DNA from: Candidatus Thalassarchaeaceae archaeon
GTDB lineage: Archaea > Thermoplasmatota > Poseidoniia > Poseidoniales > Thalassarchaeaceae
DNA: 41,019 nt
Reading direction: 5' to 3'
NCBI GenBank assembly: GCA_030747675.1
Contig: JASLKH010000099.1
Location: forward strand, 1 to 41,019
The translations under genes and the position numbers were made by a program. Of this stretch, positions 1 through 41,019 are shown one piece after another. The stretch's first letter is position 1, and each line of letters opens with the position of its first letter. The notes under the pieces are model-generated. The model was given only the letters and a program-made list of their open reading frames with translations, did not search any database and had not been told where the DNA came from.

Positions 1-514
1 AAATTAGTAACCGGTCAATCCAGCCATCTCCATCAAGATCGTAGGGGCTAATGTCAATCGTAGCAAATGTTGTCGTGAAGGCTTCTTCCACTAAACCAGA
101 CGGACCACCTGATTTGGGCGTACCTTCATCTCTGTTTGAACCGCTGTCCGCCCCATAATCTGTAGCAGCAAACTTGGCGGTGTGCACGGTCTGATGGATG
201 TCTGCACTGAAATTTGTTAACCCCCCACTCATATCACTGAAGTATGTCTTCACAGAATTAATCCCATTCAGAATACTATCTGCACGAGCAGTGTCATCTG
301 CTGATGCTGCATCAGCTGGATCCTCTGGGAATTCAATGACGACTACCAACCACTTCTCTTCTGACTGTAAAGGGACAATGACGGGGTCATCTGCGACAGT
401 AGGAGTTTCATAAATGGCCTCGAAAAAGGATTCATACAACTCTGGTTGATCAGCAAGATATTGCCCTCCGAGGACTATCATGACCGCGAGAATGACCCGA
501 ATCATGTTGCCCAT
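1..514 (-). CDS. M6-family (immune inhibitor A-like) metalloprotease domain protein, N-terminal part; runs off the window edge
   Basis: Not in the ORF track. Hand translation from ATG 514 gives MGNMIRVILAVMIVLGG...EKWLVVVIEFPED...YFSDMSGG...DYGADSG...DISPYDLDGDGWIDRLLI. The hydrophobic N-terminus and the VVxIEF, YFxxMSxG, YGxD and DxSxYDxDGDGxID segments are typical of M6 N-terminal regions. The catalytic HExxH is outside the window. Confidence 0.7.
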   Translation of the reverse strand, partial: MGNMIRVILAVMIVLGGQYLADQPELYESFFEAIYETPTVADDPVIVPLQSEEKWLVVVIEFPEDPADAASADDTARADSILNGINSVKTYFSDMSGGLTNFSADIHQTVHTAKFAATDYGADSGSNRDEGTPKSGGPSGLVEEAFTTTFATIDISPYDLDGDGWIDRLLI

Positions 515-573
515 GACTTACTTCCGTGTCCTTTTCATGCTTCAAACTCACGCACAAAAGGACGTAGAATGCA

Positions 574-1683
574 TCAGTCTTGGCTAGAAATCAATAGCGC
601 CGAAATATCTGATTCTCGATCCTGTAAATTAGTTTCTTTGTCAAGCCAATTCAACCCGGTTAGTTGACAAGATGAGCTCACTAATGATTGACGGAATTCA
701 AATGGCAAGGGAGTTCCATCACAACCACTGATTGTCAAATCTGTTACTTTGTGACGTATTATCGCATCAAGCAATGCATCACGCTCATCAGGGTCAAGAC
801 ATAATGCATCTACCTTTGACCACCCCAAATTTGCTGGTGCAGATTCCACATTCACCCTAGGGCAAGCACCTTCACATCCACACATTGCAAACATTCGTCG
901 TCGAATTTCACCTTGTTTGTCAAAGACCGAAGTCGGGGCTCTAGCCTTTGAAGACAATAGAGGAACGGGCATTGTCAATTGAACCATCTCTGGAATAATT
1001 AGCAAAAGACTTGCTAAAACTAACCAAATCCCTTCCAATACATCGGGTGACGCCAACCACCAAACAAACACAATCGTACCATGAACTCGTACTCGTAAAG
1101 GATCGAATGGTTCTGTACTCACCAAAGCCATCAATCTTGCAACAGCTAAGGCTATACTGGATACCACAGCCAAAAAGACCCACCATGAAATACCAATGGC
1201 TACTTCAAAAAGCATGGATGCATCATATTGTGCACCAATCCCCTCAATACCACCCGATACTCCTGCCGATTGAATAGCCCATGGGTATATCCAAATCCAC
1301 CACGAAACTGCTGCTGTGAGTCCTGTCAATACTCCGAATATGGTGACTGTCCTGAGCCATTTTCGCTCAGATGGCAGAAGGCCCTCGTCAGCAAATGCGA
1401 GCAATTGATGTGCGGCCAAAGGTAGCGTTGTCAATAACGAAAGTAAAGCTATCATTGACCAGCGAGTAGCCATCCAGCCATGTGGATTGTAGACTGTGAC
1501 TGTGCCTTCTGCGGCCCCAAGAGGAAGATTTGCCAACCAGGTTTCCAAAATCGAATCGATGAGGAGCCACCAGATTATTGAGGCCATGCTCATGAGAAAA
1601 AGAATTGCAGTTGCGCGAAGAGTGAGTTCATCAATGTGTGATTGCAATGGTCTTTCTGCGTCCCTAGAGAGACGTAGGTGCAT
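574..1683 (-). CDS. tatC: TatC-like twin-arginine translocase subunit with a C-terminal Cys-rich extension
   Basis: PLQSHIDELTLR matches TatC PLxxHLxELRxR. HQLLAFADEGLLPSERK matches YQxWxFxxPGLxxxERR. SPD...PEM matches the TM5-6 region. About 6 hydrophobic segments are followed by ~105 soluble residues with 6 Cys. Confidence 0.75.
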   Translation of the reverse strand: MHLRLSRDAERPLQSHIDELTLRATAILFLMSMASIIWWLLIDSILETWLANLPLGAAEGTVTVYNPHGWMATRWSMIALLSLLTTLPLAAHQLLAFADEGLLPSERKWLRTVTIFGVLTGLTAAVSWWIWIYPWAIQSAGVSGGIEGIGAQYDASMLFEVAIGISWWVFLAVVSSIALAVARLMALVSTEPFDPLRVRVHGTIVFVWWLASPDVLEGIWLVLASLLLIIPEMVQLTMPVPLLSSKARAPTSVFDKQGEIRRRMFAMCGCEGACPRVNVESAPANLGWSKVDALCLDPDERDALLDAIIRHKVTDLTISGCDGTPLPFEFRQSLVSSSCQLTGLNWLDKETNLQDRESDISALLISSQD

Positions 1684-1692
1684 GCAAAAACC

Positions 1693-2703
1693 TCACAACA
1701 AATCCATCACAGTTGGAGGAGTTCGAGCGGCCAATACTGTTCGGTAAACTCCGTATGCTGCCCAAGCGCTACAGAACATTGCAGTTGTCCACATGTATGC
1801 ACCGGCTCCATTATCAAGCCAATACAGTCCTAGCAAAGCAAGGCCTAATGAGAGCAAACCTCGGCGCAGCCCCTCAGGATATGCCAATTGTTTGTCAAGA
1901 TGAGAAGGTCCAGTGCCATGCTTTCTTTCCAAGATTTCACGTTGTAGAACTCCACCGATAATTAGTGCTACCAAAGATGTGAAAAACCAAACAACACCAT
2001 TGTCCATCACATTTTCAGAAAGAGCGTCTTGACGAGCCTGCTCTTCTGCCGCAGCGTTATCCTTAGGTCCGTACAACCCAGCATAATCGCCAGTTGAGGA
2101 AATTACTTGTCGGCTCTGGTTGACTGGAGCTTCACTTGGGCCACGGACTGTAAATGACATTGTTTTCCAATAGTCTGTGTTGTCTGGTGCACCTCCACCG
2201 TCGACGATGTTACCAGCAACCCAGAATGAAATTGAACCCACGTCAGATTCAGGGGCAATCCATGTGAATGTCCATGTCGCTGGATTCGTGAGATCGCTTT
2301 GAGAAATTCCCACTGTCGTGGTGGTGTCTGTTGCATTCCCAAACCCTTTGAATGGACGAAGCATTTCAGTTTCAGACCATGAAAAAGAGCCAACTTCTTC
2401 AGTGGTCAGCATGAATCCACCATCTTTATTTTCTCCACCTAAATCAGTCAATTTAACTGTCATTTCATATGATCCCGAAGCGTTGTATGAGGGTGGGACA
2501 TCGAAAACTTCGATGTAAATTCTGTCCGAGGTGGATGCTGCATTGTGGCAAGAACAACCTACTCTCCACGTGGGTTCGCCACCCGGATCATCACCATTAT
2601 CGTCCGCTGGTGGACCTTTGTGCCATGCAAGGGCTGGTGCGGCGATGAGAATTAGAAGAGAAAGGATGACGGCCAAACGTATCGAAACTCGAGACATCAT
2701 CAC
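1693..2703 (-). CDS. Secreted Reeler-like (choice-of-anchor V type) domain protein with C-terminal membrane segments
   Basis: Signal peptide ending ALA-WH, a GCSCH motif, Reeler-like segments (PPSYNASGSYEMTV, GGFML, WTFTWIAP, ISFWVAGNIVDG) and three hydrophobic C-terminal helices. Confidence 0.6.
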   Translation of the reverse strand: MMMSRVSIRLAVILSLLILIAAPALAWHKGPPADDNGDDPGGEPTWRVGCSCHNAASTSDRIYIEVFDVPPSYNASGSYEMTVKLTDLGGENKDGGFMLTTEEVGSFSWSETEMLRPFKGFGNATDTTTTVGISQSDLTNPATWTFTWIAPESDVGSISFWVAGNIVDGGGAPDNTDYWKTMSFTVRGPSEAPVNQSRQVISSTGDYAGLYGPKDNAAAEEQARQDALSENVMDNGVVWFFTSLVALIIGGVLQREILERKHGTGPSHLDKQLAYPEGLRRGLLSLGLALLGLYWLDNGAGAYMWTTAMFCSAWAAYGVYRTVLAARTPPTVMDLL

Positions 2704-2756
2704 ACCTCTGTGCTGCTTTCGACTTTACGTCCGTCCTTAACCGTTGCCTCAGATAG

Positions 2757-2773
2757 GTGCCCCTATGGGGCAC
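2757..2773. other. Perfect 7-3-7 inverted repeat GTGCCCC-TAT-GGGGCAC; possible pnt operon terminator or protein-binding site
   Basis: Read directly in the 90-bp gap between the pntB stop and the next gene. Confidence 0.45.
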
Positions 2774-2793
2774 ACATTGGAAGTTATCTTGCT

Positions 2794-4221
2794 TCACAAT
2801 TCCTTCATTGCAGAGTTTAATTCGTTCATCATCTTCTTGCCATCTCCGAATAACATCATTGTCTTATTTTCGTAAAACAAGTCGTTATCGACACCAGCAT
2901 ATCCTACGGAAAGACTACGCTTGATAATGATGACAACACGAGCTTTGTCAGCTGCGATAATAGGCATACCCCCCAATGGGCCCTCGCCAGACCTAGCCGC
3001 GGGGTTGACTGTGTCATTTGCGCCAATAACTAGGGCGACATCTGTTTCTGGAAGTTCTCCATTAATGTCATCCATCTCAATGAGTTGTTCATAGGGGACA
3101 TTTGCTTCTGCAAGTAGGACATTCATGTGCCCTGGCATTCGTCCAGCAACAGGATGGATTCCATAACTTACTTCCACATCTTGCGCCTCCAAAATATCGG
3201 CAAATTCCTTGACTGCATGTTGGGCCTGACTAACTGCCATTCCATACCCTGGGATGATGACACACTTGCTAATTCCATCGCAAACCATTGCAACTTCTTC
3301 GGGATCACTTCCAACCTTAGTCCGAGTGAGTTGTTCCTTGTCACCACTGCCACCAAAGGACTTGAACAGTACAGCGGGCAAGGTTCGATTCATTGCCTTG
3401 CACATGATGAAAGTCAAAATTAAACCAGCAGCACCGACCATCGAACCTGCAATGATTAGGACATTGTTCCCTATGACGAATCCGGTGAATGCTGCAGCAA
3501 TACCTGACAATGAATTTAGTAGGCTAACAACAACTGGCATATCCGCTCCACCAATTGGGAGAACGAACAACACTCCAAGGAGACACGATACTGCGACTAA
3601 AGCGTACACATACTGTGCATTATGAGGGTCATCGACTGTTAGCCCAATTAGTGCTAAACCAGAAAGTAATAATCCACCTTTGACGAAATTGAGCCAAGGT
3701 GGACCCCATGTAGGGAACCTAACCCACTTTTTGGTCAGGGGAATTGTGAACCCACCTTTGAGTTTGAACATCGCCATTAGGCTTCCAGTCAAGGTCACCC
3801 AACCGACCAAACCTGACAAACCAATTGCGACCCAAATCGCGTATAATTCGACGCCGCCTGTTGGTGCTGATTCAGCTTGAATATGCTTCAAAGCTTCAGA
3901 CAAGCCAACCAAGGCTGATGCGGCTCCTCCAAATCCATTGAACAGAGCCACTAACTCAGGCATACCAGTCATTTCAACTCGTTTAGCCATGGTAAATCCA
4001 ATCAAGCCACCAATGACTAAGCCACCAACGACAAGTTCCATTTCGATTTTGCCTTCAGATTGCATTCGAGCCAAAGTTACAATGACTGCTAGGAGCATAC
4101 CGTATGCACCCAAGCGGTTTCCTGCCGGAGCAGTCTTTGGACTTGAAAGACGCTTGATACCAATAATGAACAAAGCGGCTGATACAAGATAACCGATGTC
4201 CCAAACTACTGGATTTACCAT
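2794..4221 (-). CDS. pntB: NAD(P) transhydrogenase subunit beta
   Basis: Motifs MPELVALFNGFGG, IGGADMPVVVSLLNS, PGYGMAVSQAQH, IHPVAGRMPGHMNVLLAEA and IGANDTVNPAA. Start moved to ATG 4221, which follows GGAGGTG. Confidence 0.97.
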   Translation of the reverse strand: MVNPVVWDIGYLVSAALFIIGIKRLSSPKTAPAGNRLGAYGMLLAVIVTLARMQSEGKIEMELVVGGLVIGGLIGFTMAKRVEMTGMPELVALFNGFGGAASALVGLSEALKHIQAESAPTGGVELYAIWVAIGLSGLVGWVTLTGSLMAMFKLKGGFTIPLTKKWVRFPTWGPPWLNFVKGGLLLSGLALIGLTVDDPHNAQYVYALVAVSCLLGVLFVLPIGGADMPVVVSLLNSLSGIAAAFTGFVIGNNVLIIAGSMVGAAGLILTFIMCKAMNRTLPAVLFKSFGGSGDKEQLTRTKVGSDPEEVAMVCDGISKCVIIPGYGMAVSQAQHAVKEFADILEAQDVEVSYGIHPVAGRMPGHMNVLLAEANVPYEQLIEMDDINGELPETDVALVIGANDTVNPAARSGEGPLGGMPIIAADKARVVIIIKRSLSVGYAGVDNDLFYENKTMMLFGDGKKMMNELNSAMKEL

Positions 4222-4222
4222 T

Positions 4223-4546
4223 TCAAGCACCTCCTTTCCTATTCTTCTTGCCAGCAATCATTTCCAACATCCGATTGGTTACCATGAAGCCGCCAACCAC
4301 ATTGATTGTGGCCATAATTAGTGCAATACAGGCTAACCAAGCTGCAGTACCTGGGCTTCCATTATCGAAAGCTGTGTTTGATAGAATCAGTGCACCTACA
4401 ATTGTAATACCGGAAATAGCATTTGCACCTGACATCAATGGTGTGTGCAAAGTGGGTGGGACTTTACTAATCAACTCAAACCCTAGGAAAATTGCCAATA
4501 CGAATACAGTAATGCTACCGACTAACGCTGCTAATGTCAAACTCAT
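4223..4546 (-). CDS. pntA: NAD(P) transhydrogenase subunit alpha, membrane part (PntAB)
   Basis: KVPPTLHTPLMSGANAISGI and INVVGGFMVTNRML motifs; lies between the alpha-1 gene and pntB. Confidence 0.96.
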   Translation of the reverse strand: MSLTLAALVGSITVFVLAIFLGFELISKVPPTLHTPLMSGANAISGITIVGALILSNTAFDNGSPGTAAWLACIALIMATINVVGGFMVTNRMLEMIAGKKNRKGGA

Positions 4547-5709
4547 TCAATCACCCCTGCTAAGCGAGTTTGCTTTTCATGGATTTTTCCATCAGAGCAA
4601 ACTAAAACGCCCCCCATTCCTTCAACGAAGAAATCACTTCCTTCTGGAGCACCATACAATATGTCATCATCAGGATCTAATTTGATTTCACCCTCTTCGA
4701 CCAAGCTTATCACAAATGTTGTGAGGTTGTTCGAATATAGCATACTGGCTGTTGCTGATAGCTGTCCCGGCAAATTGGTCGTACCTACAATAGTCACACC
4801 ATTTTCTGTCGTGATAATTTCCCCAGCAGTCGTCAATTCACAATTCCCTCCAACATCTGCATTCATGTCAACTACAACAGAACCAGGTTTGAATTCTGCA
4901 ATTGCAGATGCAGGTACAGTAATTGGAGCAGGGCGGCCGAAAATACGCGCAGTAGTTACAATGACGTCCGCATCGGAGGCCACCTCACAAACAGTATCGT
5001 TTACTTTCTGAATAAATTCAGGTGTCAAGGGTTTGGCATAACCAGACTCATCCTCAAAGTCATCCATACCATCCACTTCAATGAAGCGGCCACCCACTGA
5101 CTCAATTTGCTCGGCTGCAGATTTTCTTACATCAGAAGCATAAACAACTGCTCCCAGTCTCTTCGCGGTTGCAATCGCCTGCAACCCTGCAACACCACTG
5201 CCCATGATTACAAATTTCGCAGGACGAACTGTTCCTGCAGAAGTAGTCATCATTGGAATTCCCTTTGGGACTTGGGCCGCGCCCATGAGCACAGCCTTGT
5301 ATCCAGCAAGATTGTCTTGACTTGAATTTACATCCATCGCTTGTGCGCGTGATAGTCTTCTTGGAATCATGTCCATGCTCAACAGAGTGATTTTCGACTC
5401 TATCGCTTGCTTGATTCTCTCTGGGTGGCGGAATGGGTCCGATACACAAGCAACAATCTGCCCTTCCGATAGGGCAGTTAAATCGGGTGTACCGATACAA
5501 ATCAAAATATTACAGCCCATGACTTGATCGCGCGTAGTTATGCTAGCACCTTTCTTTTCATATTCAGCATCGGCATGATGGGCTGCTATTCCTGCACCAG
5601 ATTCAACCAATACCTCAAACCCATGTTTAACCAATTTTGGCACTGAATTTGGTACGATTGCGACTCTGGTCTCGCCTCCACCTTCGACTAGTACTCCTAA
5701 CTTCATCAT
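4543..5709 (-). CDS. pntA: NAD(P) transhydrogenase subunit alpha, NAD(H)-binding part (PntAA)
   Basis: Motifs ETRVAIVP, VLVESGAG, SSQDNLAGYKAV, GSGVAGLQAIATAKRLGA, DVIVTTARIFGRPAP and GGNCELT. Confidence 0.96.
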   Translation of the reverse strand: MMKLGVLVEGGGETRVAIVPNSVPKLVKHGFEVLVESGAGIAAHHADAEYEKKGASITTRDQVMGCNILICIGTPDLTALSEGQIVACVSDPFRHPERIKQAIESKITLLSMDMIPRRLSRAQAMDVNSSQDNLAGYKAVLMGAAQVPKGIPMMTTSAGTVRPAKFVIMGSGVAGLQAIATAKRLGAVVYASDVRKSAAEQIESVGGRFIEVDGMDDFEDESGYAKPLTPEFIQKVNDTVCEVASDADVIVTTARIFGRPAPITVPASAIAEFKPGSVVVDMNADVGGNCELTTAGEIITTENGVTIVGTTNLPGQLSATASMLYSNNLTTFVISLVEEGEIKLDPDDDILYGAPEGSDFFVEGMGGVLVCSDGKIHEKQTRLAGVIE

Positions 5710-5796
5710 CTCAACTCCACGTTGTACAAATGAATCGACTGGAAATGGGTTATTGAACCATACGGAGACGGTTACACAATCGAAGTTCGTGGAAGT

Positions 5797-6492
5797 TCAG
5801 AATAACATTGAATATCCAATACCAAAAACAGCAATATCGCAAATTGCATGGGTAATATAAGGGATCCAAATACTACGGTATTTCAGATATTGCCACGAAA
5901 ATATCGCACCACCTACAAATAATCCCAAACTTGCTAGTAAATTGGTCCACCAAGGGAATCCAAAGTACATCATTGCAATTGTGTGATGCAAAACAAATAT
6001 GGCTGCAGATAGAATAATTGCTCCCTTTTCGCCACCCAATATAATCTCCGCTTTTTCAACAATAAACCACCGGAATACATATTCTTCTAGAACTGAATTC
6101 ACTAAAATCCAATACAGCGCAACAGCAAGATAGAGACGAGAATCAAGCAACCCCAATGGTTCGACAGATTGACGCAGATGTTCTGTATCGAGCCACTTGC
6201 CAAAAATGAGCCAAGCAATGACGATGATGGAACTCGTCCCAAGGCCCAGCAACATGGCCATGCCGTATCCACCCTTCGCTGGTTTAGACCATGAAATCTC
6301 ACCACCGTCTACCCTCAGGTACCATAGAAGAGGTAACCCAAACAACCACAATTTTGAGAGGATAAAGGCAACTTGTGAGAGAGACCCTCCTGATGTTGCA
6401 AAAGAGATGAGCACACTCACGGTTGGTGCCATTCCAACCAGAATTATGGCAATGAGGGCACGCTTTCTACTGTCCACGATAAAGCGCAACAT
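5797..6492 (-). CDS. CPBP/Abi (CAAX protease-like) intramembrane glutamic endopeptidase
   Basis: EEYVFRWF, SAAIFVLHH and THAICD motifs with multiple TM helices. Start set at ATG 6492; the track extension to 6555 looks non-coding. Confidence 0.88.
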   Translation of the reverse strand: MLRFIVDSRKRALIAIILVGMAPTVSVLISFATSGGSLSQVAFILSKLWLFGLPLLWYLRVDGGEISWSKPAKGGYGMAMLLGLGTSSIIVIAWLIFGKWLDTEHLRQSVEPLGLLDSRLYLAVALYWILVNSVLEEYVFRWFIVEKAEIILGGEKGAIILSAAIFVLHHTIAMMYFGFPWWTNLLASLGLFVGGAIFSWQYLKYRSIWIPYITHAICDIAVFGIGYSMLF

Positions 6493-6568
6493 ACGGTACA
6501 CTTCAAGGATTGTCCAAGGGGGCAACCCATATGGATGTGGAGCATTGGCATACAACTGAGGGAGTACT

Positions 6569-7561
6569 ATGTGTGAGGATGAAGGGATGAAAAAATCAAT
6601 TCAAGTTGCGGTCACCGGAGCCGCTGGAAACATTGGATATGCATTGTTATGGCGAATTGCGAGTGGCGATTGTTTTGGACCAAATCAGCCGGTTACCCTT
6701 CAGTTACTAGAGATACCACCTGGTATGCAACGCTTAGAGGGAGTAATAATGGAATTGAGAGATTCTGCATTCCCGCTAGTGCATGGTATAGTCGGCACAG
6801 ACGACCCGAATATTGCATTCAAAGATGCAGACGCTATTTTTCTAGTTGGTTCACGGCCAAGAACAAAAGATATGGATCGGTCTGATCTCGTGGCTGCAAA
6901 TGGGCCTATTTTCGTTGGCCAAGGTAAGGCAATCGATGCGGTAGCCTCACCTGATGTAAAGGTCATCACTGTGGGCAACCCTTGCAACACCAATGCGCTA
7001 ATTGCCTGTGCAAATGCACCGAGTATTCCCTCTAAGCAGTTTACTGCCATGACTCGCCTCGACCAGAATCGAGCAGTGGGGCAGATGGCAGAACATGCAG
7101 GAGTTCCTGCTTCAAAGATACATGATGTATTCATCTGGGGTAACCACGCGAACACGATGTACCCTGACCCACGTTTCGGAACCGTCGATGGGGAAATCGC
7201 AACTGATGTATTCGACAAAGAATGGTTGCAAGGTCCGTTCCTAGACACTGTAGCAACGCGGGGGAAGGCCATCATCGTAGCTCGAGGAGCGTCCTCTGCG
7301 GCTTCCGCAGCATCCGCTGCTACCGACCACATGCGCGACTGGTGGCAAGGTTCGAATGGACGTATCGTTTCTATGGCTCTCCCCTCGGAAGGTTGGTATG
7401 GAGTTCCTGAAGGACTTGTGTTTAGTTTCCCATGCCGATGTGAAAATGGTGATGTGGTTGTAGTGGAAGACCTCCCTGTCGACTCATTTGCACAATCAAA
7501 AATTGATGAAAATGTAGCTGTACTATTGGAAGAACGTGATGCAGTTAGTGAATTACTTTGA
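6569..7561 (+). CDS. mdh: Malate dehydrogenase (MDH type 2, cytosolic/bacterial-like clade)
   Basis: Motifs [48 protein letters not shown] and [10 protein letters not shown]. Start may be ATG 6587. Confidence 0.96.
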
Positions 7562-7615
7562 TGCTGATTTCCGCATATTCTGAATCGGCGCATTGATGTT
7601 AAGAGACTGTGACGG

Positions 7616-8335
7616 ATGGTCATGGCACGCCATCTATATCTCGAGCATGATGGGAAAGTTCTGCTCGTAAATATGGATGGAATTGGGCCACAAGATGCTG
7701 TAATGGGGCGTCAAGGAGAAGTACATCTTCGCCTACCATCTGAAACTGAAGTTGCTGACATGGGGATTTCATGGACTGAACGGAGAACAAACCGATTCAG
7801 CCTTGATGGTATTGAGCACGAAGTTGTATGTGCACTTCCTGACATAGTGTGGCCTGAAAAATGGACTTGGAAGGATAAGTTGATTTCAGACAATTGTGTT
7901 GATCCTGTGGCTCGTGAATCAGTGTACAGGTCACTACATCGCGTTGTATCAAAAGTAATCCTAATCAATCCAAAAGGCGAAATTGCCATGGCGAAAGTCA
8001 AACGAGGATTTTTCACAGGGCATTGGACATTGCCTGGTGGATTTGTCGATTATGCAGAGCATCCACACGAAGGCGCGGTGAGAGAAGTATTGGAAGAATT
8101 AGGTGTGAAAATATCTATTCTAGACCACAATCCACTTGCCATTAGTGAACGTATTTTCACCAGCGAAGGGATACAATTTCTTTCATTCACATACAAGTGC
8201 CAAGTACCAACTGGAACTGTCTTCAAACCGAAGGAAGATGAAATCGAAGAGGCTCGATTTTTTACAATTAGTGAGGCGCTTTCAAGAGCTGCCAGTTTGT
8301 TCGATGTAGAAGCATTGCAAATGTTGGAGGAATGA
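7616..8335 (+). CDS. NUDIX hydrolase with an N-terminal extension
   Basis: Nudix box GGFVDYAEHPHEGAVREVLEELGV in the C-terminal half. Confidence 0.9.
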   Translation: MVMARHLYLEHDGKVLLVNMDGIGPQDAVMGRQGEVHLRLPSETEVADMGISWTERRTNRFSLDGIEHEVVCALPDIVWPEKWTWKDKLISDNCVDPVARESVYRSLHRVVSKVILINPKGEIAMAKVKRGFFTGHWTLPGGFVDYAEHPHEGAVREVLEELGVKISILDHNPLAISERIFTSEGIQFLSFTYKCQVPTGTVFKPKEDEIEEARFFTISEALSRAASLFDVEALQMLEE

Positions 8336-9063
8336 ATATGGTAATGATGAATGATGATCATCTTCGAAAAGCATTGATTGGTGCAGTATTTTTTGTCATT
8401 ACTGCGTGCGTCATAAGCCAAATAATGATGCAATTGGGCGGGGGGGAACGAGATGACCCGTTGACCTTTGATGGAAATGTAGTTGATGAAACGTTAGGAA
8501 CTGAAGAGATAGAATTTGAAGATGGGCTTCCTCCTTTTATCTCAAGTGCAGGAGGATTTTACCCAGAACGTGCTATCTTCGATGCAGGAATTGGAATCGG
8601 AGGCTTACTGATGATGGCATTTTCTTTCGAACTCTATCACCGAACAAAACCTGTTGAAAGACACCAGAAAATTGCAAACGTTTGTGGATTGATTTCGGGA
8701 ATCGTGATTGGGTTCTCCATGTTCAACATCATTGCCTATCCATTCAACACTGAATTTGATATGCATATTTTCTGGGCCATGATAATTTTCGTAGGAGCAC
8801 AGTTTTGGGCTATCTGTCTCACAGTTGCCCGTAGTCAAATTGACTATGAACTGACATGGAAAGATTGGCAAGTAAACAATCTCCGATGGATCTTGTTTGC
8901 ATCTATTTTCGTATCATTCCATGCAATGTTGCTACTGGTAATGAATGGATACGTCATAGCTTCAGCGGTATTTGAATGGCTGCTAATGATTTCATCTCAA
9001 TTCTACTTGCTCACTTTCGTCCCCACCCTCAGCAAGGGCGGCTCGGTTGTCAGCAAGAATTGA
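8332..9063 (+). CDS. Frag1/DRAM/Sfk1-like multi-pass membrane protein
   Basis: Six hydrophobic segments; PPFISSAG...PERAIF after TM1, a His in MHIFWA and FEWL in the last helix, all resembling the family. Confidence 0.6.
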   Translation: MNMVMMNDDHLRKALIGAVFFVITACVISQIMMQLGGGERDDPLTFDGNVVDETLGTEEIEFEDGLPPFISSAGGFYPERAIFDAGIGIGGLLMMAFSFELYHRTKPVERHQKIANVCGLISGIVIGFSMFNIIAYPFNTEFDMHIFWAMIIFVGAQFWAICLTVARSQIDYELTWKDWQVNNLRWILFASIFVSFHAMLLLVMNGYVIASAVFEWLLMISSQFYLLTFVPTLSKGGSVVSKN

Positions 9064-9633
9064 GGCAGTTAGCCCCAATGATATAAGGAAAGTAATCAGG
9101 CTTGCCAAAATCATTGCATTTTGCAAACTACTCCGGCCTGACTCGGAAGATGATTCTGGAATGAACATCACTTCGTCACATCCTGCCCCAAAACATTCAC
9201 CGATCTCAGGCATAGGGGTACTGTGATCATCTGAACCAACATTCAATCTCACTTCTCTGTATGTGCCATCGGACATTAGATCAATAAGCGTGAAACTACC
9301 AATTAAATCAGTGCTATTGACTGAAAATACCCATGCTGTACGACAATCTGGCTCATTGTCCCAATCACAAGAATTGTTCAATACCCCCGATGAAAATTCT
9401 CCATCATCATCAAAATCATTGTCACCATTCTTGTCATATCCAATATGATGAGTCATATTTTCACGTTCATCGGCATTGATGTACTGTACACTATCGTTGA
9501 CAATCAGATTCACTTCCATTGGATCGTGACGATCTTTGCGCACTATGACACTGAAGTGGTCTGGTTCATGCGCAACTGCTAATCCCGCTAAAAGTGGGAA
9601 AACCAGTACCAGGGACATCACAAGGGCGCGCAT
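8992..9633 (-). CDS. Secreted, C-terminally anchored protein with a cupredoxin-like N-terminal pattern
   Basis: Signal peptide ending AVA-HE. DPMEVNLIVNDSVQYINAD...THHI resembles the plastocyanin-like FxPxxxxxxxGDxVxWxNxDxxxH pattern. C-terminal TM helix. GGAGG precedes ATG 9633. Confidence 0.5.
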   Translation of the reverse strand: MRALVMSLVLVFPLLAGLAVAHEPDHFSVIVRKDRHDPMEVNLIVNDSVQYINADERENMTHHIGYDKNGDNDFDDDGEFSSGVLNNSCDWDNEPDCRTAWVFSVNSTDLIGSFTLIDLMSDGTYREVRLNVGSDDHSTPMPEIGECFGAGCDEVMFIPESSSESGRSSLQNAMILASLITFLISLGLTASILADNRAALAEGGDESEQVELR

Positions 9634-9666
9634 GACTAGGCCTCCCGGCTCAAGGATAAATACAAA

Positions 9667-9683
9667 CCGACCCAAAGGGTCGG
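9667..9683. promoter_or_regulatory. Perfect 7-3-7 inverted repeat CCGACCC-AAA-GGGTCGG in a divergent promoter
   Basis: Read directly; lies between ATAAATA (9656-9662) and ATG 9690. Confidence 0.45.
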
Positions 9684-9689
9684 CTGTGT

Positions 9690-11471
9690 ATGGACGGTAA
9701 GGCACTCGCTTTGGCTACACTACTACTGCTTGGTAGTGGATTGCTGGGGGCTGTGGCTTTCATGGACATGGGTGGAACTGATTCCAATGAAGGTTCAATT
9801 AACGACTCGATGGAAGAAGACCCATTAATCCAAGGAGAAGAACACGATCATCGGGACCCCGCGCATCACAATATGTCCTCATCAAATATCGAGTATGTGG
9901 ATTTCAACCCATTAACAACGCCTGGGAATGCCGAAGTTCAAGTCATGACTGCCCCCGATGGTCGCGTTTATGCTTACCAAGCTGGATGGAATGATGTTCA
10001 CATTACCGATGTGACTGACCCTTACAACACTGTAGTCATGGGCGTATACAACGACCCGAATACACAAGTTCTCGATGTGAAATATATCGAACACAATGGA
10101 AATGAATACCTGATTTTGCAAAACCAATTGGTTGATTCAGGGTATGCGGACCCAAATGTTGGGAATTGGAACGACCCGATTCAAGTCAGTGTGACATTGA
10201 TTGATGTCACAGATAAGACTGAACCATTCTGGGTTGATTCATGGTACGATGCGGACCACCCAACTGGCCCTCACAATCTGTACACGCAGATGATAGATGG
10301 GGAATGGTACATCCTAGTTGCCAATCCAGATTACACCGCTTGTGACATCGGGCAGGGCGATGCCTGTGGAGGTATCACAATTGCACACCTCAACTTCGAT
10401 GGATGGGCAGACTTACCTCGGATTGTGAAGGTTGGAGAAGCAGAAGTCGCATGGGAAACCACCCGGGGTGGCTGGATTTACATTCATGACATGACAAGCC
10501 AAACCTGGCCAGGACAGGATCAAAATGACCCTCGTTATGGACGAACCTACATCTACGGGGCCTATTGGGAAGCGGGATTGAGAATCTTCGACATTAGCGA
10601 TGTGCCTCATCCAACCAACTCACCTGCAGAATACTTGTGGCATGGTTCAACCTGTCGCGCCACCATCGGCACACAAGCAGGATGCACTTGGCGAGCACCG
10701 GAAGTTGGACATTGGGATGACTTCGCAGATTTGGACGGAGATGGTGAACTTGACAGTGGAACTACTGGTAACGAAAACGGAGGGCGTGCATCTTACATCC
10801 ACTACGCTGAACCATTCCCTGAAATGGTTGACACCAGCCATCTTGGTGGCCCAGATGGGGAACGGCACCTGACTGTTCTCGCAGTCGAAGTTATCCAGAC
10901 ATCTGTTGGAACAGGATTGGTCTACCTTTTGGATACTACAAATTACACCCTGAATAATGGTAATCTGCGTTTTGAGCCAAGTTTGTATTCTTCGTGGGAA
11001 ATTCCAACAGCTTGGGAGCATTGCTATGGAAGTTCATGTTCTGATCATGCAAATGATGACGAATGGTTACTATTCAGCCCTCACAACTTAGACAGTGTAT
11101 TTTTCCCAACCAATGAAGATACTTTGCCCGACAACAGTCATGGAGGGACCTGGGATGGTCGCTTGTATGTCAGCCATTACCACGGAGGCATGTGGATTGT
11201 GGATGTTGAAACTCTAATCCATGCAGGATACAATGGCCAAAATCAAAACTCTACAAACATGGAAGCAACCATTGGATTCTATATGCCACATGCTGGAGAA
11301 TATGGGGAACCCCTTGACAGTCAATACTACGATTTTGGGTGGATTCCATTCCTTTGGGCTGTTGAGTACCATGATGGATATGCCTACTCCTCCTGTATCA
11401 CAAGTGGATTGTACATCACGCAATTGGATATTGACAAGCCATATCGCGGTGTTCTGATGAACAATGGATAA
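9690..11471 (+). CDS. LVIVD-repeat beta-propeller surface protein (choice-of-anchor B-like)
   Basis: N-terminal membrane anchor; repeated blades VHITDVTDP, VTLIDVTDK, GPHN, YIHD, YWEAGLRIFDISD, PHN and YVSHYHGGMWIVDV. Confidence 0.75.
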   Translation: MDGKALALATLLLLGSGLLGAVAFMDMGGTDSNEGSINDSMEEDPLIQGEEHDHRDPAHHNMSSSNIEYVDFNPLTTPGNAEVQVMTAPDGRVYAYQAGWNDVHITDVTDPYNTVVMGVYNDPNTQVLDVKYIEHNGNEYLILQNQLVDSGYADPNVGNWNDPIQVSVTLIDVTDKTEPFWVDSWYDADHPTGPHNLYTQMIDGEWYILVANPDYTACDIGQGDACGGITIAHLNFDGWADLPRIVKVGEAEVAWETTRGGWIYIHDMTSQTWPGQDQNDPRYGRTYIYGAYWEAGLRIFDISDVPHPTNSPAEYLWHGSTCRATIGTQAGCTWRAPEVGHWDDFADLDGDGELDSGTTGNENGGRASYIHYAEPFPEMVDTSHLGGPDGERHLTVLAVEVIQTSVGTGLVYLLDTTNYTLNNGNLRFEPSLYSSWEIPTAWEHCYGSSCSDHANDDEWLLFSPHNLDSVFFPTNEDTLPDNSHGGTWDGRLYVSHYHGGMWIVDVETLIHAGYNGQNQNSTNMEATIGFYMPHAGEYGEPLDSQYYDFGWIPFLWAVEYHDGYAYSSCITSGLYITQLDIDKPYRGVLMNNG

Positions 11472-11520
11472 GCGACCTTTCGGCCGATTCATTCAGATAA
11501 TGAGTCTGAGTCCGCTGGCC

Positions 11521-12927
11521 ATGCGCACAAGAGCACCCTCAGTATTCCTACTGACAACTCTGGTATTGTGCACTTCCCTTTCTGGATGCTTTGGAACTGA
11601 AGAAAGTAAACATGAATCCGCTGAATCAATTCTGCAGATTGATTTTGGGGGACCTTCAGATGCTGTGCTCAAAACTGGTGAGTGGCACCAATTCACTTTG
11701 GAAGGGAATGGGCACACTTTGTCAGTGCCCACAGATGTGCTAATCTTCATCAACGGTTCTGTGATTCCCGATGGATTGGCTACAGTAATTGACCAGAAAC
11801 TGAATGGGAAATTGTTGCTAACACCATATGCATCCAATGTTGAACTAACTGTTGGATATCCCGATGGAGCCAGCGAAAGCATCGAGATGAATGTGCAAAA
11901 TGGAACTCCTATCGTAAATGGCGAAGATTGGTTTGAAAAAATGGATTTCATCACCAGTATTTGTTCTGACTCAACAGAATGTGGTGGATATGTAAATCGA
12001 TGGATGGGGTCACCCAATCCCGCATTTGAGCGGGCCGCTTCCTTCTTCCAAGGACATTTTGAAGGACTAGGATACGAAACACACCTACTTCGTGTGATTG
12101 ACACCATGAACCCTACTGAACCTGAAAGTTTGAACATCATTGCTTGGAAACGAGGGGTAGATGATTCCTGTGTACAAGGAATGGGCGCACACATGGATAT
12201 TGCACCACCGGGTGGACCTCCAGGAGGAGGGACTTACGAAGGTGCATACGACAACACCGCAGGCACCGTTAGCATGATGCTATTCGCGAAGGCATTTGTT
12301 GATATCGAAGTAAAATGTGACACATTCCTAGCCCTTTGGTCAAGTGAAGAAGAAGGACTACGCGGGTCGAATGCATTTGCAAACAACGATTGTGACTATT
12401 GTTTGCCTCACGACAAAGAATTGCGATTTTACATCAACATGGATATGATGGGGATATCTTATCCTGCTCTCAAACCAAGCGGTGAACCTTACCCTTACCA
12501 TGCATGGTCTGGACCAGATATTGACCCAGATGAGCAAGATGTGGAAATCACCAGTGTATTGGATTATGTCCATCGTGAAGTTCTACGAGCGCCAATGGAT
12601 TTGCGCATCAATGGAACATATGGTGCTGGATGTGATCAACACTGGGATGACCACGAAAATCTAGTCCTTGATGTTCATGAGGATACATTTGGAAGATCTG
12701 ACCATGTGACATTCAGAAACTTAGGGGCTCAGACCATTTTCCATCTAGGCGCTTATGACGCAGACTACAGCGCATACCACTCCCCCTCGGACACATTGGA
12801 TAATATGGTCGATGTCGTTGGAGGGCAAGAAGAATTGCAGAAGAGTATTGAATTCGTCATGTGGGCTGCAATGCTAGAATTCATGTTCGCAGATCAAAAC
12901 CCCAATATCAGAAATGTTGACGCTTGA
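11521..12927 (+). CDS. M28-family metallopeptidase, lipoprotein-like
   Basis: Lipobox-like LSGC. M28 motifs GAHMD, GAYDNTAGT, SSEEEGLRGS, YINMDMMG, RSDH and YHSPSDT. Start set at ATG 11521. Confidence 0.88.
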   Translation: MRTRAPSVFLLTTLVLCTSLSGCFGTEESKHESAESILQIDFGGPSDAVLKTGEWHQFTLEGNGHTLSVPTDVLIFINGSVIPDGLATVIDQKLNGKLLLTPYASNVELTVGYPDGASESIEMNVQNGTPIVNGEDWFEKMDFITSICSDSTECGGYVNRWMGSPNPAFERAASFFQGHFEGLGYETHLLRVIDTMNPTEPESLNIIAWKRGVDDSCVQGMGAHMDIAPPGGPPGGGTYEGAYDNTAGTVSMMLFAKAFVDIEVKCDTFLALWSSEEEGLRGSNAFANNDCDYCLPHDKELRFYINMDMMGISYPALKPSGEPYPYHAWSGPDIDPDEQDVEITSVLDYVHREVLRAPMDLRINGTYGAGCDQHWDDHENLVLDVHEDTFGRSDHVTFRNLGAQTIFHLGAYDADYSAYHSPSDTLDNMVDVVGGQEELQKSIEFVMWAAMLEFMFADQNPNIRNVDA

Positions 12928-12979
12928 ATCGATTGTTGGGTGCCGATTGATTCAGATACACCTTCGTGGTCGGCGACCT

Positions 12980-14575
12980 ATGCGTCAGCGAGCAGCCATT
13001 GCGTTACTCATGACATTGCTCATGGCTGGAACTTCAATTTCGGGTTGCTTAGGCAATGATGACAACGGGCCACCAACTGCGAGTGATTTAGTCATCAAAG
13101 ACATGGATGGATTACTAGCTGGAACGTGGCAAAATGTCACACTGGTCGCTGAAACTGATTTAGCTGTATACATCCCATATTTCGTTCAAGACCCTGGTTC
13201 AGGTCGCGCACAAAACGGAACTGTGCTCGACATGAAGGATGGATCAACGTACAATATTCGTTGGTTACTGCCACCAAGGAATCTTGAGGCCACATTACTT
13301 GTTGGTGATTATGGCCGAACAGATTGGCCTGTTCGTGCAGCCAACGAGTCATGGAACAATTGGATTCTAGATCCATCCAACGGTGGTGCGATTACAGTCA
13401 GTCCAAACGAAGACCCAAACGGATTGTGGCGCTGGTTGATTGCGCACGATTCCGATGGAGGTTCAGTTGCATCCAAGTCATTCATGACAACACGGCCACA
13501 AAGAAGTGGGTTGACAATGGAAGAGGGTGTTGATGCATCAGGAGGTTGGGTTGATGGTCGTTCAGTCTACGAATGGGTGGAATTCATCACTGATGAAACA
13601 CCTGATCCTCTGGATCTAGCCGATGGAGCAAAAGGATATCTTGATCGTTGGATAGGGAATGGGAACCCTGCATATGAAGATGCAATAACTTACTTCGAAG
13701 GCGTACTGACGGGATATGGATTACGAGTTGAAACACATCGATTCCAATCAGGGACATTGTGGGCTGTCAACATCTGTGGATACAAGGATGGAACCATGTA
13801 TGAAGATGAATGGTTAGTATTTGGTGGCCACTTTGATATTGCTCCGTATGTATCGCCAGTGGGCATTATACCTGGGACAGAAAATTCGGGATACGGGACT
13901 CGAACTGGAGCTTATGACAATACTGCAGGAACTTCGATGGTCTTGACTACAGCAGGTGCTTTGGCTGAATTCGATGCTCGCAGAACCATGGTATTCTGTT
14001 TGTGGTCATCTGAAGAAGAAGGGCTGTGGGGCTCGTCAGCATTTACTGGTGATGTCCCGGATGGAGTCACAATCACAAATTATCTGAATTTAGATATGGC
14101 TGGAATCAACTATCCTGGTGATTATGCTCTATCGGTGTACCTCGGTCCAGATGGTAGTGGAGATGTCGTCGACCAACCCGGAATGTTCCATTTGGCTGAA
14201 TGGATTGGTGCTGATGCATTGGACTTGGCTTACCAAATGGAGCGTGGGGCTGCTGAATGGGCTGCGACTGGTGAGGATCCGCTTTGGCAGCAACAGTATA
14301 CTGACACTGTTGCAATTTACGAATCACCAACAGCACGCAGTGACCATGACCCATTCCAACAAATTGGTGTTGCAACTCTCGGCTGGAACGGTGTGGTCGA
14401 TGGGTATCCTTGTTACCACAAGACCTGTGATAAATTAGAAACCATGGAAGGCTACATGGATACAACGAATGCCACAGGTGAAGCAAATCTCGCTCATTCG
14501 TGGGATATCGTCACATGGTGGGCTGTGTATGCTTTCTTGCACATGGATCAAACTCCTGTGCCAAATGAATTGTGA
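12980..14575 (+). CDS. M28-family metallopeptidase, tandem paralog, lipoprotein-like
   Basis: Lipobox-like ISGC. Motifs GGHFD, GAYDNTAGT, SSEEEGLWGS, YLNLDMAG, RSDH and YHKTCD. Start set at ATG 12980. Confidence 0.88.
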   Translation: MRQRAAIALLMTLLMAGTSISGCLGNDDNGPPTASDLVIKDMDGLLAGTWQNVTLVAETDLAVYIPYFVQDPGSGRAQNGTVLDMKDGSTYNIRWLLPPRNLEATLLVGDYGRTDWPVRAANESWNNWILDPSNGGAITVSPNEDPNGLWRWLIAHDSDGGSVASKSFMTTRPQRSGLTMEEGVDASGGWVDGRSVYEWVEFITDETPDPLDLADGAKGYLDRWIGNGNPAYEDAITYFEGVLTGYGLRVETHRFQSGTLWAVNICGYKDGTMYEDEWLVFGGHFDIAPYVSPVGIIPGTENSGYGTRTGAYDNTAGTSMVLTTAGALAEFDARRTMVFCLWSSEEEGLWGSSAFTGDVPDGVTITNYLNLDMAGINYPGDYALSVYLGPDGSGDVVDQPGMFHLAEWIGADALDLAYQMERGAAEWAATGEDPLWQQQYTDTVAIYESPTARSDHDPFQQIGVATLGWNGVVDGYPCYHKTCDKLETMEGYMDTTNATGEANLAHSWDIVTWWAVYAFLHMDQTPVPNEL

Positions 14576-14584
14576 GGGGAACTG

Positions 14585-15244
14585 ATGAGGCAATTGAGGG
14601 CAGTGCTCCTTTGCATTTGCATTTTGAGCCCAGGGTGCTTATCTTCAGAAACTGAAGATAAAGACATCTTCTACGGCCAAGATTTACCTGCTGATAATCC
14701 TGATTATTCCGTTCCAGAATTTTCATTAATGAATATTGATGCTAATCTGATCAACCTCAGTGACTATGAGGGGCAAGTCGTGATTGTCTCTTTTGTCTAC
14801 ACACGATGCCCTGATGTTTGTCCAATCGTATCCAGTAATCTGCGATGGATTGCACAAAACCTCTCTGACGACTATGGAACTAATTTCAGCATTATTTCGA
14901 TTACTGTCGACCCATGGTGGGATACTCATTACACCTTGAATGATTATGCGACTTTACGCAACCTCAATTGGCCTCACCTAACAGGGGAGGTCGAAGATAT
15001 TGAACCCGTTTGGGAAGCATTCCATGTTGGGCTGCAGACCTATGCAAATTCATCTTACGAAGAGGACAATGGGACACAAGGAAGTTCTGAGACTTCTGGT
15101 CGACATCATCCAGATTACTTAGTCGACCATTCAACTGCAACCATCATCATTGACAAAAATCACCAGCAAAGGGTTAGATGGGACGATTTAGACTGGGAAG
15201 TGGAACTCTTCGCAGAGGACGTTAAGTACCTGATAAACGAGTGA
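14585..15244 (+). CDS. SCO1/SenC-family copper chaperone or thiol-disulfide protein
   Basis: FVYTRCPDVCP (CxxxC), ISITVDPWWDT, LTG, VDHS with the conserved His, and lipobox-like SPGC. Confidence 0.92.
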   Translation: MRQLRAVLLCICILSPGCLSSETEDKDIFYGQDLPADNPDYSVPEFSLMNIDANLINLSDYEGQVVIVSFVYTRCPDVCPIVSSNLRWIAQNLSDDYGTNFSIISITVDPWWDTHYTLNDYATLRNLNWPHLTGEVEDIEPVWEAFHVGLQTYANSSYEEDNGTQGSSETSGRHHPDYLVDHSTATIIIDKNHQQRVRWDDLDWEVELFAEDVKYLINE

Positions 15245-15245
15245 C

Positions 15246-15279
15246 TGCGGACCGATTCTATTCCGCATTTCTACTTTTT
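15246..15279 (+). terminator. Hairpin plus T-tract after the SCO operon
   Basis: TGCGGA...TCCGCA stem followed by TTTCTACTTTTT. Confidence 0.4.
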
Positions 15280-15349
15280 ACCAGAAATCGAGTTTTATTC
15301 GAGAATTGTAGGGAGTATCATTAAGTGCTAGACCTGACCGTTTAGGCTC

Positions 15350-15361
15350 GACCTTAAGGTC
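15350..15361. promoter_or_regulatory. 12-bp palindrome GACCTTAAGGTC centred on a TATA-like TTAAG
   Basis: Read directly; ends 13 nt before ATG 15375. Confidence 0.35.
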
Positions 15362-15374
15362 ATAGAAAAGGAGA

Positions 15375-15986
15375 ATGACAAAAATGGACGGAGAAATGAG
15401 AGAGAAAATCACCATGGGAATGATGGTAGTTTGCTTAGTATTGGCCCTAGTTGCAATGTTTTCAACAAGTTGGCTGGTGTCAGAAGGCGATGAGAGTGAA
15501 GGAGAGCCCGATGCAACATCTAGTCTAACTACGATGTACCTAGAACTAGGTAGTTCGGAAGAGTGCGATGGAACTGTTGCTGTGTATGATGCAATGGACA
15601 TGGAGGCTGAGTGCGACGGTAAGGAGCTTAGCATAGCATGGTCAGAAGTCTGTGATGAAATGGATGACGATGATGCTTGTGATACTGCATCAGCAGGAAT
15701 GACTGCAACTATTTGCATGTGGCTCGGAATTGGAATGGCATTAGTATGTGTACTAATGGCAGTATTGCCAATGGCTGGTGTTGATGCAATGGACAACCTA
15801 CCCGAAATGGCTGGTATGATTGCAAGTTGGGCAGCAGGTGGAATGATGATTCTAGGTCTAATCCTATGGAAGATTATGCTACCAGATGGAGATGCAAGCA
15901 TGGGCATGGCCACTTACATGGCAATTATTGCTGGCGTAATGGGCCTAGCTTCTACAGCAATGAACACGTTCATGGCTGACGAGTGA
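15375..15986 (+). CDS. Four-TM claudin/PMP22-like, Met-rich membrane protein
   Basis: TM1 followed by Trp (FSTSW), a large acidic Cys-containing loop, TM2, TM3, a short loop and TM4 with GxATYMAxxAG. Confidence 0.55.
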   Translation: MTKMDGEMREKITMGMMVVCLVLALVAMFSTSWLVSEGDESEGEPDATSSLTTMYLELGSSEECDGTVAVYDAMDMEAECDGKELSIAWSEVCDEMDDDDACDTASAGMTATICMWLGIGMALVCVLMAVLPMAGVDAMDNLPEMAGMIASWAAGGMMILGLILWKIMLPDGDASMGMATYMAIIAGVMGLASTAMNTFMADE

Positions 15987-16031
15987 TAAAGTACTCACAA
16001 TTACTTGAAGAAAACACAAGATAACACAACG

Positions 16032-16072
16032 GGCACAGTAGGGGCTTAGGTCCCTGCTGTGCCTTTTTTTTT
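16032..16072. terminator. Bidirectional intrinsic-terminator-like hairpin
   Basis: GGCACAGTAGGGGC-TTAG-GTCCCTGCTGTGCC forms a 14-bp stem with two G-U pairs, followed by T9 on +. A T-rich tract also follows on the - strand. It lies between convergent genes. Confidence 0.7.
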
Positions 16073-16080
16073 GTTTCAAA

Positions 16081-18924
16081 TCAAAGACCAAGAGTGTCTC
16101 GAGCAGCATCTAATGCTGAACCCAAACCCTCACCGTTTGATCCACCACCTTGGGCAAAGGTTGGACGACCTCCGCCCCCTCCACCAATATGGCTTGCAAT
16201 TGAATTTAGAATCTCGACTGCATCGTGATTGTCTGCTGCAATGGTGCCTTCTGTAATGGCCACAATGAGTTTTCCCCCACCTTCTCGACTACCGACCACT
16301 GCAACCGTAGGTTTGGATGAATCTCGCGTGAGTTCCCCAACCATTGTCTGCATTTGCTTGAGTTCCCCTGTAGCCTCCATCACCACATAACGAATGCCAT
16401 CCTTCTCTACAGCCTCATCTCCACCACCACTGGTCCGGAGACGAACAATCTCGGCCTCAAGAGACTCAATTCTCTTGGCTTGTGATTTCCACTCATCGAA
16501 GAAGCGTGTAACTGTCTTAGGGAGGTCCTCCGCTGAAACACCTAGAATCTCTGCAGATTCAGCCAACAGGCGCTCTTGGCGCCGGGCGTGCTCACGTGCT
16601 GTTTCCCCTGCCACGATTTGCAGACGCTCTACCCCGTCTTGGACTTGACTGGAGCGCACAATGCGAACTTCTCCTACTTTTCCGACCTCATCATGGTGGG
16701 TTCCGCCGCATGCCTGAACATCATGGGCACCAATTTTGATGATGCGGATTTCACTGTGCTTTGGTGCACCGCCCTGGTACAACTCAAATCCAAATTGAGC
16801 ATCTGCTTCTACTCTAGGAAGAACCATTTTCTCGACTTTCGGATTTTGAGAAATTATTTCGTTCGCATGATCTTCAATTCGGTCAAGGTCATCACGAGAT
16901 AGACGTTCAAAGTGAGTGACGTCAATCCGAGCATATCTTTGACCCTTGCTAGAACCTGCTTGCCAAATGTGTGGGCCAAGAAGGGCACGAGCAGAACCAC
17001 CTACAATGTGTACTGAGGTGTGATGATCCATCAATTGCATTCGACGTTCTGTATCCAACTTACCTTGGACCAACCCACTAATGGCGCCATCAGTCAAATG
17101 AATAATGATGTCACCATCAACTCGTGTATCATGGACACGGACATCACCCAATGTACCTGCATCGCCTAACTGACCACCCCCTTCTGGGTAGAAGAGGGTT
17201 CGGTCAAGTACGACAGCATGGGTTGGTGTACCTGCAACCTCATTCGATAAATTCAGATTTGATGCATCAATTTCAGAACAATACAATACTTCGGCATTGA
17301 ATTCCATGGCTGACGTATCAGCATAGTAATCACGGGATGTTGCTGGTAACCCTGCAGGGAGTAAACTGGTTTTCTTACGTGATTTTGCAGCTGCTTTCGT
17401 TTGTTGTGCATTCCGTGCAGCCATATCTGCGGCAAAGCCCACTCGAATGCTCAGGTTTTCCCAACCGGATCGGTTGGCAATTGAAGCGACCATGTCTGGT
17501 TGTAATCCTCGTTCTTCGGCCAACCTGAAGAGAATCTCGTCAGGAGCATTAGTGGAATCGTGTGGCACATTAGCCAATGCTGTACGGACTGCAGCCTCAC
17601 CTTTGCGAAGCATTTCGTGGTATCGTGCTTCTTCAAGTTCTAAAATTCGAAGAATGCCGTCTCTACTTTGTGCAAAGCCACTCATGTCCAAATTGACATC
17701 CATGTGGTGGGCACCTAATTCTGCAAGGCTGACTTCAATACCTAATTCCCCTTTCATTCGACAAACTCGGCGAGCAAGCATTCGAGCAAGATAACCTGCT
17801 TTGGCATTCGAAGGAACCAATGTGTCCCCTAGCATGTTGCACAATGCATGCATGTGATCAGGGATGGCATAAATTGCTGAAAGCGGTTCAGTTACCGCCT
17901 TTAGTTGCTCAACTGTAACTGCAATTCCCCTCTCAGTTAAACGCTCAGAAAGCCGAACATAAAGCGAGGCGACATCTGTGCCCACATCAATATTCAAAAT
18001 TCCTGCAAGACGAGAAAGTTCTCCCAAAAGTGAATCTATATCTATCTCTCCAAGTGCTGCAAGTTTAGATTCGAAGCCTGAAATCGATTTTAACCAATCA
18101 AGAGATTCCGGGTAAATTGCTTCGTAAATGGTTGGTGTCCCCGCTGCGGCCCAACAAAATCTCTCCAATCCATATCCAGTATCGATGATTTGGAGCGGCA
18201 TCTCGCCATACTTGAGACCCTTAATTTCGACATCGCCATCTTCACGCTCTTCGAGATTCATGAAAACTAAAGTTGCCAGTTCAAGGCCACCAACAATGAC
18301 TTCGACCGCTGGGCCAGCATTACCACCTCCACTCCATGGATTTTCAACGTAGGTGATTTCCATGGGGTCGATACCTAAGGTGTTGACAAAAAGGTCATCA
18401 CAAAACGATACACATTCTTCAATCCAGTACTTTACATCACCTTCTTCGGGCTTGTTAAAGCAATGATGTGCCATCATTTCAAATGTAGTTAAATGCCGAC
18501 CTGAACGACCCACTGCAGCAACATCCGTCAAACGAATACATGGTTGTGAAATTGTCAGAGGGTTGGCAGGAGGAGGCACTTCACCTGAAGTTACATGTGG
18601 CTGAAAATCTGCGATTGAAGCTATCGTCAAGTGGATGTCATCTCTCCATCTTGCAATCACAGGATACGGTTCAACCCGTGTGTGTGAATGGTTCTCAAAA
18701 TATCCCAAGAAAGTCTCCCGCATTGCATCTTTCAACGCTTTCCCTCGTTGTGGAAATCCGTCGATAATTGGTGCACCGATAAATGTGTATTCGTCTTCTG
18801 TGGTATCTCCACTTGTATCGCGATTAGGATCTCGAGTCCAGAACCAAAGGTCTGTAACTCGGCATTTTTTACGAGAGAAACCATTCTCGTGAAAGAACGG
18901 AATATCAACGTCTCCGAATGCCAT
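16081..18924 (-). CDS. alaS: Alanine--tRNA ligase (archaeal type, full length)
   Basis: Motifs TIASIADFQP, SQPCIR, GRHLTTFEMMAHH, WSGGGNAGP, IDTGYGLER, FYPEGGGQ, HHTSVH, CGGTH and a C-terminal GGGGGRPTFAQGGG. Confidence 0.98.
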   Translation of the reverse strand: MAFGDVDIPFFHENGFSRKKCRVTDLWFWTRDPNRDTSGDTTEDEYTFIGAPIIDGFPQRGKALKDAMRETFLGYFENHSHTRVEPYPVIARWRDDIHLTIASIADFQPHVTSGEVPPPANPLTISQPCIRLTDVAAVGRSGRHLTTFEMMAHHCFNKPEEGDVKYWIEECVSFCDDLFVNTLGIDPMEITYVENPWSGGGNAGPAVEVIVGGLELATLVFMNLEEREDGDVEIKGLKYGEMPLQIIDTGYGLERFCWAAAGTPTIYEAIYPESLDWLKSISGFESKLAALGEIDIDSLLGELSRLAGILNIDVGTDVASLYVRLSERLTERGIAVTVEQLKAVTEPLSAIYAIPDHMHALCNMLGDTLVPSNAKAGYLARMLARRVCRMKGELGIEVSLAELGAHHMDVNLDMSGFAQSRDGILRILELEEARYHEMLRKGEAAVRTALANVPHDSTNAPDEILFRLAEERGLQPDMVASIANRSGWENLSIRVGFAADMAARNAQQTKAAAKSRKKTSLLPAGLPATSRDYYADTSAMEFNAEVLYCSEIDASNLNLSNEVAGTPTHAVVLDRTLFYPEGGGQLGDAGTLGDVRVHDTRVDGDIIIHLTDGAISGLVQGKLDTERRMQLMDHHTSVHIVGGSARALLGPHIWQAGSSKGQRYARIDVTHFERLSRDDLDRIEDHANEIISQNPKVEKMVLPRVEADAQFGFELYQGGAPKHSEIRIIKIGAHDVQACGGTHHDEVGKVGEVRIVRSSQVQDGVERLQIVAGETAREHARRQERLLAESAEILGVSAEDLPKTVTRFFDEWKSQAKRIESLEAEIVRLRTSGGGDEAVEKDGIRYVVMEATGELKQMQTMVGELTRDSSKPTVAVVGSREGGGKLIVAITEGTIAADNHDAVEILNSIASHIGGGGGGRPTFAQGGGSNGEGLGSALDAARDTLGL

Positions 18925-18976
18925 GAGAGTCCCTCTACAGTCTTTGGACAGCGCCTTCTCACTTCAAGGAAACTGT

Positions 18977-18995
18977 CGGCACCCAAGGGGTGCCG
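18977..18995. promoter_or_regulatory. Perfect 8-3-8 inverted repeat CGGCACCC-AAG-GGGTGCCG in the alaS/rtcB divergent region
   Basis: Read directly. Confidence 0.45.
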
Positions 18996-20507
18996 GTGCG
19001 AAAGTGCCTAAACGACGCGAAGTTACGGGTGCCTGTGACAGAAGACGCTCGATGGCGTGACCACCTCGAAAAGGCCGGTCCAAGTTTGCATCGAATTAAG
19101 CGACATGATGCTATGTTGGTCGACGCTATGTTAGTTGGCGACAAGGCACATATTAATCGCCATAGCGAAGATCGTTCTCCAGAACAATTAGTCAATACTG
19201 CTTCTCTACCAGGAATTGTGGGGAATGCTTGGGCTATGGCCGATTGGCACTTTGGCTACGGGTTCCCTATTGGAGGAGTTGTTGCAACTGATATTGAAGC
19301 AGGAGGAGTTATTTCACCTGGAGGCGTTGGATTTGACATCAATTGTGGAGTTCGGATGTGTACTCTTGATTTAGAAGTGAAAGATATCAAGGATTTGAAG
19401 AAATTTGGGCGACGTCTCAAAGGCCGTATTCCTGCCGGCCCCTCTGGAAAAGGAGGCGTTGATCTTTCAGAAACAAAAATGGATTCGATTCTCTCAGAAG
19501 GGGCAAAGGCTGCGGCAGAACATGGATGGGGAGAACATCGTGATTTAATTGCCATGGAATCCAATGGCTTACTTGAAACTCAAGAACGTCTCGTTTCCGA
19601 AAGGGCACTCAAGCGAGGATCGCTTTCTCTAGGTACGTTAGGGAGTGGAAATCATTTCTTGGAATTACAAGTTGTTGATCAAATCGTTGATAAAAATGCT
19701 GCAAATGCATTTGGCCTTCGAGAAGGGCAGGTAACTGCAATGATTCATACAGGCTCACGTGGGCTTGGTCATCAAGTATGCTCAGACCATGTCGACTCAT
19801 TGGAAAAGAAATTTCGAAGGCAAGGAAATATGTGGCATTCTGATGAATGGGATTTCAAAATCCCAGATAGGCAATTGGCTGCAGCACCATTCCATTCCAA
19901 TGAGGGGCAGGCCTATTTCGAGGCAATGCAGGCAGCTGGAAATTATGCATTTGCAAATCGGAGTGCATTGACTCAGCGTTTGCGTGATGCCTTGCGGGCC
20001 CATCTAGGCTCTGACGGTGATTTGGAAGTCCTCTATGACGTCTGCCACAATATTGCTAAAGTTGAAAATCATGTAGTTCACAATGAAAATTGTACATGCT
20101 GTGTTCACAGAAAAGGTGCCACGCGTGCATTGGGTGGTGATCATGCTGAATTAGCATCTCGATTTGCGGGAATAGGTCAACCAGTTCTAGTCCCCGGAGA
20201 TATGGGGACTGCATCTTGGGTCCTAGCAGGGCCAACAAAGGGAACAAATGCAGCATTTGGTTCATCTTGCCACGGTGCAGGTCGTGCTCTCTCACGAAGC
20301 CAAGCACGGAAAACGATTGATGCTGAACAATTGCAAAATGAATTGCAAGCACAAGGCATCACTGTACATGCAAATACTCCAAACGTCCTCTCAGAAGAAG
20401 CCCCAAGTGCCTACAAAGATGTTGATGAAGTCATTCGGCTTACTGCGGAAGCAGAACTTGCACGACCAGTAGCAAGGTTGCGCCCATTCTGTGTCATCAA
20501 AGGTTGA
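18990..20507 (+). CDS. rtcB: RtcB RNA/tRNA-splicing ligase
   Basis: Motifs DWHFGYGFPIGG, GFDINCG, GTLGSGNHFLE, HTGSRGLG, DVCHN, VHRKGAT, PGDMG, CHGAGR and EEAPSAYKDV. The true start may be a later GTG (e.g. 19029). Confidence 0.96.
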   Translation: MPVRKCLNDAKLRVPVTEDARWRDHLEKAGPSLHRIKRHDAMLVDAMLVGDKAHINRHSEDRSPEQLVNTASLPGIVGNAWAMADWHFGYGFPIGGVVATDIEAGGVISPGGVGFDINCGVRMCTLDLEVKDIKDLKKFGRRLKGRIPAGPSGKGGVDLSETKMDSILSEGAKAAAEHGWGEHRDLIAMESNGLLETQERLVSERALKRGSLSLGTLGSGNHFLELQVVDQIVDKNAANAFGLREGQVTAMIHTGSRGLGHQVCSDHVDSLEKKFRRQGNMWHSDEWDFKIPDRQLAAAPFHSNEGQAYFEAMQAAGNYAFANRSALTQRLRDALRAHLGSDGDLEVLYDVCHNIAKVENHVVHNENCTCCVHRKGATRALGGDHAELASRFAGIGQPVLVPGDMGTASWVLAGPTKGTNAAFGSSCHGAGRALSRSQARKTIDAEQLQNELQAQGITVHANTPNVLSEEAPSAYKDVDEVIRLTAEAELARPVARLRPFCVIKG

Positions 20508-20551
20508 TTGGAAAAGCCATAGGTTATTTCCTTCAATCCTTTCGGCACCAC

Positions 20552-21010
20552 ATGGACTATTGCAGAAATTGCAATCAATTCCTAGAGCCGAATTGGAATT
20601 CTTGTCCTAATTGCTCAACTCTGATTCGTCATGTTTCTACTAACAATCATCAATCTATACATCCAAGTCAGATTAGGGTACAAGATAGCGTAGTAATGGG
20701 AAATGTCAGTAATACAAGCATCACAAATGTTCAACAAGTTCAAGCGATTAAACAAATTGTAGTCCCAGAAGGACCAGTACAAATTGACTACTTTGGAATG
20801 ATAAGATATACGAGATTCTCGTACAACGTCCTATCTTTTATCGCTTTTTTCGTGGTTATTGTGTTCTGGCTTCCTAACTCTAGTGGAACGATGACAACAG
20901 TGATCCATTACATTCTTGGATACGCGGTACTTGAAACTGTAGTTATGAATTTCTTATTTAGTCAAAAAAAGCAAAGGCGTGCGGAACTGATGCGGGAAAT
21001 ACAACAGTGA
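20552..21010 (+). CDS. Hypothetical protein with an N-terminal zinc ribbon and two C-terminal TM helices
   Basis: CRNC-x10-CPNC right after ATG 20552, a Gln/Asn-rich linker and two hydrophobic segments. Visibly more AT-rich than its neighbours. Confidence 0.6.
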   Translation: MDYCRNCNQFLEPNWNSCPNCSTLIRHVSTNNHQSIHPSQIRVQDSVVMGNVSNTSITNVQQVQAIKQIVVPEGPVQIDYFGMIRYTRFSYNVLSFIAFFVVIVFWLPNSSGTMTTVIHYILGYAVLETVVMNFLFSQKKQRRAELMREIQQ

Positions 21011-21014
21011 TGTT

Positions 21015-21209
21015 TCACATTGAAATGCCGGCACGAGGGGCGCCTGCATGAACTGGTGCTGAACCTGACTGTACTCCATCTGCTTCTTCCATGATAATCG
21101 TCAGTAACGTATTGACAAGTTTTCGTAAATCATCAACTTCACTCTGCAGTTCTGTCATTTCTTGTGTAATTGCCACTCTACGGTTCTCGCTATTGCTCAT
21201 GGTTCCCAT
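21015..21209 (-). CDS. Small (~64 aa) coiled-coil hypothetical protein
   Basis: Heptad pattern ITQEMTELQSEVDDLRKLVNTLLTII. Start is ATG 21209 or 21200; the upstream track extension overlaps the repeat array and is probably non-coding. Confidence 0.55.
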   Translation of the reverse strand: MGTMSNSENRRVAITQEMTELQSEVDDLRKLVNTLLTIIMEEADGVQSGSAPVHAGAPRAGISM

Positions 21210-21235
21210 CCCATCATGAGGAAGTTTTCTTCCTC

Positions 21236-21342
21236 GAAACGCCCTCCAAACTTTACAGTCTATAAAGGAAACGATTTTGTTAGGTTTCATATACCGTTTC
21301 GAAACAGTTTCGAAATCGACCACCGAGCGGTTTCGCGGTTTC
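21236..21342. repeat. Array of eight GTTTC/GAAAC pentamers including the 9-1-9 palindrome TTTCGAAAC-A-GTTTCGAAA (21297-21315)
   Basis: GAAAC at 21236, 21268 and 21301; GTTTC at 21284, 21296, 21307, 21330 and 21338. Confidence 0.7.
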
Positions 21343-21346
21343 GACT

Positions 21347-24300
21347 TTAGCCTAGCAACCGAGCTATGATATCTGCCTTGGTCCCTGAAGTGCCCAAGTT
21401 TCGCTCTTCAGCCAATGAAACCAATTCCGCTTTCTTCATTCGTTTCAATGCGGCTTCTGATGGTAATTCAGTGGCAACTGAATCAATGATTTCGACTTCT
21501 GTGATTTCGGGCTCTGGTTCAATAACTGGCTCTTCTACTACTGGTGACTCCGCCACATAATCCGAACCAAAACCTACTGGGGCAGCCGGAGGTGCTTCTG
21601 TTTCACTGGGAGAATGATGTGCAATTATTTGTTCTGCACTCCAACCCTTGTCCATCCAATTACTAGCCCGTTTGTGGGACCAATCTGGTAAAGCAGCAAC
21701 AACTTCAGCGATTGCTAATTCACGTGGATCTGCTGGTGCACTAGGAGAAAGTTCCTGATTAAGGCCACTAGCCACATATTCTTCTGCAGCTCGTTCTAAC
21801 TCAGATTGTTTGAGATACCCATTTTCATCGGAATCGTATCCACTTGCATGTGCAAGGAATGCATCCTTGTCAAAGATATGGTGCTTGCCAATAATGTGAG
21901 ATACAGTTTCATTGTTGAAGTCCAACGGATATGTGCTTTCCATGGAAACCATCGGTTTAGCTAGCATTTCGATGAAGTCCTTTGCGGCTTGCTCCAATTC
22001 TGAAGCGTCAAGGAATCCATCACGGTCACGGTCATATGTTTGAGCGTGCTTGAGGAAAGCCGTCTTGTCATGAATACTGTAACGTGCCGCTGTATTGGAC
22101 AATGTCTCATCTTCAAAATCAAGTCTGATTCCATTCAAATCATCAATTTCATTCCCATCATCATCATACCAAATGTCGTCGGATTCATCATAATCATCCA
22201 TTGATTCACTAGGTCGACGCATTACTATGACCAGTAGAAGAATTGCGGCCGCACCAATTGCAAATGCAATAATTCCAAGCAATGCAGCATTGTCACTCAG
22301 CGATTCGGATTCTGGCTCAGCAATGATAATCTTCTCAACAGCAATCGAATTGAACTCATCTCCATCAACGATGATGAACAACTTCGCTTCTCCAGACTTC
22401 CATGCTTCCCACTCAAACGTAGCAACACGATTGCTCTGTTTTGCTGTGAAGTTTACAGTGACATTGTCGTCAACAGTTCGCATCGCACCATCGATATCCT
22501 CTACCAATTGAACATTGATTGATCCAGAGCGCATTCCGTTGTTTCGGAAAATTGCATTGATTTCAATGATGCCACCATATTCAGGGATATCTGGATTCAA
22601 GTCCCATCCTGTCAATTCTGGCTCGAATTCAATGAGGGAGAATGATGGTACACGCGGCGTCGATGCTGTCCCTTCACCCGTCAAATCATTGCCTGACAGA
22701 TCAATGCCCGATGCCCAAATTGAAATGTAATCTCCATCACTCAATTTCTCATCTCCTGCCGGGTTCATGTCGAAAATACCGGTGAAGTGGTACTGGCCAT
22801 CCAGTTCATCGACAAATGTGAGTGATGAATTTCCACCCATTCCCATTCGAGGTAAACCATTCACGCGTAAATACGCCCATTCAATTTCCAATGGAGTAGT
22901 TGGGAATCCACCTTGATCCACAATGACGAGGTCGATTGTAACCGCATCCAACCTATCACTTTCGAGATACATTAGTGAGCTGGATGGGAAGCGATATGGG
23001 TCAAAAACAACCTCAGGTGGTTCACTATCAACGACAATTGTTGAGTCCATATTAGGGTCAGATGTTGCCAACCCAGGGAGATTCAGTACCACCACTTGAA
23101 TTGGCATTTCGGGAGTCAATGGTGTTCGTGTTGGTAAAACCAGAATAGAGTTGAATGTGCCTCCTTCTTGAACCGTAACTGTTCGTTCAATGGTTGTTGA
23201 ACCGAAGAGAATTTGCGTCAGGACTGATAAATTCTCAGAGGGGATCTCTAGGGGTATATTCGTTGTTGAATAAACAATCATTCCTTCAACTTCAACTTCA
23301 TCACCCTCTTGCACATGGATCTGGGTAGTAGAACCTGTTGTAACAGGTGGGGTGAGGTCCTCTAAATTGGTGATTACTGCTGTTAACTCATTATCTAATT
23401 TCCAGCGTATCGCATTCAAATTGTTGACATTTGTTACAATTTGCATGTCATCTGTAATCGTAAAACCTGGTACTTGGTGTGACTGAGTAGACGGCATGTC
23501 CCAGCTAACTGAAAATGTGATGTCAACCTTAGAAGTGTCTGCTGACAGTGGTGTGACTACTGCCGAGAGTGGTGTTACAAAACTACCTGCAACTGTCGTC
23601 AAAATATCTTGGCGTGGATCATAATGAATTTCACCCAGTGGTGCATTTACTTGACCTGCAAGATAGACTCCGACATCATCCAATGTTTGGACTCCATTGG
23701 CGTCTTGAATCGTCATTGAGACAGTATGGACTTGACCTGCAAGAAGATGCTCGTCAATTGAATCCAAACCGAATCCCGTATTCAGTAAAACGGTTTCAGT
23801 GTTTTCTGCAGTTTGTAGAGTAGCCCAATCATCGGCGAACCCTGGGCCCCCTCCAGTGTTTCCATCTTGGTAACTATTCCCTGCCCAATCTGTACCGGAT
23901 ATCCACATACTGACTTTCCCATTGAATCCATTTCCACCCACAGGAATATTGCTGAATGTAACTTGTTGCGAGCCACTTCGAAGGGTGTATAGGCTCTCAG
24001 GATAAGTTTGGTATTCATCTGGCTGAGGGGTTCCGTCTGCATTCAAATCATCAATGCCTTCACGCCAATAATTCAGTGTGACTTCTGATGATCGGTCCTG
24101 AGCATCCGATACTGTAATGTAAACAGAAAGTGGAGATACTGGATCCCAAACATACCCATTTGCATCAAGTAATCCAGTTGATGTAGAAACTAGAATTGGT
24201 CCAGCAACAGGTGCTTCATTGTCAGTTAGAATTTCGATAGCCGGTGGAGAAATTGTTGTATCGTTCGCACCAGTGGAACCAGTAATCGGTCCAACGCGTC

Positions 24301-27300
24301 CAATCTTTGGTGACAAAAGTGACAGTGAATTAGATGTCAAAGTCACATTACCACTAAATGTCCCTAACCCATCAGTAGATAGTGGAGTTTCCACACCTGA
24401 ATTATTGATTATCATGGCAAAGTCATCTTGTAATGGACGGAGATTAGGGGTGTTTTGGAATCGTACATTACCACTGACATGGACTTCTTCTCCACTCTGC
24501 ACGTGGAAGGGGTATTCTGGCGAGAATTGATTCGAGATATCGTATCCTGCTTGATTGTAGACGGTGAGTCCACTGATTTCAAGGTCATTTTCAATTGCTT
24601 GTGAACCTGGGCCACCAGTTTGCGCAGTTGCTGGGGCAATACCAACGCCCGTCTGATTATGGGCCAATGCTGACCAAGCAATGTTTGCAACATCATCCCA
24701 TTGCCATGAAACATGGAATCTCCAATCAACTTCAAGAATACCTCCATTTTCCACAATGCTGCAATCCATTTCCATTGGCAATTGACTACTGCCTGAAATT
24801 TGGCTGAAGGTCGGACTACCGGCAGGATCTGCCACTTCAAAGATAATACTCGTACCATCGCTAGCATAACCAGTTAAACTGATTTTGGAAATTTCTGTAT
24901 TGTCATACAAATGTCGGTGGCGTGTTGTAATCTCTGTGACGTCGCCATTTGGATACATAGTCCCTGGTGCAGAGAATGGATAATTGGTAATCATCAATTC
25001 ATGATATACGCCGCCTCCAATTACCACTGCTCCCTTGTCGGCAGTATAAGCAATTGGAATGTCGACTGAAGTAGGTGACCCAGCAAGTACTGCAGCTGCA
25101 TGGTAATCTATAACCTGTTGAGTTAGGGTCGTCAGATTCTCAGAAATTGAATAACCCAAAGTAATTGATCTCACTTCACCAACTTGTGCAATAGTAGTTG
25201 GTAAATTGCTGCTCATGTTTAATTCAACAATGCGCCAGTCTCGATTATTTTGCAGACCACTTTGAGGGGGAATCATGTTAATATGAGCGATTTGAGTAGG
25301 AGAGAGACTAGCTGTATTCAATCCAGAACCGAATGACGTGATACTAGAAGACCCTATGCTCAAATTAACTGGTGCAATACAGGGATCACAGTATATTGAT
25401 ATTGCTCCAGATGTGACTATTGCATCCCCTGGGATGAGTACTGAAACCGTTTCCACTTGATTAGCGAACATATCTAAATCGGATGTCAATTGTTGGTTTT
25501 GAGAGGTTGATACCGTTCCGTCAGCGGCCTCGTGAATGAATTGTTGCCAGCCATGCGCCCCATAGGATGGCCCAATTGGGAACTCCCAATCAACGGTACC
25601 ATCACCCGTTACATCGGCTTCTGGATTGATTGCTGGTTGGGCCATGTCTCCCTCTGCCCAAAGCGAGGAAATATGGCCATTTGGATTGACCTCGATGCGA
25701 ACACCGAAACCTGGTTGAGGATCAGGGAATTGGATGGTCCCAGTAAGGCCTGAAGTACCGATGACATTACCATTAGAATCTACTGCACGAAGAGTAATTT
25801 GAGAACCAACTCCTGCGAAGTCAACAGCCGTTACTGGCCGACTTGAATGTATGAATGGACTATTAATTTGCAATACTGCTGAGCCATTATTGGTCAAATT
25901 CGATTCCCACAAATCAAGATTGGAATTGACGTTCCATCCATTGCCTGGCCCTCGTGCATCAAAAGTTCGAACAGAACCCACATGAACTGCATCAATGAGT
26001 GGAGTGAGGAACGGATCATCTGTACCCATGTTAATTTGTATACGGATGCCATTTGCATGACTAGCACGATCGAGACCATGCAATGAAATGGGGAAAGATA
26101 CATTGTCAAATCCCGCGATGACGTTTCCTGACACATCTAGAACGCTGCCGGTTGCCCAAGTATCAATTGGAATTGTTCCATCGATATCGATGAAACCTAA
26201 GCCAATGTCGTCTAATGCGAGAACATCTGAAATCCAGCCTCCTTCATCGAGGAAATAATCTACTTCTAAGCCAACATCGTCAACATACCAACCATCGTAA
26301 CTGATGATTGAGTCACTCTCAAATGAAAATCGGAACCATACAGTTTGTCCAGAATATGTAGTTAAATCAGCCTCTTTGGTTGACCAGAAATTATGCGGGC
26401 CTTGACAATTGAACCCTGTGCCTACAACGTTGGCACCATTGAAAATACCAACACTGGCAAGATTTGCCCCTGTGTTAAATGACAAGCCTGTTGTGTCATA
26501 CCAATTGTTCCCAGGGTCAAAGTGAGTCCAAGTTTGATTGTCAGTAGAAATGAATACCGCTCCACCATCATAACCTGATTCAGAACACATCCAATGACTA
26601 AATGTCAACCGTGCACTTGCACCAGCAGGGATAGCATACGAGGGGGAAAACAAATGATCCCAATTTGAACCAGAGTATCCTGATTGTAAATTTGTGCCCC
26701 AACCAAATGGTGCTGAAGTCCAAGACGTAGGTCCTTCAGTGGGTTGTCCTTGAAGCGGTCCAAAGTCCCAATCCCCCGTAGAGGACCAACCGGTAGGTGG
26801 GCCATTTGGGGCTCCTGCTTGGCTATCCTCATAGCCATAAGAAAGGGCTAGTGCTCCAGCACCAATTGAAATGTAATTCCAATCACCAGCGATGGCAGTC
26901 CACATTGTATTCGAATTGGATAAGGTATCATCATCCAGAACTGTCCCTGTAGAGGATACTACCGAAATTCGATCCAAGGTGAGCCCTTCTTGCCCATCAG
27001 TTGTTCCTCCATATTGAACTGAAGAATCAGTTTCAACACGGACTGCAATATCAGTCAAGCCACTATTTTGGAATGATGTAGGGATTCCAAGAGCAAGGGT
27101 GACAAAACCATTGGTTTCATCACCGTAATTTACACCATTAATTGTATACCCTGACCCAGGTATGGCACCAGACCGACTTCGACACGCAGTTGTAGTCGCT
27201 GATGTTGAAGATGAAATATCCGTCCATGTCTGGTTATTCGGTGATAATTCAATGCAGAAATTATCGTAAAGTGAACCTTCCAAATCCCATTCCATCTGAA

Positions 27301-28384
27301 TGCGTATTTCAGAATTTGTACCTGCGTTAGTCAAATCGACTTGCCCCTGTAAAACACCCACTGCATTGTTACTATATTGACAAGTTCCAGTCACAACATA
27401 GCAACCATGGTGCCAATATCCGGTTGCACCGCCAACGTTTGTCAAACTGACATCGTCAATGAACCAACCTGGCCGACCTGGACTGTTGACATCAGTAGAT
27501 ATGCGGAATCTGATTTTTAGTGCAACTGAGTTGTTAATCCCTGTCAAATTGTCGAGAAGGAATAAATCGTTTGTCCAGCCTGTGGAATTTGGATTAGACC
27601 AAGCTGGGAATGTTGTGCTATTGTTTGGGGTCGCAGATGGTGCCGCAGATGTTGAGAGGGTGACATTCGAATTGTAACCACCAACTGGTTCGAGCCAAGA
27701 CCATGGTCCACTGTCTAGTTTATATTCAACCCAGACAGCATCGTTTGGCCCTGTGTGGCGCCAATTGTCAAGACTCAAATTGAAGTGATTAATTGGAGAA
27801 GGGATTGTGATTGAAGGTGACCTAATTGCTGCGATTTGTCCAGCTGGGACTGCCCCGTCCATGATTGTAGCCGCGACAACCGAGCCTGAATTTGCAGAGG
27901 CAGGAATGTCACCATAACTCATTTGTCTTGTTTGACCCACTCTTGTGCCATTGGTAACCGATCCGGGCAAACCTGGTTCCCAAATTGAAGTGTTCCCAAA
28001 CTCTGGCCAGTTATTGAATGTCATTTGTGCAGTACCAGAAAATGTCTCGATTTGGCTTACTGCTTGGTCGGGTTCAAGGGATAACCGACCGCCAAAGTGA
28101 TCCATAGTTGAACTAGAAAATTGTCCTACCGTGAAATTGTTTGTTGTATCCACACGCCATTCACTACCGTTGTTTGCATAAATCATCTCTTCATCAACAG
28201 TCATCCAACTATTCAGAACTGTGGCATTACCTGGTACATTCCAACCATCAACGGTTACTGTTTGCCCATTGGATGTGATTTTGTTGGGTCCAATCCATTG
28301 GCTTGTGTCTGCTGAGGCCCAAGGAACTGAGACCATCATCAAAGTCAGTAATATACTCAGAATAAATTTCCGTTCTGCTGTCAT
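21347..28384 (-). CDS. Giant (~2,345 aa) type-I membrane surface protein: jelly-roll/immune-inhibitor-A-like and CARDB-like ectodomains, one TM helix, cytoplasmic EF-hand modules and a SAP-like domain
   Basis: Signal peptide ending WASA; repeated GWFIDDV / DGWYVDDV ends; FRNNGMRSGSINVQL; TM ALLGIIAFAIGAAAILLLVIVMRR; loops DRDRDGFLDASE and DSDENGYLKQSE; C-terminal LKRMKKAELVSLAEERNLGTSGTKADIIARL. Confidence 0.85.
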   Translation of the reverse strand: MTAERKFILSILLTLMMVSVPWASADTSQWIGPNKITSNGQTVTVDGWNVPGNATVLNSWMTVDEEMIYANNGSEWRVDTTNNFTVGQFSSSTMDHFGGRLSLEPDQAVSQIETFSGTAQMTFNNWPEFGNTSIWEPGLPGSVTNGTRVGQTRQMSYGDIPASANSGSVVAATIMDGAVPAGQIAAIRSPSITIPSPINHFNLSLDNWRHTGPNDAVWVEYKLDSGPWSWLEPVGGYNSNVTLSTSAAPSATPNNSTTFPAWSNPNSTGWTNDLFLLDNLTGINNSVALKIRFRISTDVNSPGRPGWFIDDVSLTNVGGATGYWHHGCYVVTGTCQYSNNAVGVLQGQVDLTNAGTNSEIRIQMEWDLEGSLYDNFCIELSPNNQTWTDISSSTSATTTACRSRSGAIPGSGYTINGVNYGDETNGFVTLALGIPTSFQNSGLTDIAVRVETDSSVQYGGTTDGQEGLTLDRISVVSSTGTVLDDDTLSNSNTMWTAIAGDWNYISIGAGALALSYGYEDSQAGAPNGPPTGWSSTGDWDFGPLQGQPTEGPTSWTSAPFGWGTNLQSGYSGSNWDHLFSPSYAIPAGASARLTFSHWMCSESGYDGGAVFISTDNQTWTHFDPGNNWYDTTGLSFNTGANLASVGIFNGANVVGTGFNCQGPHNFWSTKEADLTTYSGQTVWFRFSFESDSIISYDGWYVDDVGLEVDYFLDEGGWISDVLALDDIGLGFIDIDGTIPIDTWATGSVLDVSGNVIAGFDNVSFPISLHGLDRASHANGIRIQINMGTDDPFLTPLIDAVHVGSVRTFDARGPGNGWNVNSNLDLWESNLTNNGSAVLQINSPFIHSSRPVTAVDFAGVGSQITLRAVDSNGNVIGTSGLTGTIQFPDPQPGFGVRIEVNPNGHISSLWAEGDMAQPAINPEADVTGDGTVDWEFPIGPSYGAHGWQQFIHEAADGTVSTSQNQQLTSDLDMFANQVETVSVLIPGDAIVTSGAISIYCDPCIAPVNLSIGSSSITSFGSGLNTASLSPTQIAHINMIPPQSGLQNNRDWRIVELNMSSNLPTTIAQVGEVRSITLGYSISENLTTLTQQVIDYHAAAVLAGSPTSVDIPIAYTADKGAVVIGGGVYHELMITNYPFSAPGTMYPNGDVTEITTRHRHLYDNTEISKISLTGYASDGTSIIFEVADPAGSPTFSQISGSSQLPMEMDCSIVENGGILEVDWRFHVSWQWDDVANIAWSALAHNQTGVGIAPATAQTGGPGSQAIENDLEISGLTVYNQAGYDISNQFSPEYPFHVQSGEEVHVSGNVRFQNTPNLRPLQDDFAMIINNSGVETPLSTDGLGTFSGNVTLTSNSLSLLSPKIGRVGPITGSTGANDTTISPPAIEILTDNEAPVAGPILVSTSTGLLDANGYVWDPVSPLSVYITVSDAQDRSSEVTLNYWREGIDDLNADGTPQPDEYQTYPESLYTLRSGSQQVTFSNIPVGGNGFNGKVSMWISGTDWAGNSYQDGNTGGGPGFADDWATLQTAENTETVLLNTGFGLDSIDEHLLAGQVHTVSMTIQDANGVQTLDDVGVYLAGQVNAPLGEIHYDPRQDILTTVAGSFVTPLSAVVTPLSADTSKVDITFSVSWDMPSTQSHQVPGFTITDDMQIVTNVNNLNAIRWKLDNELTAVITNLEDLTPPVTTGSTTQIHVQEGDEVEVEGMIVYSTTNIPLEIPSENLSVLTQILFGSTTIERTVTVQEGGTFNSILVLPTRTPLTPEMPIQVVVLNLPGLATSDPNMDSTIVVDSEPPEVVFDPYRFPSSSLMYLESDRLDAVTIDLVIVDQGGFPTTPLEIEWAYLRVNGLPRMGMGGNSSLTFVDELDGQYHFTGIFDMNPAGDEKLSDGDYISIWASGIDLSGNDLTGEGTASTPRVPSFSLIEFEPELTGWDLNPDIPEYGGIIEINAIFRNNGMRSGSINVQLVEDIDGAMRTVDDNVTVNFTAKQSNRVATFEWEAWKSGEAKLFIIVDGDEFNSIAVEKIIIAEPESESLSDNAALLGIIAFAIGAAAILLLVIVMRRPSESMDDYDESDDIWYDDDGNEIDDLNGIRLDFEDETLSNTAARYSIHDKTAFLKHAQTYDRDRDGFLDASELEQAAKDFIEMLAKPMVSMESTYPLDFNNETVSHIIGKHHIFDKDAFLAHASGYDSDENGYLKQSELERAAEEYVASGLNQELSPSAPADPRELAIAEVVAALPDWSHKRASNWMDKGWSAEQIIAHHSPSETEAPPAAPVGFGSDYVAESPVVEEPVIEPEPEITEVEIIDSVATELPSEAALKRMKKAELVSLAEERNLGTSGTKADIIARLLG

Positions 28385-28389
28385 TGTAC

Positions 28390-28406
28390 CGACTCCTACG
28401 GAGTCG
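28390..28406. promoter_or_regulatory. Perfect 7-3-7 inverted repeat CGACTCC-TAC-GGAGTCG, 5 nt upstream of the giant gene start
   Basis: Read directly. Confidence 0.45.
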
Positions 28407-28469
28407 CGACTATTCGACGTTAGAAAGACCTTCGGGGGATGCATCAGACTTTGCGAGGCAAGAAAAAGG

Positions 28470-28541
28470 AGCCACTGGCGAGAATTGAACTCGCGACCTA
28501 CGCCTTACCAAGGCGTCGCTATACCTCTAAGCCACAGTGGC
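28470..28541 (-). tRNA. trnT: tRNA-Thr(GGT), no intron, CCA not encoded
   Basis: Reverse complement GCCACTG...CAGTGGC-T; anticodon arm ACGCC-TTGGTAA-GGCGT; T arm GCGAG-TTCAATT-CTCGC. Confidence 0.97.
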
Positions 28542-28657
28542 AGTATCATCGGCGACCTACGCCCTTGATTTAACGACTACGTAACTGGAATCGAGGAGAT
28601 AATTTGGGTGAAGTTCTCCATCACGCTCATATCGTAAAGGTTGCACGCCGGAACGCT

Positions 28658-28743
28658 GCCGAGATCGCATAGCCTGGTATCGCGCGTGACTGGAAATCAC
28701 GTGGGTTCGTCCCGCGGGAGTTCAAATCTCCCTCTCGGCGCCA
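28658..28743 (+). tRNA. trnS: tRNA-Ser(GGA) with long variable arm and encoded CCA
   Basis: GCCGAGA...TCTCGGC-G-CCA; anticodon arm CGTGA-CTGGAAA-TCACG; variable arm GGGTTCGTCCC; T loop TTCAAAT. Confidence 0.97.
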
Positions 28744-28794
28744 TTTCAATGGTTGAGAATTATATGTTGCCTCTGGAATCATAAACTGATAACC

Positions 28795-29376
28795 ATGCAG
28801 ATGTCACCCTTTGAATTCATCACAATCTTCTGTTCCTTAATACTTGGTTTAGCCCTCACACATATATTCGGTGCAGTGTCTGATTTGTACGAGATTCGAA
28901 AACGCGTCAAGACGTTTTGGCTCAATTCTCTCTGGGTCGGCACTGTGATTATGTGGGCTATTTACCAATGGTGGGGCCTTTGGGAACTTTCCATTAATCT
29001 AATCGAATGGACTTATGTGCAATACTGGTTCCTTGTGACCAATCTGGCCTCGATTTATTTCTTCACAACTCTTGTGTTACCCAAAGCCACAGACGAGGGA
29101 ATCATCGATTTAGAGGCCCACTATTATTCGGTTCACAAGGCCTTCTTCTCGATTGTTGCATTCTCGCTCTTCAGCTCAGCAGCAGTCAATTATTCACTAT
29201 TCGGTGAACCCCTGATTGGCGCAATGACAATCATGCCATCCATTGTAGGGTGTGCTGCAATAGGTGCTGCATTTACTGATTCCAGAACATATCACAAGGT
29301 CATTGGAATCTTCATTTTTGCCATGTTTATTGCATTCCAATTCACTGACAACATTGTAATCACATACGATGTTTGA
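28795..29376 (+). CDS. Uncharacterised multi-pass membrane protein of a type common in bacteria
   Basis: About 6 TM helices with the pattern FEFxxxxxSLILGLALT...W...QWW...W...LP...DLEAHYY...FF. Lies 51 nt after tRNA-Ser. Confidence 0.65.
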   Translation: MQMSPFEFITIFCSLILGLALTHIFGAVSDLYEIRKRVKTFWLNSLWVGTVIMWAIYQWWGLWELSINLIEWTYVQYWFLVTNLASIYFFTTLVLPKATDEGIIDLEAHYYSVHKAFFSIVAFSLFSSAAVNYSLFGEPLIGAMTIMPSIVGCAAIGAAFTDSRTYHKVIGIFIFAMFIAFQFTDNIVITYDV

Positions 29377-29404
29377 CCTAAGCAAGATTATCTGAAAATG
29401 ATAT

Positions 29405-29421
29405 TCTAGCCTACGGCTAGA
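29405..29421. other. Perfect 7-3-7 inverted repeat TCTAGCC-TAC-GGCTAGA
   Basis: Read directly in the 64-bp intergenic gap. Confidence 0.45.
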
Positions 29422-29440
29422 GGGATGGAGTCTTAATGCG

Positions 29441-30643
29441 ATGTTGTCGCACGGGATGTCGATGAGCGAGGATGACGCTGAGGAAGAGCCGGCTAATGCA
29501 GGCCTCGTTTTCCATGAAGGAATGCGTCTCACTACAATGAAAACCGCTCAAAATCTGTCTGTCGAATACCCGAAACTCGAACCGCTTCACCACATCAAGG
29601 TTGAACTTTTATTCCATTACCACAAAATACGAACAACTTGGACTTTGAGTCACTGGATCACCCTTGGCATAGGGTGCCTTGCAGTACTACTTTCTGGATG
29701 GGATTTGGGAATTGGTGAACTTACCAGTGGCGGTAGTTATGAAAATATTGGAGTCGGGCCGAATTCACAAGATTCTGGCATCCGAAATGTTGCGACTGCA
29801 TCCGTTGCTTTGGCGATGATTTCAATGGGTCTTTGGTTGATTTTCCTACTCAGGCTTTGGTCAATATTTCCCCTCATGCGTTCGCAAGCAATCAGTCTAT
29901 TTGTTGCCCTAATGGCTGCGCAAATAAGTCAATATTGGGCGCATGGTTATGACCCAGAATTCCCATTTGGATTGGAGTCATTTGCTGTTGCTGTAGCGGG
30001 AGTTGGAATTATTTTAATCGCCTTTGTCGGTTTCATTCTTCAACGCGCAGTTATGGAAACTCGGGATGTGCATGTTGAAGAAAGGCACTGGCATCCAGAT
30101 CCACGACAGATGGAATTAGCGACCCGGGACCACTCATTGTTTGCATGGGGAACTGCTTTGCTAGTCTATTGCATTCTAGTCATGTTTCACTCATGGTCTG
30201 GTGCACACTATGTCTCTATTCGACAACCAGGTGAAATAACTGGCTGGTGGATATTTAGTTTGATGTACATTTTATCAGGGTTTATTCTCGTTTGGCTAAT
30301 CATCCATATTTTGTGGTACCCACAAATTATGCTAGGATCTGGAGATATTCGGATTGAATCAGATCGGGCTCGCCAAGTCAGTAAAACTAGTACATCCACA
30401 TCTACTAATTCAGAACCAGTGTTACAAGGGAAATGCCCAAATTGTAGTGAGGCTAATTCGGTCCGGATTCTCTCAAATGGAGAAATTGAAACTGATTGCA
30501 TGGTAGATGGATGCAATAGTCAAGGCGTACCTGGGGCCAAATGTTCGAACTGTGGTGAGAGGTTGTCATCACGTGTCATTTGTGGTGCATGCCAAACAAG
30601 TGCTCCGGCTAAAGATTACTTTTCTGATAATGAAGCGTGGTGA
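29441..30643 (+). CDS. Multi-pass membrane protein with a C-terminal multi-Cys zinc-ribbon region
   Basis: About 6 TM helices followed by CPNC...CMVDGC...CSNC...CGAC. Exact start uncertain (29441-29462). Confidence 0.7.
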   Translation: MLSHGMSMSEDDAEEEPANAGLVFHEGMRLTTMKTAQNLSVEYPKLEPLHHIKVELLFHYHKIRTTWTLSHWITLGIGCLAVLLSGWDLGIGELTSGGSYENIGVGPNSQDSGIRNVATASVALAMISMGLWLIFLLRLWSIFPLMRSQAISLFVALMAAQISQYWAHGYDPEFPFGLESFAVAVAGVGIILIAFVGFILQRAVMETRDVHVEERHWHPDPRQMELATRDHSLFAWGTALLVYCILVMFHSWSGAHYVSIRQPGEITGWWIFSLMYILSGFILVWLIIHILWYPQIMLGSGDIRIESDRARQVSKTSTSTSTNSEPVLQGKCPNCSEANSVRILSNGEIETDCMVDGCNSQGVPGAKCSNCGERLSSRVICGACQTSAPAKDYFSDNEAW

Positions 30644-30647
30644 ATTC

Positions 30648-31877
30648 ATGGACGTTGCTGGTTTTCGCGAACACTTTCCAGTTCTTACAGAGGATAATTG
30701 TCCTGTCTATTTGGACAATGCATGCATGACACTTAGGCCGAAAACGGTCATCGATGCTGTCAGTGATTATTACACCAATAACCCGTCCTGTGCAGGTCGC
30801 TCCGTGCATCGGTGGGGAATGTCAATTTCGAGAATGGTTTCGCGAACACGGCGGAAGTTAGCCACCCATATTCATGCATCAAATCCCCAAGAAGTCATAT
30901 TCACATCAAATGCGACACACTCAATTAATCAAATTGCAAGTGGATTGAAATGGAAAAAGGGCGACGTTGTCATCACCAGTGACCGTGAGCATAATTCAAA
31001 CTTGATTCCTTGGTTACAAGCCAAAGAAAAATTTGGTGTGGAATTAAAAACAGTTCAAAGTCACCCCGATAATACATTTGATATCGAAGCTTTTGAAAAT
31101 GCATGTGCTGATGCTGGAGATTCACTTCGCCTAGTCTCCATGGTCCATGTGGGCAACTTAGACGGGGTCGAAATTCCTATCTCTGATGTATCGAAAATCG
31201 CGCATGACCACGGCGCCCTAGTCCATGCAGATGGGGCACAATCGGCCCCCCACATACCAATTGATGTTTCAGCACTGGGCTGTGATTTGTTCTCATTTAG
31301 TCTCCACAAAATGCTAGGCCCCACAGGTGTAGGAGCATTGTGGGGGCGCGAGGATGTTTTGAATGATTTTGAACCAATACTCGCAGGTGGTGGGACTGTT
31401 GAAGATGCAGACTCAATATCTTACAAATTACGCACCATACCCGATCGGTTGGAAGGTGGGCTAGGGCACTATTCCGGGATTTGTGGTACGGAAGCCGCAT
31501 TGGATTTATTGGCGCAGTATGACATGTCAGAATTTGCTGCTCAAGAAGTGAAATTAAATCAAATCATGAGTGATGGTATCCGTCACCTCCCTGAAGTGAG
31601 TATCATCGGTCCAGAGAATCCTGCACAGAGGGGTGGGATTTGCTCTATTTCACTACACAATCTTGATGTCCAAAATGTTGGCATCCTAATGGATGAAGTA
31701 AATTCAGTATTTGTTCGCGCAGGTTTACATTGTGTCAATCAATGGTTTAATTCTCAAAACCTTGAGCAGGGTAGTCTGAGGGCATCTGCATACGCATACA
31801 ATACAGAAGAGGAAGCGAAATGCTTCGCAGATACTTTCTGTGACATCGTTGACAGCCTTACAGGGAGGAGTGAGTAA
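30648..31877 (+). CDS. Class V aminotransferase, SufS/CsdA-like cysteine desulfurase
   Basis: YLDNAC, FTSNATHSIN, DGAQSAPH, FSLHKMLGPTG (PLP Lys) and VRAGLHC (catalytic Cys position). Start set at ATG 30648. Confidence 0.88.
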   Translation: MDVAGFREHFPVLTEDNCPVYLDNACMTLRPKTVIDAVSDYYTNNPSCAGRSVHRWGMSISRMVSRTRRKLATHIHASNPQEVIFTSNATHSINQIASGLKWKKGDVVITSDREHNSNLIPWLQAKEKFGVELKTVQSHPDNTFDIEAFENACADAGDSLRLVSMVHVGNLDGVEIPISDVSKIAHDHGALVHADGAQSAPHIPIDVSALGCDLFSFSLHKMLGPTGVGALWGREDVLNDFEPILAGGGTVEDADSISYKLRTIPDRLEGGLGHYSGICGTEAALDLLAQYDMSEFAAQEVKLNQIMSDGIRHLPEVSIIGPENPAQRGGICSISLHNLDVQNVGILMDEVNSVFVRAGLHCVNQWFNSQNLEQGSLRASAYAYNTEEEAKCFADTFCDIVDSLTGRSE

Positions 31878-33070
31878 TGGAAGATGTTGAGATCGCTTCC
31901 AATGATGAAGTAGCCTGGGCTGATTTAGAAATGCCAGCTGCCCCAGAATCAAGTGCAATTCGTCGATTCTACTCAGAATGGCCACTTGGGAAAATCATGC
32001 GCAGTGCTACATCTTTCGCACTTTTTTCCGTTTCAATTCTACTTACCGTCTGGGCTTTTGGCCTACTGACTGAAGGTATATTGGGAGGAGATGACGCCTA
32101 TCAGGTACAGCGAAAAGAATTTCGCGACCTAACTGGCTTTGACAGTGTAACTACAGACGGAAGTGGAGTTGCAGTCTGCATCGTTGATACCGGTATTGAT
32201 TTGTCACATCCAAATGTTCCAAATGATATTGTTGCAGGGTGGAAGGATTTCATCAATAGCAGAGATGCCCCCTATGACGATGGAGGGCATGGTACTTCCA
32301 TGGCAGGGATATTGATTGCAGATGATCATATTCCAGGAATGGCCCAAGGTGTGGAACTGTATGTTGCCAAAGCAATTGCCAAAACAGGGACTGGTACGGA
32401 TGAAGGCATCGCTAGCGCTGTTGACTGGTGCGTTGAACAAAATGTGGATGTTATTTCATTGAGCCTTGGTGGGTCGCAAGGTGTTGATTTCATAGTTGTT
32501 AATTTCGATAGTTTAGAAAATGCAGTCAATAATGCAATTGACCAAGGTATTTTCGTTGTTGCTGCTGCTGGAAACGATGGAGAAAATGATGATGGAGATG
32601 TGTCCAGCCCAGGTAGTGAAACTGATGTCATCTGCGTTGGCGGCATTGATTCAGATGGTGATATATGGAGTGGCTCATCCAAAGGTGACCAAGGAGTTAA
32701 CTTCCCAGAGCGATGGTTGCCTCGTAACGACCCTAACAAAAAACCGGAATTAGTTGCACCTGGTGAAAATGTGCCTGTACTTTGTGGAGATGCTTGCCAA
32801 AACAGTGGTGGTTTCGACTCAGATTATGTACTCAGTGATGGCACCAGTGCTGCAACTGTGTGGGTCACCGCTGCAATTGCTCACCTTTTAGAAATACGAC
32901 CAGATTTACAGCATGATGGAACTGCAGGTGGTAAAGACACTGTGTCTCAGGTAAAAACTTGGATCAAGGATACATCGACCCCCAGTCCCGAGCAAGGCGA
33001 GCATGATGACTACTATGGGTACGGGCATTTGCAAATAGACACTTTGCTACAAATTGCTGGTCAGGACTGA
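31877..33070 (+). CDS. S8 subtilisin-like serine protease with an N-terminal membrane anchor
   Basis: Catalytic motifs IVDTGID, GHGTSMAG, AAAGNDG and GTSAAT. Confidence 0.93.
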   Translation: MEDVEIASNDEVAWADLEMPAAPESSAIRRFYSEWPLGKIMRSATSFALFSVSILLTVWAFGLLTEGILGGDDAYQVQRKEFRDLTGFDSVTTDGSGVAVCIVDTGIDLSHPNVPNDIVAGWKDFINSRDAPYDDGGHGTSMAGILIADDHIPGMAQGVELYVAKAIAKTGTGTDEGIASAVDWCVEQNVDVISLSLGGSQGVDFIVVNFDSLENAVNNAIDQGIFVVAAAGNDGENDDGDVSSPGSETDVICVGGIDSDGDIWSGSSKGDQGVNFPERWLPRNDPNKKPELVAPGENVPVLCGDACQNSGGFDSDYVLSDGTSAATVWVTAAIAHLLEIRPDLQHDGTAGGKDTVSQVKTWIKDTSTPSPEQGEHDDYYGYGHLQIDTLLQIAGQD

Positions 33071-33804
33071 ATGAAACCTACCAAAGTCCCATTGAATAAT
33101 GGCACAAAACCAATCGAATGTGATTCATTCAATTCGTTGATAAGGGAAACCCATTCATTGAACTCAGAGACTCTGGATTGCTCGATTGTTTCAGGCCCAG
33201 ATTCCGGAATTTCTCCGACATCTGCGACAGGAACTTCTGGCTCGGCTGTCAAAATCAGACCACCAGGTTCCAGATTTTCCATGGCGATTCGTATTGTTTT
33301 AGCCAAACCATCCCAACCAACATTGACGATTATCAAATTAAAGGGGGTATGCAACAGTGGGGATTCTGTTCTGGCTGATTCTTCAATAGTTGCATGGGCC
33401 GCGTGCCATGAGGAATTTGCTGCAGATAATTCTTCAAAATTACCAACAGTAACATGGGCCCATGACTCAGCATCATAGCGACGAACTAAACGTGTTAGGA
33501 TTACACCGAATTTACCACCTTCCTCGACAAGGTGAAAATGCTCAGGAGGCTCAGTTCGATCCCAAAGATCGAGTAGCCATGAACTCAGATGACCAATTCC
33601 AGAACCAATTTCACATACTCGTTGGGGGCTAGTACGTGAAACAATGTCTCTAATTCGACGATTCAAACTCACTGGCATTGATGGAAGTTCCATGTGCAAC
33701 AATTGGGCACCGATTGAAGAGGCTATTTCCGGCTCATCACGCGGCTGGTCTGGGTTCTTTGCCAATAAAGCCCCAAGAAGGTCATCAATGGTATGCAGTT
33801 CCAC
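33061..33804 (-). CDS. Class I SAM-dependent methyltransferase-like protein
   Basis: Motif I VCEIGSGIG, an acidic residue after strand 2 (LVE), and the FNLIIV and LEPGGLIL segments. Confidence 0.7.
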   Translation of the reverse strand: MELHTIDDLLGALLAKNPDQPRDEPEIASSIGAQLLHMELPSMPVSLNRRIRDIVSRTSPQRVCEIGSGIGHLSSWLLDLWDRTEPPEHFHLVEEGGKFGVILTRLVRRYDAESWAHVTVGNFEELSAANSSWHAAHATIEESARTESPLLHTPFNLIIVNVGWDGLAKTIRIAMENLEPGGLILTAEPEVPVADVGEIPESGPETIEQSRVSEFNEWVSLINELNESHSIGFVPLFNGTLVGFIQS

Positions 33805-33863
33805 ATTAGGACCGGGGTCATGAGTGGGCTATGAACGCCTCGGACATGGGATGGCGTGAAATA

Positions 33864-33890
33864 CCCCCGTTTGGCCGGTCAAATCGGGGG
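33864..33890 (+). promoter_or_regulatory. Hairpin CCCCCG-TTTG-GCCGGT-CAAA-T-CGGGGG ending 5 nt before ATG 33896
   Basis: Read directly; the 3' arm holds the G-run at the ribosome-binding-site position. Confidence 0.4.
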
Positions 33891-33895
33891 CAGTC

Positions 33896-34612
33896 ATGGC
33901 CGACGACGAAATTGCAGATGATATTGAGGAAATCGAGAATGTGACTCGATGCCCTGGATGTAACACTCGTCAGGCCCATGATATCCTGAAAGAGAAAGAG
34001 TTGAAAGATGGCACTGGTGTAGATTACCTCCTTCGATGCAGCGGTTGTGGGAATGTACACACCATGGTTTTTCGGTCACCCAAAGCCATCATAGTGAAGT
34101 TCACATTATCTGATGGCCCTTCATCAAAACACTACCAAATGGAAATTGATGAGGATGAAGTATTCACAATAGGTGATGAATTTGATGCTGAGAATATGCT
34201 TTGGAGAATTACTCGTCTTGAAATCGATGGTGATGATCGACCTACTGAGACAGAAGCAAAAGAAGTGAAAATGGTATGGGCTATGCGAATTGATTTAGCA
34301 AGGATAAAACGAACTTTTTCCGATGGTGGAAAGTCTTTTGCCGATGTGATCGAAGTGGACCCTGACCGGGTATTCACTTGTGGAACTGTTGTCAAACATC
34401 GGGGAACCGTATGGAAAATTAGGGCCCTTCACTCAGGCGTAGGCCGAATATTGAATGGGAAAATGACTGCACGGGATATTCGTAGAATATTCCTACACCG
34501 CCCACCCACCCCTGAAGAAATCGAGGATAAGAAAATTCGTGATCGTGGGAATTGGAAAGGACAAGAATTTCCTGGTCGTGAAGAGCACCAACGCAAATGG
34601 CGTGATGAGTAA
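33896..34612 (+). CDS. HVO_0476-like archaeal zinc-finger protein
   Basis: CPGC...HDILKE...LLRCSGCGNVH followed by two similar beta-rich units (FTIGDEF...WRITRLE and FTCGTVV...WKIRALH). Confidence 0.7.
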   Translation: MADDEIADDIEEIENVTRCPGCNTRQAHDILKEKELKDGTGVDYLLRCSGCGNVHTMVFRSPKAIIVKFTLSDGPSSKHYQMEIDEDEVFTIGDEFDAENMLWRITRLEIDGDDRPTETEAKEVKMVWAMRIDLARIKRTFSDGGKSFADVIEVDPDRVFTCGTVVKHRGTVWKIRALHSGVGRILNGKMTARDIRRIFLHRPPTPEEIEDKKIRDRGNWKGQEFPGREEHQRKWRDE

Positions 34613-34629
34613 TCAAGTGGGGAATTCAA

Positions 34630-36108
34630 ATGGAAAATCAACACGACCCCAGTACTTGCCGCCAAATTTTACGCGATTCGAAGTCAGGTACAGCTCTAGT
34701 TCAATTGTTTGATAGAGCCATGAAAATTGGATCAGGTCCTTACAGGGCAGAAGCACTCTGTGGTATTGCTGGTCGAGAGGATATTGATCAAGAAACCAGA
34801 TTCGAATTAGTTGAAGATATTGCATTGGGATTACTAGAAGAAGATAGAGGTTGGAGATTAGCAGAGTGCATAGGTATTATCGCGAAATCTTCAGCGAAAT
34901 GGCCAAATGGTCAGCCGAAATTATCTCTACTCGATAGTTTGATTTCTCTGACCGGTGGTTTACCTGAAGGAGATGCACGCGTTGATGCTCTGAAATCAAT
35001 TTCAACTAGAGTGCCGTCCTCTAGATTACCAGAACTACTCATGCTGGCAATTGAAAATCGTGGTAAGGAGGCAATTGCAGCAAAACCAGTCATACGAGCA
35101 ATTATTGGAACAGGTGATAGTGCGATGATTTCAAAGGTTGCCGAAACTATGATAGAAGCTGAATCTGATCTTGCTGTTCGACTTCTTTTAATTCTCCACA
35201 ATGGACTTGAAAAGGAAAAAATTACAATTGAGCCAAGGCCTCTTTTAATGTCAATTCCTTTCTTAATAGAGGCCGATTTTGAAACTGTTCGAGCATTGTG
35301 TAACAATACGAATACCGCTGATGATGTCAAGTTGCTCGCTGATGTGCTTGCTGGAGAGAGTGAAGATGCTGTGCGCTATACAACTACTTTGGCAGGGAGA
35401 GCAGATCGGGTTGGAGATCCCATATTGGCGAGAGAATTACTTGAAAATGCAGTGAAGGGGCTTGAAAACCTAGATGGTTCGGTTGCTTCAAAAGTGACCA
35501 AAAATATCGCCAAAGGGTTCGAGTTTTTGGGCGATATTGAAAGGGCTGAGGAATTAAGGCCCAAACGCATGCAACATACAACCTCCACTTCCAAAGATAC
35601 TGTAGTATCGAGGGACATCGGCCACACGATTGCTTTGGTCGACACATACGAGGGGGCTATTGGAATGGCACACATGCGAGCTTTGGCCAGAGCCGCTGGT
35701 GTCGCATTTGGATTCGGACTCAAAATAGCATTAGTTGGGTGGCCCACTCTAGACTTGAAAGATCTATGTGAGAAAGCTGAGAAAGAAACTCGAACTGCAG
35801 GAGGCAACCACCTCCAATCACTGCTTGAAAATGGGCGACTATCTCTTCATTCGGTGGAGGATATTCTTGCTGGTTCATCTGGTCACCCGATAGCAACAAC
35901 TCATCAACCAGCAGGTGGATCTGTGGACCTGCAAGCATTCAGTGCATCAGGGAGATTGTGCATGCTAATGGGCCTTGGACGACAAGGCTTACCGAAACGT
36001 ATCATGAATGGTTGCAACGACCACTTCGAACTGACTGGGATTGGTGCGTCATTGGAAACTGCGGTTGCAATGGGTGCAATAGCACAAAGGCTCTCTCAAT
36101 TGGATTAA
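34630..36108 (+). CDS. Helical-repeat protein fused to a C-terminal DUF531 (SPOUT-like) domain
   Basis: The C-terminal ~165 aa (IALVDTY...HMRALARAAGVAFGFGLKIAL...LMGLGRQGLP...HFELTGIGASLETAVAMGAI) match my recollection of DUF531. The N-terminal ~320 aa are Ala/Leu/Glu-rich and helical. Confidence 0.65.
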   Translation: MENQHDPSTCRQILRDSKSGTALVQLFDRAMKIGSGPYRAEALCGIAGREDIDQETRFELVEDIALGLLEEDRGWRLAECIGIIAKSSAKWPNGQPKLSLLDSLISLTGGLPEGDARVDALKSISTRVPSSRLPELLMLAIENRGKEAIAAKPVIRAIIGTGDSAMISKVAETMIEAESDLAVRLLLILHNGLEKEKITIEPRPLLMSIPFLIEADFETVRALCNNTNTADDVKLLADVLAGESEDAVRYTTTLAGRADRVGDPILARELLENAVKGLENLDGSVASKVTKNIAKGFEFLGDIERAEELRPKRMQHTTSTSKDTVVSRDIGHTIALVDTYEGAIGMAHMRALARAAGVAFGFGLKIALVGWPTLDLKDLCEKAEKETRTAGGNHLQSLLENGRLSLHSVEDILAGSSGHPIATTHQPAGGSVDLQAFSASGRLCMLMGLGRQGLPKRIMNGCNDHFELTGIGASLETAVAMGAIAQRLSQLD

Positions 36109-37079
36109 CGACGATTGGTCCACGGCATGAATAGTGATTTTACGACGTGCATTGCCACATCTGGATTTTCATCCAACCGGCGCATACTGTATTCATACCA
36201 TCGTTCTCCATAAGGGACATACACCCGGGTGCGATGACCTTCTTTAGCCAACTTTCTTCGTATATTTCCTCGGACTCCAAGCAACATCTGAAATTCGTAT
36301 CCAGGGCCTTTACCGATTCTATCAGGTGGTGAGTTCTTGCGTGGATCTGGTAAATATGGACCCATTGCATTACGATTTAGGGCAGTTAAAGCATGGTTAA
36401 TCACAGGTAAATCATGGGATGCAATTGCCGCATAACCACCATTTTCAATAATCAAATCAATATGAGAATTCAAGGCATTTACAATCCCCATATACTCGGT
36501 TTCCGCTATATCCTCGGACTCAAGGTAAACTCCCTTGCATATACGGAAATCTGCGAAACCTGATATCTTCTCACAGACATCTTTGATGTCATCAGATGTT
36601 CGAAACAATCGAGATTGAAGAACAGTTCCCACGTTCGTCAATCCCTTCTCATGCATTCTAATTACAATGTCAATAGTTGGAGTTGTTACTCGGAAATCTT
36701 CCATGTCAAGGCGGACAAAAATGTCGTTTTTCGCCGCATTCCTGAGGAGCCTCTCGATATTTTCGTAGGCTTTGGCGGTATCAATTAGTAAACCAAATGC
36801 TGTTGGTTTTATACTCAAATTAGCATCCAAATTATGTTCAACAATTGCTGCTAACACACGGTCATATTCATCAATGAAAAATTGGGCTTCTTCCAAATTA
36901 GATATTTCTTCACCCAGTACATCAACAGTGAAACATGCACCTTCTGAAGATAGTTTTTTCATCACCTTAACAGCACTTTGAAGATCTTTTCCTGCAACAT
37001 AACGACGGGCGACCCCCCCAACTAGAAATCGGGGCATTCGCTTGGTAATCCCAACGATAAAGCGTCCAAACAAACCCAT
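36105..37079 (-). CDS. Monofunctional proline dehydrogenase
   Basis: Motifs RRYVAG, DVLGE, LSIKPT, VRLDME, VGTVLQSRL, RICKGVY, IASHD, EFQMLLG and RVYVPYG...YSMRRLDENP. Confidence 0.95.
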   Translation of the reverse strand: MGLFGRFIVGITKRMPRFLVGGVARRYVAGKDLQSAVKVMKKLSSEGACFTVDVLGEEISNLEEAQFFIDEYDRVLAAIVEHNLDANLSIKPTAFGLLIDTAKAYENIERLLRNAAKNDIFVRLDMEDFRVTTPTIDIVIRMHEKGLTNVGTVLQSRLFRTSDDIKDVCEKISGFADFRICKGVYLESEDIAETEYMGIVNALNSHIDLIIENGGYAAIASHDLPVINHALTALNRNAMGPYLPDPRKNSPPDRIGKGPGYEFQMLLGVRGNIRRKLAKEGHRTRVYVPYGERWYEYSMRRLDENPDVAMHVVKSLFMPWTNRR

Positions 37080-37128
37080 CCAACTCCCCCAGTGTATGCC
37101 AATTCACTGGGCGCTCTTTGACAATTGC

Positions 37129-38076
37129 TCAAGCAGCCTCAGTATTGTTATGGCCAAAAATACTCCACTGATTGCAATTGTCTAGAACAAGTAAACCATG
37201 CTCAGAATGGTCCATGATATGAATTCCAATATTTGGACGTGGATGTGCCTGCAGAGATGTGCTTGTCCAGATTAAATCTTCTCTCCAACCTGTTATTACC
37301 CATTCTGAATCAATTTTTTTGGCATCTTTGATTGGGCCATTGGTACATTCTATTTCTAAATCATTGGTTTCTGAATTCCACTTCGCGATTCTTTGGTGAC
37401 TTAAACCAATAATCCATTCATCGGAATCGTTCCAAACGGATTCCAATTTCGCACCGAAATTGATTACCCCTTTTCGAATTATCTCACCGTCATCTGCATT
37501 GATTTCCGCCCAACCGCCGCCAAGTGAAAACGCCCAGATCGACCCATTCGATGAAATTAAATCGGCAATAACATCGCCATCAGGTATCCTTTCAACTCCA
37601 CTCCAAGTGATATGCTTTCGTCGCCAAATTTCTATTGAATTAATGTCGACTCTGTAGAAACCACGATTGTATGTGCAAAAAACCAAACTGCCATTGTGTT
37701 CACACATTGCCAACGGTTCTGCAGAAAGAACATGCGACCAGATAGCGCCCTCCACCTGATGTGAATCAAGTCTATTGTTGTCTGATGCTTCACGTAATGA
37801 AATTAGGTCTGGGCCATTGGCCAATGGTTCTCTAATGTCAAGTACCGCCATTCTTGCAATACCAATCTCACGTTCGATCCAAGTGGCAGCAAGGAAATTT
37901 TCACCGAGCAATGCTACCTTAGATATCTCGCCCGAAAAAGGGTGCTTGGGGGCATCGATTTCAATCAATCGATTAGGATGTAAAAATGCAATCCCTCCAT
38001 CAGTTCCGATGATTACAACACGATCAACAGTTGTTAAAACATGTCGAGGAGGAATTGACGTTATTGGCAGTTCCAT
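37129..38076 (-). CDS. Hypothetical protein, probably a beta-propeller
   Basis: Long ORF of Trp-rich short beta-strand repeats. Start set at ATG 38076 to avoid overlap with the divergent gene. Confidence 0.6.
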   Translation of the reverse strand: MELPITSIPPRHVLTTVDRVVIIGTDGGIAFLHPNRLIEIDAPKHPFSGEISKVALLGENFLAATWIEREIGIARMAVLDIREPLANGPDLISLREASDNNRLDSHQVEGAIWSHVLSAEPLAMCEHNGSLVFCTYNRGFYRVDINSIEIWRRKHITWSGVERIPDGDVIADLISSNGSIWAFSLGGGWAEINADDGEIIRKGVINFGAKLESVWNDSDEWIIGLSHQRIAKWNSETNDLEIECTNGPIKDAKKIDSEWVITGWREDLIWTSTSLQAHPRPNIGIHIMDHSEHGLLVLDNCNQWSIFGHNNTEAA

Positions 38077-38162
38077 TGTAGCCCCAATACATCGGCAGGT
38101 ATTGACCCACATGAAGGGATGGGCCGCCAAGACTGAAATCAATGCGGGACTTCGGAGCACCA

Positions 38163-39161
38163 ATGGCCACGTTACTAATCGTCTCAGAACCGGATATTGC
38201 ATCTCGGATTCAAGGTGAGGCGCTACTCAATCGAGGTGGTTGGAACACAATAGCAGACATCGAAGGAGGCGGGGTTTGGGTACATGAGAATGCAGATGTA
38301 TATTTGTGGTGGTTCCCTAACAAAGTGTTGCATGAAGATAACCTTGATTTGCGCTTTTCTGAGTCAACAAGTGTACCACTCCATGAAGTTATATTTTTGA
38401 CTCGACATTATGCTGCTTCGGGCCGGCCATCCCTCACACTTCACGTCATTGGTGTACCTGGGGAATTACCGCATGGAGAACATGCAGAGTTCGGGGGTTT
38501 GAAGGGTTCCGTAGTATTGCCCAACCCACGATTTGCTGCATGGTATCGCCTAATGTGTAATTCTGCAATTAAATATGCCCTCGTTCCTGAGTTTGAGCTT
38601 ACTATTGAAACAACACATCATGGCCCTGTTCTTTCAACTCCAACAATGTTTGTTGAAATAGGTTCATCTGAGAGTCACTGGGGTAGAAAAGATGCTGCTG
38701 AAGCATGGGCTGATGTCATCACTATTGGCCTACAACTGGATGGGATTGAGCGCGAGGACTCTGTCACTGGGAATTGGTGGGGGATTTCTGATGATGAAAA
38801 GAGCCAACAAAAGGTGATGATTGGTGTTGGTGGGGGCCACTATGCGCCACGCCATACTGATGTTTTACGGAAAACAGACTGCTGGGCTGGACACCAACTG
38901 GCAAATTATGCCCTAAATATGGAAAAACCTGATTCTCCAGATTGGGACCCCAAAATAGGTGAGTTACCACTTGGTGCTTGGAATCATGCTATCCGAATTG
39001 CCGTATCTAGTACATCCCAAGTATACGATGGTGCAAATATCATGGTGCACCTAGATCGAAAATCGTTCAAAGGTTGGCAGCGGCAAGCAATTAGGCGCTT
39101 ACTCGAAGAACTCAACATAGACATTAGTCGAACCAAGGGGTTCGAAATTCAAGGCCGATAG
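38163..39161 (+). CDS. dtdA: D-aminoacyl-tRNA deacylase (archaeal DTD2/GEK1 type)
   Basis: Motifs FLTRH...GRPSLTLH, ETTHHGP, MFVEIGSSESHW and IGVGGGHYAPR. Start set at ATG 38163. Confidence 0.9.
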   Translation: MATLLIVSEPDIASRIQGEALLNRGGWNTIADIEGGGVWVHENADVYLWWFPNKVLHEDNLDLRFSESTSVPLHEVIFLTRHYAASGRPSLTLHVIGVPGELPHGEHAEFGGLKGSVVLPNPRFAAWYRLMCNSAIKYALVPEFELTIETTHHGPVLSTPTMFVEIGSSESHWGRKDAAEAWADVITIGLQLDGIEREDSVTGNWWGISDDEKSQQKVMIGVGGGHYAPRHTDVLRKTDCWAGHQLANYALNMEKPDSPDWDPKIGELPLGAWNHAIRIAVSSTSQVYDGANIMVHLDRKSFKGWQRQAIRRLLEELNIDISRTKGFEIQGR

Positions 39162-39332
39162 TTAAGCCGATTCACTGTGACCGCAACGACCACAGGTCTT
39201 GCGGTCAGAGTGGACACCAAGGAATACACCTGGGCCACATTTCGGGCAGAATTCCTGCTTTCGAACAAGTTTCCCATCTTCAATAGAATACTTCGACCAC
39301 TTTGCGGAAGAATTCGGACTGTCACCCATCAT
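39162..39332 (-). CDS. rps27ae: 30S ribosomal protein S27ae (eS31)
   Basis: Not in the ORF track (56 aa). Hand translation: [56 protein letters not shown]. It has the CPKCG...CGRC zinc finger, a GGAGGTG RBS and overlaps the rps24e stop. Confidence 0.95.
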
Positions 39333-39700
39333 TCTTCACCTCCAGCAATTTCTGCTTCTTCTGCAGCATCGGCAGTTGGTGTATCTTCTTCAGGAGAAGG
39401 ATCTGCTGTTGCAGCATTTGCTTCGACAGATACGGAATGGCGTTCAAGAATATATTTTGGCTCCTTTTCTAAGTCTTCGCGATTGTCATAAACAAAAGCA
39501 TTACCACTAGTTAAAGGCTGTCCGTATCGAGTGCTAACTGATTTTACGACAATCCTATCTTTGGTCGCACCAGGTTCGATTTTCGCTACAGCCTCTATGA
39601 TTTGTGCTCGAGTAGGTGTTGCATTTCCCACGTGTCTCCAAGTCCAAGACAATTCAACACGATTGAGAATTGGGTTTTCTTTGCGGTCAGTAATCTCCAT
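39329..39700 (-). CDS. rps24e: 30S ribosomal protein S24e with an acidic C-terminal tail
   Basis: [23 protein letters not shown] and [14 protein letters not shown] motifs; GGAGG RBS. Confidence 0.95.
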
Positions 39701-39712
39701 TTTTAGTCCTCC

Positions 39713-39922
39713 TTAGCGAATATTCACCTTCAATGCGTAATTTCCAGGAACTGTAATCCCCAAACGTTGTGCAACTTCGCTACGCTTTGGGTTTAGAATA
39801 ATTGTGAACCCCTGCCAGTCGATAGAAACTGGAGCGGTTGGGCATCGAGTACATTGAACTGGATCTTCGGCTCCATCGAGAATCATACGGCATTCTCCAC
39901 ATGCAAATGGTTTCTTTACCAT
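39713..39922 (-). CDS. spt4: Transcription elongation factor Spt4 (RpoE2)
   Basis: ACGECRMI...CTRC...WQGFTIILNPKRSEVAQRLGI...PGNYALKV. Start set at ATG 39922. Confidence 0.95.
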   Translation of the reverse strand: MVKKPFACGECRMILDGAEDPVQCTRCPTAPVSIDWQGFTIILNPKRSEVAQRLGITVPGNYALKVNIR

Positions 39923-39923
39923 C

Positions 39924-40475
39924 TTAATCGCGCTCCTCATCCAACCAATCGTGTGCTCCAAGTGACGGTTGCTTGCAAGTAAGCCCTATTTTGCTGGAAC
40001 GGGGATCGTGTGGGTTCAACGAAAGTGAGACGATTCGGGCACGTACTGGAGTTCCTTCGCCCAAACGCTTGCCTGATTGTTTACCCTCTATTTGGCGTTG
40101 GCCAATGTTAATGTCAATTTGCTCATCCAAAATTTGACTCTTGTGAAGAAGAGCCTCCATTGGACCAATTCGAACGAATGCTCCGAATTCATGAATTTCG
40201 CTAACTGCACCGTCAACAATTTCGTTACTTTCCATGTTGAATAGTAGCGCTTTGAAACTCACTTTCTGGTAAATTGCACCATCTCCATGAATAATTCGGC
40301 CGCGGCCTTGGAGCTCATGATCGAAGGTCAAAAGAATGTAATTTCCATCATCATCAAATCGACCCTCGAAGGCGTCATGCGCTAAACGGTCGACGTGTTC
40401 TGAAAGAGATTTTCCTTTTTTGATATATTCCGCTGGAATACGGATTGTGTCGTTTATTTGCTTGAGACTATACAT
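39924..40475 (-). CDS. rpoE1: DNA-directed RNA polymerase subunit E' (Rpo7)
   Basis: Motifs DTIRIP, GRIIHGDGAIY, FGAFVRIGPMEALLHKSQI and KIGLTCKQPSLG. Start set at ATG 40475; the track's longer N-terminus overlaps a structured RNA. Confidence 0.96.
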   Translation of the reverse strand: MYSLKQINDTIRIPAEYIKKGKSLSEHVDRLAHDAFEGRFDDDGNYILLTFDHELQGRGRIIHGDGAIYQKVSFKALLFNMESNEIVDGAVSEIHEFGAFVRIGPMEALLHKSQILDEQIDINIGQRQIEGKQSGKRLGEGTPVRARIVSLSLNPHDPRSSKIGLTCKQPSLGAHDWLDEERD

Positions 40476-40491
40476 CGCCTGCTTCCCCCTT

Positions 40492-40640
40492 AGATTCTCT
40501 CCAAAGAATGCGGCATCCAAGACGGAAGGCCCGCAAGCCCCCCGTCCCTCATCGGCTGCCGCCTCCAGAGGAGAGGTCGTCCAAGACGACTTGGCGACCG
40601 AAGACCCCTCTATGAACGCTTCGCCCAAGAGGAGATTCGG
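40492..40640 (-). ncRNA. Candidate structured 5' leader RNA with a kink-turn and alternative hairpins
   Basis: GC-rich. On the - strand, GCGGCA-GCC-GA.../...GA-TGCCGC fits the K-turn consensus. Stems close with G-U pairs on - but with A-C mismatches on +. AGAGGGG has two identical CTCCTCT partners. Confidence 0.55.
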
Positions 40641-40653
40641 AAAGTATCGTTCT

Positions 40654-40670
40654 GGGTCACTATGTGACCC
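40654..40670. promoter_or_regulatory. Perfect 7-3-7 inverted repeat GGGTCAC-TAT-GTGACCC next to a TATA-like element (40671-40676)
   Basis: Read directly in the rpoE1/PQQ-protein divergent region. Confidence 0.5.
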
Positions 40671-40716
40671 ATAAAGGTCCCTATCACACGAATGTTCAAG
40701 AGGTGTTCAGGAAGCA

Positions 40717-41019
40717 ATGATACTGATGGCGAGCGGAGCCCTTCTAGCGAAGCGATTACCATTGGCCATCCTGAGTATAATCATTCTTTTATTTGGACAA
40801 TCAATTTCACCCTTAATATTGAACGATTTAGGGGGCGATTCGGAGACTCAGTCTCGTGAAGAAACAGTCTGGATTGATGGTGGTCAAGCATGGCCACAAT
40901 TCGGCCAAAACCCAAACCGTCATTCGATAACCCCCCCAAATGCACCTTCTGATCAAGTGTCAACTGGCGAATATGTCAGCATCACCGACCCTGTTCTAAA
41001 TTGGAATCACTACCCAGAC
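40717..41019 (+). CDS. Secreted PQQ-like beta-propeller protein, N-terminal fragment; runs off the window edge
   Basis: Not in the ORF track. Hand translation: MILMASGALLAKRLPLAILSIIILLFG...AWPQFGQNPNRH...DPVLNWNHYPD, open to the window end. WPQFGxNPxR is a typical start of PQQ-repeat proteins. Confidence 0.6.
   Translation, partial: MILMASGALLAKRLPLAILSIIILLFGQSISPLILNDLGGDSETQSREETVWIDGGQAWPQFGQNPNRHSITPPNAPSDQVSTGEYVSITDPVLNWNHYPD

What the first reader, a model, noticed from the sequence alone, without database searches (positions are those of the whole stretch)
40492..40640. Kink-turn-containing, switch-like RNA leader before the rpoE1-spt4-rps24e-rps27ae operon
Seen on the - strand. 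(a) Domain 40562-40510 has the C-stem GCGGCA/UGCCGC, a 3-nt bulge GCC, tandem G.A/A.G pairs and then U.G, G.U and A-U pairs, which is the standard K-turn consensus. It is capped by a 10-bp stem GACGGGGGGC/GCCUUCCGUC. (b) AGAGGGG (40611-40605) can pair with CUCCUCU upstream (40634-40628; ~13-bp hairpin with inner UGGGCG/CGUUCA) or with an identical CUCCUCU downstream (40573-40567; closing the GGUCG-CCAAG/CUUGG-CGACC hairpin). These two pairings are mutually exclusive. (c) G-U pairs favour the mRNA-sense strand. (d) A TATA-like TTTAT at 40675-40671 would put the transcription start near 40645, giving a ~170-nt leader. Established: archaeal L7Ae binds K-turns and autoregulates through a leader K-turn, and ribosomal-protein operons are often leader-regulated. 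Inference: a leader I do not recognise may couple Rpo7/Spt4/eS24/eS31 synthesis to L7Ae or another ligand.
Basis: partly seen in the sequence, partly recalled or inferred. Interest (0 to 1): 0.85.

Follow-up and report, generated by a model that had tools for sequence, protein, structure and literature searches.

The report
Conserved kink-turn leader of rpoE1 operon
The GC-rich stretch in front of this archaeal RNA-polymerase/ribosomal-protein operon is a real mRNA leader, conserved across the order, whose invariant core folds into a kink-turn hairpin like those through which protein L7Ae shuts off translation.

Summary
The element is real and lies directly upstream of rpoE1 in 53 of 54 relatives' loci. 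It was found once per genome in 105 of 105 sampled genomes of two families of the order and in 0 of 43 of family f4, the other well-sampled family of the class.

- **Promoter.** The predicted start is about 40587, giving a leader of about 112 nt.
The motif at 40562-40510 fits the consensus only in this genome (1 of 53).

A different kink-turn hairpin at 40576-40538 is conserved. It runs CU tract, G.A/A.G, a 3-bp GGC/GCC helix with a loop, a GAU bulge, then a purine tract. All 13 invariant alignment columns are kink-turn-critical positions, and the flanking helix covaries (95% paired; 0 of 500 shuffles reach this). The layout matches known L7Ae-operated l7ae leaders.

This hairpin competes with a downstream helix. 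When it forms, a CU-rich strand is freed that can mask the ribosome-binding site.

The most likely reading is an L7Ae-type translational switch. It is undescribed in Rfam or the papers searched, but this scan flagged it earlier in two other genomes. No transcript or binding data were available.

The parts
40609..40624 (-). Promoter: BRE-like GCGAAGCG (40624-40617) plus TATA box TTCATAGA (40616-40609)
   Evidence: Aligned TATA variants (TTCATAGA, TTAAATAG, TTCATATA, TTATACAG) sit at fixed spacing in all families. The same module lies in front of an EtfB-like gene in G030 and in front of tRNA, uS12, aEF2, eS1 and eL20 genes in the window's own genome.
40593..40599 (-). GGTCGCC promoter-proximal element between the TATA box and the start site
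   Evidence: By my hand count, (G)GT[CG]GC[CG] lies about 10 nt after the TATA box in roughly 15 of 36 tRNA promoters and in several translation-gene promoters.
40585..40592 (-). Predicted transcription start, best guess G40587
   Evidence: In three genes read as leaderless and in tRNA-Met, the first base falls at positions 13-15 of the GGTCGCC element. This is an inference; there are no transcript data.
40579..40587 (-). 5'-terminal mini-hairpin GUC-UUG-GAC
   Evidence: Family f3 has GAC-UNCG-GUC at the same place, a U-A to A-U flip with a UNCG tetraloop.
40567..40576 (-). CU tract CCUCUCCUCU: n-strand of the K-turn NC helix (4n-13n)
   Evidence: Pairs with 40547-40538. Covariation on the plain MAFFT alignment A5. 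RNAalifold predicts the same helix.
40564..40566 (-). 3n (G40566), G2n (40565) and A1n (40564)
   Evidence: G2n and A1n are invariant in 51 of 51 distinct sequences. 3n is highly variable.
40554..40563 (-). C helix hairpin GGC-GGCA-GCC, with a C-G pair at -1b.-1n
   Evidence: The -1 and -2 pairs hold in 49-50 of 51. The -3 pair covaries C-G to U-A, and the loop is variable.
40549..40553 (-). Bulge L1-L3 GAU (40553-40551) plus G1b A2b (40550-40549)
   Evidence: L3 is U, 1b is G and 2b is A in 51 of 51. L1 and L2 vary. The l7ae leaders have the same GAU bulge (PMC6298567).
40538..40548 (-). Purine tract GGGACGGGGGG: 3b plus the b-strand of the NC helix; alternatively the 5' strand of helix P6
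   Evidence: 4b-6b GGA are invariant and the 7b.7n mismatch is conserved. Pairing partners are listed.
40521..40546 (-). Competing hairpin P6: GACGGGGGGC (40546-40537) with GCCUUCCGUC (40530-40521)
   Evidence: 99% paired within the genus. Own-versus-cross duplex test p about 2e-4. Mutually exclusive with the K-turn NC helix.
40510..40562 (-).
   Evidence: Passes the strict K-turn test only in the window, 1 of 53.
40515..40530 (-). CU-rich strand that can act as anti-SD when the K-turn hairpin forms
   Evidence: With the K-turn helices enforced, the predicted fold pairs it with 40495-40481.
40481..40495 (-). SD region (GGGGG at 40489-40485) and flanks
   Evidence: An SD-like GGAGG or GAGGUG lies 7-9 nt before the AUG in relatives. 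Masking is predicted.
39162..40475 (-). Operon: rpoE1 (40475-39924), spt4 (39922-39713), rps24e (39700-39329), rps27ae (39332-39162)
   Evidence: Pfam hits: S1 and SHS2_Rpb7-N, Spt4, Ribosomal_S24e, Ribosomal_S27. The Rpo7 start MYSLK is conserved.

Best explanation
This is the 5' leader, about 112 nt, of the rpoE1-spt4-rps24e-rps27ae mRNA.

Its invariant 5' half folds into a K-turn stem-loop. The non-bulged strand comes first (CU tract, G2n, A1n, GGC). A 3-4-nt loop follows. Then comes the bulged strand (GCC, G-R-U bulge, G1b, A2b, purine tract).

An L7Ae-family protein, most likely L7Ae itself, binds and locks this hairpin. The purine tract can otherwise pair with a CU-rich strand downstream (helix P6). 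Locking the K-turn hairpin therefore frees that strand to pair with the Shine-Dalgarno region and lower translation of rpoE1.

Shown by comparative analysis: the conservation, the K-turn sequence signature, covariation in the NC and C helices, and the existence of a competing helix. Inferred: the transcription start, L7Ae as the ligand, and the direction of regulation (OFF on binding).
For: Distribution:
- Directly upstream of rpoE1 in 53 of 54 loci.
- One strong hit per genome in 40 of 40 f1 and 65 of 65 f3 genomes, and 0 of 43 in family f4, the other well-sampled family of the class.
- A single copy in the window's own genome.

Structure:
- On a MAFFT alignment not fitted to any structure (A5), the NC and C helices are 95.4% paired against 43-64% when slid.
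- 0 of 500 shuffles reach the observed pairing, the observed count of cells changed on both sides, or the covariation score.
- Pair 22-54 is CG:28 and UA:16 with none unpaired.
- RNAalifold predicts the same helices and leaves a 3-nt/6-nt internal loop.
- Fourteen further, more divergent genomes keep the motif and add new compensating changes: 8b-8n A-U, 12b-12n U-A, and GGU/ACC in the C helix.

K-turn signature:
- In 51 distinct sequences, G1b, A2b, A1n, G2n, L3=U, 4b-6b, 5n and 6n are invariant.
- -1b.-1n is C-G in 49 of 51.
- 3b.3n, L1, L2 and the loop vary.

Comparison with known operators:
- Known l7ae leaders are stem-loops with a GAU bulge, tandem G.A/A.G and a short C helix. In half of them the terminal loop sits on the C helix (PMC6298567; PMC5539422).
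- L7Ae and L30e genes are present in this genome.

Switch:
- P6 is supported separately.
- With the K-turn helices enforced, the freed strand pairs with the SD in most lineages.
- SD accessibility falls from 0.24 to 0.15, and is lower in 42 of 53.
Against:
- No binding data.
- Nearest-neighbour energies favour the competing fold by about 15 kcal/mol. The model gives no credit for G.A pairs or bound protein, so kinetic or co-transcriptional locking would be needed.
- The predicted shift in SD accessibility is modest, and the SD is mostly paired in both states.
- Unlike l7ae leaders, the true SD is about 60 nt from the K-turn.
- The strongest double change (pair 22-54) is essentially one event at the f1/f3 split.
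- The motif anchors used pre-select part of the invariant sequence. They nevertheless matched 53 of 54 loci that had been chosen by Rpo7 homology alone.
Confidence: 0.55

Rival explanations
1. An autogenous ribosomal-protein or RNAP-subunit leader. A product of the operon (eS24, eS31, Rpo7 through its S1 domain, or Spt4) binds the conserved core, and the K-turn-like signature serves only as architecture.
For: It lies in front of r-protein genes, as r-leaders do (PMC7247131). Rpo7 has an S1 RNA-binding domain. The conserved C.C mismatch at 7b.7n and the long NC helix are not needed for L7Ae.
Against: No mimicry of 16S rRNA that tracks lineage variation. The h39-tip and h41-base resemblances seen in one genus fail in others. 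23S was not tested. None of these proteins is known to bind K-turns, and the invariant positions are exactly those L7Ae reads.
Confidence: 0.13
2. A 5'-end stability or processing element. The terminal hairpin and the K-turn ribonucleoprotein protect the mRNA from 5'-to-3' decay or guide its folding, with no on/off switch.
For: The hairpin is predicted to start at +1 in both families. The structure sits within the first 50 nt. The predicted change in SD accessibility is weak.
Against: It does not explain why the competing helix P6 and the anti-SD complementarity are kept across lineages.
Confidence: 0.12
3. An upstream open reading frame or decoy initiation site. GAGG, 7-9 nt, then AUG/GUG form a real ribosome-binding site, and its use, possibly blocked by L7Ae, controls rpoE1 translation.
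For: GAGG followed by 7-9 nt and RUG is present in 53 of 53. Only A or G occurs at codon position 1. In L030, L042, L043 and L044 the frame runs into rpoE1. In l7ae leaders the SD lies in the K-turn C helix.
Against: The uORF is 4-123 codons long, with variable frames and stops. The peptide is not conserved beyond M[RK]DG. Third codon positions are invariant, so the constraint is on the RNA and not on coding. RUGA and GAGG are what a box-C-like K-turn requires anyway.
Confidence: 0.08
4. One reading: a 170-nt leader from a TATA at 40675, a K-turn at 40562-40510, and AGAGGGG toggling between two CUCCUCU copies.
For: All of these elements are present in the window. A weak TATA-like box followed by a conserved CCCAGAAC exists within the genus.
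Against: The K-turn holds in 1 of 53. The upstream CUCCUCU is not conserved. AGAGGGG is part of a promoter module that also drives tRNA and other genes.
Confidence: 0.04
5. DNA-level conservation: an operator or an initially transcribed region that acts on RNA polymerase, not an RNA structure.
For: The conserved block begins at the promoter. CCUC-N-GAGG is an inverted repeat. The operon encodes RNAP-associated factors.
Against: U.G pairs are specific to the sense strand, and the covariance-model score is strongly asymmetric between strands. Compensating changes occur across a 30-nt span.
Confidence: 0.05

Closest known systems
L7Ae-responsive K-turn stem-loops in archaeal 5' UTRs (l7ae and nop5 mRNAs; Daume et al. 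2017, PMC5539422; Huang, Ashraf and Lilley 2019, PMC6298567)
   Same: [quoted passage not shown]
   Different: It controls a different operon (Rpo7, Spt4, eS24, eS31). The NC helix is long, about 9 bp, with a conserved mismatch. The functional SD lies about 60 nt downstream. The protein-free state is predicted to be a stable alternative fold, not unstructured RNA. Binding and regulation are untested.
Box C'/D' K-loop of archaeal C/D box sRNAs
   Same: The order D'-like box (YNGA), short spacer, C'-like box (RUGANGG). L2 is a purine and L3 is U.
   Different: No terminal C/D boxes, no guide regions, and it is part of an mRNA. There is no Rfam C/D hit at the element.
Ribosomal-protein leaders (r-leaders), including the four archaeal candidates of Eckert and Weinberg 2020 (PMC7247131)
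   Same: A conserved, covarying structure upstream of r-protein genes, presumably protein-operated.
   Different: None of the published archaeal motifs (L4, eL15, two for S15) concerns this operon or lineage. No rRNA mimicry was found here. The likely ligand is not encoded in the operon.
Bacterial attenuator or riboswitch expression platforms (1:2/3:4 versus 2:3 pairing)
   Same: One purine strand can pair with either of two pyrimidine strands, and the loser can mask the SD.
   Different: An archaeal, protein-sensed (inferred) K-turn takes the place of a small-molecule aptamer or leader-peptide translation.

Membership tests
Kink-turn (K-turn) RNA motif | Tandem trans sugar-Hoogsteen G.A (1b.1n) and A.G (2b.2n) pairs | tested here: met
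   At sequence level only. G1b, A2b, A1n and G2n are invariant in 51 of 51 distinct sequences. Window positions: 40550, 40549, 40564, 40565.
Kink-turn (K-turn) RNA motif | A 3-nt bulge 5' of G1b on one strand, with no bulge on the other | tested here: met
   A G/A/U-R-U bulge sits between the C helix and G1b in all sequences. RNAalifold leaves a 6-nt/3-nt internal loop.
Kink-turn (K-turn) RNA motif | A Watson-Crick C helix abutting the bulge, with -1b.-1n usually C-G | tested here: met
   C-G in 49 of 51 and U.G in 2. The -2 pair holds in 50 of 51. The -3 pair covaries C-G to U-A.
Kink-turn (K-turn) RNA motif | An NC helix continuing after a variable 3b.3n | tested here: met
   Ten different 3b.3n combinations. 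4b-6b pairs are invariant or wobble. 8b-12b covary.
Kink-turn (K-turn) RNA motif | A kinked three-dimensional geometry | not testable with these tools
   Needs FRET, crystallography or probing.
L7Ae-operated translational operators in 5' UTRs | Located in the transcribed 5' UTR | tested here: inconclusive
   The start is predicted at about 40587 from promoter architecture. Sense-strand U.G pairs argue that it is RNA. There are no transcript data.
L7Ae-operated translational operators in 5' UTRs | The K-turn stem-loop overlaps or abuts the gene's ribosome-binding site | tested here: not met
   The rpoE1 SD (40489-40485) is about 60 nt downstream. Only an SD-like GGAGG lies in the K-turn. Masking would have to be indirect.
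L7Ae-operated translational operators in 5' UTRs | Specific L7Ae binding and L7Ae-dependent repression | not testable with these tools
   The L7Ae gene is present in the genome. There is no binding assay.
Any Rfam 15 family (including H/ACA, C/D, SRP, RNase P, r-leaders) | A covariance-model match | tested here: not met
   No hit better than E about 1 in E-value mode over 40300-40900.
Ribosomal-protein leader with rRNA mimicry | Resemblance to the ligand's rRNA site that tracks lineage variation | tested here: not met
   16S h39-tip and h41-base similarities in genus g15 do not follow the 16S changes in five other genera. 23S was not tested.

The most novel reading that the evidence does not exclude
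A bistable leader, conserved across the Poseidoniales, in which free L7Ae locks a 5' K-turn hairpin co-transcriptionally and so flips a 1:2/3:4-type pairing switch. That would tie synthesis of the RNA-polymerase stalk subunit Rpo7, elongation factor Spt4 and two small-subunit proteins to the cell's pool of unassembled L7Ae. This would be an archaeal global feedback linking ribosome assembly to the transcription machinery. The operon also shares a GC-rich GGTCGCC promoter element with tRNA genes.
Probability: 0.3. Interest if true: 0.8.

Novelty: new member of a known kind. Interest (0 to 1): 0.6.

Why it matters
Very few cis-regulatory RNAs are known in archaea, and L7Ae-operated K-turn leaders have been shown only for l7ae and nop5. 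This would extend that mechanism to an operon encoding RNA-polymerase and elongation-factor subunits plus ribosomal proteins, in one of the most abundant archaeal groups of the surface ocean. It offers a compact test system of about 110 nt with two competing conserved folds. It also gives a predicted promoter and start-site architecture for an uncultured lineage.

Tried and rejected
- **Rfam.** cmscan in E-value mode gave nothing.
- **rRNA mimicry.** A 13-of-14-nt match to the 16S h39 tip and an AAGGACGG..AAUGGG match at the h41 base in G038 do not track 16S variation in other genera, so I rejected mimicry.
- **Upstream ORF.** The frame, length and stop are not conserved, and third codon positions are invariant, so I rejected it as a coding feature.
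- **SD masking in the unconstrained ensemble.** Accessibility is 0.23 native against 0.31 shuffled, lower in 37 of 53. This is weak.
- **Lower stem P5 and long-range P1.** Own-versus-cross duplex tests gave p about 0.09 and not significant. I do not claim these helices as conserved. P0, pairing the 5' end with the SD flank, gave p about 0.011 and is only suggestive.
- **Genus-built covariance model R1.** It forced the genus's pairing scheme onto family f3 and picked up antisense hits, so I did not use its alignment A3 for counting.
- **Strict K-turn tests.** With the UGA GA against the hairpin's 3' strand, the only matches are distant and likely spurious.
- **Extra copies.** Searching the window's own genome for further copies of the core found none.
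- **Own l7ae leader.** Reading it by eye for the same K-turn gave no convincing drawing.

Full report
**Setting.** The finding lies in a 250-bp intergenic region (40476-40725). On the minus strand, rpoE1 (Rpo7) starts at 40475. It is followed by spt4, rps24e and rps27ae, all confirmed by Pfam. The Rpo7 start, MYSLK, is conserved in all relatives. On the plus strand a divergent gene starts at 40726. The region is GC-rich, 0.59-0.65 against 0.40-0.50 around it. It folds better than shuffles, z = -3.7. It matches no Rfam family.

**Conservation.**
- blastn found the element directly upstream of rpoE1 in 21 of 23 congeners and in nine other genera of the family.
- Fetching rpoE1 loci from the remaining families showed the same core in 53 of 54 loci.
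- A sequence-only model of the 5' half (A5, R2) found one strong hit per genome in 40 of 40 f1 and 65 of 65 f3 genomes.
- It found none in 43 genomes of family f4, the other well-sampled family of the class.
- The motif is single-copy in the window's own genome.

**Promoter.**
- The aligned sequences show a BRE/TATA (window 40624-40609) at a fixed distance from the conserved core. The TATA variants are typical of archaea.
- The same module, TATA then about 10 nt then GGT[CG]GC[CG], occurs in G030 about 45 nt before an EtfB-like gene.
- In the window's own genome, by my hand count, it occurs before roughly 15 of 36 tRNA genes. It also occurs before genes that I read from their N-termini as uS12, aEF2, eS1 and eL20.
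- Three genes read as leaderless, and tRNA-Met, place the first transcribed or mature base at positions 13-15 of that element. This predicts the rpoE1 start at about G40587 and a leader of about 112 nt.
- The RNA would then begin with a small hairpin: GUC-UUG-GAC here and GAC-UNCG-GUC in family f3.
- No transcript data could be obtained, so the start site remains an inference.

It is present in the window and passes a strict consensus test. It passes in only 1 of 53 leaders. Most congeners have UUGGCU instead of UUGGAU on the 3' strand. Family f3 and several others lack the 5' GA (GGUGA, AAUGA, AGUGA, UGUGA).

**The conserved K-turn.**
That prompted a scan for any K-turn arrangement. It found one candidate in 47 of 53 leaders against about 7 expected in shuffles.
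- *Layout.* The non-bulged strand comes first: CU tract, 3n, G2n A1n, GGC. A 3-4-nt loop follows. Then comes the bulged strand: GCC, the G-R-U bulge, G1b A2b, 3b and the purine tract. In the window this spans 40576-40538.
- *Covariation.* On the plain MAFFT alignment A5 these helices are 95.4% paired against 43-64% when slid. No shuffle in 500 reaches the observed pairing or covariation. Pair types include CG:28/UA:16, UG/CG/UA and CG/UG/UA.
- *Independent prediction.* RNAalifold predicts the same helices and leaves a 3-nt/6-nt internal loop.
- *Divergent members.* Fourteen further genomes keep the motif and add new compensating changes.
- *Invariant positions.* In 51 distinct sequences the invariant positions are exactly the K-turn-critical ones: 1b, 2b, 1n, 2n, L3, the -1 and -2 pairs, 4b-6b, and 5n-6n. 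Meanwhile 3b.3n, L1, L2 and the loop vary.
- *Candidate ligands.* The genome encodes L7Ae and L30e.

**Competing fold.**
- The purine tract (40548-40538) also pairs with a downstream CU-rich strand, forming P6 (40546-40537 with 40530-40521).
- P6 is 99% paired within the genus. It is supported by an own-versus-cross duplex test, p about 2e-4.
- The two folds exclude each other.
- With the K-turn helices enforced, the freed strand (40530-40515) pairs with the SD region (40495-40481) in the window. The analogous pairing forms in most lineages.
- SD accessibility falls from 0.24 to 0.15 and is lower in 42 of 53.
- The nearest-neighbour model favours the P6 fold by about 15 kcal/mol. A protein, and probably co-transcriptional folding, would be needed to hold the K-turn fold.
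- Other helices (P5, P1) and SD masking in the unconstrained ensemble are not statistically supported.

**Alternatives.**
- The conserved GAGG-N7-9-RUG looks like a ribosome-binding site for an upstream ORF. That ORF varies from 4 to 123 codons, with changing frames, and its third positions are invariant. The K-turn reading explains the same bases and more.
- Mimicry of 16S rRNA was tested and rejected.
- A role for an operon-encoded protein, a pure stability role, or a DNA-level role cannot be excluded.

**Novelty.** There is no Rfam family. There is no such leader among the published archaeal r-leaders, and no paper links this lineage with K-turns. This scan had already met the element in two other genomes, with opposite verdicts on the K-turn. 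The present analysis reconciles them.

Noticed in passing
window 40593-40599; own genome C8, C10, C11, C43, C54, C56, C72 and others: A GC-rich element, (G)GT[CG]GC[CG], sits about 10 nt after the TATA box and about 13 nt before the start. By my hand count it is shared by roughly 15 of 36 tRNA promoters. It also precedes genes I read from their N-termini as uS12, aEF2, eS1 and eL20, and the rpoE1 operon. It may be a class-specific promoter element for the translation apparatus, loosely like a bacterial discriminator.
   Followed up: partly
window 40695-40728 (+ strand): The divergent gene, a protein beginning MASG with no Pfam family, has a TATA-like TTCAAGAG at 40695-40702, 31 nt before its ATG at 40726. 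It is probably leaderless. This explains the conserved UUGAACGUUCG block that the minus strand shows.
   Followed up: partly
window 40654-40670: The palindrome GGGTCAC-ATA-GTGACCC follows an (U)AUUCAUGG/UUUAUGG box. Its arms covary between species (GTTAC/GTAAC, GGCCC/GGGCC, GACAC/GTGTC, CAGACC/GGTCTG in other genera), and CCCAGAAC follows it. It could be a second promoter with an operator, or an RNA hairpin. Unexplained.
   Followed up: no
L055 (G030:C26) about 990-1045: A near-copy (85%) of the rpoE1 promoter module, without the leader, sits in front of an EtfB-like gene with a TTG start and its own SD. The promoter appears to have been reused.
   Followed up: partly
window 40544 and 40570 (7b.7n): A C.C mismatch (C.U or C.A in a few) is conserved in the middle of the K-turn NC helix in all 51 distinct sequences. 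It may be a recognition feature, or it may keep the helix weak.
   Followed up: no
L030, L042, L043, L044: In four lineages the RUG embedded in the K-turn is in frame with rpoE1 with no stop. An N-terminally extended Rpo7 could be made there.
   Followed up: no
L048 (G037, family f2): This is the only rpoE1 locus without the motif anchor. Its Rpo7 match starts at residue 8, and the upstream region shows only a degenerate GAGGC...GCCGAAGGAC with an inserted palindrome.
   Followed up: no
own genome C54:4450-4592: The l7ae gene has a TATA (GTTTATAC) and a short leader..ACAUGAGGAGUGAAUCCA-AUG, with two GA steps flanking the SD. This may be a K-loop, but I could not draw a convincing K-turn.
   Followed up: partly
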